Below are positions 1 to 64,000 of a stretch of DNA of 64,000 bases, piece after piece; positions within the stretch are counted from its first letter, which is position 1, and every line of letters begins with the position of its first letter. The notes below the pieces were generated by a model that searched no databases, had not been told where the DNA came from, and saw only the letters and a list, made by a program, of their open reading frames with translations. The DNA is from Escherichia phage JLBYU22. Where the stretch lies: the sequence record OK272484.1; one strand, written 5' to 3'. Position numbers and translations under genes: made by a program.

Positions 1-1484
1 ACTGGACTGCGGAAATTTCTTCGTCTTCCTCTGGTTTAGCTGCAGTAATAACTCTTGGAAAAATTATTACTGATTCTGGTATTTTATTAGCTGAAATTGA
101 AAATGCCGAAGCTGCTATGACAGCTGTTGACTTTCAAGCAAATCTCGAAAAATATGGAATTCCAGGAGTAGTAGCTCTTTATCCAGGCGAGTTGGGCGAT
201 AAAATCGAAATTGAAATCGTATCTAAAGCTGACTACGCAAAAGGTGCTTCTGCATTACTCCCAATTTATCCAGGTGGCGGAACACGCGCATCTACTGCCA
301 AAGCAGTGTTTGGATATGGACCACAAACTGATTCACAATACGCTATTATAGTTCGTCGCAATGATGCTATTGTTCAAAGCGTTGTTCTTTCAACGAAGCG
401 TGGTGAAAAAGATATTTACGATAGTAACATCTATATCGATGACTTTTTCGCAAAAGGTGGTTCAGAATATATTTTTGCAACTGCACAAAACTGGCCAGAA
501 GGCTTCTCTGGAATTTTAACTCTTTCTGGTGGATTATCATCAAATGCTGAAGTAACAGCAGGAGATTTGATGGAAGCTTGGGACTTCTTTGCTGACCGTG
601 AATCTGTAGATGTTCAACTGTTTATTGCGGGTTCTTGTGCCGGTGAATCTTTAGAAACAGCATCTACTGTCCAAAAACACGTCGTTTCAATTGGGGATGC
701 TCGTCAAGATTGCTTAGTATTGTGCTCACCACCACGTGAAACTGTAGTTGGAATTCCTGTAACTCGCGCAGTAGATAATTTAGTTAACTGGAGAACTGCG
801 GCAGGTTCATACACTGATAACAACTTTAATATCAGTTCAACCTATGCAGCAATCGATGGTAACTACAAGTATCAGTATGACAAATATAATGATGTGAATC
901 GTTGGGTTCCATTAGCAGCTGATATTGCTGGTTTATGCGCGAGAACAGATAACGTTTCTCAGACTTGGATGTCTCCAGCTGGTTATAATCGTGGTCAGAT
1001 TCTTAACGTTATTAAACTTGCTATTGAAACTCGCCAGGCGCAGCGCGACCGTTTATACCAAGAAGCTATCAACCCAGTAACTGGTACAGGTGGTGATGGT
1101 TACGTATTGTATGGTGATAAAACAGCTACTTCTGTTCCTTCTCCATTTGATCGTATTAACGTTCGTCGTCTGTTTAATATGTTAAAAACGAATATCGGAC
1201 GTAGTTCAAAATATCGTTTGTTCGAATTAAACAACGCGTTTACTCGTTCATCGTTCCGCACAGAAACTTCCCAGTACTTACAGGGAATTAAAGCTCTCGG
1301 TGGAATTTATGAATATCGTGTAGTTTGCGATACAACAAATAACACTCCGTCAGTAATTGATAGAAATGAGTTTGTTGCAACATTCTACATTCAACCGGCG
1401 CGCAGTATAAATTATATTACTTTGAATTTCGTCGCAACTGCTACTGGTGCAGATTTCGATGAGTTAACTGGTCTTGCAGGTTAA
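1..1484 (+). CDS. 18: Tail sheath protein gp18, C-terminal part (5' end lies outside the window; reading frame is open from nt 3)
   Basis: Open frame runs from window edge; position immediately upstream of tail tube gene as in T4; product size consistent with 659-aa gp18 C-terminus. Confidence 0.9.
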   Translation, partial: WTAEISSSSSGLAAVITLGKIITDSGILLAEIENAEAAMTAVDFQANLEKYGIPGVVALYPGELGDKIEIEIVSKADYAKGASALLPIYPGGGTRASTAKAVFGYGPQTDSQYAIIVRRNDAIVQSVVLSTKRGEKDIYDSNIYIDDFFAKGGSEYIFATAQNWPEGFSGILTLSGGLSSNAEVTAGDLMEAWDFFADRESVDVQLFIAGSCAGESLETASTVQKHVVSIGDARQDCLVLCSPPRETVVGIPVTRAVDNLVNWRTAAGSYTDNNFNISSTYAAIDGNYKYQYDKYNDVNRWVPLAADIAGLCARTDNVSQTWMSPAGYNRGQILNVIKLAIETRQAQRDRLYQEAINPVTGTGGDGYVLYGDKTATSVPSPFDRINVRRLFNMLKTNIGRSSKYRLFELNNAFTRSSFRTETSQYLQGIKALGGIYEYRVVCDTTNNTPSVIDRNEFVATFYIQPARSINYITLNFVATATGADFDELTGLAG

Positions 1485-1500
1485 TACGGTGCATTCTAAA

Positions 1501-1518
1501 GGCCTGTTTCGGCAGGCC
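1501..1518 (+). terminator. GC-rich hairpin (GGCCTG-loop-CAGGCC) downstream of gene 18
   Basis: Inverted repeat read directly; no strong T-run, so may be an RNA stability element rather than an efficient terminator. Confidence 0.4.
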
Positions 1519-1519
1519 A

Positions 1520-1527
1520 TATAAATA
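1520..1527 (+). promoter_or_regulatory. T4-type late promoter box TATAAATA
   Basis: Exact TATAAATA; T4 late promoters (gp55/gp33-dependent) use this -10 consensus. Confidence 0.6.
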
Positions 1528-1578
1528 CACTATATCCTTAATTCTTTAATTCTATATGCCCTAGGTTAAACATAGGGA

Positions 1579-1586
1579 TATAAATA
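1579..1586 (+). promoter_or_regulatory. T4-type late promoter box TATAAATA upstream of gene 19
   Basis: Exact TATAAATA ~15 nt upstream of GAGG RBS and ATG at 1601. Confidence 0.7.
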
Positions 1587-1600
1587 CTACAGAGGCTAAT

Positions 1601-2092
1601 ATGTTTGTAGATGATGTAACACGAGCGTTTGAATCTGGTGATTTTGCTCGACCTAACTTATTCCAAGTAGAAATTTCTTATCTTGGACAAAATTTTACGT
1701 TTCAATGTAAAGCCACTGCTTTACCAGCTGGTATTGTAGAAAAAATTCCAGTCGGATTTATGAACCGTAAAATTAACGTAGCAGGCGATCGTACATTCGA
1801 TGACTGGACTGTTACAGTAATGAACGATGAAGCTCATGATGCTCGCCAGAAGTTCGTTGATTGGCAAAGCATTGCTGCGGGGCAAGGAAACGAAATTACT
1901 GGTGGAAAACCTGCAGAGTATAAAAAGAGCGCTATCGTTCGTCAATATGCTCGTGACGCTAAAACAGTAACAAAAGAAATTGAAATTAAAGGTCTGTGGC
2001 CTACTAACGTGGGTGAACTTCAATTAGATTGGGATTCAAACAATGAAATCCAAACCTTTGAAGTAACTCTTGCTCTCGATTATTGGGAATAA
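1601..2092 (+). CDS. 19: Tail tube protein gp19
   Basis: 163 aa, same length as T4 gp19; synteny between sheath and portal. Confidence 0.95.
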   Translation: MFVDDVTRAFESGDFARPNLFQVEISYLGQNFTFQCKATALPAGIVEKIPVGFMNRKINVAGDRTFDDWTVTVMNDEAHDARQKFVDWQSIAAGQGNEITGGKPAEYKKSAIVRQYARDAKTVTKEIEIKGLWPTNVGELQLDWDSNNEIQTFEVTLALDYWE

Positions 2093-2099
2093 AATGAAT

Positions 2100-2113
2100 G
2101 GGGAGAAATCCCC
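2100..2113 (+). terminator. Hairpin GGGGA-GAAA-TCCCC after gene 19
   Basis: Inverted repeat with GNRA-type loop read directly. Confidence 0.4.
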
Positions 2114-2124
2114 ATCCTGCTTAA

Positions 2125-3749
<1,625 letters not shown>

Positions 3750-3750
<1 letters not shown>

Positions 3751-3989
3751 TGGAAGGTTTAATTGAAGCTATTAAATCAAACGACCTCGTAGCCGCTCGT
3801 AAATTATTTGTTGAAGCCATGGCTGCAAGAACGACTGATTTAATTAAAGAAGAAAAAATCGCTATCGCTCGTAATTTCTTAATCGAAGGTGAAGAACCTG
3901 ATGACGAGGATGATGACGAAGACGAAGATAGTGATGATAAAGACGACAAAAAAGACAAAGACTCTGACGAAGACGAGGATGATGAATAA
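3750..3989 (+). CDS. 67: Prohead core protein gp67 (acidic C-terminus)
   Basis: 79 aa with poly-Asp/Glu tail; TAATG coupling with gene 20; T4 order 20-67-68-21. Confidence 0.9.
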
Positions 3990-4414
3990 TGCTTCTGATC
4001 CCTGAAACTCATGAATTAGTTCTCGAGAATGTCGAAGCACTTATTCCTGAAGCACAGGGTCGCTTTGACGAATTGTCTTCTGCTTTAAATAAAGACGATA
4101 TAAATACAATTGTCGAGAATATGCTTGATGATGAAACTGATTTAGCGGTTGCATTAGCTTCTATTAATGAAAATATGCCGTTAAATGAATTTATCGTTAA
4201 ACATGTTTCTGCCCGTGGTGAAATTACTCGCACTAAAGATCGCAAAACCCGCGAACGTAATGCATTTCAAACTACCGGGTTGTCTAAAGCAAAACGTAGA
4301 CAAATTGCTCGTAAAGCTACCAAAACGAAGATTGCCAATCCAGCAGGTCAATCTCGTGCTCAGCGTAAGCGTAAAAAAGCTCTTAAACGCCGTAAAGCAT
4401 TAGGATTAAGCTAA
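3989..4414 (+). CDS. 68: Prohead core protein gp68
   Basis: 141 aa as in T4; synteny. Confidence 0.85.
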
Positions 4415-5052
4415 TGAATGAACCCCAATTACTAATTGAAACTTGGGGTCAACCTGGCGAAATTATTGATGGCGTACCAATGCTTGAATCTCATGATGGA
4501 AAAGACTTAGGTTTAAAACCTGGTTTATACATCGAAGGAATATTCATGCAAGCGGAAGTCGTCAATAGAAATAAACGTCTTTATCCAAAACGTATATTAG
4601 AAAAAGCGGTAAAAGACTATATTAATGAGCAAGTTTTAACTAAACAAGCTCTCGGAGAATTAAATCATCCTCCACGCGCTAATGTTGACCCGATGCAAGC
4701 CGCTATCATTATAGAAGATATGTGGTGGAAAGGAAATGACGTATACGGACGAGCTCGTGTTATTGAAGGTGACCATGGTCCTGGAGATAAATTAGCAGCT
4801 AATATTCGTGCCGGATGGATTCCAGGAGTTTCTTCTCGTGGATTAGGTTCATTGACTGACACAAATAAAGGTTATCGTATCGTAAACGAAGGATTCAAAT
4901 TAACTGTAGGTGTTGATGCAGTATGGGGTCCAAGTGCTCCAGATGCATGGGTAACTCCTAAGGAAATTACCGAATCACAGACGGCGGAAGCCGATACAAG
5001 TGCCGATGACGCCTATATGGCTCTCGCAGAGGCCATGAAAAAAGCGTTATAA
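4414..5052 (+). CDS. 21: Prohead core protease gp21
   Basis: 212 aa as in T4 gp21; synteny. Confidence 0.95.
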   Translation: MNEPQLLIETWGQPGEIIDGVPMLESHDGKDLGLKPGLYIEGIFMQAEVVNRNKRLYPKRILEKAVKDYINEQVLTKQALGELNHPPRANVDPMQAAIIIEDMWWKGNDVYGRARVIEGDHGPGDKLAANIRAGWIPGVSSRGLGSLTDTNKGYRIVNEGFKLTVGVDAVWGPSAPDAWVTPKEITESQTAEADTSADDAYMALAEAMKKAL

Positions 5053-5055
5053 ATA
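5048..5055 (+). promoter_or_regulatory. Late promoter box TATAAATA overlapping gene 21 stop, upstream of gene 22
   Basis: Exact TATAAATA; AGGA RBS and ATG 5083 follow. Confidence 0.7.
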
Positions 5056-5082
5056 TTATTATCTAAACAACAGGACTACAAA

Positions 5083-5892
5083 ATGCTTAAAGAACAACTG
5101 ATTGCCGAAGCGCAGAAAATTGATGCTTCCGTTGCTCTTGATAGTATTTTCGAATCAGTTAATATTTCTCCGGAAGCAAAAGAAACTTTCGGCACTGTAT
5201 TCGAAGCTACCGTCAAGCAGCACGCCGTTAAATTAGCTGAATCTCATATCGCTAAAATTGCTGAAAAAGCAGAAGAAGAAGTAGAAAAAAATAAAGAAGA
5301 AGCAGAAGAAAAAGCTGAGAAGAAAATCGCTGAGCAAGCTTCTAAATTCCTTGACCATCTTGCAAAAGAATGGCTCACTGAAAATAAATTAGCAGTAGAT
5401 AAAGGCATCAAAGCCGAACTGTTTGAATCCATGCTTGGTGGATTGAAAGAGCTCTTCGTTGAACACAACGTTGTTGTTCCAGAAGAATCAGTTGATGTTG
5501 TAGCTGAAATGGAAGAAGAACTGCAAGAACATAAAGAAGAATCAGCTCGTCTGTTCGAAGAACTCAATAAGCGTGACGCATATATCAATTATGTGCAGCG
5601 TGAAGTGGCATTGAGCGAAAGTACTAAAGATCTGACTGAGTCTCAAAAAGAAAAAGTCTCTGCTCTGGTCGAAGGTATGGATTATTCAGATGCATTCTCA
5701 AGTAAATTGAGTGCAATCGTAGAAATGGTGAAGAAATCTAATAAAGATGAAAGCACTATTACTGAGAGTATAAATACTCCTGATACTGAAGCAGCCGGAC
5801 TGAATTTCGTCACTGAAGCTGTAGAAGATAAATCTGCACAAGGTGCAGAAGATATTGTAAGTGTATATGCGAAAGTCGCATCTCGTTTCTAA
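5083..5892 (+). CDS. 22: Prohead core scaffold protein gp22
   Basis: 269 aa, Glu/Lys-rich coiled-coil-like composition; synteny. Confidence 0.95.
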   Translation: MLKEQLIAEAQKIDASVALDSIFESVNISPEAKETFGTVFEATVKQHAVKLAESHIAKIAEKAEEEVEKNKEEAEEKAEKKIAEQASKFLDHLAKEWLTENKLAVDKGIKAELFESMLGGLKELFVEHNVVVPEESVDVVAEMEEELQEHKEESARLFEELNKRDAYINYVQREVALSESTKDLTESQKEKVSALVEGMDYSDAFSSKLSAIVEMVKKSNKDESTITESINTPDTEAAGLNFVTEAVEDKSAQGAEDIVSVYAKVASRF

Positions 5893-5910
5893 TTTTAAAG
5901 GTTAACACAA

Positions 5911-7476
5911 ATGACTATCAAAACTAAAGCTGAACTTTTGAACAAATGGAAGCCATTACTGGAAGGTGAAGGTTTACCGGAAATTGCTAATAGCAAACAA
6001 GCGATTATCGCTAAAATCTTTGAAAACCAGGAAAAAGATTTCCAGACAGCTCCGGAATATAAAGACGAAAAAATTGCTCAGGCATTCGGTTCTTTCTTAA
6101 CAGAAGCTGAAATCGGTGGTGACCACGGTTATAATGCTACTAACATTGCTGCAGGTCAGACTTCTGGCGCGGTAACTCAGATTGGCCCAGCTGTTATGGG
6201 TATGGTACGTCGTGCTATTCCTAACCTGATTGCTTTCGATATTTGTGGTGTTCAGCCGATGAACAGCCCGACTGGCCAGGTATTCGCACTGCGCGCAGTA
6301 TACGGTAAAGACCCAATCGCTTCCGATGCTAAAGAAGCATTCCACCCAATGTATGGTCCAGATGCAATGTTCTCTGGTCAGGGTGCTGCTAAGAAATTCC
6401 CAGCTCTGGCTGCTAGCACACAAACTACAGTAGGTGATATCTATACTCACTTCTTCCAGGAAACTGGTACTGTATATCTGCAAGCTTCTGTTCAAGTAAC
6501 AATCGATGCTGGCGCGACTGATGCTGCTAAATTAGATGCTGAAATTAAGAAACAAATGGAAGCTGGTGCACTGGTAGAAATCGCTGAAGGTATGGCTACT
6601 TCTATCGCTGAACTCCAGGAAGGTTTCAATGGTTCTACCGATAACCCATGGAATGAAATGGGCTTCCGTATCGATAAACAAGTTATCGAAGCTAAATCTC
6701 GTCAGCTGAAAGCTGCTTACTCTATCGAATTAGCACAAGACCTCCGTGCTGTTCACGGTATGGATGCTGATGCTGAACTGTCTGGCATTCTGGCTACAGA
6801 AATTATGCTGGAAATCAACCGTGAAGTTGTTGATTGGATTAACTACTCAGCTCAGGTTGGTAAATCTGGTATGACCCTGACTCCGGGTTCTAAAGCTGGT
6901 GTATTTGACTTCCAGGACCCAATCGATATTCGTGGTGCTCGCTGGGCGGGTGAATCCTTTAAAGCTCTGTTGTTCCAGATTGACAAAGAAGCAGTTGAAA
7001 TTGCTCGTCAGACCGGTCGTGGTGAAGGTAACTTCATTATCGCTTCCCGTAACGTAGTTAACGTTCTGGCTTCAGTTGATACTGGCATTTCTTATGCTGC
7101 GCAAGGTCTGGCTACCGGCTTTAACACTGATGCTACCAAGTCAGTATTTGCTGGTGTTCTGGGTGGTAAATACCGTGTATATATCGACCAGTATGCTAAA
7201 CAGGATTATTTCACTGTAGGTTATAAAGGTCCGAACGAAATGGATGCTGGTATTTACTACGCTCCATATGTAGCTCTAACTCCGCTGCGTGGTTCCGATC
7301 CGAAGAACTTCCAACCAGTAATGGGATTCAAAACTCGTTACGGTATCGGTATCAACCCATTTGCAGAATCCGCTGCTCAGGCTCCGGCTTCTCGCATCCA
7401 GAGCGGTATGCCTTCTATTCTGAATAGCCTTGGTAAAAACGCTTACTTCCGCCGTGTATATGTTAAAGGTATCTAA
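5911..7476 (+). CDS. 23: Major capsid protein gp23
   Basis: 521 aa as in T4 gp23; contains LTE|A motif matching the prohead protease cleavage consensus near residue 65. Confidence 0.98.
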   Translation: MTIKTKAELLNKWKPLLEGEGLPEIANSKQAIIAKIFENQEKDFQTAPEYKDEKIAQAFGSFLTEAEIGGDHGYNATNIAAGQTSGAVTQIGPAVMGMVRRAIPNLIAFDICGVQPMNSPTGQVFALRAVYGKDPIASDAKEAFHPMYGPDAMFSGQGAAKKFPALAASTQTTVGDIYTHFFQETGTVYLQASVQVTIDAGATDAAKLDAEIKKQMEAGALVEIAEGMATSIAELQEGFNGSTDNPWNEMGFRIDKQVIEAKSRQLKAAYSIELAQDLRAVHGMDADAELSGILATEIMLEINREVVDWINYSAQVGKSGMTLTPGSKAGVFDFQDPIDIRGARWAGESFKALLFQIDKEAVEIARQTGRGEGNFIIASRNVVNVLASVDTGISYAAQGLATGFNTDATKSVFAGVLGGKYRVYIDQYAKQDYFTVGYKGPNEMDAGIYYAPYVALTPLRGSDPKNFQPVMGFKTRYGIGINPFAESAAQAPASRIQSGMPSILNSLGKNAYFRRVYVKGI

Positions 7477-7491
7477 TCTTTGACGATTTAA

Positions 7492-7507
7492 GGGACCTTC
7501 GGGTCCC
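7492..7507 (+). terminator. Rho-independent terminator after gene 23 (GGGACC-TTCG-GGTCCC followed by T-run)
   Basis: Perfect 6-bp GC stem with UUCG loop and downstream TTTAGTTGTTTTT. Confidence 0.8.
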
Positions 7508-7524
7508 TTTAGTTGTTTTTATGG

Positions 7525-7532
7525 TATAAATA
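7525..7532 (+). promoter_or_regulatory. Late promoter box TATAAATA upstream of gene 24
   Basis: Exact TATAAATA ~28 nt upstream of ATG 7560. Confidence 0.7.
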
Positions 7533-7559
7533 AATCATATAAACCAAAAGGAAAGCGCA

Positions 7560-8843
7560 ATGGCTAAAATCAACGAACTTCTGCGCGAATCAACCACAAC
7601 GAATAGCAACTCAATCGGTCGCCCAAATCTCGTTGCTTTGACTCGCGCTACCACTAAATTAATATATTCTGACATTGTAGCAACGCAAAGAACTAATCAA
7701 CCTGTTGCTGCTTTTTATGGTATCAAATACCTTAACCCTGATAACGAATTTACATTTAAAACTGGTGCTACTTACGCCGGCGAAGCTGGATACGTAGACC
7801 GAGAACAAATCACAGAATTAACAGAAGAGTCTAAATTAACTCTCAATAAAGGCGATTTATTCAAATATAATAATATCGTTTATAAAGTATTAGAAAATAC
7901 ACCATTTGCTGATATTGAAGAAAGTGATTTAGAATTAGCTCTTCAGATTGCAATTGTTCTTTTAAAGGTTCGTCTATTTTCTGATGCTGCAGTAACAAGC
8001 AAATTTGAAAGCTCTGATAGTGAAATTGCGGATGCTAGATTCCAGATTAATAAATGGCAAACCGCAGTTAAATCTCGTAAACTTAAAACTGGCATTACAG
8101 TTGAATTAGCACAAGATTTAGAAGCAAATGGATTCGATGCTCCTAATTTCTTGGAAGATTTGCTTGCAACCGAAATGGCAGATGAAATCAATAAAGATAT
8201 TCTGCAGTCTTTGATTACAGTATCAAAACGCTATAAAGTCACAGGAATTACTGATACTGGATTCATTGATTTGAGTTATGCATCTGCACCTGAAGCTGGT
8301 CGTTCATTATACCGAATGGTGTGTGAAATGGTTTCGCATATCCAAAAAGAATCAACTTATACTGCAACGTTCTGTGTTGCTTCAGCTCGTGCCGCTGCGA
8401 TTCTTGCTGCATCAGGTTGGTTAAAACATAAACCAGAAGATGACAAATATCTTTCACAAAATGCCTACGGGTTCTTAGCTAATGGTTTACCGCTTTATTG
8501 CGATACCAACAGCCCATTAGATTATGTAATCGTTGGCGTAGTAGAAAATATCGGTGAAAAAGAAATTGTTGGATCAATTTTCTATGCTCCATATACAGAA
8601 GGTCTTGACTTAGATGACCCTGAACATGTAGGTGCATTTAAAGTTGTAGTTGATCCAGAAAGTTTGCAGCCATCTATCGGTTTATTGGTTAGATATGCTT
8701 TATCTGCAAATCCTTATACTGTAGCAAAAGATGAAAAAGAAGCAAGAATAATTGATGGTGGAGACATGGATAAAATGGCGGGTCGTTCAGATTTGTCTGT
8801 TTTATTAGGTGTTAAGCTACCAAAAATTATCGTTGATGAATAA
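7560..8843 (+). CDS. 24: Head vertex protein gp24
   Basis: 427 aa as in T4 gp24; synteny. Confidence 0.95.
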   Translation: MAKINELLRESTTTNSNSIGRPNLVALTRATTKLIYSDIVATQRTNQPVAAFYGIKYLNPDNEFTFKTGATYAGEAGYVDREQITELTEESKLTLNKGDLFKYNNIVYKVLENTPFADIEESDLELALQIAIVLLKVRLFSDAAVTSKFESSDSEIADARFQINKWQTAVKSRKLKTGITVELAQDLEANGFDAPNFLEDLLATEMADEINKDILQSLITVSKRYKVTGITDTGFIDLSYASAPEAGRSLYRMVCEMVSHIQKESTYTATFCVASARAAAILAASGWLKHKPEDDKYLSQNAYGFLANGLPLYCDTNSPLDYVIVGVVENIGEKEIVGSIFYAPYTEGLDLDDPEHVGAFKVVVDPESLQPSIGLLVRYALSANPYTVAKDEKEARIIDGGDMDKMAGRSDLSVLLGVKLPKIIVDE

Positions 8844-8849
8844 AACAAA

Positions 8850-8865
8850 GGGACCGAAAGGTCCC
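8850..8865. terminator. Bidirectional terminator hairpin GGGACC-GAAA-GGTCCC between convergent genes 24 and rnlB
   Basis: Perfect palindromic stem flanked by A-run upstream and T-run downstream. Confidence 0.8.
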
Positions 8866-8871
8866 TTTTAT

Positions 8872-9876
8872 TTAACTTACCAATTCAATCCAAGCCGGAC
8901 GAAGTACATCTTGTACCATTTTAACTAATTCCTTCTTAATCAAGGAAGGATTATCCGCTTGAGTTAAAGTAATACCTTCACGAGAAGTTTCTTCCAAAAT
9001 ATCTTGAACAGTTAGTCCCATCACCTTTCCAAAATCTTTTGGACCAATTTCGCCAATTTTAGAAATAACGTTATTTACCCGATTCAGTGTAACGTAGCAA
9101 GCTAAAATTCCCAGCAATTTGTTATCAGCTTCTGACAGTTCAACTTTAACTTTAATAGGCTTATCAGACTTTTTCTTTTCGCTAAATTTAGAGTTCTTGC
9201 ATTTGATAGCTACGCGATTACCATTAGGCATCCAAGAAGGATAACAAGGTTTCAATACATATCCTTCAGCAGTAAATACTTCGCCTTTTGCTTCAGCATT
9301 CCAAACGCATTTATTTGCATCAACTAATCCAGCGTGGTCTACCGTAAAATTATAATCCTGGACGACAGAATCTAAATCATTTGGCAATTTAATAAGTTCT
9401 TCAAATTTACCACGACCCAAAAGTGGAGCCATTTTAAATTTGAATGTATTACAGAATGATTCCATCATATAATCATCGACATAAGTCACATCACCACTTT
9501 CTGTAGTAACAATAATGTCAAATACATAAAAATCTTTATCACCATAATCGACATTCTTCTGAATGCCAGGTCCAGCGAATTCGCCGAAGACTTGATAAGA
9601 TACAACTGCCGAAGTTTCCATAATATCTTGTACTGCTTTAATGGAATCAGCGTAATTCTTTAGAATAATTTCATACCCAAAGAAATCTTCAGCAGGAAGA
9701 ATCGGTCCAGTACGTTTAGCACAAGTTGCTTTATCGCGTTCAATAATCAGTGAGAAATTTGTGCCATGAATCTTTTCACGAGCTACCCATTCGCCGCCAG
9801 TCAATCCTAAACTGTAAAGTTTTTCAATGAATTTAGAATTGTAATGATTTTCAAGACTGCTATACTTTTTAAACAT
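8872..9876 (-). CDS. rnlB: RNA ligase 2 (Rnl2)
   Basis: 334 aa; KIHGTN nucleotidyltransferase motif I; position after gene 24 as in T4. Confidence 0.9.
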
Positions 9877-9885
9877 AATTAATCC

Positions 9886-10164
9886 TCAAAATGTAATTTC
9901 TAACCAATCACCATCACGTTGATCACTATTGACTTTAAAGCTAAATCCTTCTTTTCTCAGCCAATCACCAATTTCTTCAGTAATCAATTTATCGCGAGCA
10001 GTACAATAATAACTAAAATATGTTTTACCTTGTTCAGCTGCTTTATTAGCAAGTTCCGAAAAATCTTTAATAAAACACTCTAGCTTAAACTGTTTACTTT
10101 TAAGTGCTTTTTCGCGTAATTGATTAGCAAAAGATTCATTTTCATAAAGATCATACTGTTCCAT
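9886..10164 (-). CDS. Small hypothetical protein (position of T4 24.2)
   Basis: 92-aa ORF; synteny only. Confidence 0.6.
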   Translation of the reverse strand: MEQYDLYENESFANQLREKALKSKQFKLECFIKDFSELANKAAEQGKTYFSYYCTARDKLITEEIGDWLRKEGFSFKVNSDQRDGDWLEITF

Positions 10165-10366
10165 TTTTCACCTTTTTATTAATATGTCTTTTTCTATAGA
10201 CAACTTTTTCTCGAGTTTCAAATTTATTCTTAGCAGTCATAGCTCGAGCCCATAATACAGCCACTTCTTTTGCCTGTAAGTTCAATTCACGAGCAATTTC
10301 AATGAATGACTTTCCAGACTCATGAAGAGTAAACACCACAACTTCAGTTCTCATAATCAATCTCAT
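10151..10366 (-). CDS. Small hypothetical protein (position of T4 24.3)
   Basis: 71-aa ORF; synteny only. Confidence 0.55.
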   Translation of the reverse strand: MRLIMRTEVVVFTLHESGKSFIEIARELNLQAKEVAVLWARAMTAKNKFETREKVVYRKRHINKKVKNGTV

Positions 10367-10435
10367 GTTATCGAGTTGGTGCCATTATATACATCATTTT
10401 CTGAGTGTGTTTTGTGTGCTTTCAAAATGAAGAAA

Positions 10436-10449
10436 GGGGCCGAAGCCCC
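10436..10449 (-). terminator. Terminator hairpin GGGGC-CGAA-GCCCC downstream of hoc
   Basis: GC stem with tetraloop; U-rich tract follows on the minus strand. Confidence 0.7.
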
Positions 10450-10455
10450 TTATGA

Positions 10456-11874
10456 TTATGGATAGGTATAGATTATACCAGTTTCTAAAGCAGTTTTGTG
10501 AATGATGTATCCATTACGTGATTCTTGGACATCAACTTCTGGATAGTCTTTCATCATCTTCTGAAGAGTGTAACGATGCAGGTAGTATTTACTATCTGGA
10601 TCTTCAGTTTTCCAATCTTTACCTTCTTCGGTCATTTTTTGGATTTCATCCATAACCCACCAACCACACCAGATGTAAGCTGAAGTACGATGTGGAAGAG
10701 GATGAACATAAGGTAATTCACCTTCTGGCTCTGGAGCAACTTTATCAGTTACCTGAACTTGACCTTCCGCCGTAATAGTTTTGCTATCATAATCAGCAGC
10801 AGTAACAGTTGCAGTAACTTCAATAGTTTGACTTCCAATAGATGAGGTATCAACGGTATATACATTAGTTGACCCTTCTACAGGAGAAGAATCTTTCTTC
10901 CATGAATACGCAATTTGCGCTTCTTCTGGAGCATCAGTGACATTAGCAGTAAATGTAGCCGAAGCATCTTGTTGAACGTTAATAGAAGGAGGAGTCAATG
11001 TAACCTGTGGATTCATTGTCTTCTTATTAACTGTTAATGATACTTCATTCGAAGTAACTTCCTTTTCATTGTAATTTTCAGCAGTTACTTGGGCTACGCA
11101 TTTAATTCTTTTTACTCCACTTGTAGTTGGAGTATAGTTAAATGTAGAGTTAGTTTCTCCACCAACTTGTGAATCATCTACATACCATTTATATGTAGCA
11201 GACGCTCCAACAGGTTGAGAAACCAAGGCAGCAGTAAATTGAACTGGGGTTCCAATTACTCCAGCTGAAGGACTATCAGGAGTTACTGCTAAGGTAGTTG
11301 TCTGCGTCTTTTTATTAACAGTCAGTGACACTTCATTGGAAGTAACTTCCTTTGTATCATAATCTGTCGCGGTTACTTGAGCTACACACTTAATTGTTTT
11401 AACTCCGCTTGTGTCAGGAGTGTAATTGAATGTAGCGTCAGTTGCTTCGTCTACAGGAGAACCGTCAACGTGCCATTGATACGTAGCGTTTGCACCTGAT
11501 GGCTGTGAAGCTAAGGCAGCGGTAAATTCAACAGCTGTTCCAATCACTCCAGCAGCAGGACTATCAGGAGTTACTGCCAAGGTAGTTGTCTGTGTCTTAT
11601 TTTGAACTGTGATAGTTGTACTAATTTCAGCTGTTTCAGCTTCAGAATCAGGAACTGGATTTGTTGCAACTACCTTAATAGTCTTTTGTCCAGCAGGACC
11701 TTTTAGTACATAACTAAAAGTTGCAGACGTTTCTTCCTGCGGTGCATCATCAACAGTCCAAGCATAGGTAATAGGTCCATCTCCAGTTTGACCACTGGGT
11801 GTAGCAGTAAACTGCTGAGTCTGATCTATAACTCCAGTAGGTGTTTTAGGAGTTATATCAACTGTAAAAGTCAT
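10456..11874 (-). CDS. hoc: Hoc outer capsid decoration protein, 472 aa with four Ig-like modules plus capsid-binding C-terminus
   Basis: N- and C-terminal regions match T4 Hoc as I recall it; two adjacent ~96-aa modules are ~80 percent identical to each other. Confidence 0.9.
   Translation of the reverse strand: MTFTVDITPKTPTGVIDQTQQFTATPSGQTGDGPITYAWTVDDAPQEETSATFSYVLKGPAGQKTIKVVATNPVPDSEAETAEISTTITVQNKTQTTTLAVTPDSPAAGVIGTAVEFTAALASQPSGANATYQWHVDGSPVDEATDATFNYTPDTSGVKTIKCVAQVTATDYDTKEVTSNEVSLTVNKKTQTTTLAVTPDSPSAGVIGTPVQFTAALVSQPVGASATYKWYVDDSQVGGETNSTFNYTPTTSGVKRIKCVAQVTAENYNEKEVTSNEVSLTVNKKTMNPQVTLTPPSINVQQDASATFTANVTDAPEEAQIAYSWKKDSSPVEGSTNVYTVDTSSIGSQTIEVTATVTAADYDSKTITAEGQVQVTDKVAPEPEGELPYVHPLPHRTSAYIWCGWWVMDEIQKMTEEGKDWKTEDPDSKYYLHRYTLQKMMKDYPEVDVQESRNGYIIHKTALETGIIYTYP
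11014..11589 (-). repeat. Tandem in-frame duplication (2 x 288 bp) encoding two Ig-like modules inside hoc
   Basis: Protein residues 96-191 and 192-287 align colinearly (TTTLAVTPDSP...SLTVNKKT). Confidence 0.85.
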
Positions 11875-11883
11875 AAGTTATCC

Positions 11884-12564
11884 TTATTTTAATGTTACGA
11901 AAGAAGAATTGCGTGTTTCACGAATTAAAACTGATCCGTCACGGTTAATGTAATAAATTAAGCTAAATAAAGTTTGGTGTGCTGACGCATGCTCAAAACT
12001 AGTTGGGTGAGATTTCCAATCCGGAGTTTCAGCAATCCACTGGTAAATCCACCAAGGAACGGTGCAGAATCCTGGATTTTTTCCAATCAGCTGAAGATTC
12101 GGACTAAAGTTTTCCGGAAGAGTAAATACAGACAGCTTTTCAGATTCAATAATCTCAGCTACAGCCTGCTCGAATTTTTCTTCAACAAAAGGAGTATCTT
12201 CAATCAAAACATCGGTATTTTCAGGAATTTTATCCGTTTCTACTACTTCAATTTTAATGTCAGATTTAACCGGAGAATCAATCAGAAGTGCTGCCTCTGG
12301 ATTGACTTCTTCATCGTCATATTTTAACCCCTCTGCAGCATCAGCAGCATCAATTAAGTCTTTAATAGATAACCCATCAGTCTCTGGCATAGGTTCACTA
12401 GCGAGCTTCTGGAGGGCTTCTTCAATATCAACAACGATATTATCAAAAGATTTATTCTTTTTGACCTTTATACCAAACTGCTCAGCATATTCAGCTAATT
12501 TAGCTTTAGCTTCTTTGTTATCATCAAGAGCCTTCAGCTCTGCAATATAATCTTTATCTATCAT
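11884..12564 (-). CDS. inh: Inh, inhibitor of prohead protease gp21
   Basis: 226 aa as in T4 Inh; adjacent to hoc. Confidence 0.8.
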   Translation of the reverse strand: MIDKDYIAELKALDDNKEAKAKLAEYAEQFGIKVKKNKSFDNIVVDIEEALQKLASEPMPETDGLSIKDLIDAADAAEGLKYDDEEVNPEAALLIDSPVKSDIKIEVVETDKIPENTDVLIEDTPFVEEKFEQAVAEIIESEKLSVFTLPENFSPNLQLIGKNPGFCTVPWWIYQWIAETPDWKSHPTSFEHASAHQTLFSLIYYINRDGSVLIRETRNSSFVTLK

Positions 12565-12577
12565 AATATTTCCTCAG

Positions 12578-12585
12578 TATAAATA
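12578..12585 (+). promoter_or_regulatory. Late promoter box TATAAATA upstream of uvsW
   Basis: Exact TATAAATA 30 nt upstream of ATG 12615. Confidence 0.65.
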
Positions 12586-12614
12586 TAGATATATTTATTA
12601 CATGGTATTTAGAC

Positions 12615-14126
12615 ATGACTGACATTAAAGTACATTTTTATGATTTTAGTCACGTGAGAATTGATTGTGAAGAAAGTACATTTCATGAACTCCGTGATTT
12701 CTTTAGCTTTGAAGCTGATGGGTATCGTTTTAATCCGAAGTACAGATATGGCCACTGGGATGGACGAATCCGTCTTTTAGATTATAATCGCCTTCTTCCA
12801 TTCGGCTTGGTCGGGCAAATTAAAAAGTTCTGTGATAACTTTGGCTATAAAGCCTGGATTGACCCGCAAATTAACGAAAAAGAAGAATTATCAAGAAAAG
12901 ATTTTGATGAATGGCTTTCTAAATTAGAAATCTATTCAGGAAATAAAAGAATTGAACCGCACTGGTATCAAAAAGATGCAGTGTTCGAAGGATTAGTTAA
13001 TCGTCGTAGAATTCTTAATCTTCCAACATCTGCAGGTAAATCTTTAATTCAAGCTTTGCTTGCTCGGTATTATTTGGAAAATTATGAAGGTAAAATTCTT
13101 ATCATTGTTCCAACAACTGCTCTGACAACTCAGATGGCTGATGACTTTGTTGACTATCGTTTATTCAGTCATGCAATGATAAAGAAAATCGGCGGTGGAG
13201 CATCAAAAGATGATAAATATAAAAATGATGCACCAGTCGTTGTTGGTACATGGCAAACTGTAGTAAAACAGCCGAAAGAATGGTTCTCACAGTTTGGAAT
13301 GATGATGAATGATGAATGCCATCTTGCTACAGGAAAAAGTATTTCATCTATCATATCAGGTTTAAATAACTGCATGTTTAAATTTGGTCTATCAGGTTCA
13401 TTACGTGACGGCAAAGCCAATATCATGCAGTATGTTGGAATGTTTGGTGAAATATTTAAGCCAGTAACGACCTCTAAATTAATGGAAGATGGACAAGTAA
13501 CTGAGTTAAAAATTAATAGTATTTTTCTTCGCTATCCCGATGAGTTCACTACTAAATTAAAGGGAAAAACTTACCAAGAAGAAATAAAAATTATTACTGG
13601 GCTCAGTAAAAGAAATAAATGGATCGCTAAATTAGCTATTAAGCTTGCACAAAAAGATGAAAACGCTTTTGTCATGTTTAAACACGTATCGCACGGTAAA
13701 GCTATTTTCGATTTAATTAAAAATGAATACGATAAAGTTTATTACGTATCAGGGGAAGTTGATACTGAAACCCGCAATATAATGAAAACCTTAGCTGAAA
13801 ATGGTAAAGGAATAATTATAGTAGCGAGTTATGGTGTATTTTCTACTGGTATTTCAGTTAAAAATCTGCATCATGTTGTTTTAGCGCACGGCGTTAAATC
13901 AAAAATCATTGTATTACAAACAATCGGTCGTGTATTACGTAAGCATGGTTCTAAGACAATAGCAACAGTCTGGGACCTCATCGATGATTGTGGTGTTAAG
14001 CCAAAATCTGCTAATACGAAAAAGAAATACGTTCATTTGAACTATCTTTTAAAACACGGCATTGATCGTATTCAGCGCTACGCAGATGAAAAATTTAATT
14101 ACGTAATGAAAACAGTTAATTTATAA
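12615..14126 (+). CDS. uvsW: UvsW DNA helicase (SF2)
   Basis: 503 aa; Walker A PTSAGKS and DECH box. Confidence 0.95.
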   Translation: MTDIKVHFYDFSHVRIDCEESTFHELRDFFSFEADGYRFNPKYRYGHWDGRIRLLDYNRLLPFGLVGQIKKFCDNFGYKAWIDPQINEKEELSRKDFDEWLSKLEIYSGNKRIEPHWYQKDAVFEGLVNRRRILNLPTSAGKSLIQALLARYYLENYEGKILIIVPTTALTTQMADDFVDYRLFSHAMIKKIGGGASKDDKYKNDAPVVVGTWQTVVKQPKEWFSQFGMMMNDECHLATGKSISSIISGLNNCMFKFGLSGSLRDGKANIMQYVGMFGEIFKPVTTSKLMEDGQVTELKINSIFLRYPDEFTTKLKGKTYQEEIKIITGLSKRNKWIAKLAIKLAQKDENAFVMFKHVSHGKAIFDLIKNEYDKVYYVSGEVDTETRNIMKTLAENGKGIIIVASYGVFSTGISVKNLHHVVLAHGVKSKIIVLQTIGRVLRKHGSKTIATVWDLIDDCGVKPKSANTKKKYVHLNYLLKHGIDRIQRYADEKFNYVMKTVNL

Positions 14127-14151
14127 GGGCTTCGGCCCTTTGGAGAAAAAG

Positions 14152-14382
14152 ATGTTACTAGGATTTAAACAATTTCTTTATGAAGCTTCTATTGATGAAT
14201 TTATGGGTAAAATTGCCTCTTGTCAAACATTAGAAGGTTTAGAAGAACTTGAAGCTTATTACAAGAAAAGAGTTAAAGAAACTGAATTAAAAGATACTGA
14301 TGACATCTCTGTGAGAGATGCTTTGGCAGGAAAAAGAGCTGAATTAGAAGATTCAGACGATGAAGTAGAAGAAAGCTTTTAA
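14152..14382 (+). CDS. uvsW.1: UvsW.1-like small acidic protein
   Basis: Start moved to ATG 14152 (track used TTG 14140); GGAG RBS; 76 aa. Confidence 0.7.
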   Translation: MLLGFKQFLYEASIDEFMGKIASCQTLEGLEELEAYYKKRVKETELKDTDDISVRDALAGKRAELEDSDDEVEESF

Positions 14383-14391
14383 ATTAAAAAA

Positions 14392-14414
14392 GGCCCAACC
14401 AAAAAGGAAGGGCC
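14392..14414 (-). terminator. Hairpin GGCCC...GGGCC followed by T6 on the minus strand; terminator of the uvsY transcription unit
   Basis: Read directly; the T-run lies only on the minus-strand side. Confidence 0.55.
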
Positions 14415-14437
14415 AAAACTATAGACTAAAGGTCACA

Positions 14438-14605
14438 CTATAGCAAAAGTTGTGTTTCATTTAATTGTTCTTCCGAACTTTCTGAAACTGGTAGTTCTTT
14501 AATGTAATTATAGCAAGGCCCAGGATGTACAGGACCTTTGTCTGTTTCAACAACCAATGCAGAATCGATTGGAGTTTTACAGACAACACAAATCTTATCT
14601 GACAT
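14438..14605 (-). CDS. Small Cys-containing protein (position of T4 uvsY.-2); not in the supplied ORF track (<60 aa)
   Basis: 55-codon ORF found by hand; GAGGAG RBS 6 nt upstream of ATG; CxxC...C pattern. Confidence 0.6.
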   Translation of the reverse strand: MSDKICVVCKTPIDSALVVETDKGPVHPGPCYNYIKELPVSESSEEQLNETQLLL

Positions 14606-14630
14606 GATTGTCTCCTCTGAATTATATATC

Positions 14631-14638
14631 TATTTATA
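14631..14638 (-). promoter_or_regulatory. Late promoter box TATAAATA (minus strand) upstream of the 55-codon ORF
   Basis: Plus strand reads TATTTATA. Confidence 0.45.
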
Positions 14639-14858
14639 CAACTCTCATATGCATATCAATGCCCATATCTTTAGAATAAAAATATTCATCAAGATATCCG
14701 GCAAATTTTCCTTTAATATAAAGGACATCTTCACCGCACGGGTGGTCGGCCAGGATACGAATATCCTGACGCTTAAGATTATGCTTTTTCATTAAGAATT
14801 GAATTTCCGTTTCAAATTCTTCTTCATAATTAAAAGCATCATCAATGCTATATCTCAT
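14634..14858 (-). CDS. Small hypothetical protein (position of T4 uvsY.-1)
   Basis: 74 aa; 1-nt overlap with uvsY stop. Confidence 0.65.
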   Translation of the reverse strand: MRYSIDDAFNYEEEFETEIQFLMKKHNLKRQDIRILADHPCGEDVLYIKGKFAGYLDEYFYSKDMGIDMHMRVV

Positions 14859-15271
14859 TATTTTCCAGCCTCAAATGCCCGCATGTCTTGAATATGCTTA
14901 ATAGCAAATCCACGTGATTTGATAGCATCAAGAGCTCCGCTACAGAAATCTAATAAAATTCCCCAATATTGTAATGAAGTATCAACCTTTAAAACATCCT
15001 TATCAGCTGATAGAACTGTCTTCATTTCTGATTTCTCGTAACGATCCATACTAAATTCATCACCATCTCCTCGTCCCGAGTAGTAGTCTAATTTAGCTTT
15101 AAGAGCAACTTTTTTCTGTGCATCAATTCTAAGCATTTCCTTTTTAATACTTGAATGCTTATTAAGCCATTTACTATATAACATCACATTATTAGCTGCT
15201 TCATACTGTAATTTAGTCGAATCTATAAACACATCTTTCTTCAATTCTTCTTGAAGATCTTCTAATCTCAT
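14858..15271 (-). CDS. uvsY: UvsY recombination mediator
   Basis: 137 aa as in T4 UvsY. Confidence 0.95.
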   Translation of the reverse strand: MRLEDLQEELKKDVFIDSTKLQYEAANNVMLYSKWLNKHSSIKKEMLRIDAQKKVALKAKLDYYSGRGDGDEFSMDRYEKSEMKTVLSADKDVLKVDTSLQYWGILLDFCSGALDAIKSRGFAIKHIQDMRAFEAGK

Positions 15272-15337
15272 ATTGTTCTCTATTCAATTGTTATTGGATG
15301 GACTTAGATTCATTATACCACGTTTATACGTGAAGCA

Positions 15338-15736
15338 TTATACTCTATTACTGGAAGCCAGTTGTAGTTTTATCTGCTCGATATCATCAGGGTTATCGAT
15401 GACTGAAAAGCGTATTTCTACTATCAAAGTATAATCATCATAAACCGGTATTACATTAACTGCTAATTTATCAATACGTGGCTCATAGTTTCTTACTGCG
15501 CTTTCGATATTACGCTCAACCGTGTCAGCAGTAAGAGGAGTCATATTCTCAAAAAGTTGGTCAGATAAATCACATCCAAATTCAGGGTCAAACGGTCTTG
15601 AACCTTTTCTTGTTGTAATAATTCCTAAAAGACTATTTTTAATTGACCTTAATCCAAGTGATCTTGAAACGTCTTTGTTCCAATCCATTTTCATCTCTGG
15701 GTCAATATCAGAATAAAGCTTATTAATATTTGCCAT
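15338..15736 (-). CDS. 25: Baseplate wedge protein gp25
   Basis: 132 aa as in T4 gp25; synteny. Confidence 0.9.
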   Translation of the reverse strand: MANINKLYSDIDPEMKMDWNKDVSRSLGLRSIKNSLLGIITTRKGSRPFDPEFGCDLSDQLFENMTPLTADTVERNIESAVRNYEPRIDKLAVNVIPVYDDYTLIVEIRFSVIDNPDDIEQIKLQLASSNRV

Positions 15737-16362
15737 TACAATAGCTCAAAGAATTCTTTGAGTCCTCTTATTACATGAGCGTGAGTTTTTCCACACTCTG
15801 GACACTTAATTGGAACAGCCAAATAAACGGTAGGCTTTAAAAGCATATCTTTTATAGCTACAATATCTGACTCTGTGATGATAGAATATAAATCTTCCAG
15901 TTCTTTTTCATTTAAGTCTTCAACTGGAATGCTTTCCCCGTTAGCATGAATCGTTTCTATACATGATACTATCATGTGGGCTATATTTTTATCATCAAAA
16001 ATTTTAGGGTAATGGAATTTAATTTTAATGTCACCCAGTGTATACCAGAGGTCTTCTGGTGCATCTATTTGTGTATGTAATAGATTTATATGGGTTGGTA
16101 TTTCAGTTCCACAGGTGCACTTCCAGGAGTTTTCGTGATTAACTTCTCCAAGAGAATGTGCCCATAAATGAATCAATAGTAGTTCTGATTCTTGGCGGTT
16201 TAAATCTTTTGCATTTGTGCATTCTTTGATTAGCTTTTTAACGATCTCTTCTACTGAACCGTTCTTTTTAGCAGTAATAAGTTCTAGATATTCTTTAAGA
16301 GTAAATGCGCGACAGTTGATTATTTTAGAACCAACTCTCACATCAAATTTGTATTCATACAT
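15736..16362 (-). CDS. 26: Baseplate hub protein gp26
   Basis: 208 aa; synteny. Confidence 0.85.
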
Positions 16363-16383
16363 ATTTAGCTCCTTTATTTATCA

Positions 16384-16395
16384 TATTTATAAATA
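16384..16395. promoter_or_regulatory. Palindromic TATTTATAAATA: overlapping divergent late promoter boxes for gene 26 (minus) and gene 51 (plus)
   Basis: TATAAATA reads on both strands within 12 bp. Confidence 0.65.
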
Positions 16396-16412
16396 GAATA
16401 AAAGGAGCATCT

Positions 16413-17162
16413 ATGGCAAACATTATTCGTTGTAAATTACCAGATGGTGTTCATCGTTTTAAACCATTTACGGTAGAAGATTATCGAGATTTTTTGTTAG
16501 TTCGAAACGATATAGAACATCGGTCACCACAAGAACAAAAAGAAATAATTGCTGATTTAATTGCTGATTATTTTGGAGACTATCCGAAGACTTGGCAACC
16601 ATTTATATTTTTGCAGGTATTTGTAGGGTCAATAGGTAAAACTAAAGTACCGGTCACATTTGTATGTCCAAAATGTAAAAAAGAAAAGACAGTTCCATTT
16701 GAAATATATCAAAAAGAATTAAAGGAACCTGTTTTTGATGTAGCTAATGTTAAAATTAAATTAAAGTTTCCTTCTGAGTTTTATGAAAATAAAGCAAAGA
16801 TGATTACTGAAAATATTCATTCTGTTCAAGTAGATGAAATATGGTATGATTGGAAGGAAATTAGCGAGTCCAGTCAAATAGAACTAGTTGACGCCATCGA
16901 GATAGAAACATTAGAAAAAATTCTCGATGCAATGAATCCTATTAATTTAACTCTACATATGTCATGCTGTAATAAGTACATTAAAAAATACACTGATATA
17001 GTAGACGTGTTTAAGCTATTAGTTAACCCAGATGAGATATTTACTTTTTATCAAATTAATCACACACTCGTAAAAAGTAATTATAGCTTAAATTCAATAA
17101 TGAAAATGATTCCTGCCGAGCGCGGATTCGTATTAAAACTGATTGAGAAGGATAAACAATAA
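16413..17162 (+). CDS. 51: Baseplate hub assembly protein gp51
   Basis: 249 aa; synteny. Confidence 0.85.
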
Positions 17163-18337
17163 TGAGTATGTTGCAACGCCCCGGATATCCAAATCTCAGC
17201 GTTAAATTATTTGATAGCTACGACGCTTGGAGTAATAATAGATTTGTTGAATTAGCTGCTACTATTACTACATTAACTATGCGGGATTCTCTTTATGGCC
17301 GAAATGAAGGAATGCTGCAGTTTTATGATTCTAAAAACATCCATACAAAAATGGATGGAAATGAAATAATTCAGATTTCTGTAGCTAATGCAAATGATAT
17401 TAATAATGTTAAAACACGAATTTATGGATGTAAGCATTTTTCTGTGTCAGTAGATTCAAAAGGTGATAACATCATTGCTATTGAATTGGGAACTATTCAT
17501 TCTATAGAAAATCTTAAATTTGGTAGACCATTTTTCCCTGATGCAGGTGAATCTATAAAAGAAATGCTTGGCGTCATTTATCAGGATCGCACATTATTAA
17601 CTCCAGCAATAAATGCTATAAATGCTTATGTTCCTGATATTCCGTGGACTAGCACATTTGAAAACTATTTGTCATATGTAAGAGAAGTTGCTCTAGCTGT
17701 AGGAAGCGACAAATTTGTATTTGTATGGCAAGACATCATGGGAGTTAACATGATGGACTATGATATGATGATAAATCAAGAACCATATCCAATGATTGTC
17801 GGCGAGCCATCTTTAATAGGTCAATTCATCCAAGAATTAAAATATCCATTAGCATATGATTTCGTTTGGTTGACTAAATCGAATCCTCACAAACGTGACC
17901 CAATGAAAAATGCTACTATCTATGCTCATTCATTTTTAGATTCTTCACTGCCAATGATTACTACAGGAAAGGGTGAAAACTCTATTGTAGTGTCAAGGTC
18001 AGGTGCTTATTCTGAAATGACTTATAGGAATGGCTATGAAGAAGCTATTCGTCTTCAAACTATGGCGCAATACGATGGCTATGCTAAATGTTCTACTGTC
18101 GGTAATTTTAACTTGACTCCTGGCGTTAAAATTATTTTTAATGATAGTAAAAACCAATTTAAAACAGAATTTTACGTTGATGAAGTCATCCATGAATTAT
18201 CCAATAATAATTCAGTAACTCATCTATATATGTTCACTAATGCAACGAAACTGGAAACAATAGACCCAGTTAAGGTTAAAAATGAATTTAAATCTGATAC
18301 TACCACTGAAGAAAGTAGTTCTTCCAATAAGCAATAA
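17162..18337 (+). CDS. 27: Baseplate hub subunit gp27
   Basis: 391 aa as in T4 gp27. Confidence 0.9.
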
Positions 18338-18815
18338 AGAAGTTTCTATTCCTAAAATGGGTCTTAAACACTATAACATTTTAAAAGATGTTAAAGGTCC
18401 TGATGAAAATTTAAAACTTCTTATTGATTCTATTTGTCCGAATTTATCACCGGCAGAAGTTGATTTCGTTTCTATTCATCTATTGGAATTTAATGGAAAG
18501 ATTAAATCTCGTAAAGAAATAGATGGTTATACTTATGACATTAATGATGTTTATGTATGCCAAAGATTGGAATTTCAATACCAAGGAAATACATTTTATT
18601 TTAGACCTCCTGGAAAATTTGAACAATTTTTAACGGTGAGCGATATGTTATCTAAATGCTTGCTTAAGGTCAATGATGAAGTTAAAGAAATTAATTTTCT
18701 TGAGATGCCAGCATTCGTTTTAAAATGGGCAAATGATATTTTTACAACTTTAGCAATTCCTGGCCCTAATGGTCCAATAACCGGAATTGGCAATATTATT
18801 GGATTATTTGAATGA
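18282..18815 (+). CDS. 28: Baseplate hub distal subunit gp28
   Basis: 177 aa; overlaps the 3' end of gene 27 in another frame. Confidence 0.85.
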
Positions 18816-20584
18816 AAAAGCCACAAGAAATGCAAACGATGCGTAGAAAAGTTATTTCAGATAATAAACCAACACAGGAAGCGGCTAAATCCGCTTCCAA
18901 CACTTTATCTGGACTTAACGATATATCTACGAAATTGGATGATGCTCAAGCTGCCTCTGAATTAATAGCTCAAACTGTCGAAGAAAAATCGAATGAAATA
19001 ATTGGAGCAATTGATAACGTAGAAAGCGCAGTGAGTGATACTACTGCCGGTTCTGAGTTAATTGCTGAAACTGTCGAAATTGGCAACAATATTAATAAAG
19101 AAATTGGTGAATCACTCGGAAGCAAATTAGATAAATTAACGAGTTTATTAGAACAAAAAATTCAGACAGCTGGAATTCAACAAACAGGAACCAGTTTAGC
19201 CACGGTTGAAAGCGCTATTCCTGTTAAAGTTGTTGAGGATGATACAGCTGAATCTGTGGGTCCTTTATTACCGGCCCCTGAAGCAGTTAATAATGATCCT
19301 GACGCTGATTTTTTCCCTACCCCTCAGCCAGTTGAACCCAAACAAGAATCGCCAGAAGAAAAACAGAAAAAAGAAGCATTTAACTTAAAATTATCTCAAG
19401 CTTTAGATAAATTAACGAAGACTGTTGATTTCGGATTTAAAAAATCCATTTCAATTACTGATAAAATATCAAGCATGTTATTTAAGTACACCATCAGTGC
19501 TGCTATTGAAGCTGCTAAAATGACTGCAATGATATTGGCTGTTGTTGTTGGAATAGACCTGTTGATGGTTCATTTTAAATACTGGTCAGATAAATTTTCA
19601 AAAGCCTGGGATTTATTTAATACTGACTTTACTAAATTCTCTAGCGAAACCGGAACATGGGGTCCTTTATTACAGAGCATCTTTGATTCTATTGATAAAA
19701 TTAAACAACTTTGGGAAGCGGGAGATTGGGGTGGATTGACAGCAGCTATTGTTGAAGGACTCGGAAGTGTTCTTTTTAATTTAGGTGAACTTATTCAATT
19801 AGGTATGGCTAAATTATCTGCAGCAATTCTTCGAGTCATTCCTGGTATGAAGGATACTGCTGATGAAGTAGAAGGAAGAGCATTAGAAAATTTCCAAAAT
19901 TCTACTGGAGCATCTCTCAATAAAGAAGACCAGGAAAAAGTTGCAAATTATCAAGATAAACGAATGAACGGAGACCTTGGTCCGATAGCAAAAGGATTAG
20001 ATAAAATTGCTAATTGGAAAACTCGTGCATCTAATTGGATTCGTGGTGTAGATAATAAAGAAGCACTGACTACCGACGAAGAACGTGCAGCAGAAGAAGA
20101 AAAATTAAAGCAACTTTCACCTGAAGAAAGAAAAAATGCTTTAATGAAGGCTAATGAAGCCCGTGCCGCAATGATTCGCTTTGAAAAATATGCTGATTCA
20201 GCTGATATGAGTAAAGACTCAACGGTTAAATCTGTTGAATCTGCCTATGAAGACCTTAAAAAACGGATGGATGACCCGGATTTAAATAATTCACCGGCAG
20301 TTAAAAAAGAACTTGCTGCTAGATTTTCTAAAATTGATGCTACTTATCAAGAGCTCAAGAAAAATCAGCCTAATGCCAAACCTGAAACTTCTGCTAAATC
20401 GCCAGAAGCAAAACAAGTCCAGGTAATAGAAAAGAACAAAGCACAGCAAGCTCCTGTTCAACAAGCATCTCCTTCAATCAACAATACTAATAATGTTATT
20501 AAGAAAAATACTGTCGTTCATAATATGACACCTGTCACAAGCACAACTGCTCCTGGTGTATTTGATGCGACTGGGGTTAATTAA
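18812..20584 (+). CDS. 29: Tail tape-measure / baseplate hub protein gp29
   Basis: 590 aa as in T4 gp29. Confidence 0.9.
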   Translation: MKKPQEMQTMRRKVISDNKPTQEAAKSASNTLSGLNDISTKLDDAQAASELIAQTVEEKSNEIIGAIDNVESAVSDTTAGSELIAETVEIGNNINKEIGESLGSKLDKLTSLLEQKIQTAGIQQTGTSLATVESAIPVKVVEDDTAESVGPLLPAPEAVNNDPDADFFPTPQPVEPKQESPEEKQKKEAFNLKLSQALDKLTKTVDFGFKKSISITDKISSMLFKYTISAAIEAAKMTAMILAVVVGIDLLMVHFKYWSDKFSKAWDLFNTDFTKFSSETGTWGPLLQSIFDSIDKIKQLWEAGDWGGLTAAIVEGLGSVLFNLGELIQLGMAKLSAAILRVIPGMKDTADEVEGRALENFQNSTGASLNKEDQEKVANYQDKRMNGDLGPIAKGLDKIANWKTRASNWIRGVDNKEALTTDEERAAEEEKLKQLSPEERKNALMKANEARAAMIRFEKYADSADMSKDSTVKSVESAYEDLKKRMDDPDLNNSPAVKKELAARFSKIDATYQELKKNQPNAKPETSAKSPEAKQVQVIEKNKAQQAPVQQASPSINNTNNVIKKNTVVHNMTPVTSTTAPGVFDATGVN

Positions 20585-20592
20585 GGAATAAT

Positions 20593-21687
20593 ATGGCAAT
20601 TGTTAAAGAAATAACTGCTGATTTAATTAAAAAGTCCGGTGAGAAAATTTCAGCCGGACAGAGTACTAAATCAGAAGTAGGAACTAAAACATACACAGCC
20701 CAGTTTCCAACTGGGCGTGCTAGTGGTAATGACACTACAGGGGACTTCCAGGTAACAGATCTATATAAGAATGGATTATTATTTACTGCATACAATATGT
20801 CATCTAGGGATTCTGGAAGTCTTAGATCGATGAGATCTAACTACTCTTCTTCATCTTCGAGTATTTTACGTACAGCCAGAAACACTATCAGTAATACAGT
20901 ATCAAAACTGTCAAATGGATTAATATCAGATAATAATTCAGGAACAATAAGTAAAGCCCCTGTTGCAAATATTCTTTTACCAAGATCTAAATCCGATGTT
21001 GATACATCATCACATAGATTTAATGATGTTCAAGAAAGTCTTATCAGCAGAGGCGGAGGTACTGCTACTGGTGTGCTAAGTAATATTGCTTCAACTGCAG
21101 TATTTGGAGCACTGGAAAGTATAACACAAGGTATAATGGCTGATAATAATGAACAAATATACACTACGGCTCGAAGTATGTATGGTGGTGCTGAAAATAG
21201 AACTAAAGTGTTTACTTGGGATTTGACTCCACGTTCAACAGAAGATTTAATGGCTATTATTAATATCTATCAATATTTTAACTATTTTTCTTATGGTGAA
21301 ACTGGTAAATCTCAATATGCTGCTGAAATAAAGGGGTATTTAGATGATTGGTATCGTTCTACGTTAATTGAACCTTTATCTCCGGAAGACGCAGCTAAAA
21401 ATAAAACACTATTTGAGAAAATGACATCGAGTTTAACTAACGTTCTAGTAGTTTCAAACCCGACAATTTGGATGGTGAAAAACTTTGGTGCAACATCTAA
21501 GTTTGATGGAAAAACGGAAATATTTGGTCCATGCCAAATACAAAGCATTAGATTTGATAAAACGCCTAATGGTAACTTTAACGGATTAGCTATTGCTCCA
21601 AACCTCCCTAGTACATTTACTCTCGAGATTACTATGAGAGAAATTATCACGTTAAACCGTGCTTCTTTATATGCGGGGACTTTTTAA
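20593..21687 (+). CDS. 48: Baseplate-tail tube junction protein gp48
   Basis: 364 aa; synteny. Confidence 0.9.
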   Translation: MAIVKEITADLIKKSGEKISAGQSTKSEVGTKTYTAQFPTGRASGNDTTGDFQVTDLYKNGLLFTAYNMSSRDSGSLRSMRSNYSSSSSSILRTARNTISNTVSKLSNGLISDNNSGTISKAPVANILLPRSKSDVDTSSHRFNDVQESLISRGGGTATGVLSNIASTAVFGALESITQGIMADNNEQIYTTARSMYGGAENRTKVFTWDLTPRSTEDLMAIINIYQYFNYFSYGETGKSQYAAEIKGYLDDWYRSTLIEPLSPEDAAKNKTLFEKMTSSLTNVLVVSNPTIWMVKNFGATSKFDGKTEIFGPCQIQSIRFDKTPNGNFNGLAIAPNLPSTFTLEITMREIITLNRASLYAGTF

Positions 21688-22652
21688 TGTATTCTTTAGA
21701 GGAATTTAATAATCAAGCAATAAACGCAGATTTCCAACGTAATAATATGTTTAGCTGCGTTTTTGCGACAACTCCATCAACTAAAAGCTCTTCGTTGATA
21801 AGTTCAATTAGCAACTTTTCTTATAATAACTTGGGTCTAAATTCAGACTGGTTAGGATTGTCTCAAGGCGATATTAATCAGGGAATTACCACGCTAATTA
21901 CTGCTGGCACACAAAAACTGATAAGAAAATCAGGGGTTAGTAAATATCTTATTGGTGCCATGAGTCAACGTACAGTTCAAAGTTTATTGGGCTCATTTAC
22001 AGTTGGTACATATTTAATTGACTTCTTTAACATGGCATATAACTCATCTGGATTGATGATATACTCTGTAAAAATGCCAGAGAATAGATTATCTTATGAA
22101 ACTGACTGGAACTATAATTCTCCTAATATTCGTATAACCGGAAGAGAATTAGACCCTTTGGTTATTTCATTTAGAATGGATTCAGAAGCTTGTAACTATC
22201 GTGCAATGCAAGACTGGGTTAACTCTGTTCAAGACCCAGTAACTGGATTGCGTGCTTTGCCACAGGATGTCGAGGCAGATATTCAGGTTAATCTTCATGC
22301 TCGTAATGGATTACCTCATACTGCGGTGATGTTCACCGGATGCATTCCAGTGTCAGTGAGCGCTCCTGAGTTATCATATGATGGAGATAACCAAATAACT
22401 ACATTTGATGTTACTTTTGCGTATAGAGTCATGCAGGCTGGGTCGGTTGATAGACAAGCTGCGCTTGAGTGGCTTGAATCTGCTGCTATAAATGGCATTC
22501 AAAGTGTTCTCGGAAATAGTGGAGGTGTTACTGGATTATCTAATTCGCTTTCACGACTTAGTAGATTAGGAGGAACTGCTGGAAGCATTTCAAACATTAA
22601 TACTATGACGGGAATTGTCAACTCGCAAAGTAAAATATTAGGAGCAATATAA
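21687..22652 (+). CDS. 54: Tail tube initiator protein gp54
   Basis: 321 aa; TAATG coupling with gene 48. Confidence 0.9.
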   Translation: MYSLEEFNNQAINADFQRNNMFSCVFATTPSTKSSSLISSISNFSYNNLGLNSDWLGLSQGDINQGITTLITAGTQKLIRKSGVSKYLIGAMSQRTVQSLLGSFTVGTYLIDFFNMAYNSSGLMIYSVKMPENRLSYETDWNYNSPNIRITGRELDPLVISFRMDSEACNYRAMQDWVNSVQDPVTGLRALPQDVEADIQVNLHARNGLPHTAVMFTGCIPVSVSAPELSYDGDNQITTFDVTFAYRVMQAGSVDRQAALEWLESAAINGIQSVLGNSGGVTGLSNSLSRLSRLGGTAGSISNINTMTGIVNSQSKILGAI

Positions 22653-22656
22653 CAAT

Positions 22657-22674
22657 GGGGACCGAAAGGTCCCC
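22657..22674. terminator. Bidirectional terminator hairpin GGGGACC-GAAA-GGTCCCC between gene 54 and the convergent minus-strand block
   Basis: 7-bp perfect GC stem with T-run downstream. Confidence 0.8.
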
Positions 22675-22680
22675 ATATTT

Positions 22681-22971
22681 TTATTTACGGAATGAAATAA
22701 AAGCAGCAACTGAAGCAACTAAACTGTCTTCAATATAAACTTCAATTTTTACCGGAGCTTCTGACTCAAATTTACCTGTTACTACACCTTGGAAAATGCT
22801 TTCAGTCTGTTCTGGCTTTGAAAAATTTTCAGAAGGAAAAATTCCGAACTTTTTATCTGTTCCAAAAATTTTGATAAATTCATCGTAAACTGCTTCATTA
22901 AAAGCATTATCAGCAGGAATAACGCCTTCAACTACAAGTTCTTGACCTAAAAAGCGCAAAGAAGATTTCAT
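22681..22971 (-). CDS. Hypothetical 96-aa protein (position of T4 alt.-3)
   Basis: GAGGA RBS 7 nt upstream of ATG; preceded by early-promoter-like element. Confidence 0.65.
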   Translation of the reverse strand: MKSSLRFLGQELVVEGVIPADNAFNEAVYDEFIKIFGTDKKFGIFPSENFSKPEQTESIFQGVVTGKFESEAPVKIEVYIEDSLVASVAAFISFRK

Positions 22972-22978
22972 TTTGTGT

Positions 22979-23032
22979 TCCTCATGTTATGTCAGTAAGA
23001 TTACTATAACACAACACGAGGGACTTGTAAAC
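22979..23032 (-). promoter_or_regulatory. Early promoter-like element plus leader (-35 GTTTAC, 17-nt spacer, -10-like TTATAG, leader ending in GAGGA); copy A of a 54-bp repeat
   Basis: 52 of 54 nt identical to 38136-38189; the -35 overlaps the stop codon of the upstream Alt paralog. Confidence 0.6.
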
Positions 23033-25089
23033 TACATTTTGAACTTTTTAGACATTCCGTTAATGTTAACCAAAGAAGCTAAGATTTGAGAAACTTCGTT
23101 TTCCTCTTCTTTTGATTCTTCGACAAGGAATTGATTAAATCCAGTCATTGGACGAACTTCACCAGTTTCCATCAAATGGTCGCCATCATATACTGATTCC
23201 TCTAATTGTTCAGAAGGAGGAACGATTGTACCTTCGATTAGATACTTGTTATAAGCAGTTTCTTTCATAAAGTACGTACTTACTTTATTAATCTTCAGTA
23301 AAATTCCACGTGGTAGAATAACTTCAGCTTCTGATGGAAATCCTGATAAATGACCTGGAACGATAACTTTGATTCGCTCAGCTCCTTTAATTACCATACC
23401 CACGCTAGTTTCGGCATCTTCACTAGCATATGTAGAATGACTACCCATATGCATCAAATCTTCTGCATCAACGGAACCTTCTCCTTCACCAGAAAATACT
23501 GCGCCGGAATCATCTAAGGCCATATAGTTTTTACCATGCTCACCGAAGATATTTGGTTTAAGCGATGTGGATACGAAGTTCTTGAAATAGAACATTTTGT
23601 TTTCAATGTTATGACGCAAAGTTTTAAATGTAACTTCTTGTCCACGGTAAAGTGTAGTTCCTGGAGGAAGAACTGAACCTTTAGCGAATGCAGAATCAAG
23701 CGTCTCAATATGTTTAATAGCTCGTTCCATATATTCTTCGCGGGTAGAATCTGGTTTACCCAAAAGGAACGAGTTCATTTCAACATATGAATCTGCACAA
23801 TAATCTTCAATTACATCAGATTCAGCTTGAGTTAATCCTTTTGGAGTTACTTCGGTGCTCGCGTATTCATATGCCTGAGCGGCAGATTCATTAATCAATT
23901 TATAAATGCCATTCATGACAAATTGAATAATAGCTGTCTTTTCATCTGGTGTAGCTTTAGAACCTTTAACTAAATCATTGATAATTTTCTTAATAACATC
24001 AAAGCTATTAGAAATATTAATGTCAGCAAGATCGCTTAAAATTTTATCAGTTTTATAATCAAAGAATTCTTTATTCTTTAAATATTCTTGAGAACCTTGA
24101 TATGTTATATCGCTCTGCAACTTGATAGATGGATCACGTAAACGCGCATGGGCTAATGCAATATGATTTCGGAAACTTTCTAGTTCATAATCATTAGATT
24201 TAAAACGAGAAGCACTTCTCATACCACCGATAGCTCCTTTGTTAAAGTTTGAACCAATCTGGATAACCCCGGAGTTCATTGGTCCTTCTGCTTTATATAC
24301 CGGAACTTTAGATTCAAACTCTTGATATTTCTTAGCAGCGAAGCTATCACCCTGAAGTGAAGCATCAACAGTAGAATATTGAGCTTGTGCTGCTAATCGA
24401 CGACTAATTTTAGTTTTCTGAATAACAGCTTGATCCGTGCGCTTATCATTTTCTAAGGCAATAGAAGCAGCAACAGCAACAGCTTTAGGAACAGCATTAC
24501 CTGTTTTAACGTCTACATAAACATCACCAACCTTTGATTCAACTTTTGTGAATAACTCAGTTGAAATAGGAGGTACACCTGGAATGTCTTCTAAATTGGC
24601 ATTTTTACGGTAAACCATAATATATGCATACTTTTTATCGTAATCCCAGATTTCCTTTAAAAGAGCATATCGACCTGCTCCTTTAGTACGTACTAAACGG
24701 TCAGCAATAACTTGCATTTGACGAGCTGCGCCATTTGTTTTACTCTTTAGTACGCGGAATAAGCATGCATCAATTTTATACTGTTTCATTGTTTGAAGAG
24801 CAGTATCAAAAACCGCATTAATGACACCAATTGGATTTCCACCCAAGTTTTTAAGTTTAACGAGCGATAGTTTCTCATTGACACCTATCATTACGATATG
24901 CATCATTTTATCGCCTGGCTTAACGTTTTTATTTGTATCACCGCCAGAGGTGTATGTACAAAATCTAAATCCAGGAAGCACACTTTCTTCGCCGGCTTGA
25001 ATAGCAAAAATTTGCGGTATTTTATGCTTAGGATTTAAGTTAACAACCGGCGCCGAAGCGCCGTCAAATAATTCTGTAATAAGTTCCAT
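23032..25089 (-). CDS. Alt-family mono-ADP-ribosyltransferase paralog (685 aa), probably head-packaged
   Basis: N-terminal ~230 aa near-identical to the adjacent Alt; ART motifs YRGQ, FVSTSL and EAEVILPRG; start coupled 3 nt after the alt stop. Confidence 0.8.
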   Translation of the reverse strand: MELITELFDGASAPVVNLNPKHKIPQIFAIQAGEESVLPGFRFCTYTSGGDTNKNVKPGDKMMHIVMIGVNEKLSLVKLKNLGGNPIGVINAVFDTALQTMKQYKIDACLFRVLKSKTNGAARQMQVIADRLVRTKGAGRYALLKEIWDYDKKYAYIMVYRKNANLEDIPGVPPISTELFTKVESKVGDVYVDVKTGNAVPKAVAVAASIALENDKRTDQAVIQKTKISRRLAAQAQYSTVDASLQGDSFAAKKYQEFESKVPVYKAEGPMNSGVIQIGSNFNKGAIGGMRSASRFKSNDYELESFRNHIALAHARLRDPSIKLQSDITYQGSQEYLKNKEFFDYKTDKILSDLADINISNSFDVIKKIINDLVKGSKATPDEKTAIIQFVMNGIYKLINESAAQAYEYASTEVTPKGLTQAESDVIEDYCADSYVEMNSFLLGKPDSTREEYMERAIKHIETLDSAFAKGSVLPPGTTLYRGQEVTFKTLRHNIENKMFYFKNFVSTSLKPNIFGEHGKNYMALDDSGAVFSGEGEGSVDAEDLMHMGSHSTYASEDAETSVGMVIKGAERIKVIVPGHLSGFPSEAEVILPRGILLKINKVSTYFMKETAYNKYLIEGTIVPPSEQLEESVYDGDHLMETGEVRPMTGFNQFLVEESKEEENEVSQILASLVNINGMSKKFKM

Positions 25090-25092
25090 GAT

Positions 25093-27186
25093 TTATCCTT
25101 GAACGAACTTGTAAGGCATGTTTGTAATATCTATGCAAGACGCAATAATTCCAAGAGATGATTCTACTTTTTGTTTAACATTTGATGAAACAAATGATGC
25201 AAAGTCAACTCTGTCTTCTATTTCAATATCACCTGTCATTGCAACTACTTCGCCGGTTTCCATTAAATGGTCTCCATCATAGATTACCGATTCGGTGAGC
25301 TCTTCCGTGGTCATAACTTCAGCTTGAATGAGTTTTGTATTATTAGACGTGGTTCCGTCATTATTAGAAGCATCAGTTATTTTATTAACTTTGACCATCA
25401 ATCCGCGCGGTAGAATAACTTCAGCTTCTGTTGCTATTCCGAGACTTCCTGGATATACAACATTAACTTTATGAGCTCCATCAATTGCCCATCCTATTTG
25501 AACTTTAACGTATTCAGGATTTTCTTTATACGCTCTTATTTCGTTTGGATTAATAGTTATTCCTTCTTCATTTTTATCAACTGTCAATTCATTACGAGCT
25601 TCTGGTTCTAAAAGACCAATACCAGCATGTGTAATTCCAAAACGTCCAAAAATGATAGGAGTTAAAGAAGTAGATACAAAATTTCTGAAATAGAACACTT
25701 TATTTTTAACTAGTGCTTCGTATATAGGAGCAGTCATACTTTGAGCACGATAAACTGTGATGCCTTCCGGTATGCGGTCACCATTTTCAAAAGCTGAATC
25801 TAAGTTATTTATAGCAGATTCAATTTCTTTTTCACTCATTACATCATATCGTTCTGGATTGTAACGACCTAAAAGAAGATTATTGATGTCAGTATATCCT
25901 GAACCGCAATATTCTCTAATGCCACGCTTTTGTGATGGAGTATATTTAGAACCATCGCGGGCAATAGTAATATCAATCATTGGACCAGCACCAATTCCAG
26001 AAAAACTGTAAATCATTCGTTTGAGGAATTTAGTTTTTGCTGCGTTCCAGGAATTTTTAGTTATTTCTTCCCAGACTTCATCTGGTTGTCCTTTACGATT
26101 TTTATTATGATTAGCAAGCCATTTATCTTTATAATCTTCAAAGAATTGATTTACAGCTGCTGCGTATTTCTCTAAACATTTTATTGAAGTAGTTGGTTCA
26201 TTTTTAATCGCATTAAGAATTACATCTTTAATTTTTTCAGAAACTTCATTAACCTCACTTTTTGAAAAGAATTTATAGTCATAATGAAGTTCATCTGCAG
26301 TTCCTTCGGCAATGATTTTTGCTGCTTTAGTTTTAGAAGCTAATGAATTAATTCCAAGCTTCATTTCTTCTGCTTCGGGAATTAAAGGAGCCGTAGCAGG
26401 TTTATTGAAATTAGCTGCGGTAGATTCATACTTTTGGAATAATTCACTTTCAAATCTAGAAGATTCTAATGATTGACTTTGTGCAATTGCTCTACGGGAA
26501 ATTTTAACTTTAACGATTACAGCTTGGTCAGAACGTTTATCGTTTTCTTGCGCAATAGATGCAGCAATTGCCTCATTTTTAGTTACTTGAGCTCCAGTAT
26601 CTTTATTGATATAAACATCACCGACCTTTGATTCAACTTTAGTAAAGAGCTCGGTACTAATTTCCGGAACTCCTGGAATGTCTTCTAGTGATACATTTTT
26701 GCGATGTATAAGAATATATGCATACTTTTTATCGTAATCCCAGAGTTCCTTAAGAAGGACGTATCTACCACCTGAACGACTACGGATAAGTCTATCAGCA
26801 ATAACTTGAATTTGTCGAGCTTGACCAGCGGTTTTAGACTTAAGAATACGGAGCATACAGGCATCAATTTTATACTGACGCATAGTTTGCATTGCAACAG
26901 TAAAAACTGAATTGATATAATTAATTGGGCTTGGACCAAGACCTTTTAATTTAGCAATTGAACCTTTAGCAGTTAATGTAAAAGGAACAATATGCATCAT
27001 TTTATCGCCCATCTTTAAATCGCGATTAGTATCACCTCCAGATGTATAGGTGCATAAACGAAAGCCTGGCTGTTCAATTGCATCATCAACGTGAACTGAA
27101 AAAATTTGCGGTATTTTCTTCTTTGGATTTAAGTTTGTAATCGGAAGAGTAGTATCTTCGTCAAATAATTCTGTAATAAGTTCCAT
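25093..27186 (-). CDS. alt: Alt ADP-ribosyltransferase (head protein that modifies host RNA polymerase in T4)
   Basis: About 697 aa (track has an extra Met at 27189); ART motifs YRAQ, FVSTSL and EAEVILPRG; position adjacent to gene 30 as in T4. Confidence 0.85.
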   Translation of the reverse strand: MELITELFDEDTTLPITNLNPKKKIPQIFSVHVDDAIEQPGFRLCTYTSGGDTNRDLKMGDKMMHIVPFTLTAKGSIAKLKGLGPSPINYINSVFTVAMQTMRQYKIDACMLRILKSKTAGQARQIQVIADRLIRSRSGGRYVLLKELWDYDKKYAYILIHRKNVSLEDIPGVPEISTELFTKVESKVGDVYINKDTGAQVTKNEAIAASIAQENDKRSDQAVIVKVKISRRAIAQSQSLESSRFESELFQKYESTAANFNKPATAPLIPEAEEMKLGINSLASKTKAAKIIAEGTADELHYDYKFFSKSEVNEVSEKIKDVILNAIKNEPTTSIKCLEKYAAAVNQFFEDYKDKWLANHNKNRKGQPDEVWEEITKNSWNAAKTKFLKRMIYSFSGIGAGPMIDITIARDGSKYTPSQKRGIREYCGSGYTDINNLLLGRYNPERYDVMSEKEIESAINNLDSAFENGDRIPEGITVYRAQSMTAPIYEALVKNKVFYFRNFVSTSLTPIIFGRFGITHAGIGLLEPEARNELTVDKNEEGITINPNEIRAYKENPEYVKVQIGWAIDGAHKVNVVYPGSLGIATEAEVILPRGLMVKVNKITDASNNDGTTSNNTKLIQAEVMTTEELTESVIYDGDHLMETGEVVAMTGDIEIEDRVDFASFVSSNVKQKVESSLGIIASCIDITNMPYKFVQG

Positions 27187-27209
27187 CATAGCCTCTCTAG
27201 TGTTTATTC

Positions 27210-27217
27210 TATTTATA
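27210..27217 (-). promoter_or_regulatory. Late promoter box TATAAATA (minus strand) ~20 nt upstream of alt
   Basis: Plus strand reads TATTTATA; consistent with Alt being a late, packaged protein. Confidence 0.6.
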
Positions 27218-27223
27218 AAATTA

Positions 27224-27240
27224 AAGGCCCGAAGGCCTTT
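27224..27240 (-). terminator. Hairpin AAAGGCC-CGAA-GGCCTTT after the 62-aa ORF
   Basis: Inverted repeat read directly; U-rich on the minus strand. Confidence 0.5.
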
Positions 27241-27427
27241 AGTAATCTAGTGGTAAGAGAGTACGATATATTTCAAACTTTGGTCCTTTTTCATAGGCAT
27301 CAAATGTTTCTGTAAATTTATTATAAGCGTATGCATCTACAAATTCGAGAATGACTTGTGATACAGAAGTAGAAACATCTCCACCTTCTTTTTGAGCAAT
27401 GACAATTGTTTCTAAGTAAGCTTTCAT
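27239..27427 (-). CDS. Hypothetical 62-aa protein between gene 30 and alt
   Basis: ATGA start/stop overlap with the gene 30 stop. Confidence 0.6.
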   Translation of the reverse strand: MKAYLETIVIAQKEGGDVSTSVSQVILEFVDAYAYNKFTETFDAYEKGPKFEIYRTLLPLDY

Positions 27428-28887
27428 AGACCAGTTACCTCATGAAAATCACCAAATACATCCTCGAATGTATTAGCTTTAGTTTTATCTTCACGTAAAC
27501 GAATCGCAATCGGAAGAAATAATTTAACGTAATCAGTGCGGCCATCAGATTTTAACCAACCGTTGCATTCGCACTCTAGAATTTTTCCAATATAATAATT
27601 TTGGTTTTCCATAATGCGAGTACGGTCAAGCTCATGTGATTTTACGCCGGCTTTATCTTTTAAGCCTGAACCAGCATTTACTTTAATTTTTCCACACTCT
27701 GACTCAAGAATAAATCCACCTGCTTTAGTAGGGTCTTTACGGTGAGGATAAATTCCTACAATTTTTAAATCAACATCAATTACTTCTTTAAATTTATAGA
27801 GATTTTTTGAACGGGCATTTTCCCATAACCCATCAACGTTTTTGAGAATAATACCTTCAAGACCTTGATCAATATACTTTTTGTAAATTACCTTAGCTTC
27901 ATCTAGGTTATTTACTACCTGGTTTTCAATTAAAATTACTTTATCATAGCCTGATGTCATTTGTTCTAGTTTAGAAAAACGTACATCATACTTTAAACGA
28001 AATGCAGGAAGACCATATATTTCTACTAATGGAACATAATCCCAGACCTGAAACTTCATGCATTGTGCTTCTTTTTCGGAAATGGTTCCCTTTAAAGATT
28101 TATTAGCGATTCCATTAGAAGCAGTACGTGATTCAGCTACTTCGGCGAATTCTTTAGCTTTACTAATTTCAGGATAAGCATTAAAAAGAAAATCTAGGCC
28201 TTCTGGCTCCTTTTTAACTTGCTCATGGTATACCAATTCGCCATCAATTAACACACCTTCTGGATGAATCTGGCGGGCTTCAGCGGTCATTTTAATTAAC
28301 TCTTCCTTAAGAAGATCTAATCCTAGATATTCATTACCAGCTCGTGATAAAAGACGAACATCATCTAATTCATCACCTCTGACTTCAGCAAAGCACCGAG
28401 CTCCATCAGCTTTTAACTGGGCAAAAGCTGGAAATTTGATATTCTTATTAATGCCTTTTTCATCATAAGAACTTGCAAGCATTTGAGGTTGTTCAGGAAT
28501 TAAACCTGGCCAAACTTTGTTTGCAATAGATACTGAAGCACCGCATTCAAGGTCTCGCATCATCACTCGACGCAAAACTTCAACATCATCTTTTTTACCA
28601 TCGGTGATATATCCAATTAATTCCTCAATTGCCGCATTTCCAGTCAATTTCCGAGTAGCTAACGTGAATTCAATGAAGTCAAGCATATCGGTAAGAGTCA
28701 ACATTCCAAAACTCTGGGTAGCAATACCCGGTTTAGGCCATTTCTTGATATAATACTGTAACCCACGAGAATAAGTCAGACGATATACTCGTTTAAGCAA
28801 TTCATTATCTTTGTTCTTTTCAAGAATTGCTTGCTTCTGCTTAGTTGAACCAATAGATGCTATTTCGTTCAGAATTTTAAGAATCAT
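27424..28887 (-). CDS. 30: ATP-dependent DNA ligase gp30
   Basis: 487 aa; KADGAR adenylation motif. Confidence 0.97.
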   Translation of the reverse strand: MILKILNEIASIGSTKQKQAILEKNKDNELLKRVYRLTYSRGLQYYIKKWPKPGIATQSFGMLTLTDMLDFIEFTLATRKLTGNAAIEELIGYITDGKKDDVEVLRRVMMRDLECGASVSIANKVWPGLIPEQPQMLASSYDEKGINKNIKFPAFAQLKADGARCFAEVRGDELDDVRLLSRAGNEYLGLDLLKEELIKMTAEARQIHPEGVLIDGELVYHEQVKKEPEGLDFLFNAYPEISKAKEFAEVAESRTASNGIANKSLKGTISEKEAQCMKFQVWDYVPLVEIYGLPAFRLKYDVRFSKLEQMTSGYDKVILIENQVVNNLDEAKVIYKKYIDQGLEGIILKNVDGLWENARSKNLYKFKEVIDVDLKIVGIYPHRKDPTKAGGFILESECGKIKVNAGSGLKDKAGVKSHELDRTRIMENQNYYIGKILECECNGWLKSDGRTDYVKLFLPIAIRLREDKTKANTFEDVFGDFHEVTGL

Positions 28888-29153
28888 TGTTCATCCTTTA
28901 GAGTTTGGTTTACAGCTCTATTATAAATCAATTCATCATTAAGCTCAGTCAAAGACCTGTGGTACGTGGTTCTAACTTTATTTCCTTGCATCCAGTGCTT
29001 GACGTAAATGAAACCTTGCTCTACACATTTTTTAAAAATTCGTTCGTCTTTTTGAGCTCGGAATTCTGGATTGCATCTAAAAAATTGATTTACGTGACCG
29101 TAATCACGTGTAGTATTACCTTCATTTTCATAAATAGTGTGAACGACAAACAT
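28884..29153 (-). CDS. Hypothetical protein (T4 30.1 position)
   Basis: 89-aa ORF, coupled to neighbours. Confidence 0.6.
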   Translation of the reverse strand: MFVVHTIYENEGNTTRDYGHVNQFFRCNPEFRAQKDERIFKKCVEQGFIYVKHWMQGNKVRTTYHRSLTELNDELIYNRAVNQTLKDEQ

Positions 29154-29989
29154 TAGAATGCTCCTTGGAAAATATTATCACCACTAGTAGGTCTATTATA
29201 CAAATACTCTATGCCACCGGGCTTAATATAGTTCCATGTCTGAAACGGATGTGTCTGATATGGATGATATAGATTATAAGGATTAAATCCAGGAGTTCTC
29301 CAGGTAGTGTTCCAAGGAAAAGAATCATTTTTAATCATCTTTTCAATTACATCTTTTATAACTTTTTCACTATCAAAACTTTCTTTATTTTCCTTCGATG
29401 GAAAAAGCTTATTCTCTACATCATTCCATGTATAAACTCGCTGAGCGGTTTTTGGAATACTGTCACGCTCCCCTCGAGCCATCCAATAAACAGGAACATT
29501 TAATATTTCACTCGCGTGATCGCAATGGTGAGCGAGATCGTCAATATAACAAATTACGTTATATTTCTCTTTTGCCTTTTTGAACAACTCTTCTTTTGAA
29601 GAATCATGACCACACATCAATACTTCTGAGAAGGCACCAGGAAAAAGAGCATTCAAATTAAATTGACGATTCAGCAGAGCGTCAATAGAATCACCCAATG
29701 CTGTAACAGCTACAAAATTATAATCTTCTTTTAATTTGTTAATTACACACAGGGCATCTTTATATGGAGACAAGTAACGAATAAAATCTGAACGATTATA
29801 CTTTTCGATTAATTTAACACCGAGTTCTTCATCGCAATTAAAGAGCTTACCAGGAGAAATAAATTTTTCGTCCTGAATCATTTTTAAAATATGTTCCAAC
29901 GGAAGATTATATTTTTGGGCAAAATAAGGAAGGCCCGATTGCCAGCTTAAACATACCCCGTCAATATCAGTCAAAATAGTAGGCTTCAT
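29153..29989 (-). CDS. HAD-superfamily phosphatase-like protein (T4 30.2 position)
   Basis: 278 aa; N-terminal LTDIDGV matches HAD motif I (DxDGV). Confidence 0.65.
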   Translation of the reverse strand: MKPTILTDIDGVCLSWQSGLPYFAQKYNLPLEHILKMIQDEKFISPGKLFNCDEELGVKLIEKYNRSDFIRYLSPYKDALCVINKLKEDYNFVAVTALGDSIDALLNRQFNLNALFPGAFSEVLMCGHDSSKEELFKKAKEKYNVICYIDDLAHHCDHASEILNVPVYWMARGERDSIPKTAQRVYTWNDVENKLFPSKENKESFDSEKVIKDVIEKMIKNDSFPWNTTWRTPGFNPYNLYHPYQTHPFQTWNYIKPGGIEYLYNRPTSGDNIFQGAF

Positions 29990-30450
29990 AGAGAGTCTCT
30001 TAATAGGTTTAACACATCAATAAATTCAGCTTCGGTTAGTATTGTATCATCTTTTGTTAGACCACTAGCCATGCTGTGCTTCAAAACTTTTCCTTTCGAG
30101 GCTAGTAATGCATCACGAAAGCCCTTGTTTTGAATCGCTGCTTCAAAATATGCATTTGTGTATAATTCTTTCCACGCCGGGGAGTATCTTGAAAACGGAA
30201 CTCCAATCCAGAAGAGGGTCCCACGGTCCTGAGCTCTAGCATAAGACCTTCCAGCTTGTTGGGCGGCAAGCCCGGATAACCCAAATATACGACGTTGTTG
30301 TTCAACATTTTTCACCTTACACCCTTGGAGGAATCCTTCAAGACCTCCAAATTGAATACCATCCATAACGAAAGGCCATTGGGCGAAATTACTTAATGCA
30401 CATGATGGCCACCTAAAATTGCTTCTAATCTCTAACTCAGACATTTTCAA
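29986..30450 (-). CDS. YbiA/NADAR-like (DUF1768-like) protein (T4 30.3 position)
   Basis: 154 aa; LSNFAQWPFVMDGIQF resembles the YbiA FSNFAAWPIKVDG core; assignment from motif memory only. Confidence 0.5.
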   Translation of the reverse strand: MKMSELEIRSNFRWPSCALSNFAQWPFVMDGIQFGGLEGFLQGCKVKNVEQQRRIFGLSGLAAQQAGRSYARAQDRGTLFWIGVPFSRYSPAWKELYTNAYFEAAIQNKGFRDALLASKGKVLKHSMASGLTKDDTILTEAEFIDVLNLLRDSL

Positions 30451-30643
30451 TGCTTATAATTTCAACATCAGCCCAATGACCATAGCAAGGAAGACGAAAT
30501 TCAACTGGCCAGTTAGGGTCCTTTTCTAATATAATAGACTCAACTCGTGGTTCTTCATGTTCATCAGTATATGGATTTTTATCTGTTACTTTATATGTGA
30601 CCTTAATGTACTGAATTCCAAAAATCTTATTAATTATATTCAT
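30437..30643 (-). CDS. Hypothetical 68-aa protein
   Basis: ORF in coupled minus-strand array. Confidence 0.5.
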   Translation of the reverse strand: MNIINKIFGIQYIKVTYKVTDKNPYTDEHEEPRVESIILEKDPNWPVEFRLPCYGHWADVEIISIENV

Positions 30644-30837
30644 ACTAATTCCTTTAATCCGTAGATAGGAGATAATTCATCACCCATACGAAGGTCTTCA
30701 TTTCCATCTACCCAGGAAACAATATAAGCCTCTTTTATTTGAATACCACTCCATTTAAATGGAGGTAGAACCTTAGAAATTAATCCAGGTATACCAACTC
30801 CCTTTAATTCAACAGTTTGACCTAAAAAGAATTTCAT
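30640..30837 (-). CDS. Hypothetical 65-aa protein
   Basis: ORF in coupled minus-strand array. Confidence 0.5.
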   Translation of the reverse strand: MKFFLGQTVELKGVGIPGLISKVLPPFKWSGIQIKEAYIVSWVDGNEDLRMGDELSPIYGLKELV

Positions 30838-31124
30838 TAGAACCTCATCTGAAAACCGTGCGATTTAACATTACCGCCGCCAATATCAGAAATGTTAATT
30901 TCACGCGCAATTGAAGGGTCAATGTCAATTTCGCGATTGAGTTTAGTGATAGCTAAAGTATCACGCCCATTTACAGTACGAAACTCTAAAGGACAAACCA
31001 CATCAACGTAGTTTTTAATCGATTCGCTAGTAGGTTGCAAATGTGCAGGAAGGTCTTTAGGCGACTTTGAGAAAACTACTTCGCAGAAGTTTTTACGGGT
31101 ATCAAAATAAGTAGTCATAAACAT
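30837..31124 (-). CDS. Hypothetical 95-aa protein
   Basis: ORF in coupled minus-strand array. Confidence 0.55.
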   Translation of the reverse strand: MFMTTYFDTRKNFCEVVFSKSPKDLPAHLQPTSESIKNYVDVVCPLEFRTVNGRDTLAITKLNREIDIDPSIAREINISDIGGGNVKSHGFQMRF

Positions 31125-31141
31125 AGTATTTTCCTCAGTAA

Positions 31142-31155
31142 GGGGCCGAAGCCCC
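31142..31155. other. GC hairpin GGGGC-CGAA-GCCCC in the intergenic region
   Basis: Same stem-loop sequence as 10436-10449. Confidence 0.4.
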
Positions 31156-31165
31156 TCATTTTATT

Positions 31166-31531
31166 TTAAATATCAAATTCGTTAAGAACTACATCAAAGA
31201 TTGCTTCAAGATGCTCAGGTTTAGCTCTGTTACTCAGAATATGACGAATCCAAGTTTTAACCAGAAGCTTGCGATTAACGCCATTCCAGCAAGGATGAGT
31301 CCCTAAATCGCGTTGACGAAAATCATCATCCAAAGCGATTTTGAAGTTGGAACCTTCCATTGTGATTGAAACCGTGATGCCATTTTCAAATCGCATATAA
31401 ACGTAGTTAGGAGTCATATACTGTTCAATTTCGCATACTGATCCATTTTGATGTTTCCAAAGGCAAATAGTATCAATAGAACCTGCAATACCATTAGAAA
31501 CATATTTACGTTCAAAGTTGATGTAGTTCAT
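31166..31531 (-). CDS. Hypothetical 121-aa protein
   Basis: ORF; no motif recognised. Confidence 0.55.
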   Translation of the reverse strand: MNYINFERKYVSNGIAGSIDTICLWKHQNGSVCEIEQYMTPNYVYMRFENGITVSITMEGSNFKIALDDDFRQRDLGTHPCWNGVNRKLLVKTWIRHILSNRAKPEHLEAIFDVVLNEFDI

Positions 31532-31599
31532 TTTTATTCTCCGAGATGTTTAATTGCGGTACAGGTATATAATATCATATCCTGTACCAAAGTAAACAA

Positions 31600-31932
31600 T
31601 TATTTTACTACTTTCCAGTGCTGCATGTCAAGTTTACCAACTTTTTTCATCTTCTCAATTAAGCGTTCTGCGCGTTGGCGAGCTGTAACATAATGCCATT
31701 CACCTAATTCATTTTGTTCAATTTTTCCAACGATTACTGTGTTCAATTCATAAATCCAACCAGTAAAGAAATTATGAACTTGAATTGTAAAGGTGAAATC
31801 TGTTCCCATACCTTCTGTTGTTTCTACTTCAATAATATCACCTTCAACTGCCATTAAGAACCACATAGTTTCATCATATTTACCGTTGAAGCATTTAGTT
31901 TTAACTGTAGCGTTCAGATTAATCGTTTTCAT
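31600..31932 (-). CDS. Hypothetical 110-aa protein
   Basis: ORF preceded by GTTTAC-N17-TAGTAT promoter-like element and AAGGAG RBS. Confidence 0.6.
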   Translation of the reverse strand: MKTINLNATVKTKCFNGKYDETMWFLMAVEGDIIEVETTEGMGTDFTFTIQVHNFFTGWIYELNTVIVGKIEQNELGEWHYVTARQRAERLIEKMKKVGKLDMQHWKVVK

Positions 31933-31949
31933 TTTATTCTCCTTTGTTT

Positions 31950-31989
31950 GTGTAAGATAATACTATCACAAAGGAACCATACTGTAAAC
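31950..31989 (-). promoter_or_regulatory. Early promoter-like element (-35 GTTTAC at complement 31984-31989)
   Basis: GTTTAC, 17-18 nt spacer, TAGTAT, then AAGGAG and ATG. Confidence 0.5.
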
Positions 31990-32019
31990 AACTTTGTGCA
32001 ATCTTTGGAAAATAAAAAA

Positions 32020-32037
32020 GGACTCCCGAAGGAGTCC
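32020..32037 (-). terminator. Rho-independent terminator GGACTCC-TTCG-GGAGTCC + T6 downstream of the small basic ORF
   Basis: 7-bp perfect stem followed by TTTTTTATTTT on the minus strand. Confidence 0.8.
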
Positions 32038-32042
32038 TCAAC

Positions 32043-32261
32043 TTATGCTTTCTGCTTACCAAAACGAGAAGCATCATCTCGAAGAACCGCACGTGCTCGG
32101 CGCATGATCTTCTCAACAGTTTGATTGATACGAGAGTTCGACCCACGCTTGTAACCAGCGCGTTTAGAATCACCAACTTTCTTTTCAACTGCTTTCTTTG
32201 CTTTAGCTTGTTTTGCCATTATAAATTCTCTTTTAAATGAAAATGCAGGACTTATTGGCAT
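32043..32261 (-). CDS. Small highly basic protein (58-72 aa; start ambiguous between Met1 and Met15)
   Basis: Lys/Arg-rich ORF immediately upstream of a strong terminator. Confidence 0.5.
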   Translation of the reverse strand: MPISPAFSFKREFIMAKQAKAKKAVEKKVGDSKRAGYKRGSNSRINQTVEKIMRRARAVLRDDASRFGKQKA

Positions 32262-32340
32262 TGCCTGCGCAAGCCCTCAAGGGGAACATAGGTTTTTGGA
32301 TATTTAACGACCAGGATAACCATAAACCTCGTCAACATAA

Positions 32341-32589
32341 TTACTTCAGTGTTACCACAAAGTGACGAACTGCTTTTCGTGCAGCAGAAGCCAGAGGCTT
32401 AGCATATTTAAGTTCATCTTTTTCCTGAAGCTCAGCAGCTAATGCAGTTTGAGCAGGATTCAGATGTTTGAAATAACGCAGGATTTCAAGAGCTTCGGCT
32501 TCAACATCAATAGATGCGCCATAGTTTTCGTGACCATTATTCCATGCGTTTCGTTGCAGTTCAAGAGCGTGTTGTAATTGTTTAATCAT
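32341..32589 (-). CDS. rIII: RIII lysis inhibition accessory protein
   Basis: 82 aa as in T4 RIII; position between the gene 30 cluster and gene 31. Confidence 0.85.
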   Translation of the reverse strand: MIKQLQHALELQRNAWNNGHENYGASIDVEAEALEILRYFKHLNPAQTALAAELQEKDELKYAKPLASAARKAVRHFVVTLK

Positions 32590-32736
32590 TTAAAAATTCT
32601 CGTTAGAGATTAAAACTCGGTAGTCACGTTCTTCTGAATTTCATCTTCTTTCGACAGATCTCTCAGTTGTAGACTACCACATAGAATTGTTCGGTTAACT
32701 TATTATTCCGACACCCAATTCATATTATTATTTATA

Positions 32737-33072
32737 TCACTTATAAAGACACGGAATAGCTTTATAGTGACAGGTAACGAATTTTTGCTTAATTTCTTTT
32801 GGCTGCTTAAGACCCAGAGCTACAAAAGGATGTGGAACGTTTCGAATTTGACCAACTGGAAGAGAAGTCAAATCACCAACTTCACAGAAACCTTCAGGAA
32901 CATCAGGACCAACAGAGTGAATTACACACAGTTCAGGAACTTCACCTTGAACACGTTTACCGATAATAAGTCCTGATTCTGTAACTTCTTCATCACCGGC
33001 TTGTGCAGGTTCAGAAACTAAAATAACATATTCACCGACAGCACGAATTGGTAGCTGTTGTACTTCAGACAT
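32737..33072 (-). CDS. 31: gp31 co-chaperonin (GroES analogue needed for gp23 folding)
   Basis: 111 aa as in T4 gp31. Confidence 0.95.
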
Positions 33073-33128
33073 CGTTTTTCCTTTTTGTTAACAGATGAAT
33101 TAATAATAACAAATAATTCTTAAAGCAT

Positions 33129-33437
33129 TTATTTACCAATAAATTGGAGTAAATGCTCAACTTTCATACCATTAACAGAAATCAATTTGTCAATAGAAAA
33201 ACCTCGCCACTCGCCAAGCTCAACATCAAATACTGGAATCATGTCAGTAGATTCTTTCCGAGTAGATTCAGTCAATTTACCGGTTTGCATGGTTGGCATA
33301 AAGTCTGCATCACGAGTACCTTTCATAGTACGAATAGTACCATCAGACTTTTCAAAAACTATGTTTGAAACACCCATGGACAATTTAGTTTTCAAAATTT
33401 CACGAACTGCTACTTTCTGCTCAGTTGTCAGTTTCAT
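33129..33437 (-). CDS. Hypothetical 102-aa protein (T4 31.1 position)
   Basis: ORF; synteny only. Confidence 0.55.
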   Translation of the reverse strand: MKLTTEQKVAVREILKTKLSMGVSNIVFEKSDGTIRTMKGTRDADFMPTMQTGKLTESTRKESTDMIPVFDVELGEWRGFSIDKLISVNGMKVEHLLQFIGK

Positions 33438-33674
33438 TTATTTACCTATCACAGTTTTAATATGAGTTGTTCCACGTTCTTTAAGGGTGGAAAGTAATTT
33501 TTGGCATTTTTCTAAATCAGATTTCCAACTATATGGTCTATCAATACTAGTCCAATCAGTTTTATAATACTGTTTCCATTTAGAGAAAAAATATTTCTTA
33601 TACTCTACAGCAAATGAGATGTTCTCGTTAGAATAAGAACTAATTGCTGTGAGCTTTACCAAACGAAATTTCAT
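33438..33674 (-). CDS. Hypothetical 78-aa protein (T4 31.2 position)
   Basis: ORF; synteny only. Confidence 0.5.
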   Translation of the reverse strand: MKFRLVKLTAISSYSNENISFAVEYKKYFFSKWKQYYKTDWTSIDRPYSWKSDLEKCQKLLSTLKERGTTHIKTVIGK

Positions 33675-34255
33675 TATTCACCACAGAATTCGTTGATATT
33701 TTCCCAGTTTAACTTATTCAAGTTTTTCTTAGGAACATTAAACACTTCAATACCTGCATTTCGCAGAATATCATCCCAGCCAGGTTTATTTTTATCGTAT
33801 GTTTCACAATAAACCAGCTTTTTAATACCAGATTGAGCTATCGCTTTTGCACAATCTGGGCAAGGAGAAAGTGTTACATACATAGTAGCACCTTCAATAG
33901 AAGAACCATTTCGTGCAGCAAACAAAATTGCATTTAGTTCAGCATGAATTTCATTTTTAGATGACCATTCCGAGTGAGCACTACGATGTTCTTTCGCCAA
34001 AACAAAACGATCAGCTGAACCAAATGATACGCATTCAGGCTTATGGCCTTGAATGATAGTATGTTTAGGCTTATTCAACAACCATCCTTGCTCAGCAGCA
34101 TAATCACAACAGTTCACACCCCCTGCGGGTGAACCATTATACCCAGTAGAAATAATACGTCCATTCTTTTCAATTACTGCTCCTACCTTCCAGGAGCAAC
34201 ATTTTGATTCTTGCGATACTAAATATGCAATTTGAAGTACTGTACTCGCTTTCAT
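33674..34255 (-). CDS. cd: dCMP deaminase
   Basis: 193 aa; HAELNAI and PCPDCA zinc-binding motifs of cytidine/dCMP deaminases. Confidence 0.95.
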   Translation of the reverse strand: MKASTVLQIAYLVSQESKCCSWKVGAVIEKNGRIISTGYNGSPAGGVNCCDYAAEQGWLLNKPKHTIIQGHKPECVSFGSADRFVLAKEHRSAHSEWSSKNEIHAELNAILFAARNGSSIEGATMYVTLSPCPDCAKAIAQSGIKKLVYCETYDKNKPGWDDILRNAGIEVFNVPKKNLNKLNWENINEFCGE

Positions 34256-34590
34256 TTCATAATCACCAGATAAGCAGATTTAGCAGTTTCAACACGATAA
34301 ATTTCGTGACGAAGTTTAGTTATACTTTTAATAACAGAACTAATTATATTCTGCCCATCTTTAAAGCGGTTTTTCTTATCAATAAAAATTGCACCAGCCA
34401 TCTTTTTGTGAAGCTCAACTGGATACTTCGTCACAATAATAGCATCATACACAGAAGGATGAATACTATTCACTAGAGTGTCATTCATTAAAGTTATTCT
34501 AATGAACTGAGCTGTTTCAGAGTCAAGCGCTCTATGATCGCCAGTATCATTTTCAAGACAATTATCAATTATATCAGTTAAATTCATCAT
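34252..34590 (-). CDS. Hypothetical 112-aa protein (cd.1 position)
   Basis: ORF coupled to cd. Confidence 0.55.
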   Translation of the reverse strand: MMNLTDIIDNCLENDTGDHRALDSETAQFIRITLMNDTLVNSIHPSVYDAIIVTKYPVELHKKMAGAIFIDKKNRFKDGQNIISSVIKSITKLRHEIYRVETAKSAYLVIMK

Positions 34591-34823
34591 AGTACGCCAT
34601 ACACCCTTTGTGCTTCAACTAATCCATCAAAATCCAATTTGAGATGTGTTATTTGGTCACCATCACCTGGATTCACAATTACTAATACTGAACGAGGAGT
34701 TTCGGTAATAACACGAACCGATGTTTCTGGAAATCGTTCAGAAACCTTATTTACCAATTCCTGAGCAAATAGTTTAACTTTTTCTTGGAATTCTTTAACA
34801 GTAATTGGTTTTTCACTTAGCAT
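34587..34823 (-). CDS. Hypothetical 78-aa protein
   Basis: ORF coupled to neighbour. Confidence 0.5.
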   Translation of the reverse strand: MLSEKPITVKEFQEKVKLFAQELVNKVSERFPETSVRVITETPRSVLVIVNPGDGDQITHLKLDFDGLVEAQRVYGVL

Positions 34824-34885
34824 TTTGTTTTCCTCATTTGTTTTGGTAGAGCTATAATATCACAACTCTACCAAAAAGTAAACTA

Positions 34886-35167
34886 TTAAATTGCCTTGAA
34901 TTCTGATGTCTGTGATTCAAAGCGAATATCGCCTTTGATGACTAGCTCAGCATCAAGACCAAATACGACAATGATATGCGCGGAACCCGGATACAGCGTA
35001 ATTGCAATAGAATCCACCTGGTCTGGAAGCAAAGTGTTCAATACATGAGTCACTTGAGCATGAATTCGAAGCTCGGCTGCGTTATCAAGCTTTTCAAACA
35101 TATTATTAGCGATAATTTGACTAAACACTACTTCTACGATTTTAGAATAAGTCGGAAACATATTCAC
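34886..35167 (-). CDS. Hypothetical 93-aa protein
   Basis: ORF. Confidence 0.5.
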   Translation of the reverse strand: MNMFPTYSKIVEVVFSQIIANNMFEKLDNAAELRIHAQVTHVLNTLLPDQVDSIAITLYPGSAHIIVVFGLDAELVIKGDIRFESQTSEFKAI

Positions 35168-35364
35168 CTCACATAATTTTCTTCAAGCCAATTAATAACA
35201 TCCAACGCATTATCAAAAGTTGAACCATCTACTCTGTCTTCTGTTTCATAATCAAGAACATCTAAGCCTACTCTTCCATCAACAATAGGCCATAAACAAA
35301 ATAGATATTTCTTTTCTTTTTCAATTTTATCACAAAGACGATAAATCTTTTCTATGTTATTCAT
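35164..35364 (-). CDS. Hypothetical 66-aa protein
   Basis: ORF coupled to neighbour. Confidence 0.5.
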   Translation of the reverse strand: MNNIEKIYRLCDKIEKEKKYLFCLWPIVDGRVGLDVLDYETEDRVDGSTFDNALDVINWLEENYVR

Positions 35365-35553
35365 AAGTTTTCCATGGTAAAGGCAGTTTAGTTTTCTTTA
35401 CTGTTAGTTCAACATCAGGATTCTTTTCTCTTAATTTAAGGCATTCCTCCCAAGCTCTGATTTCACTAGTGAAAACACAAAATTGACCATTACTAGTACC
35501 AACTAAACCGCTATTTACAATAACAATAGCCCAAGTTTCATGATGCAAAGCCA

Positions 35554-35554
<1 letters not shown>
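35357..35554 (-). CDS. Hypothetical 65-aa protein
   Basis: ORF. Confidence 0.5.
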
Positions 35555-36757
<1,203 letters not shown>

Positions 36758-36761
<4 letters not shown>

Positions 36762-36988
36762 TTATTTTTCTCAACCAATGATTGAATATAATCATGCAGG
36801 TCTTTAGATGCTTTACCCCACTTATTTTGGTATTCATTTTTAAGATTAGCACGTGATTGAGCTAATAAAACATCATTAGTTGGAGGTAAAGATTCTAATC
36901 GTTGAATCTGACGTCCATAAATCATTGCTGCCATCTCTGATTCATAAATCAATCCTTTGAGATGTTCAAATTGATGCCATGAAATCAT
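36758..36988 (-). CDS. Hypothetical 76-aa protein
   Basis: ORF coupled to neighbours. Confidence 0.5.
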
Positions 36989-37284
36989 TTACATTTATCC
37001 TCTTTTAACTCTTGACGATAATAACATATCATAGTTTTCTGGTCATGTACATATCGTTTTACATCATTAAGCCAAATACGAAATTCCTGGGAATCTTCAA
37101 ATGGCATACCGACCCAAGCTTTACCATCGATAACTTTAACTTGCCAAGATAGTTTAGCTTCGTCATATGACTTTATTTGTACAGGCCAATTAGGATGAAC
37201 TGTTTCTTTCTTTACTTCTAGAGGCTTTGTCGAACAACCAACTAGAAGACCAATAGATAATATTACTGCTGATAGTCTAATCAT
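36985..37284 (-). CDS. Outer-membrane lipoprotein, o-spanin candidate
   Basis: Signal peptide with lipobox LVGC; 4-nt overlap with the upstream i-spanin-like gene. Confidence 0.7.
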   Translation of the reverse strand: MIRLSAVILSIGLLVGCSTKPLEVKKETVHPNWPVQIKSYDEAKLSWQVKVIDGKAWVGMPFEDSQEFRIWLNDVKRYVHDQKTMICYYRQELKEDKCK

Positions 37285-37634
37285 TTAGAAAGGTCCTGGA
37301 TGTCTTCTGCGAACTTGTTGAAGGAGTTGTTGATTTGTTTTTCAACCAATCCTGGCTTATGAGCCACCACATCCGCCTTCTTTGCGTCTTTGCGCAGCTT
37401 TTCATTTTCACGCTCAATAACAGCAATTGCCTCACGATTTTTATTATTCATCGCATCAATATAATTATACTGAATTCGCAAATTATTTAATGCTAAGGCG
37501 TTTTCATTGGCCGTTTTTGTAATTTCTACAACAGACGTTTCTAATCTTTCAATTTTATTTTTTAAAATTAAAGAAGTTCCGCCCAATGCAATTACAATTA
37601 ATAGCAAACCTGCTGTCGTATTACTTAATTGCAT
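37281..37634 (-). CDS. Type II membrane protein with coiled coil, i-spanin candidate
   Basis: N-terminal TM helix (TAGLLLIVIALGGTSLIL) followed by helical Glu/Lys-rich domain. Confidence 0.7.
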   Translation of the reverse strand: MQLSNTTAGLLLIVIALGGTSLILKNKIERLETSVVEITKTANENALALNNLRIQYNYIDAMNNKNREAIAVIERENEKLRKDAKKADVVAHKPGLVEKQINNSFNKFAEDIQDLSK

Positions 37635-38128
37635 AAAGTTTTAATAACCTCTATAATATCGTCTTGAGAAAGACCGTTAATTAAAATATGATGTTCAGCT
37701 GGAGATTTAGAAATTTTAAAGCATGCCTCAACATCTTCTGCCATATCCGATGCACTACGATTTGGATTACTAATACCAAGGCGGTGTTTTCCCGTCAAAG
37801 GATTAACGATGATATAGCATTTGCAGCTATTGATATGAACATTGGGTTGAGTCTGATTAATGAACACTTCACAATCATACTTAGCGAGTTGATTTTCTAA
37901 AAAGACTTTCATCTCTTCAACCGCATCAGGAAGCATATCACGGGCTTGCTCAAGACGACGATTTCGATATTCTTTAATGGTCGTTTTCCGCTTGACTTGC
38001 TTAGCTAAATCTTTCTTAAGATCGGTGATATATCCAACTCGACGATTTCCTTTGAATACAGAAATCCCATCTGTAGTATCACCGTATGCTTCAACGACCA
38101 TTTCAGTAGTAATAAGTTGTAAATCCAT
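37625..38128 (-). CDS. alc: Alc-like protein (transcription termination on cytosine-containing DNA)
   Basis: 167 aa from second Met (track has 168); sits between the spanins and rnlA as alc does in T4; assigned by size and synteny. Confidence 0.65.
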   Translation of the reverse strand: MDLQLITTEMVVEAYGDTTDGISVFKGNRRVGYITDLKKDLAKQVKRKTTIKEYRNRRLEQARDMLPDAVEEMKVFLENQLAKYDCEVFINQTQPNVHINSCKCYIIVNPLTGKHRLGISNPNRSASDMAEDVEACFKISKSPAEHHILINGLSQDDIIEVIKTLCN

Positions 38129-38135
38129 CATAAAG

Positions 38136-38189
38136 TCCTCATGTTATGTCAGTAAGACTACTGTAACACAACACGAGGGACTTGTAAAC
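38136..38189 (-). promoter_or_regulatory. Early promoter-like element plus leader; copy B of the 54-bp repeat
   Basis: 52 of 54 nt identical to 22979-23032; -35 GTTTAC at complement 38184-38189; GAGGA RBS feeds the alc start. Confidence 0.6.
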
Positions 38190-38192
38190 AGC

Positions 38193-39780
<1,588 letters not shown>

Positions 39781-39788
39781 AATAAAAT

Positions 39789-39802
39789 GGGCCTTGCGGC
39801 CC
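39789..39802 (-). other. Hairpin GGGCC-GCAA-GGCCC between the nrdB stop and the denA start, sitting between an AAGGAG and the denA AUG
   Basis: Read directly on the minus strand: TAA-GGAGT-hairpin-ATTTTATT-ATG. Confidence 0.6.
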
Positions 39803-39807
39803 ACTCC

Positions 39808-40986
39808 TTAAAAATATTTTTTAAAACTCATCATAACTTTATCATCAACATCATTATCAATCTGTGCTACAAGGTAAGATGACAGTTCTACTTCTTGCGG
39901 TGCAGATTGAACATTATCAGAATTAAGATATTCACGAATCCAAGGATATGGATGTTTAACCGGAGCATCGGTAATTGGGCATGGAAGACCGCACTGTTTC
40001 ATACGAGATACAGTTAAGTAATCAATAAAGCTCCACATGCTATTTGTATTTAATCCAGGAACATCGCCATCTTTAAATAAATGAACTGCCCAATCTTTTT
40101 CTTGGCGGTTAACTTCCATGAAAATATCAACTGCTTCTTGTTCACACTCTTGAGCAATTTTAACCCATTGATCGCCATCAGTACCAGATTGAAGTTGACG
40201 AATAATATATTGGGTGCCTTTAAGGTGAAGCTGTTCATCGCGTGCAATGAACTTCATAATCTTGGCATTACCTTCCATGATTTCCATGTTCTTATGGAAG
40301 TTAAAGGTACATGCGAAAGATACATAAAAACGAATAGCTTCCAATGCGTTGATTACATGCAAACAGAGGTAAAGAGATTTCATTAGCTCACGCTTCCAAT
40401 ATGTCTCATGCTCAATAGCATCTTCAATAACGTCTTCGTCTGCATTAATTTCTTTTTGGTATTCGATATCAGCTTTAGCGTTTTCCCAATAACGAGTTTT
40501 AATCAGAACATCATCATAATAACGTCCAATGGATTCAGCACGTTTCATAATAGCTTCATCTAATACAATTTCATCAAATACCTTCGATGGATCAGTATAA
40601 AGATTTCGCATGATATGAGTATATGAACGACTGTGAATAGTTTCACTAAAAGTCCATGTAGCAACCCATGTATCAAGGCTTGGGTCTGAAATTAATGACA
40701 TAAGTACAGCAGATGGCGCGCGACCCTGAATGCTATCTAAAAGTGATTGATACTTCAAGTTGTTAGTAAAAATATTTTGCTGATACTGAGGAAGCTTATT
40801 AAACTGTGCAGCATCCATCATCAAGTTTACTTCTTCAGGACGCCAGAAAAATGACAACTGCTTTTCGGTTAAATCTTCAAAAACTTTATGACGTTGAATA
40901 TCATAACGCGCAATACCAAGACCTGAACCAAAAAACATAGGTTCTTTTAAAACATCAACTGGATTTGTATTAAAAACTGTGCTCAT
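39808..40986 (-). CDS. nrdB: Ribonucleotide reductase small subunit, uninterrupted
   Basis: 392-aa continuous ORF; no group I intron. Confidence 0.9.
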   Translation of the reverse strand: MSTVFNTNPVDVLKEPMFFGSGLGIARYDIQRHKVFEDLTEKQLSFFWRPEEVNLMMDAAQFNKLPQYQQNIFTNNLKYQSLLDSIQGRAPSAVLMSLISDPSLDTWVATWTFSETIHSRSYTHIMRNLYTDPSKVFDEIVLDEAIMKRAESIGRYYDDVLIKTRYWENAKADIEYQKEINADEDVIEDAIEHETYWKRELMKSLYLCLHVINALEAIRFYVSFACTFNFHKNMEIMEGNAKIMKFIARDEQLHLKGTQYIIRQLQSGTDGDQWVKIAQECEQEAVDIFMEVNRQEKDWAVHLFKDGDVPGLNTNSMWSFIDYLTVSRMKQCGLPCPITDAPVKHPYPWIREYLNSDNVQSAPQEVELSSYLVAQIDNDVDDKVMMSFKKYF

Positions 40987-41037
40987 AAATTTTCCACTTA
41001 GTTAATAGATAGTGACTCGTCCATGAGTCAAATTATA

Positions 41038-43302
41038 TCATAATTTACAGGATGAACAATCTTCAGCTTTTGGAGTTTCTATTTCATAATCATCAGTACC
41101 AGAACCATCACGGGTATTATGATAATAGAAATTTTTTCCGCCAAAATACCAAAAATACAAAAGGTCATCAATCATTATTGACATTGGAACCTTTCCTTTT
41201 GGAAAAATCTGTGGGTCATAATATGTATTCGCCGAAGCTGATTGACAAACCCATTTCAGCATAATAGCTACCTGCGTAAGATAAGGTTTATTACCTTTCT
41301 TAGCTAATTTCCATGTATAATCATAGAGGTCTATGTTATGCTCAATATTGGGCACGACTTGATTAAAGGAGCCCTCTTTTGATTCTTTAACAGAGACTGG
41401 TCCACGTGGAGGCTCGATACCGTTTGTACTGTTAGAAACTTGGGAAGATGACTCACATGGCATAAGTGCTGATAATGTGCTATTACGGATGCCAAAGAGC
41501 TTAAGGTCTTCCCGCAGCGACGACCAGTCACAAACGTATTTTGGAGCTGCGATTTGGTCAATCTTTTTATTGTACCAGTCGATAGGTAATTCGCCTCGAG
41601 ACCAACGAGTGTCTGAATAATATTCGCAAGGTCCTTTTTCTTTGGCGAGCTTAATGGATGCTTTAATGAGTCCATACTGTAATCTCTCAAATAGTTCATG
41701 TGTTAAATCGTTAGCATCTTCATAAGAAGCAAAGTTACTTGCCAGCCAAGCTGCATAGTTAGTAACACCTACACCGAGGTTACGACGCTTTTTAGCTTTT
41801 TCTGCTTCAGGAACTGGATATCCTTGGTAATCCAAAAGATTATCAAGAGCACGAACTTGGACTTCTGCCAATTCATTAATTTTATCTTGGTCTTGCCAGT
41901 CAAAATTATCCAGTACGAATGCAGAGAGAGTACACAATCCAATTTCAGCATCAGGACTATTCACATCATTTGTTGGAATAGCAATTTCACAGCACAAGTT
42001 ACTCTGACGAATAGGTGCCTTTTCACGAATAAACGGAGTATAGTTATTCGTATTATCAATGAACTGCACATAAATCCTTGCTGTTCCTGAACGTTCAGTC
42101 ATGAGCAATTCAAATAGTTCACGGGCTTTAATACGCTTTTTACGAATATTAGGGTCTTTTTCTGCAGCTTCATACAATTCACGGAAACGGTCTTGGTCTT
42201 TAAAATAAGAATAATAAAGCTCGCCGCCCATTTCATGCGGACTGAACAAAGTAATGTAATCGTTCTTTCCGAATCGTTCCATCATCAAATCATTCAGCTG
42301 AACACCATAATCCATGTGACGAATGCGGTTTTCTTCTACGCCTTTGTTATTTTTCAAAACGAGAAGATTTTCAACTTCCAAATGCCAAATAGGATAATAA
42401 GCAGTAGCAGCGCCGCCACGAATTCCACCCTGTGAACATGATTTAACTGCAGTCTGAAAATGTTTCCAAAAAGGAATAACACCAGTATGACGTACTTCAC
42501 CCATGCCAATCTTAGAACCTTCGGCACGAATCATACCAACGTTAATACCAATTCCAGCGCGTTTAGAGATATATTCAACAATTGAAGCGGAAGCCTTATT
42601 GATAGACTTTAATGAATCACCTGCCTCAATAACAACGCATGAACTAAACTGTCGAGTCGGAGTACGACAACCAGCCATAATAGGAGTTGGCAATGAAATC
42701 TGTCGAGTAGATACTGCTTCATAAAAACGGATAACATGTTTTAATCTATCAACAGGTTCATCTTGATGCAGTGCCATTCCAATAGTCATAAATGCAAACT
42801 GCGGAGTTTCATAAATTTGACCGGTGGTTTTATCTTTGACTAGATATTTTTCTTTTAATTGCATCGCTCCGGAATAAGTAAATTCCATATCCCGCTCGTG
42901 CTTAATTTTTGATTCTAAAAATGTAATTTCTTCCGCAGAATATTTTGACAATAATTCAGAGTCATATTTCCCTTCATTTACGCAATAAGAAATATGGTCA
43001 ATAAATGAACGCGGTTCATACTGCCCGTAAACATGCTTACGAAGAGCAAACATTAAACAGCGTGCAGCTACATATTGATAATCAGGCTCTTCAACCGAAA
43101 TAGAATTCGCAGCAGCCTTAATGACAATAGTCTGAATATCATCAGTTGTCATTCCATCACGGAGATAAGATTTAATATTTTCATATAATTCATAAGGATC
43201 TACTGATGTTCCTTCAGCTGCCCAAGATAAAACTTTAATAATTTTTTGTGGGTCGAAGCTCTGAGAAACACCACTACTTTTGATAACATTAATTAATTGC
43301 AT
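41038..43302 (-). CDS. nrdA: Ribonucleotide reductase large subunit
   Basis: 754 aa as in T4 NrdA; N-terminal ATP-cone-like region. Confidence 0.95.
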   Translation of the reverse strand: MQLINVIKSSGVSQSFDPQKIIKVLSWAAEGTSVDPYELYENIKSYLRDGMTTDDIQTIVIKAAANSISVEEPDYQYVAARCLMFALRKHVYGQYEPRSFIDHISYCVNEGKYDSELLSKYSAEEITFLESKIKHERDMEFTYSGAMQLKEKYLVKDKTTGQIYETPQFAFMTIGMALHQDEPVDRLKHVIRFYEAVSTRQISLPTPIMAGCRTPTRQFSSCVVIEAGDSLKSINKASASIVEYISKRAGIGINVGMIRAEGSKIGMGEVRHTGVIPFWKHFQTAVKSCSQGGIRGGAATAYYPIWHLEVENLLVLKNNKGVEENRIRHMDYGVQLNDLMMERFGKNDYITLFSPHEMGGELYYSYFKDQDRFRELYEAAEKDPNIRKKRIKARELFELLMTERSGTARIYVQFIDNTNNYTPFIREKAPIRQSNLCCEIAIPTNDVNSPDAEIGLCTLSAFVLDNFDWQDQDKINELAEVQVRALDNLLDYQGYPVPEAEKAKKRRNLGVGVTNYAAWLASNFASYEDANDLTHELFERLQYGLIKASIKLAKEKGPCEYYSDTRWSRGELPIDWYNKKIDQIAAPKYVCDWSSLREDLKLFGIRNSTLSALMPCESSSQVSNSTNGIEPPRGPVSVKESKEGSFNQVVPNIEHNIDLYDYTWKLAKKGNKPYLTQVAIMLKWVCQSASANTYYDPQIFPKGKVPMSIMIDDLLYFWYFGGKNFYYHNTRDGSGTDDYEIETPKAEDCSSCKL

Positions 43303-43619
43303 AAGTCCTCAACTTGAAAATCGTCTTTAAACAATCGGTTAACTATATGAGCTATTATATCACCATGACACGGCTTTGGTTTACATGTGCATCCTAGCCT
43401 CATTCCACGTAAAGGCTCTAAATGTGCTTTAGTTATTTCTCCGGATTTAATTCGACGTATAAAATCTTTTTTGAATAATTCAATGGCAGCCTCCCGGCTG
43501 CCAGCATCTTTACCGACGTAATTTCCCCAAAATGTACCACGGTGAATATTAACATCAAAGTCGGATTTGTATTTATTCACTACCCGGCATAGACGGCCCG
43601 CGCTGGAATAATTCGTCAT
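43293..43619 (-). CDS. Hypothetical 108-aa protein (nrdA.1 position)
   Basis: ORF between td and nrdA. Confidence 0.55.
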
Positions 43620-43836
43620 ATTGTTTTTCCGTTAATACAGTAATATCATAGTAACAGTCAGAAGAAGTTTTAACTGTGGAAATTTTATTATCAAAATACT
43701 CACGAGTCATTTTATGAGTATAGTATTTTTTACCATAAATGGTAATAGGCTGTTCTGGTCCTGGAACTTCTAACTCGCTTGGGTTAGGAAGTGTAAAAAG
43801 AACAACGCCAGAAGTATCTTTAAATCGTAAAATCAT
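43573..43836 (-). CDS. Hypothetical 87-aa protein (nrdA.2 position)
   Basis: ORF; ATGA coupling with td. Confidence 0.5.
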
Positions 43837-44693
43837 ATTGCCATTTTCCCTTTAATTGCTGGATGCGATTCATAATTTTCAAGGATAAAATCTTTCGGTT
43901 TCATGTATTCAGTTAACCAGTAAAGCTGTGTTTCGGTGTCACAATTTCCAAACTCTATAGGCCAATCAATTTTAAGTTCACATAGTTCTTTAGGCTCACG
44001 ACGTAAAATTTCTTTACATTGCTCAGTATGATTCATATAGATGTGAGTATTACCACCAGAAAATATCAAATCTCCTGGGATAAGATTACACATCTTAGCC
44101 ACAATATGCGTCAAGGCAGCGTACGAGGCAATGTTGAATGGCAATCCCAAGAAAACATCTACACTTCTTTGGTACCATTGTAAATCAAGATAACCATTAC
44201 GCACATTAAACTGATAGAACATATGACAGGGCGGTAATGCCATTTGATTGATTTCAGCTGGATTCCATGCTGAAACGATTTGACGTCGATCAGTTGGTAA
44301 TTTTTTAATACGATCAATAGTTTCAACTAATTGATCCACACCACCGAAATCACGCCATTGTTTACCGTATATAGGACCAAGTTCACCACTATGATATCCT
44401 AGGTCTTTAGCCTGGTTTTCATAGTTATCGTCCCAAATAGTTTTACCTTGAATAAGACTGCCATGAGTGCGAAGACGTAAATCATTAACATTGGTAGAAC
44501 CGGAAATAAACCATAGAAGCTCAGCAATGCATGCATTCCAGGCGAGCTTTTTAGTTGTTACTGCAGGAAAACCTTTGGTTAAATCCCAACGCAATTTAGT
44601 ACCGAACAAAGCAATTGTTCCTGTGCCTGTTCGGTCATCGGTTTCATAACCATTTTCAAAAATGTCTTTAATTAAATCTTGGTATTGTTTCAT
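43833..44693 (-). CDS. td: Thymidylate synthase, uninterrupted
   Basis: 286 aa continuous; active-site PPCHMFYQF; no intron. Confidence 0.97.
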
Positions 44694-44737
44694 TTAGTAC
44701 CTTATATAAATTATAATACATTTTATGAAGCTAATAA

Positions 44738-45097
44738 TTAATACGGTTTAGCATCAAATTTTCTCTCAATTTCAGGCGTGAAATATAATTCTTTACCGCG
44801 TTTGGAAAAACGACCAATAATATGATAATTATTCTCATCAAACGTGATATTGCCGATATCCATAGCTTTCAACCAAATATCGATATTTCTGTCAAGCTTT
44901 ATATCAAAATTCCAATACGGAGAACTATTACCAAAAATACTGCAAGCGGATTCAGTGAAACAACTGCTATAAATTTTGTCTTTAGGAACTATTAATTGAT
45001 AGACGCCTTTAATAAACTGAGGACCTTGCCATTTTGGTTGTTTCGCGTCTTTTTCTAATAGAATAGGGTAATAATTAAAATTCATATTTTCCGCCAC
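44738..45097 (-). CDS. Hypothetical protein inserted between frd and td (115-119 aa; track start is GTG, first ATG is codon 5)
   Basis: ORF fills the frd-td joint; no recognisable motif. Confidence 0.5.
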   Translation of the reverse strand: MAENMNFNYYPILLEKDAKQPKWQGPQFIKGVYQLIVPKDKIYSSCFTESACSIFGNSSPYWNFDIKLDRNIDIWLKAMDIGNITFDENNYHIIGRFSKRGKELYFTPEIERKFDAKPY

Positions 45098-45105
45098 GTA
45101 TTATT

Positions 45106-45932
<827 letters not shown>

Positions 45933-45943
45933 ATTATCTCCTA

Positions 45944-46276
45944 TTAAAAAGGATCAGGAATATATCCGCTAGCTTTAATCATTTTAATTAACGTTAGCAT
46001 TCCTTTATTAACCGCTAGTGAGATTTCATCAAAAACTTCATCACTAAAAAGTTCTAACACACCCTTCTGAACTTTTAATTTACAGCCAACAATTTCGTCA
46101 TCGCCTATAGTAAATTCATTACCACCAATTCCTCCGAAAAACTTAATTACACCAGTTAACTGTCTTCCACGAGAATATGGGTCGTGTGATAAAGTAATAT
46201 GAGTCACCCCGGGTACAGTTTTAAATTGGCAGCGAATATTTACTTGAGCAATTCCAGTTACATGAATGTCAGACAT
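45944..46276 (-). CDS. Hypothetical 110-aa protein (frd.2 position)
   Basis: ORF. Confidence 0.55.
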   Translation of the reverse strand: MSDIHVTGIAQVNIRCQFKTVPGVTHITLSHDPYSRGRQLTGVIKFFGGIGGNEFTIGDDEIVGCKLKVQKGVLELFSDEVFDEISLAVNKGMLTLIKMIKASGYIPDPF

Positions 46277-46286
46277 AATATTTTCC

Positions 46287-46529
46287 TCAAACAGACTTTT
46301 TCACAATTTTCCAATCAGCTTTAAACTGCTCGACGTCAGAATGGTAAATCCAAAATCCTGCGCTTTCTCCGTCTTCATAAAGAGGACATCCATCGCATTC
46401 ATCTTCCCATCCCATATCACGTAAAAGATGTTCAGCTTTTTCAACAAGTTCAGAATCTTTACCGATGATATTAAAATACCATTTACCTCTAACTTCCGAA
46501 TCTTTGATGCTCTGACGTTGTAATCTCAT
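46287..46529 (-). CDS. Hypothetical 80-aa protein (frd.3 position)
   Basis: GAGGAG RBS and GTTTAC-N17-TACTAT promoter-like element upstream. Confidence 0.6.
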   Translation of the reverse strand: MRLQRQSIKDSEVRGKWYFNIIGKDSELVEKAEHLLRDMGWEDECDGCPLYEDGESAGFWIYHSDVEQFKADWKIVKKSV

Positions 46530-46544
46530 TTTATTCTCCTCAGT

Positions 46545-46587
46545 AGTTGATAGGGTAATAGTATCACACTACTACCCTGATGTAAAC
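46545..46587 (-). promoter_or_regulatory. Early promoter-like element (-35 GTTTAC at complement 46582-46587)
   Basis: GTTTAC, 17-nt spacer ending TGTG, then ATACTAT. Confidence 0.5.
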
Positions 46588-46952
46588 TACTTTTTGAAAG
46601 TTTTTCGCAAAAGTTCAATGATTTCATCTACATTATTTTCGTCTACAATGCAGTGAATTTTTGTTACGCCAGAAACCTTGTCTTCGACTTCATCTTCTTC
46701 AGAAGTCGGTTCTTTATACTCACGAAAACAATGAAATTCGTCTTCACAAACGTTAAAGTAAAAATGCTTTCCATTTGCGCATTCAATGTGTTTTATTACT
46801 CTAAATCCATCAACAAAGAAAGCTTCTTTAACTTCAAACCATCCACCATTTTCTTGAATAATTTTAACTATTGATGAATTAGAACGCGGGCGATAATTAA
46901 TAAATGTATCAATAAGTCTTGGAACAAGCTCATACTTTTTGCCAATATACAT
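46587..46952 (-). CDS. Hypothetical 121-aa Cys-rich protein
   Basis: ORF between frd.3-like gene and gene 32. Confidence 0.5.
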   Translation of the reverse strand: MYIGKKYELVPRLIDTFINYRPRSNSSIVKIIQENGGWFEVKEAFFVDGFRVIKHIECANGKHFYFNVCEDEFHCFREYKEPTSEEDEVEDKVSGVTKIHCIVDENNVDEIIELLRKTFKK

Positions 46953-46996
46953 TACATTTTCCTCATTTTAACGGGGCTGTAATAGCCCCTTGATAA

Positions 46997-47227
46997 TTAT
47001 TGTTCAATCAATCCCATGTAAAATTCTGTGTCTTCAGAATCCATGCCATCACAATATTCATTAGCCATAAAGCGGGTGAGGTCTTCAAGAGGACCTTCAA
47101 TGACAATAGAAAAATTGCAATAATTGGGATCATCGTGAATACTTGTGATACTAAGTTCAGGATAACGATTACGAATAATTTCTTCGATATATTCAAAATC
47201 AACGATGTCAATATCAACTTTAGCCAT
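46997..47227 (-). CDS. Hypothetical 76-aa acidic protein (start moved to Met8, which has an AGAGGAAAA RBS)
   Basis: ORF immediately downstream of the gene 32 terminator. Confidence 0.5.
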
Positions 47228-47259
47228 ATTATTTTCCTCTTTAATCATCAGCAGTATTG

Positions 47260-47300
47260 CCGATAGTTGTATAGTACCATGGAAGAACAGGGATGTAAAC
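47260..47300 (-). promoter_or_regulatory. Early promoter-like element (-35 GTTTAC at complement 47295-47300)
   Basis: GTTTAC, 18-nt spacer, TACTAT. Confidence 0.45.
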
Positions 47301-47331
47301 AGTTTTGTGAAAAAATTTTTGAAATAAAAAA

Positions 47332-47350
47332 GGGGACCCTAGAGGTCCCC
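47332..47350 (-). terminator. Rho-independent terminator GGGGACC-loop-GGTCCCC + T6 downstream of gene 32
   Basis: 7-bp perfect stem followed by TTTTTTATTTC on the minus strand. Confidence 0.85.
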
Positions 47351-47372
47351 AATTAATTAGTAATATAATCTA

Positions 47373-48281
47373 TTAAAGGTCATTCAAAAGGTCATCCAGG
47401 TCCGTGTCATCAGCACTAGATGAACTGCCAGAGCTTGAGCTCATAAAATCATCTTCAGTTTTTGTATTGAAGTCATCAACATTGAATGCATCCAAATCAT
47501 CAGCAACTTTATCAGCTTTCTTAGCGGCAGTTGCTGCGGCACCGCCCATCACAGCAGTTCCCATAACTTGACCGAATTTAGTGCTCAGTTCTTCAAATGA
47601 TTTGAATTTATCTTTAGAAGTCATTTCAGAAAGGTCAACCATTTGTTCGAACAGTTCTTTCTGGAAAGATTTATCGTCAATGTTTGGAATCGCAGATTGA
47701 TTCAGGAATTTAGATTCATCGTAGTTACTAAATCCAGAAACTTGTTTAACTTTCAGTACAAAGTTAGCACCTTCCCACGGACAAGTTACATCAACCGGAG
47801 TTTCACCCATTTCAACATCAACTGCAATCATCGCGTTGATTTTATCCCAGATTTTCTTACCGAAACGATATTTAAATACTTTACCTTCGTTTTCTGGAGC
47901 AGCTGGGTCTTTTACTACAAGAATGTTAGCCCAGTAAGAAGTTTTACGTTTAACAAGACTGTACTCTTTATTGTCAGTGTTGTACAGATCATTTTTACTG
48001 ATGTACTGACATACTGGGCAAGAATCGTAATCACCGTGGGTAGATGAACAGTTTTCAATATACCATTTACCATTTTTCTTGAAACCGTGATTTACAAGAA
48101 TTGCGAATGGTGCTTGTTCATCATTTTTAGACGGAAGAAAACGAATTACTGCTTGACCGTTACCCGCATTGTCGAGTTTCAGTTTCCACTCGCCTTTATC
48201 TTCAGAAGAAAAACCACCTTTATTTCCAGCCAGTTTAGCCATTTGTGCAGCGAGTTCAGCAGTAGATTTACGTTTAAACAT
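47373..48281 (-). CDS. 32: Single-stranded DNA-binding protein gp32
   Basis: 302 aa; zinc-binding [14 protein letters not shown]; acidic Ser/Asp-rich C-terminus. Confidence 0.98.
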
Positions 48282-48380
48282 TTTTATTTCCTTTTTAATT
48301 TAATTAACAGTTGGTGCTATGACGATGTATGACCTCATAGCTGGTCAGTGAGATAATTATAATCTATTTATAATAAGCAA

Positions 48381-49034
48381 TTAATACTTACAAGATTTCA
48401 CAGTTTCAATGAAAACACTTTTAGCTTTCTGTGAATCAATATTTAAAATTTTTCTATAAGCCTTTAACTTTATAGAATAATTATTCCAGACTAAATTATC
48501 AGTCTGTTCATCATGTTTATCAATTATATTTAAAAACGAATCAAGCAAGATAAACGTCTCAAACGAAATTATATTCGATTGAAGTAGTTTAAAAATATAA
48601 CTTGATTGAACTTTTGGATTATACTCAAAGATTTCTTTAAAAGCAGAAACTTCAACTTTTTTACTAAAATAATAAATGTTGCGAATATCTTCTTCAAACT
48701 TAAATTTAATTTGCTTTAAGCGTCCGATATATTCACGATAAAACACAAGTGCATCAGCGTCAGAGATGTCACCAATCCAAGCATCTTGGTTAGCAACCAA
48801 ATTGCTTATAAAGATTAAAGCAAGTTCCTTTAATTTATATTTTTCTGATAACTTCTGGAAAAAATACTTATCCCTTCGCTTTTGATAAGCGGCATCAGAC
48901 ACCCGCATGCACCAATTATACTTAATTACATCATACTTTCCATTCATATGTTGTTTTATCATTAAGTATAATTTATAAACTGATTTACCATCAATGTATC
49001 TTTCACCACCAGCAGGCATGCGGAGTTTAATCAT
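48381..49034 (-). CDS. 59: gp59 helicase loader
   Basis: 217 aa as in T4 gp59. Confidence 0.9.
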   Translation of the reverse strand: MIKLRMPAGGERYIDGKSVYKLYLMIKQHMNGKYDVIKYNWCMRVSDAAYQKRRDKYFFQKLSEKYKLKELALIFISNLVANQDAWIGDISDADALVFYREYIGRLKQIKFKFEEDIRNIYYFSKKVEVSAFKEIFEYNPKVQSSYIFKLLQSNIISFETFILLDSFLNIIDKHDEQTDNLVWNNYSIKLKAYRKILNIDSQKAKSVFIETVKSCKY

Positions 49035-49369
49035 AGTAGAAAATCTAATGTATTAGTTTTTTCACAACGAACAACAGAAGGACGTAAAAGATTTTCGTCA
49101 ATAGCTTCTGACTGAATTTTTTCAATTATACCCGAAGGAATAAATTTAGCAAATTGAGTTTCAGGAATAGAATTTTCTTCTAAGAATGCTGTTGTAGCTT
49201 CAAGATAACTCATTCCAAACTCTTCTACCATTTTTTCAATAATAAATCCATTTTCTTGACGGTCAAGAAGCTTTGCAATTTCATCCTTTTCTTTCTTAAT
49301 TGAAAGTTCTTTTTCTGAAAGACCGGTCTCATCGACCGGACGAATATCATTTAGAGAAAACTGTGTCAT
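49031..49369 (-). CDS. 33: gp33 late transcription co-activator
   Basis: 112 aa from Met4 (track has 115); overlaps the 3' end of dsbA. Confidence 0.85.
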   Translation of the reverse strand: MTQFSLNDIRPVDETGLSEKELSIKKEKDEIAKLLDRQENGFIIEKMVEEFGMSYLEATTAFLEENSIPETQFAKFIPSGIIEKIQSEAIDENLLRPSVVRCEKTNTLDFLL

Positions 49370-49616
49370 AAAGTTCAACTACCTCTTCAGTTTCAGCTTC
49401 AAACACATCACGGTTATCTTTATGATACAAAGCTAACAGACGATTAAACATCTTGCCATCAACACCAAGTTCATCTTTGGCACGAATTCGAATATCTTTA
49501 ATCAATTCATTATAACCAGAAATTTTCAGTTTATGATCAGATGCTTCTTTAATAAATTTAGCCAAATCTTCGCCATGGATAGCTTCATCAAATTCAACCA
49601 TTTCTTTTTTAGCCAT
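49347..49616 (-). CDS. dsbA: DsbA double-stranded DNA-binding protein
   Basis: 89 aa as in T4 DsbA. Confidence 0.8.
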   Translation of the reverse strand: MAKKEMVEFDEAIHGEDLAKFIKEASDHKLKISGYNELIKDIRIRAKDELGVDGKMFNRLLALYHKDNRDVFEAETEEVVELYDTVFSK

Positions 49617-49624
49617 TATTCACC

Positions 49625-50542
49625 TCAAAATTCATTAATGCTATTAGTTAATTTAGAAAGACCCGCTTTTACAAAATATGAATAAATTTTGCCACGCGGT
49701 GGTAATTTATATGAATTATAGTAATTCACAATGTTTGAAGCAATATTATCAGGAATATAATCAAAATCAATTAGAACTAAATTTTCTTTATAACGATTAT
49801 ATTCAGATTCTGTGAGAAGCACCTTAGCTTGCTCGCGGTCATTAGCAATAGCTTCAACAATAGAGGTTTTCATTGAAGGAGTTCGTTCACCTTCAACTCT
49901 GGTAAACCAAAAGTCAGACCGTACTTTAACTGAAGCAACGTTATCCTTTTTGTCACCTTTAAGGATTTTAGTCATACAGTCAATTTCAGCAGAACCGCTT
50001 TTAATTTTAACCCATTTCTTGTGCATCGGTGACCATTGCTTAACATTTGGGTATTTGTGAAGTTGAGTAAAGTCACCATCAGATGAAATGATTAAAATCT
50101 TGTGTCCTTCTAAAGAGAACTTTTTAACAAGAACAGCAATATGGTCATCTGCTTCATACTTATCAATATCCATAACAATGTATGGCATATAAGCTTTCAA
50201 TTCATCTATAACTTTATGGCTGGATTCAAAATAACCTTCCCAGTCCCAAGTAGATTCTTCTCGTGCTTTTCCACGGTTTTTCTTATAATAATACGCGAAA
50301 TCACGACGCCAGTATCCAGATTTCGCGTTATCAATACACAGTACAATTTTAGTGTATCCAAGAGTTTTTGCTTTTTTGACATTAAACTTAATTGAGTTCA
50401 ATATCAAATGACGAACCATTGATAAATTAATTTTTTCTTTATCTGGGAAGTTTACCAAAGCAGTTGAAAGCGCAATTTGACTAAAGTCAATTAAGCAGAT
50501 TCCTTCTTTGTAATCTTCATCCAGCATCATTTCTAAATCCAT
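49625..50542 (-). CDS. rnh: RNase H (5'-3' exonuclease / flap endonuclease)
   Basis: 305 aa from ATG 50542 (track start at 50557 is TTG); GAGG RBS. Confidence 0.95.
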   Translation of the reverse strand: MDLEMMLDEDYKEGICLIDFSQIALSTALVNFPDKEKINLSMVRHLILNSIKFNVKKAKTLGYTKIVLCIDNAKSGYWRRDFAYYYKKNRGKAREESTWDWEGYFESSHKVIDELKAYMPYIVMDIDKYEADDHIAVLVKKFSLEGHKILIISSDGDFTQLHKYPNVKQWSPMHKKWVKIKSGSAEIDCMTKILKGDKKDNVASVKVRSDFWFTRVEGERTPSMKTSIVEAIANDREQAKVLLTESEYNRYKENLVLIDFDYIPDNIASNIVNYYNSYKLPPRGKIYSYFVKAGLSKLTNSINEF

Positions 50543-50565
50543 ATGAACCTCGTTCAATTAGTGAG

Positions 50566-50601
50566 ATTTCTATTATATACCATCCGAATCTTAAAGTAAA
50601 C
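50566..50601 (-). promoter_or_regulatory. Sigma70-type early promoter for rnh (-35 GTTTAC, ~18-nt spacer, -10 TATAAT)
   Basis: Minus strand reads GTTTAC...GTATATAAT, followed by GAGG and ATG. Confidence 0.6.
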
Positions 50602-50604
50602 AAG

Positions 50605-50612
50605 TATAAATA
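50605..50612 (+). promoter_or_regulatory. Late promoter box TATAAATA upstream of gene 34
   Basis: Exact TATAAATA 35 nt upstream of ATG 50647; AGGAG RBS. Confidence 0.7.
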
Positions 50613-50646
50613 CTTATTATTGAAAACACAATAGGAGCCCGGGAGA

Positions 50647-53600
50647 ATGGCCGAGATTAAAAGAAAGTTCAGAGCAGAAGATGGTCTGGACGCAGGTGGT
50701 GATAAAATAATCAACGTAGCTTTAGCTGATCGTGCCGTAGGAACTGACGGTGTTAACGTTGATTACCTAATTCAAGAAAACACAGTTCAACAATACGATC
50801 CAACTCGTGGATATTTAAAAGATTTTGTAATCATTTATGATAACCGCTTTTGGGCTGCTATAAATGATATTCCAAAACCGGCAGGATCTTTTAATAGCGG
50901 ACGCTGGAGAGCATTACGTACCGATGCTAACTGGATTACGGTTTCATCTGGTTCATATCAATTAAAATCTGGCGAAGCAATTTCGGTTAATACTGCAGCT
51001 GGAAATGACATCACATTTACTTTACCATCTACTCCAATTGATGGTGATACTATCGTTCTCCAAGATATTGGAGGAAAACCCGGAGTTAACCAAGTTTTAA
51101 TTGTAGCTCCAGTGCAAAGTATTGTAAACTTTAGAGGTGAACAAGTACGTTCAGTACTAATGACTCATCCAAAGTCACAGCTAGTTTTAATTTTTAGTAA
51201 TCGTCTGTGGCAAATGTATGTAGCTGATTATAGTAGAGAAGCTGTAGTTGTAACACCAGCAAGTCTCTATCAGGCGCAATCTAATGATTTTATCGTACGT
51301 AGATTTACTTCTGCTGCACCAATTAATGTTAAACTTCCAAGATTTGCTAATCATGGAGATATTATTAATTTCGTTGATTTAGATAAACTAAATCCGCTTT
51401 ATCATACAATTGTTACAACATATGATGAAACCACTTCAGTACAAGAAGTTGGAACTCATTCTATTGAAGGCCGTACATCTATTGACGGTTTCTTGATGTA
51501 TGACGATAATGAGAAATTATGGAGATTATTTGACGGGGACAGTAAAGCACGTTTACGTATCATAACAACTAATTCAAACATTCGTCCAAATGAAGAAGTT
51601 ATGGTATTTGGTGCGAATAATGGAACAACTCAAACAATTGAGCTTCAGCTTCCAACTAATATTTCTGTTGGTGATACTGTTAAAATTTCCATGAATTACA
51701 TGAGAAAAGGACAAACAGTTAAAATCAAAGCTGCCGGTGAAGATAAAATTGCTTCTTCAGTTCAATTGCTGCAATTCCCAAAACGTTCAGAGTATCCACC
51801 TGAAGCTGAATGGGTGACTGTTCAAGAATTAGTTTTTAACGGTGAAACTAATTATGTTCCAGTTTTGCAACTTGCTTACATAGAAGATTCTGATGGAAAA
51901 TATTGGGTTGTGCAACAAAATGTTCCAACCGTAGAAAGAGTCGATTCTTTAAACGATTCTACTAGAGCAAGATTAGGCGTGATTGCTTTAGCTACACAAG
52001 CTCAAGCTAATGTCGATTTAGAAAATTCTCCACAAAAAGAATTAGCAATTACTCCAGAAACATTAGCTAACCGTACTGCTACAGAAACTCGCAGAGGTAT
52101 CGCAAGAATAGCAACAACTGCTCAAGTGAATCAGAACACCACATTCTCTTTTGCTGATGATATTATCATCACTCCTAAAAAGCTGAATGAAAGAACTGCT
52201 ACAGAAACTCGCAGAGGTGTTGCTGAAATTGCTACGCAACAGGAAACTAATGCAGGTACTGATGATACTACAATCATCACTCCTAAAAAGCTTCAAGCTC
52301 GTCAGGGTTCTGAATCATTATCTGGTATTGTAACCTTTGTATCTACCGCAGGAGCTACTCCAGCTTCTAGTCGTGAATTAAATGGTACAAATGTTTACAA
52401 TAAAAACACTAATAATTTAGTTGTTTCGCCTAAAGCTTTGGATCAGTATAAAGCTACTCCAACGCAACAAGGTGCAGTAATTTTAGCAGTTGAAAGTGAA
52501 GTAATTGCTGGACAGAGCCAAGAAGGATGGGCAAATGCGGTTGTAACGCCAGAAACGTTACATAAAAAGACATCAACTGATGGAAGAATTGGTTTAATTG
52601 AAATTGCTACACAAAGTGAAGTTAATACAGGAACTGATTATACTCGTGCAGTCACTCCTAAAACTTTAAATGACCGTAAAGCAACTGAAAGTTTAAGTGG
52701 TATAGCTGAAATTGCTACACAAGTTGAATTCGACGCAGGCGTCGACGATACTCGTATCTCTACACCATTAAAAATTAAAACTAGATTTAATAGTACTGAT
52801 CGTACTTCTGTTGTTGCTCTATCTGGATTAGTTGAATCAGGAACTCTCTGGGACCATTATACCCTTAATATTCTTGAAGCAAATGAGACACAGCGTGGTA
52901 CACTTCGTGTGGCTACACAAGTTGAAGCTGCTGCAGGAACATTAGATAATGTTTTAATAACTCCTAAAAAGCTTTTAGGTACTAAATCTACCGAATCGCA
53001 GGAAGGTGTTATTAAAGTTGCAACTCAGTCTGAAACTGTGACTGGAACGTCAGCAAATACTGCTGTATCTCCAAAAAATTTAAAATGGATTGTGCAGAGT
53101 GAACCTACTTGGGCAGCTACTACTGCGATAAGAGGCTTTGTTAAAACTTCATCTGGTTCAATTACATTCGTTGGTAATGATACAGTTGGTTCAACACAGT
53201 CGTTAGAATTATACGAGAAAAATAGCTATGCGGTATCACCATATGAATTAAACCGTGTATTAGCAAATTATTTGCCGTTAAAAGCAAAAGCTGTAGATAG
53301 TAATTTATTGGATGGTCTAGATTCATCTCAGTTCATTCGTAGGGACATTGCGCAGACAGTTAATGGTTCACTAACCTTAACCCAACAAACGAATCTGAGT
53401 GCCCCTCTTGTATCATCTAGTACTGCTGCGTTTGGTGGTTCAGTTTCGGCAAATAGTACATTAACTATTTCTAATACTGGAACGGCAACTCGTCTGATTT
53501 TTGAGAAAGGACCTCAAACTGGAACTAACCCAGCGCAGACGATGACTATCAGAGTTTGGGGAAATCAGTTTGGTGGTGGATCAGATACAACACGTTCTAC

Positions 53601-54516
53601 TGTATTTGAAGTTGGTGATGAAACATCTAATCACTTTTATTCTCAACGTAATAAAGCTGGTAATATTACGTTTAGCATTAATGGTACTGTAATGCCAATA
53701 AATGTTAACGCTTCCGGTTCATTGAATGCGAATGGCGTAGCAACATTTGGTAGTTCAGTTACAGCCAATGGTGAATTTATCAGCAAGTCTGCAAATGCTT
53801 TCAGAGCAATAAATGGCGATTATGGATTCTTTATTCGCAATGATGCTGCTAACACATATTTTATGCTTACTGCATCGGGTGATCAGACTGGCGGATTTAA
53901 TGGATTACGTCCTTTAGCTATTAATAATGCATCTGGTCAAGTAACTATTGGTGAAAGCTTAATCATTGCCAAAGGTGCTACTATAAATTCAGGTGGTTTA
54001 ACTGTTAACTCGAGAATTCGTTCTCAGGGCACTAAAACCTCTGACTTATATACCCGTGCGCCAACATCTGATACCGTAGGATTCTGGTCAATTGATATTA
54101 ATGATTCAGCTACTTATAACCAGTTCCCAGGTTATTTTAAAATGGTTGAAAAAACTAATGAAGTGACTGGGCTTCCGTACCTAGAACGTGGCGAAGAAGT
54201 TAAATCTCCTGGTACATTGACTCAGTTTGGTAACACACTTGATTCGCTTTACCAAGATTGGATTACTTATCCAACGACTCCAGAAGCACGTACCACTCGC
54301 TGGACACGTACATGGCAGAAAACCAAAAACTCTTGGTCAAGTTTTGTTCAGGTATTTGATGGAGGTAACCCTCCTCAACCATCTGATATCGGTGCTTTAC
54401 CATCTGATAATGCTACAATGGGGAATCTTACTATTCGTGATTTCTTACGAATTGGTAATGTTCGCATTATTCCTGACCCAGTGAATAAAACTGTTAAATT
54501 TGAATGGGTTGAATAA
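50647..54516 (+). CDS. 34: Long tail fibre proximal subunit gp34
   Basis: 1289 aa as in T4 gp34; internal repeated ETRRG(I/V)A.IAT motifs. Confidence 0.97.
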   Translation: MAEIKRKFRAEDGLDAGGDKIINVALADRAVGTDGVNVDYLIQENTVQQYDPTRGYLKDFVIIYDNRFWAAINDIPKPAGSFNSGRWRALRTDANWITVSSGSYQLKSGEAISVNTAAGNDITFTLPSTPIDGDTIVLQDIGGKPGVNQVLIVAPVQSIVNFRGEQVRSVLMTHPKSQLVLIFSNRLWQMYVADYSREAVVVTPASLYQAQSNDFIVRRFTSAAPINVKLPRFANHGDIINFVDLDKLNPLYHTIVTTYDETTSVQEVGTHSIEGRTSIDGFLMYDDNEKLWRLFDGDSKARLRIITTNSNIRPNEEVMVFGANNGTTQTIELQLPTNISVGDTVKISMNYMRKGQTVKIKAAGEDKIASSVQLLQFPKRSEYPPEAEWVTVQELVFNGETNYVPVLQLAYIEDSDGKYWVVQQNVPTVERVDSLNDSTRARLGVIALATQAQANVDLENSPQKELAITPETLANRTATETRRGIARIATTAQVNQNTTFSFADDIIITPKKLNERTATETRRGVAEIATQQETNAGTDDTTIITPKKLQARQGSESLSGIVTFVSTAGATPASSRELNGTNVYNKNTNNLVVSPKALDQYKATPTQQGAVILAVESEVIAGQSQEGWANAVVTPETLHKKTSTDGRIGLIEIATQSEVNTGTDYTRAVTPKTLNDRKATESLSGIAEIATQVEFDAGVDDTRISTPLKIKTRFNSTDRTSVVALSGLVESGTLWDHYTLNILEANETQRGTLRVATQVEAAAGTLDNVLITPKKLLGTKSTESQEGVIKVATQSETVTGTSANTAVSPKNLKWIVQSEPTWAATTAIRGFVKTSSGSITFVGNDTVGSTQSLELYEKNSYAVSPYELNRVLANYLPLKAKAVDSNLLDGLDSSQFIRRDIAQTVNGSLTLTQQTNLSAPLVSSSTAAFGGSVSANSTLTISNTGTATRLIFEKGPQTGTNPAQTMTIRVWGNQFGGGSDTTRSTVFEVGDETSNHFYSQRNKAGNITFSINGTVMPINVNASGSLNANGVATFGSSVTANGEFISKSANAFRAINGDYGFFIRNDAANTYFMLTASGDQTGGFNGLRPLAINNASGQVTIGESLIIAKGATINSGGLTVNSRIRSQGTKTSDLYTRAPTSDTVGFWSIDINDSATYNQFPGYFKMVEKTNEVTGLPYLERGEEVKSPGTLTQFGNTLDSLYQDWITYPTTPEARTTRWTRTWQKTKNSWSSFVQVFDGGNPPQPSDIGALPSDNATMGNLTIRDFLRIGNVRIIPDPVNKTVKFEWVE

Positions 54517-54524
54517 GAGGTATT

Positions 54525-55640
54525 ATGGAAAAATTTATGGCAGAGTTTGGACAAGGATATGTCCAAACGCCATTTTTATCGGAAAGCAATTCAGTAAGAT
54601 ATAAAATAAGCATAGCGGGTTCTTGCCCGCTTTCTACAGCAGGACCATACGTTAAATTTCAGGATAATCCTGTAGGAAGTCAAACATTTAGCGCAGGCCT
54701 TCATTTAAGAGTTTTTGACCCTTCCACCGGAGCATTAGTTGATAGTAAATCATATGCTTTTTCGACTTCAAATGATACTACATCAGCTGCCTTTGTTAGT
54801 TTCATGAATTCTTTGACGAATAACAGACTTGTTGCTATATTAACTAGCGGAAAGGTTAATTTTCCTCCTGAAGTAGTATCTTGGTTAAGAACCGCAGGAA
54901 CGTCTGCTTTTCCATCTGATTCTTTATTGTCAAGATTTGACGTATCATATGCTGCCTTTTATACTTCTTCTAAAAGAGCTATTGCATTAGAACATGTTAA
55001 ACTAAGTAATAGAAAAAGCACAGATGATTATCAAACTATTTTAGATGTTGTATTTGACAGTTTAGAGGACGTTGGAGCCACAGGATTTCCAAAAAGAACG
55101 TACGAAAGCGTTGAGCAATTTATGTCAGCGGTTGGTGGAACTAATAACGAAATTGCACGTCTACCGACTTCGGCTGCTATAAGTAAACTTTCTGATTATA
55201 ATTTAATTCCTGGCGATGTTCTTTATCTTAAAGCTCAGTTATATGCTGATGCCGATTTACTCGCGCTTGGAACTACAAATATATCTATCCGTTTTTATAA
55301 TGCATCGAATGGATATATTTCTTCAACACAAGCTGAGTTTACCGGGCAAGCTGGGTCTTGGGAATTAAAAGAAGATTATGTAGTTGTTCCAGAAAATGCA
55401 GTAGGATTTACGATATATGCACAGAGAACTGCGCAAGCTGGTCAAGGTGGCATGAGAAATTTAAGCTTTTCTGAAGTGTCAAGAAATGGAGGTATTTCGA
55501 AACCTGCTGAATTTGGCGTCAATGGCATTCGTGTTAATTATATCTGTGAATCTGCTTCACCTCCGGATATAATGGTACTTCCTACGCAAGCATCGTCTAA
55601 AACTGGTAAAGTGTTTGGGCAAGAATTTAGAGAAGTTTAA
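54525..55640 (+). CDS. 35: Long tail fibre hinge protein gp35
   Basis: 371 aa; synteny 34-35-36-37. Confidence 0.9.
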   Translation: MEKFMAEFGQGYVQTPFLSESNSVRYKISIAGSCPLSTAGPYVKFQDNPVGSQTFSAGLHLRVFDPSTGALVDSKSYAFSTSNDTTSAAFVSFMNSLTNNRLVAILTSGKVNFPPEVVSWLRTAGTSAFPSDSLLSRFDVSYAAFYTSSKRAIALEHVKLSNRKSTDDYQTILDVVFDSLEDVGATGFPKRTYESVEQFMSAVGGTNNEIARLPTSAAISKLSDYNLIPGDVLYLKAQLYADADLLALGTTNISIRFYNASNGYISSTQAEFTGQAGSWELKEDYVVVPENAVGFTIYAQRTAQAGQGGMRNLSFSEVSRNGGISKPAEFGVNGIRVNYICESASPPDIMVLPTQASSKTGKVFGQEFREV

Positions 55641-55645
55641 ATTGA

Positions 55646-55663
55646 GGGAGCCTTCGGGTTCCC
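55646..55663 (+). terminator. Terminator hairpin GGGAGCC-TTCG-GGTTCCC + T-run after gene 35
   Basis: Stem with one G-U pair followed by TTTTTCTTT. Confidence 0.7.
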
Positions 55664-55671
55664 TTTTTCTT

Positions 55672-55679
55672 TATAAATA
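55672..55679 (+). promoter_or_regulatory. Late promoter box TATAAATA upstream of gene 36
   Basis: Exact TATAAATA 24 nt upstream of ATG 55703. Confidence 0.7.
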
Positions 55680-55702
55680 CTATTAAAATAAAGGGGCATA
55701 CA

Positions 55703-56368
55703 ATGGCTGATTTAAAAGTAGGTTCAACAACCGGAGGCTCTGTCATTTGGCATCAAGGAAATTTTCCATTGAATCCAGCCGGTGACGATGTACTCTATAA
55801 ATCATTTAAAATATATTCAGAATACAATAAACCACAAGCTGTTGATAACGATTTCGTTTCTAAAGCTAATGGTGGTACTTATGCATCAAAGGTAACATTT
55901 AATGCTGGTGTTCAAGTACCATATGCTGTAAACAATACAAACCCGTGCGGTATTTATCCAGGTAACGGTGATAATGCTACTTTTGCTGTAGCAAATATCG
56001 ATATTGTTTCGTGGAATGGTATTGGTTTTAAATCATCACAGGGTTCAGCAGCCCGAACTGTTGTAATTAATGCACGTAATGGTGATATTAGCACAAAAGG
56101 TGTTGTATCAGCTGCGGGTCAAGTAAGAAGTGATGCAGCTGCTCCTATAGCAGCGAATGACCTTACTAGAAAGGACTATGTTGACGGAGCAATAAATACT
56201 GTTACGGCAAATGCGAACTCTAGAGTGTTACGATCTGGTGATACTATGACTGGAAACTTAACCGCACCAAACTTTTTCTCACAGAATCCTGCATCTCAAC
56301 CTTCACATGTTCCACGATTTGACCAAATCGTAATTAAGGATTCTGTTCAAGATTTCGGCTATTATTAA
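55703..56368 (+). CDS. 36: Long tail fibre distal connector gp36
   Basis: 221 aa as in T4 gp36. Confidence 0.9.
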   Translation: MADLKVGSTTGGSVIWHQGNFPLNPAGDDVLYKSFKIYSEYNKPQAVDNDFVSKANGGTYASKVTFNAGVQVPYAVNNTNPCGIYPGNGDNATFAVANIDIVSWNGIGFKSSQGSAARTVVINARNGDISTKGVVSAAGQVRSDAAAPIAANDLTRKDYVDGAINTVTANANSRVLRSGDTMTGNLTAPNFFSQNPASQPSHVPRFDQIVIKDSVQDFGYY

Positions 56369-56376
56369 GAGGACTT

Positions 56377-59300
56377 ATGGCTACTTTAAAACAAATACAA
56401 TTTAAAAGAAGCAAAACCGCAGGTGCACGTCCTGCTGCTTCAGTATTAGCCGAAGGTGAATTGGCTATAAACTTAAAAGATAGAACAATTTTTACTAAAG
56501 ATGATTCAGGAAATATCATTGACTTAAGCATTTCCGCTGGCGGTAATATCAGTGGAAATATCACTCAAACTGGTGATTATACACAGACTGGAAAATTTAA
56601 TTTAATTGGCCCGCAGATTATAGCAAGTGGTGGATATATTGAGTTTAATTATCGTACTACTGGAAGTGGGGCTTGGTCCGGTCAACACACTGCAAAAGCT
56701 CCAATTTTTGTAGATTTAAGCTCAGCTACTTCCACATCTGAATATAATCCTATAATTAAACAGCGCTTTAAAGATGGAACTTTTTCATTAGGTACTTTAG
56801 TTTCTGAAGGTTCGTTAAAGATTCATTATATTGATGAAACTGGTCAATCTAAATATTGGACATTTGCGCGCTCAGGTAATTTTCAAGTTGATTCTGGTAA
56901 TTTATTAGTATCTGGTGGGTATTTAGTCGCTCAGAGTAATATTGAAACAAGAACAGGTTCTTTGATTGGTCCATCTGTTGTAACTAAAAATATTTCATTT
57001 GATACGAAAGCGTTTGGACAATACGATTCGCAGTCATTAGTTCAATATGTTTATCCTGGAACTGGTGAAACAAACGGAATTAATTACCTTCGTAAATTCC
57101 GTGCAAAATCCGGTGGTACGATTTATCATGAATTAGCTTCTGCACAAACCGGAAAAAGTGATGAACTGTCTTGGTGGACCGGTAATACAGCCGTTAATAA
57201 ACAAATGGGCCTTCGCAATGATGGGTCTTTAGTATTGCGACGCTCACTCGCAATTGGTACAATTACAACAGATGAAAACATTAATAATTACGGCTCCACT
57301 GGAGCAATGGGTGAATGCTATATAGTCATTGGAGATGCCGCAACTGGTATATCATATAAAAGATCTGGTGTATATGATTTAGTTGCTAATGGTCTTTCTA
57401 TCGCGTCTATTACTCCTGACAGTTTCCGTAGTACTCGTAAAGCATTATTTGGACGCTCAGAAGATCAAGGTACAACATGGATTATGCCTGGAACGAATGC
57501 TGCATTTTTATCAGTTCAAACACAGGCTGATGAAAACAGTGCTGGAGACGGTCAGACACATATTGGCTATAATTCAGGCGGAAAAATGAACCACTATTTC
57601 CGCGGTAAAGGCAAAACTAATATTAATACTCAAGAAGGCATGGAAGTTAACCCGGGTATTCTTAAAATAGTAACCGGTGCAAATAATGTAATGTTTTATG
57701 CTGATGGCGGTATTACATCCACTAAGCAGCTTTCAATATATAATGGTGTATATTTAGCAGCTAATAATTCTACTGCTGGGCTAACATTCGCTCCAACTAC
57801 TACAATTGATGGCACTAAGCAAATTTTGTGGGAAGGTGGTAAGCGCGCTGGACAGAATAAAAGCTATGTAACTGTTAAAGCGTGGGGTAATTCATTTAAC
57901 GCATCTGGCGATCGTAATCGTGAAACAGTTTTTGAAGTAGCTGACGGACAAGGTTATTATTTTTATTCCCAGCGTGTAGCCCCAAGCGGCTCAGAAACTA
58001 CTGGTCCTGTTGTAACTCAGTTTGCTGGAGCTGTTAATGCTAGAGGAAGTATTATTACTGACGGAAGTTTTAAAGTTAATGGATTGAGCACTTTAGTCGG
58101 TAATGTTACCATGTCTAATGGTTTGTTTGTCCAAGGTGGTTCTTCTATTACTGGACAAGTTAAAATCGGCGGAACTGCAGATGCATTAAGAATTTGGAAT
58201 GCTGAATATGGTGCAATTTTCCGTCGTTCTGAAGATAAGCTTTATATTATTCCAACCCCGCAGAATGCTGGTGAATCAGGTGGTATTTCTAATTTACGTC
58301 CGTTCTATATTACATTAAGTACTGGTAAAGTTTCCATGGATCATGATGTAGATATCGGCGGCGGTAGATTTAAAGTAGAAGTGGCTGGAACTACGGCTGG
58401 TCAACGTATTATAGTTAATGCAGCGAGCGATGCTATTAGAATAAATGCTCCAACACAAGAGTCTTCTAACTTCATTCAAGGACGTAAGGCTGATGTGAAT
58501 AAATGGTATTTGGGTATTGGCGATGGCGGCAACGTCGTTCGTATGCACAGCTACACATATTCACATGGTATTGCATTAAATTCTGATTCTGTCGATATTA
58601 CTAAGCCTCTTAAAGTCGGAAACGCCCAACTAGGAACTGACGGTAATATTACCAATGGTTCAGGAAACTTTGCCAACTTAAATACCACGTTAAATCGTAA
58701 AGTTAATTCTGGATTTATTACTTATGGAGCAACCTCTGGATGGTATAAGTTTGCAACAGTAACAATGCCACAATCCACTTCGACAGTCTTCTTTAAAATA
58801 GTTGGAGGTTCTGGATTTAATAGCGGATTATTCACACAATGTAATATTGCTGAAATTGTTTTACGTACTAGTAATGAAAGACCTGCTGACTTAAATGCTG
58901 CATTATACACAAGAACAATTGGAGCTGCATTTAAAGATATTGCAGTTAATAACGTCTCTGGAGATACATATGACATTTATGTTTCTGCTGGAACATATTG
59001 TAATCAATTGGCTTGTGAGTGGTCATGTACCGAAAATGCTACTGTTAGTGTTATTGGTATTAACTCATCTACACAATCGCCTGTAGATGCTCTTCCAGAC
59101 ACAGCAGTTAACGGTCAAGTTGCTAATGTTCTTAATAACTTGGTTGATCGCGGTAAAGTTAAGCGTTATGAAGCCGATTCTGAAATAGCTATTAATAGCC
59201 AAACCGGTATTCGTATCAGAAGCAACAGCGATAAAACTGGTTCTGTTGCTACAATGCTACGAAATGATGGCGGTAGTTTTTATATTCTGTTTACAGATAA

Positions 59301-60138
59301 AAATGCCACCGATGGCGCAGCAACTGTTAATGGCGATTGGAATAGTAAACGTCCTTTCGCAATTAACTTAACAACCGGCAAAGTGATGATGAATAATGGC
59401 ATAGCTGTTCGCAGCGCTGCTTTATTCTATAATAGCATAAACGTCAAAGATAATGGTTCTATTAACTTTGATAAATCAGGCGCTAACCCGAGAAATATGA
59501 GAATATTTCATGCTGGCGATGCTTCTCGCGGTAACCGTATTGAAATTGCCGATGAAACTAACTATATTGCTTACTTTGAAAAAACACCAGGTGGAGCTAA
59601 TCGCTTTGTAGTAAATAATGCTACTGTAGCTGGTGTTAATCAAATGAATTCATTTGGTATTAACATCAATAACGCACTTGGTGGAAATAGTATAGCGTTT
59701 GGCGATAATGACACTGGTATTAAGCAAAATGGCGATGGATTATTAGACATATATGCGAATGGTGTACAGACTTTCCGTTTCCAAAACGGTGATTTGTACT
59801 CATACAAAAATATAAATGCTCCAAACGTTTATACTCGTTCTGATATTCGTTTAAAATCTAACTTCAAACCTATCGAAAATGCACTTGATAAAGTTGAAAA
59901 ACTTAACGGTGTCATTTACGATAAAGCTGAATATATCGGTGGAGAGGCAATTGAAACTGAAGCGGGTATTGTAGCTCAAACGTTACAAGACGTTTTACCA
60001 GAAGCCGTCCGTGAAACAGAAGACAGCAAGGGTAATAAAATACTCACTGTTTCTTCTCAAGCCCAGATTGCTCTTCTGGTTGAAGCTGTGAAAACGCTTT
60101 CTTCTCGTGTAAAAGAACTTGAATCTAAACTTATGTAA
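56377..60138 (+). CDS. 37: Long tail fibre distal subunit gp37, T2-type with C-terminal intramolecular chaperone domain
   Basis: 1253 aa (T4 gp37 is 1026 aa); C-terminal ~100 aa begins SDIRLK (Ser/Lys dyad-type self-cleaving chaperone motif). Confidence 0.9.
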   Translation: MATLKQIQFKRSKTAGARPAASVLAEGELAINLKDRTIFTKDDSGNIIDLSISAGGNISGNITQTGDYTQTGKFNLIGPQIIASGGYIEFNYRTTGSGAWSGQHTAKAPIFVDLSSATSTSEYNPIIKQRFKDGTFSLGTLVSEGSLKIHYIDETGQSKYWTFARSGNFQVDSGNLLVSGGYLVAQSNIETRTGSLIGPSVVTKNISFDTKAFGQYDSQSLVQYVYPGTGETNGINYLRKFRAKSGGTIYHELASAQTGKSDELSWWTGNTAVNKQMGLRNDGSLVLRRSLAIGTITTDENINNYGSTGAMGECYIVIGDAATGISYKRSGVYDLVANGLSIASITPDSFRSTRKALFGRSEDQGTTWIMPGTNAAFLSVQTQADENSAGDGQTHIGYNSGGKMNHYFRGKGKTNINTQEGMEVNPGILKIVTGANNVMFYADGGITSTKQLSIYNGVYLAANNSTAGLTFAPTTTIDGTKQILWEGGKRAGQNKSYVTVKAWGNSFNASGDRNRETVFEVADGQGYYFYSQRVAPSGSETTGPVVTQFAGAVNARGSIITDGSFKVNGLSTLVGNVTMSNGLFVQGGSSITGQVKIGGTADALRIWNAEYGAIFRRSEDKLYIIPTPQNAGESGGISNLRPFYITLSTGKVSMDHDVDIGGGRFKVEVAGTTAGQRIIVNAASDAIRINAPTQESSNFIQGRKADVNKWYLGIGDGGNVVRMHSYTYSHGIALNSDSVDITKPLKVGNAQLGTDGNITNGSGNFANLNTTLNRKVNSGFITYGATSGWYKFATVTMPQSTSTVFFKIVGGSGFNSGLFTQCNIAEIVLRTSNERPADLNAALYTRTIGAAFKDIAVNNVSGDTYDIYVSAGTYCNQLACEWSCTENATVSVIGINSSTQSPVDALPDTAVNGQVANVLNNLVDRGKVKRYEADSEIAINSQTGIRIRSNSDKTGSVATMLRNDGGSFYILFTDKNATDGAATVNGDWNSKRPFAINLTTGKVMMNNGIAVRSAALFYNSINVKDNGSINFDKSGANPRNMRIFHAGDASRGNRIEIADETNYIAYFEKTPGGANRFVVNNATVAGVNQMNSFGININNALGGNSIAFGDNDTGIKQNGDGLLDIYANGVQTFRFQNGDLYSYKNINAPNVYTRSDIRLKSNFKPIENALDKVEKLNGVIYDKAEYIGGEAIETEAGIVAQTLQDVLPEAVRETEDSKGNKILTVSSQAQIALLVEAVKTLSSRVKELESKLM
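59839..60135 (+). other. Predicted self-cleaving intramolecular chaperone domain of gp37 (residues 1155-1253)
   Basis: SDIRLKSNF at the domain start, by analogy with endosialidase and T5 pb1 C-terminal chaperone domains. Confidence 0.6.
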
Positions 60139-60140
60139 AA

Positions 60141-60156
60141 GAGGGCTTCGGCCCTC
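60141..60156 (+). terminator. Hairpin GAGGGC-TTCG-GCCCTC after gene 37
   Basis: 6-bp perfect stem with UUCG loop. Confidence 0.6.
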
Positions 60157-60168
60157 TAAGGATTTTTA

Positions 60169-60954
60169 ATGGCAATTGTAGGTGTTCCTGGCTGGATTGG
60201 TGAATCTGCCGTGAATGAAACTGGACAGCGTTGGATGGATGCTGCGATGAGAGCAGTTCGTGTTTCAGTTCCTGGTTGGATGAGCTCAATGGCTGGGCAA
60301 TCTAAAGAAGTATATTATAGCATTGGTGCTAGCAATTCTTACAATAAAGACACACTAATAAATTGGATAAAAGCCCAAGGAAGCACTCCTGTTGTTATTA
60401 CTATTACAGGAAATATTGTTTCTCAATCTACTGGTGTTCCATGCTTAGATTTTCCTAGCTCATTAACTAATGCATACGTGACACTTAATATCAATTCAGG
60501 CGTGCATGTTTGGGGCCGTGGCGGGAATGGCGGAAATAACTCTGCTGGCGGAGCAGGAGGAACTGCAATAAATAACGGAATTGGAACTAGATTACGTATT
60601 AACAACAATGGTGTTATCGCAGGCGGCGGTGGCGGCGGTGGCGGCGGATACTACTCTCCTTTTTCACAAATGAAATTGACTTTTGGCGGAGGAGGCGGTC
60701 GTCCATTTGGTGCTGCCGGTGGGTCTGCTAATATGGAACAGGGTGCTACTGCTGGTACTATTTCTGCGCCAGGTAAAGGGTCTGTCAACGGTATCTATAA
60801 TGGCGGGAATGGTGGTGATGCCGGAGCCGCAGGAGGTAAATGTAATATTCGCGGTCAAGGATCAGAATATAACGGTGGTGCTGCGGGTAAAGCTGTTACT
60901 GGTAATGCTCCAACTTGGACTAAAGTTGGCACAATATATGGTTCAAGAGTATAA
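60169..60954 (+). CDS. 38: gp38 receptor-binding adhesin (T2-type) with glycine-rich motifs
   Basis: 261 aa (T4 gp38 chaperone is 183 aa); C-terminal half has poly-Gly blocks separated by short variable segments. Confidence 0.85.
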   Translation: MAIVGVPGWIGESAVNETGQRWMDAAMRAVRVSVPGWMSSMAGQSKEVYYSIGASNSYNKDTLINWIKAQGSTPVVITITGNIVSQSTGVPCLDFPSSLTNAYVTLNINSGVHVWGRGGNGGNNSAGGAGGTAINNGIGTRLRINNNGVIAGGGGGGGGGYYSPFSQMKLTFGGGGGRPFGAAGGSANMEQGATAGTISAPGKGSVNGIYNGGNGGDAGAAGGKCNIRGQGSEYNGGAAGKAVTGNAPTWTKVGTIYGSRV

Positions 60955-60986
60955 TTTTTGAATAAATATCCTTAAAAGGAGGGTCT

Positions 60987-61643
60987 ATGGCAGCACCTAG
61001 AATATCACTTTCGCCCTCTGATATTCTATTTGGTGTTCTAGATCGCTTGTTCAAAGATAACGCTACCGGGAAAGTTCTTGCTTCCCGGGTAGCTGTCGTA
61101 ATTCTTTTATTTATGATGGCGATTGTTTGGTATAGGGGAGATAGTTTCTTTGAGTACTATAAGCAATCAAAGTATGAAACATACAGTGAAATTATTGAAA
61201 AGGAAAGAAATGCACGCTTTGAATCTGTCGCCCTGGAACAACTCCAGATAGTTCATATATCATCTGAGGCAGACTTTAGTGCGGTGTATTCTTTCCGCCC
61301 TAAAAACTTAAACTATTTTGTTGATATTATAGCATACGAAGGAAGATTACCTTCGACAATAACAGAAAAATCACTTGGAGGATATCCTGTTGATAAAACT
61401 ATGGATGAATATACAGTTCATTTAAATGGACGTCATTATTATTCCGATTCAAAATTTGCTTTTTTACCAACTAAAAAGCCTACTCCCGAAATAAACTACA
61501 TGTACAGTTGTCCATATTTTAATTTGGATAATATCTATGCTGGAACGATAACCATGTACTGGTATAGAAATGATCATATAAGTAATGACCGCCTTGAATC
61601 AATATGTGCTCAGGCGGCCAGAATATTAGGAAGGGCTAAATAA
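60987..61643 (+). CDS. t: Holin T
   Basis: 218 aa; single N-terminal TM helix (VAVVILLFMMAIVW) and large periplasmic domain. Confidence 0.95.
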   Translation: MAAPRISLSPSDILFGVLDRLFKDNATGKVLASRVAVVILLFMMAIVWYRGDSFFEYYKQSKYETYSEIIEKERNARFESVALEQLQIVHISSEADFSAVYSFRPKNLNYFVDIIAYEGRLPSTITEKSLGGYPVDKTMDEYTVHLNGRHYYSDSKFAFLPTKKPTPEINYMYSCPYFNLDNIYAGTITMYWYRNDHISNDRLESICAQAARILGRAK

Positions 61644-61916
61644 TTATTTGTTCGTATACATCTCTAGATATCGATATACACCCTCAAAACCCTCGTTGAA
61701 TTCGTCGATGAGGGTTTTCTTATCTTCTTGAGTTAATTCAGAAACAATTTTACGGAATGAATTCTGATTTAATTTTCTACCTTCATGCGTTACTCCAATC
61801 TCATTCAGAAATGCAATAAAATTAGCACGATTCTCAACAATATCTTCTCTGGAAAATTTAATCAAAATAGACGCAACAGTAATAATTTCACGAACTGTAT
61901 CAATGTTTTTATTCAT
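61644..61916 (-). CDS. asiA: AsiA anti-sigma70 factor
   Basis: 90 aa as in T4 AsiA. Confidence 0.95.
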   Translation of the reverse strand: MNKNIDTVREIITVASILIKFSREDIVENRANFIAFLNEIGVTHEGRKLNQNSFRKIVSELTQEDKKTLIDEFNEGFEGVYRYLEMYTNK

Positions 61917-61928
61917 TAACTATACCAC

Positions 61929-62081
61929 TCAATTAGTTGACTTTGTTATAATATCATCAGACGCTTGATTTGTAAACTGGTCTGTGTTATTTTCTTCAAA
62001 AATTTTTTCTACGAATTCCTTGAACGACTTACGTTCCTGAGCTACATTATGCTCGATTACTTTTTCAAGATTATGACTCAT
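61929..62081 (-). CDS. Small 50-aa protein between asiA and arn; not in ORF track
   Basis: ATGA overlap with the arn stop; found by hand translation. Confidence 0.5.
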   Translation of the reverse strand: MSHNLEKVIEHNVAQERKSFKEFVEKIFEENNTDQFTNQASDDIITKSTN

Positions 62082-62356
62082 TCGAAATAATCTTCAATTT
62101 CATAATCATGGACGTAAATCATTATAGTTTTTAATACATCATCAATACTTTTTCCTGGAGCTGGAATTACGTAGAAATATCCTGCTTTTGAGAGGTCTTT
62201 ATAAGTTCCAATCAAGAAATCATTATTCTCAAGATGTAGTTCTTCAACTAATTCATTAACAATTGAATGGTATAGGTTTGGTAGAAACTTATATAGCTTT
62301 TCTAGAATATCAATTTTGATTGTGTATTGAACCACGGATTGAGAATCAATAATCAT
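62078..62356 (-). CDS. arn: Arn-like anti-restriction protein (inhibits McrBC in T4)
   Basis: 92 aa and position right after asiA as in T4; assigned by size and synteny. Confidence 0.7.
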   Translation of the reverse strand: MIIDSQSVVQYTIKIDILEKLYKFLPNLYHSIVNELVEELHLENNDFLIGTYKDLSKAGYFYVIPAPGKSIDDVLKTIMIYVHDYEIEDYFE

Positions 62357-62439
62357 AGACCTTCCCCTTATGTTTCTGTTTGCGATTAGATTCTTTAAAC
62401 GCTTTCTTCTTATCCATATGAACAGAAGCTTTATTAAAA

Positions 62440-62658
62440 TTATGTTTTGCGACTAAATTGTTCATAGTGCTGAATTACCTCTCTCAAACATTTGCATGTG
62501 AATGAAAACTTTTTAGCTACACCACATTCAAATATATGTTCTCTTAAATCGTGTGTATCCGTATATCCCATCTCAACAATAAAATGCCGTATTAGATTTT
62601 TATCTTTATCATTGAGAGAATTAAAATAATCAGATTTTGAATTAATTTCCCTGGCCAA
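62440..62658 (-). CDS. Hypothetical 72-aa protein
   Basis: ORF in arn-motA early cluster. Confidence 0.5.
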   Translation of the reverse strand: MAREINSKSDYFNSLNDKDKNLIRHFIVEMGYTDTHDLREHIFECGVAKKFSFTCKCLREVIQHYEQFSRKT

Positions 62659-62938
62659 ATTGAATCACCTTCAGTTGACGTTTTAGCTCTTTTATCATCT
62701 CTTCGTTCATCGCAATATAAAGATCGCGTAAAGCAGGTTTTAGCATGTCATTTATTATAGAACTAAATGGACATACATAATCTTTTCCTACGAGCTTTTT
62801 GGTGAATTCCATATCACAGAACTTAAATCCCGGCTCATTGGTATAAATTCCCCAATTAGTTGACATCATTTTATTGGCATATTCTAGTGCCTGGATTTGA
62901 TTCATAATTCCATCAATTTGAAACTTTTTAATATTCAT
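62642..62938 (-). CDS. Hypothetical 98-aa protein
   Basis: ORF in arn-motA early cluster. Confidence 0.5.
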   Translation of the reverse strand: MNIKKFQIDGIMNQIQALEYANKMMSTNWGIYTNEPGFKFCDMEFTKKLVGKDYVCPFSSIINDMLKPALRDLYIAMNEEMIKELKRQLKVIQFGQGN

Positions 62939-63399
62939 TAGTAAAGGTCCTCAGAGTAAAGTTCTTTTTCACTACCACCACGTTCAATACGTACTTGTCC
63001 AGCGTAAGTTGCAATAATCATTGCTTCTTCACGTGTCCAATAATTACTATATTGGTCAATAAACCCTTGGTCATCATCACAAACTTGTTGAGTAACTAAT
63101 TGAGGTTTAACTACATCTAAAACTTCTGCCATATCTTTAGAATAATGACGAGCACCTGGAATAATAAGAGTTCGTCCATCTTTTAATTTAAAACGGTTGG
63201 CTGCACAGACAATTCGTCGTTGATACTTTTGGTTTTCATCCCAATATGCAGTCTGCCAACAGATTTCAGGAACTTCATCTAAAACATTTTGTTCTGTATA
63301 TTCACCACCATAAGAAGCTAATTTAGCAGCCAGACTTTCCGGAGTCTCACGAGATAAAGCTTTATCTAACAGAGCTAAACGTTCTTTAAAAGTTTTCAT
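62938..63399 (-). CDS. Hypothetical 153-aa protein
   Basis: ORF in arn-motA early cluster; no motif recognised. Confidence 0.55.
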
Positions 63400-63725
63400 T
63401 TAAACCATCCTTTAATACGCTGCCACAAAGTTTTCTGTTGAGCTTTGTTAACACCAATTGAACGAATAACCGGTTGAGATTCCTGGAATTCTTTATAATC
63501 GGCAAGGTAAATTTCGTAAGCTGCATCTGTAAAGGAACTTATCGCTGCCATAAAATTATTGCGAATACCTACTGGAGCATCTTTACTTTCACGAATAATC
63601 ATGTATTTACCAGTCTTAATCTTTACAATAGTTCCAAGATAAGCTCCATGGTACCAAATATCCCAACCCTCTTGAGTAGGTTCTGCACAACGACGAAGTT
63701 CATTGACAATTTCTAACTTGTTCAT
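63396..63725 (-). CDS. Hypothetical 109-aa protein adjacent to motA
   Basis: ATGA coupling with downstream ORF; GAGGAA RBS. Confidence 0.55.
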
Positions 63726-63735
63726 TATTTATTCC

Positions 63736-64000
63736 TCACAGTTCAGATGCTACAGTGATTACAGCTTCAATGTTTTCTGCCGAGCGTTTAATGTCAAGAT
63801 ACACATTACCGTTTTTAGCGATTTTACAAGACATTCCGATATCAGTAAATTTCTGAATATGATGTTCCATCATTTTGTATCCAAAAATTCGCATGTTTCC
63901 ATTGTTGTTAATTTCAAAATTGCGAATTCCGTGAGTGCGTTTTTCTAAAATAGCAAGATAATTACTACGATAAGTTTCAACCTTTTTAAGAACAAATCCA
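63736..64000 (-). CDS. motA: MotA middle-transcription activator, C-terminal DNA-binding part (5' end outside window)
   Basis: Hand translation of the minus strand ends in ...RSAENIEAVITVASEL, matching the T4 MotA C-terminus as I recall it; not in ORF track because no start codon lies in the window. Confidence 0.8.
   Translation of the reverse strand, partial: GFVLKKVETYRSNYLAILEKRTHGIRNFEINNNGNMRIFGYKMMEHHIQKFTDIGMSCKIAKNGNVYLDIKRSAENIEAVITVASEL

Follow-up and report, generated by a model that had tools for sequence, protein, structure and literature searches.

The arn operon in the window

The region between asiA and motA was analysed in a 64,000-nucleotide stretch of DNA from Escherichia phage JLBYU22 (sequence record OK272484.1), which we refer to as the window and whose numbering is used for all coordinates. 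The window DNA is 98% identical to sequenced Tequatrovirus genomes, and the cluster matches those of T4, NR1 and KMB39 gene by gene. Its downstream boundary is asiA (61644..61916, minus strand), which encodes the anti-sigma-70 factor, is so annotated in relatives, and specifies a product 100% identical to T4 AsiA. The upstream boundary is the 3' part of motA (63736..64000, minus strand), which encodes the C-terminal 87 aa, 97.7% identical to T4 MotA residues 125-211, and continues beyond the window. The arn gene (62078..62356, minus strand; Pfam DM_Arn, PF22134, E 4e-54) encodes the DNA-mimic McrBC inhibitor as a T2-type allele (I13, S70), which is 97.8% identical to T4 Arn and differs from it by F13I and N70S. 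The identification of asiA, arn and motA in a preliminary description of this DNA is upheld by these identities.

Five further small ORFs, of 50, 72, 98, 153 and 109 codons, correspond to T4 asiA.1, arn.1, arn.2, arn.3 and arn.4, respectively. The window ORFs are 84-100% identical to the T4 proteins over their full lengths (BLASTP/tblastn), with order and strand kept, and a PHROG family was found for every ORF of the cluster. Judged by homology and gene order, the five small ORFs are orthologues of the T4 genes. The five ORFs of the preliminary description are real and were found, all on the minus strand, at the coordinates it gave, but its label "unassigned" was mistaken, as all five bear T4 gene names, and it overlooked a sixth gene between arn.1 and arn. 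The asiA-arn-motA block is thus an already known, ordinary T4-type gene block. The T4 genome record has listed it for decades, and hundreds of sequenced phages carry it in almost the same form. It was published as the "arn operon" in a study of T2 (bioRxiv 10.64898/2026.06.19.733364), where an anti-defence role of these proteins is offered as speculation. No function for asiA.1 or arn.1-arn.4 was given in the 2026 literature, and literature searches by RefSeq protein accession and Pfam accession returned nothing relevant.

The genes form a head-to-tail array in the order motA, arn.4, arn.3, arn.2, arn.1, the DUF7230 gene, arn and asiA.1, in which stop and start codons overlap or abut. A 10-nt gap containing a GAGGAA Shine-Dalgarno sequence separates motA from arn.4. 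The ATGA coupling claimed in the preliminary description was confirmed at arn.4/arn.3 and arn/asiA.1; the arn.3/arn.2 junction is TAATG, and arn.2 and arn.1 overlap by 17 nt. The region contains two terminator-like sites, both on the plus strand, and no terminator-like site was found on the minus strand within the array. Its sole strong promoter-like site lies upstream of asiA, in the 3' half of asiA.1 (61948..61976, minus strand). This site, a consensus match of the sigma-70/T4-early type (GTTTACA-17-TG-TATTAT), is the best match in the region (10/12 with TG) and probably drives asiA. A search of 61500-64000 for a MotA-box middle promoter was negative, and the arn operon's own promoter falls outside the window, so assignment to a single transcription unit rests on gene packing and on the literature, in which arn.4 through arn are co-transcribed (T2 RNA-seq, bioRxiv 10.64898/2026.06.19.733364). 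The array fits one message with translational coupling.

Summed pN/pS, calculated over non-independent pairs, was 0.14-0.34 for every ORF, and stop codons occurred in no homologue. Because of these low ratios and stop-free homologues, the cluster ORFs are taken to be genes rather than chance frames, and by this measure all of them are genuine protein-coding genes under purifying selection. The plus-strand antisense ORFs had no PHROG match. Hydrophobic segments were absent and GRAVY was negative in all six proteins. The products would be small, soluble, cytoplasmic proteins, presumably made in the first minutes of infection and dispensable in laboratory hosts, and most likely bind host or phage macromolecules.

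Start codons, the DUF7230 gene and the ArcZ site

The arn.4 gene (63396..63725, minus strand) encodes 109 aa from an ATG at 63725, with its GAGGAA Shine-Dalgarno sequence in the motA stop region, as supported by the lengths of its homologues. T4 RefSeq lists only the last 68 aa. Every Arn.4 homologue down to 46% identity aligns with 100% coverage and has a length of 107-119 aa, and conservation is highest in the N-terminal 41 aa (pN/pS 0.12 vs 0.32 for the rest). This conservation identifies the 109-aa protein as the real form of Arn.4 and the T4 RefSeq start as truncated.

Similarly, arn.1 (62440..62658, minus strand; phrog_4452) encodes 72 aa from a TTG start at 62658, with the Shine-Dalgarno sequence AAGGTGAT located 6 nt upstream, and T4 RefSeq lists only the last 43 aa. 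The position of this TTG is ATG or GTG in other genera, where the annotated Met30 of T4 is mostly Leu; codons 4-29 are under the same constraint as codons 30-65 (pN/pS 0.37 vs 0.36) and contain no stops, and the length of phrog_4452 is 72 aa. On these comparisons, the 72-aa Arn.1 is the real form and its T4 RefSeq start is likewise truncated. Since tblastn gave 97-99% identity over the full lengths, the differences between T4 RefSeq and the window (43 vs 72 aa for Arn.1, 68 vs 109 aa for Arn.4, and omission of the DUF7230 gene) lie in annotation and not in sequence.

The sixth gene (62346..62465, minus strand) overlaps the end of arn.1 and the start of arn and encodes a 39-aa peptide with a pI of 10.1. 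It matched Pfam DUF7230 at E 3.9e-11 (43.3 bits; curated cut-off 27) and phrog_1359 at E 1.6e-22 over residues 1-39/39. Its pN/pS is 0.19, its own start codon and Shine-Dalgarno sequence are kept in 24 distinct homologues, and it was found in 1210 phage records, in single copy in each. It is missing from the annotation of T4 RefSeq, NR1 and KMB39. The ribosome-rescue factor ArfA was considered as an identity for this basic peptide and rejected, as BLASTP gave no alignment to E. coli ArfA. Of the six conserved early genes, the reference annotation of T4, the best-studied phage, gives two with wrong starts and lacks one.

The corrected start of arn.1 bears on the regulation of the operon. ArcZ and RNase E control of the arn transcript was described in T2 (bioRxiv 10.64898/2026.06.19.733364). 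We found the ArcZ sRNA pairing site CCAGGGAAAU (CCAGGGAAAT) at 62645..62654 (minus strand), at the 3' end of arn.2 (62642..62938, minus strand), which encodes a 98-aa protein 96% identical to T4 Arn.2 (phrog_1844). The presence of the site is read from the sequence: it pairs without mismatch to AUUUCCCUGG of E. coli ArcZ, has a single occurrence in the 64 kb of the window, and agrees in position with the published arn.2 +285 to +294 (bioRxiv 10.64898/2026.06.19.733364). All 10 arn-bearing loci have the site, and none of the other loci has it at this junction. With the true start of arn.1, the pairing site occupies +4 to +13 of that ORF, which puts it on the translation start and not in a spacer. 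The GCAUU motif (GCATT; 62583..62587, minus strand; sequence match) precedes the internal ATG of arn.1 (Met30) by 11 nt and was proposed as an RNase E site (bioRxiv 10.64898/2026.06.19.733364). Like the ArcZ site, it falls inside the true arn.1 frame, and so in coding, not intergenic, sequence. The arn.2/arn.1 junction matched no Rfam family and showed no stable RNA structure (z = -0.64); scanning the whole fragment for ArcZ duplex energy was not informative, as such a scan ignores intramolecular structure.

The 2026 ArcZ study and genome-wide screens relied on the reference annotation with these start errors. In the CRISPRi-ART supplement, guides on all five genes scored "Not Fit", with those for arn.1 and arn.4 placed at the truncated starts. 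A "Not Fit" score obtained with guides placed in this way says little about arn.1 and arn.4, and the corrected starts change how guide and knock-down data for the two genes should be read.

Gene distribution and possible functions

The distribution of the genes suggests two layers. The first would be a frame made up of arn.4, arn.3 and the DUF7230 gene, in many cases joined by arn.2 and arn.1, which appears to travel with MotA/AsiA across genera; because of this conservation, the frame probably serves general host takeover. The second would be a hypervariable slot just upstream of asiA, occupied by arn and asiA.1 in the close relatives of T4. Across 40 loci, the interval from the DUF7230 gene to asiA ranges from 219 to 1107 bp and contains 19 unrelated ORF families; in Tequatrovirus it holds arn and asiA.1. 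Arn itself was found in 484 phage records, at at least 90% identity in all. The asiA.1 gene (61929..62081, minus strand; phrog_3762) encodes an acidic 50-aa protein (pI 4.9) that is 96% identical to T4 AsiA.1, is ATGA-coupled to arn and has a pN/pS of 0.14; in our locus table it is confined to arn-bearing loci, which are those of close T4 relatives. The distribution of arn.1 and arn.2 in the same table is intermediate between slot and frame genes; arn.2 homologues, 34-65% identical, occur in most T4-like loci (pN/pS 0.14). The reading as a whole, a Tequatrovirus arn operon made up of T4 orthologues and the DUF7230 gene, with a conserved frame beside a hypervariable slot, is in our view very probably correct.

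Counter-defence genes are usually lineage-restricted and found in hypervariable slots. Since AsiA.1 shares its slot with the counter-defence gene arn, it is the best candidate in the cluster for a putative anti-defence protein or Arn partner. The distribution would favour an anti-defence role for AsiA.1 and argue against one for Arn.3 and Arn.4, and that of Arn.4, Arn.3 and the DUF7230 peptide appears to fit general takeover better than strain-specific counter-defence; the step from conserved distribution to the exclusion of counter-defence is a heuristic, as widely conserved inhibitors of widely conserved defences exist.

The preliminary description had made all five small ORFs candidates for anti-defence or host-modifying proteins. 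It is unlikely, however, that each of them is a dedicated counter-defence protein directed against a different bacterial immune system. Such a function would agree with their co-transcription and translational coupling with the gene for a proven McrBC inhibitor, with their small size, early timing and apparent dispensability in the laboratory host, with the restricted distribution that asiA.1 shares with Arn and its place in a hypervariable slot, and with a weak likeness of the Arn.3 fold to large polyvalent protein domains (E 1.5e-3 to 0.1). Yet zero of the five match the Arn DNA-mimic family, and Arn.4, Arn.3 and the DUF7230 peptide are conserved as one copy per genome in phages of many genera and hosts, whereas anti-defence genes typically have a patchy distribution. 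Furthermore, pN/pS values of 0.12-0.37 gave no sign of diversifying selection, the variable N-terminus of Arn.3 (0.35) included. By the preliminary description's own measure, such roles would be refuted if each ORF proved homologous to a T4 protein already characterised with an unrelated function; homology to T4 proteins was found, and characterised unrelated functions were not. The division into frame and slot places asiA.1 first for defence-inhibition screens, and directs arn.4, arn.3 and the DUF7230 peptide to studies of general takeover.

A second explanation, which we regard as quite unlikely, is that MotA/AsiA sigma appropriation, or early-to-middle expression, has accessory factors in Arn.4 and perhaps also in Arn.3 and the DUF7230 peptide, which would then have no part in anti-defence. 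Only 10 nt lie between motA and arn.4, the Shine-Dalgarno sequence of arn.4 falls in the motA stop region, and the two genes are neighbours in nearly all loci. Arn.4 was found in 1001 records, at identities down to 34%, and among the listed enterobacterial phage genera its counts closely follow those of MotA (Arn.4/MotA: Escherichia 550/550, Klebsiella 164/164, Enterobacter 35/35, Salmonella 30/30, Shigella 78/79, Yersinia 30/32). The strong constraint on its N-terminal domain (pN/pS 0.12) and the pI of the DUF7230 peptide (10.1), which would be compatible with nucleic-acid or ribosome binding, point the same way. However, MotA occurs in Acinetobacter and Aeromonas phages that lack Arn.4 by tblastn, Arn.3 homologues are present in many phages without MotA or AsiA, and the fold of Arn.4 has no match. 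Conserved synteny alone is no proof of a functional link, and in vitro MotA and AsiA activate middle promoters without further phage factors, which also counts against an accessory factor.

Arn.3 carries a domain of a very large, phage-specific family. The gene (62938..63399, minus strand) encodes 153 aa, 84% identical to T4 Arn.3 (phrog_839, E 2e-73), and the protein consists of a variable N-terminal helical region (residues 1-43; pN/pS 0.35) and a conserved core of about 110 aa (residues 44-153). Invariant residues are R61, A66, A67, R84, H85, Q111, G112, F113, D115, R123 and Q135, and the motifs RxIVxAANR, GxRH, QGFxD, REEA and LxSExLY are invariant or nearly so in sets of 69 and 111 sequences. 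The family includes 3426 representative clusters at E<=1e-3, mostly stand-alone proteins of 90-170 aa, and homologues were found in 1589 phage records. Cellular genomes essentially lack the near-T4 form: 185,579 bacterial and archaeal species genomes gave only 3 MAG contigs. The profile searches and structure prediction proposed in the preliminary description yielded no usable functional match. Apart from arn, all ORFs matched only families of unknown function in Pfam, NCBIfam and PHROGs, and PF26092 on the Arn.3-type domain is a precomputed label only. Single-sequence and profile searches of the PDB with Arn.3, Arn.4, Arn.1 and Arn.2 returned nothing below E 0.1. The AF2 models of Arn.3 (pLDDT 88.7) and Arn.4 (pLDDT 81.2) likewise had no Foldseek match in the PDB at E<=1e-3, the best TM being about 0.3, and in BFVD the Arn.3 model matched almost only uncharacterised phage proteins.

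Because Arg, His, Gln and Asp residues are strictly conserved, binding of a ligand or catalysis is a more likely role for the Arn.3 core than simple protein mimicry. More speculatively, and with a slim chance of being right, the core may be the founding member, encoded by T4, of a very large and essentially phage-restricted family with a fold absent from the PDB, whose Arg/His/Gln/Asp site binds or cleaves a phosphate-containing small molecule, such as a nucleotide of immune signalling or a cofactor of the host, while the DUF7230 peptide and Arn.4 would be unrecognised T4-type takeover components and the ArcZ site would act on the translation start of the 72-aa Arn.1.

It is improbable that Arn.3 is instead a nucleotide or RNA-metabolism enzyme that serves phage nucleic-acid metabolism and not host conflict. 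Sporadic database labels ("tRNA processing enzyme", "putative polynucleotide kinase") hint at this, and the invariant Arg, His, Gln and Asp residues would suit phosphate chemistry, but the labels are unsupported, as 111 diverse members have no Pfam, NCBIfam or PDB match and share no Pfam family. In unrelated phages the gene has MazG-like, NADAR-like and metallophosphoesterase neighbours, as judged from their translations, and a Kuttervirus homologue adjoins topoisomerase II genes. These neighbours are not consistent across loci, with no recurring partner in 38 non-T4-like loci, and domain fusions were not informative, as one RMF domain was the only Pfam partner among 38 longer members. In addition, arn.3 scores as dispensable in T4 (CRISPRi-ART).

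Finally, that asiA.1, the extension of arn.1 to 72 aa and the 39-aa ORF are chance open frames in AT-rich DNA is hardly credible and largely refuted: all three are short, the high nucleotide identity of close relatives could imitate conservation, and the promoter-like site within asiA.1 could account for part of the conservation of that gene, but pN/pS is 0.14, 0.37 and 0.19, respectively, no stops occur among 19-24 distinct homologues with identity down to 46-47%, start codons and Shine-Dalgarno sequences are kept, and curated families exist (DUF7230, phrog_3762 and phrog_4452).

Comparison with known systems

The frame-and-slot organisation can be set against several described systems. The closest is the T4 arn operon (NC_000866, 161163-162956: asiA.1, arn, arn.1-arn.4), whose genes, order, orientation and overlaps are the same in the window; in sequence, the window differs by an alternative N-terminal allele of Arn.3 (84% identity overall) and by the T2-type I13/S70 variant of Arn. 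The ArcZ site and the GCAUU motif described for the T2 arn operon are present as well.

Phage large polyvalent proteins are thought to carry counter-defence modules. The Foldseek matches of the Arn.3 model include proteins, 767-1354 aa in length, that bear the annotation "Large polyvalent protein associated domain" (E 1.5e-3, 4.2e-3 and 0.11); these matches are weak (TM 0.35 on the query), and none of the 111 Arn.3 family members matched an LPD Pfam family.

Members of the Arn DNA-mimic family (PF22134, DM_Arn) inhibit McrBC and bind H-NS. AsiA.1 resembles Arn in being small and acidic (pI 4.9 vs 4.5 for Arn) and co-distributed with it, but none of the five ORFs matches PF22134: at E<=1, DM_Arn matched arn itself and none of asiA.1, arn.1-arn.4 and the 39-aa ORF. 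Other slot proteins were considered as diverged Arn mimics, which found no support, as they had no DM_Arn match. Database labels of "anti-restriction nuclease" on arn.1-arn.4 come from gene names or ACLAME 1193; because none of these proteins matches the Arn family, the labels are without evidential basis.

In T-even phages, anti-defence genes tend to sit in hypervariable slots between conserved genes. The interval between the DUF7230 gene and asiA is like these slots in its variable content; it differs in that only arn and asiA.1 lie within it, and the other four ORFs belong to the conserved frame.

T4 identity and organization of the arn gene array

The preliminary description listed five small ORFs of 50, 72, 98, 153 and 109 aa between asiA and motA as unassigned. 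Annotations of phage NR1, phage KMB39 and T4 use the names asiA.1, arn, arn.1, arn.2, arn.3 and arn.4, and direct comparison with T4 gave identities of 100% for asiA, 96% for asiA.1, 97.8% for arn, 97% for arn.1, 96% for arn.2, 84% for arn.3, 99% for arn.4 and 97.7% for the motA fragment. The five ORFs are therefore known, named T4 genes (asiA.1 and arn.1 to arn.4). Over its final 2.4 kb, the window was, as DNA, 97-98% identical to hundreds of Tequatrovirus (T4-like) genomes. The block is securely identified as the ordinary, already known T4 arn operon, and the earlier interpretation of the ORFs as candidate anti-defence or host-modifying proteins is, as a whole, partly supported and not new.

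In the ORF listing the genes lie head to tail on the minus strand, running from the partial motA (63736 up to the end of the window) through arn.4 (109 aa, 63396-63725), arn.3 (153 aa, 62938-63399), arn.2 (98 aa, 62642-62938), arn.1 (72 aa, 62440-62658), a 39-aa ORF referred to here as the DUF7230 gene (62346-62465), arn (62078-62356) and asiA.1 (50 aa, 61929-62081) to asiA (61644-61916). The coordinates, sizes and strand described previously were all correct, and the ATGA coupling was seen in the junction sequences of arn.4/arn.3 and arn/asiA.1. The arn.3/arn.2 junction has a TAATG overlap, arn.2 and arn.1 overlap by 17 nt, and the DUF7230 gene overlaps its neighbours by 26 and 11 nt. Only 10 nt separate motA from arn.4, whose ribosome-binding site, GAGGAA, lies within the motA stop region.

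When the window was compared with T4-like loci from a viral contig collection, non-synonymous differences were far rarer than synonymous ones in every ORF of the array. The pN/pS ratios, which are descriptive rather than tests since the pairs are non-independent, were 0.14 (asiA.1), 0.04 (arn), 0.19 (DUF7230 gene), 0.34 (arn.1), 0.14 (arn.2), 0.23 (arn.3) and 0.25 (arn.4). On this evidence, all of these ORFs are real genes. Antisense ORFs on the plus strand had no family match, and no Rfam RNA family was found in the arn region.

A preprint on phage T2 (June 2026, bioRxiv 10.64898/2026.06.19.733364) places arn.4-arn.3-arn.2-arn.1-arn on a single transcript, named the "arn operon", with a known function for Arn only and counter-defence guessed for the other products. 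The genome-wide CRISPRi-ART knock-down screen of T4 classed all five genes as "unknown", and their guides scored "Not Fit", i.e. without fitness cost in the laboratory host. Arn of the window (62078-62356, minus strand) differs from T4 Arn only by F13I and N70S, which is the T2-type allele. N70S is reported to abolish the inhibition of the PUA-Cal-HAD defence system by Arn (2026 preprint, PMC12871103), and the window phage is therefore predicted to be sensitive to it. The gene following gp37 (60169-60954, plus strand) encodes a 261-aa glycine-rich protein, annotated as a tail-fibre protein in relatives, whereas its T4 counterpart is the 183-aa assembly factor gp38; receptor recognition would therefore be T2-style rather than T4-style.

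Corrected reading frames and regulatory sites

The useful remainder of this analysis consists of three annotation corrections and prioritised experiments. First, the DUF7230 gene, between arn.1 and arn, is a sixth gene of the block. It matched Pfam DUF7230 above the curated threshold and phrog_1359 over its full length, and its own start codon and Shine-Dalgarno sequence were kept in 24 distinct homologues with identity down to 47%. It occurred in more phage records (1210, exactly one copy each) than MotA (1142), Arn.4 (1001) or Arn (484), and is not annotated in T4 RefSeq, NR1 or KMB39. The peptide is lysine-rich and very basic (pI 10.1). Four other PHROGs, with differing tails, also matched its first 25 residues.

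Second, Arn.1 is 72 aa long, not 43. Other genera have ATG or GTG where the window has TTG (62658), and T4's annotated start, Met30, is usually Leu in them. Constraint was equal on the two sides (pN/pS 0.37 for codons 4-29 versus 0.36 for codons 30-65), and a Shine-Dalgarno sequence, AAGGTGAT, lies 6 nt upstream of the TTG. Third, Arn.4 has 109 aa, not 68: homologues down to 46% identity were all 107-119 aa, and residues 1-41 were the best-conserved part (pN/pS 0.12 versus 0.32 for the remainder). The T4 RefSeq starts (arn.1 Met30, arn.4 Met42) are thus too late, and omit conserved coding 5' extensions at 62569-62658 and 63603-63725 (minus strand). Because the CRISPRi-ART guides for arn.1 and arn.4 were built on these truncated starts, "Not Fit" may not reflect a real knock-down.

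E. coli ArcZ contains AUUUCCCUGG. The 64-kb window has a single perfect complement of this sequence, CCAGGGAAAU, at 62645-62654 (minus strand); this position at the arn.2 3' end agrees with the reported ArcZ pairing position. All 10 arn-bearing loci had the site at the arn.2/arn.1 junction, where every other locus lacked it. It spans +4 to +13 of the corrected arn.1 frame, after the TTG start, and a GCAUU motif, a putative RNase E site, lies at 62583-62587 (minus strand), 11 nt before the internal ATG. With the corrected start, both therefore fall inside the arn.1 reading frame, and the 70-nt "intergenic region" of the T2 preprint is coding sequence; for both elements, these observations concern position only.

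A strong T4-early-type promoter-like site, GTTTACA-17-TG-TATTAT, is located inside asiA.1, upstream of asiA. No MotA-box promoter was found in 61500-64000, so the array is probably served by a promoter beyond the window, upstream of motA. On the plus strand, a terminator-like hairpin with a 14-bp stem (61686-61718) falls within the convergent asiA, at its 3' end; it presumably serves holin gene t (60987-61643) as terminator.

Conserved and variable parts of the cluster

We tabulated the window proteins against 78 related loci. Close T4 relatives were the sole carriers of arn and asiA.1, nearly all loci with motA and asiA had Arn.4, Arn.3 and the DUF7230 gene, and the presence of arn.2 and arn.1 was variable. 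In the phage database, all Arn homologues were at least 90% identical, versus a minimum of 34% for Arn.4. Among the enterobacterial phage genera listed, the genus counts for Arn.4 closely followed those for MotA. From the DUF7230 gene to asiA, the interval was hypervariable (219-1107 bp), with 19 unrelated families of ORFs across 40 loci, and in Tequatrovirus it is occupied by arn and asiA.1. The cluster therefore comprises a conserved frame and a variable slot, and asiA.1 is the only one of the five ORFs inside the slot. In a 172,733-bp T4-like viral contig (L037), the slot holds a 128-aa ORF (4554-4937, plus strand) whose C-terminal residues 90-119 match the Pfam profile for the Gp23 major capsid protein at its beginning (E 1e-4). 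We take this segment to overlap the Gol peptide region sensed by Lit protease; the ORF could be a decoy or targeting peptide.

As to function, we infer that the translationally coupled array would be a source of small cytoplasmic proteins at an early stage of infection. Arn is the proven DNA-mimic inhibitor of McrBC, and the other products would be dispensable, probably binding other macromolecules. AsiA.1 is the best candidate for a counter-defence protein or Arn partner; a conserved takeover role is more likely for Arn.4, Arn.3 and the DUF7230 peptide.

Structure and relatives of the Arn proteins

Profiles of Arn.1 and Arn.2 had no match among solved structures; the Arn.2 homologues from the word-indexed search were too close for a good model. 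The Arn.4 model begins with a helix, followed by a small beta-sheet and a long helix; after a low-confidence linker it ends in a basic amphipathic helix. It has no structural neighbour in the PDB. The hydrophobic moment of the C-terminal helix (0.59) is similar to that of the FtsA membrane-targeting helix, a likeness that is only a lead.

Arn.3 has a helical, variable N-terminus (residues 1-43; 63271-63399, minus strand) with two sharply different alleles among relatives otherwise 97-100% identical. T4 carries MNPFINRLKMLNVPL... and the window the other allele, which is common to phages of other genera, suggesting mosaic exchange; this region gave no sign of positive selection (pN/pS 0.35). 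Invariant core residues are R61, A66, A67, R84, H85, Q111, G112, F113, D115, R123 and Q135, and LxSExLY is found at the C-terminal end of the conserved core. When 1.84 billion representative proteins were scanned in full with HMMER, 3426 clusters were recovered at E<=1e-3, most of them stand-alone proteins of 90-170 aa, and all 111 family members tested belonged to phrog_839. The phage records with Arn.3 numbered 1589, among them those of Salmonella, Pseudomonas, Serratia and Erwinia phages without other arn genes; cellular genomes almost entirely lacked it. Fusion partners and neighbour genes were uninformative.

The AlphaFold model of Arn.3 was confident (pLDDT 88.7) and had no structural neighbour in the PDB. 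Arn.3 may be a domain that binds a ligand or acts catalytically. In the viral structure library, nearly all of its matches were phage proteins that are uncharacterised or carry doubtful labels, with a weak structural match to "large polyvalent protein" domains. An Arn.3 homologue in Salmonella phage ISTP3 (Kuttervirus; locus L087, 3869-4282, plus strand) bears the unsupported label "tRNA processing enzyme". It lies three genes downstream of a topoisomerase II medium-subunit gene, which recalls the T4 order 52-motA.1-motA-arn.4-arn.3.
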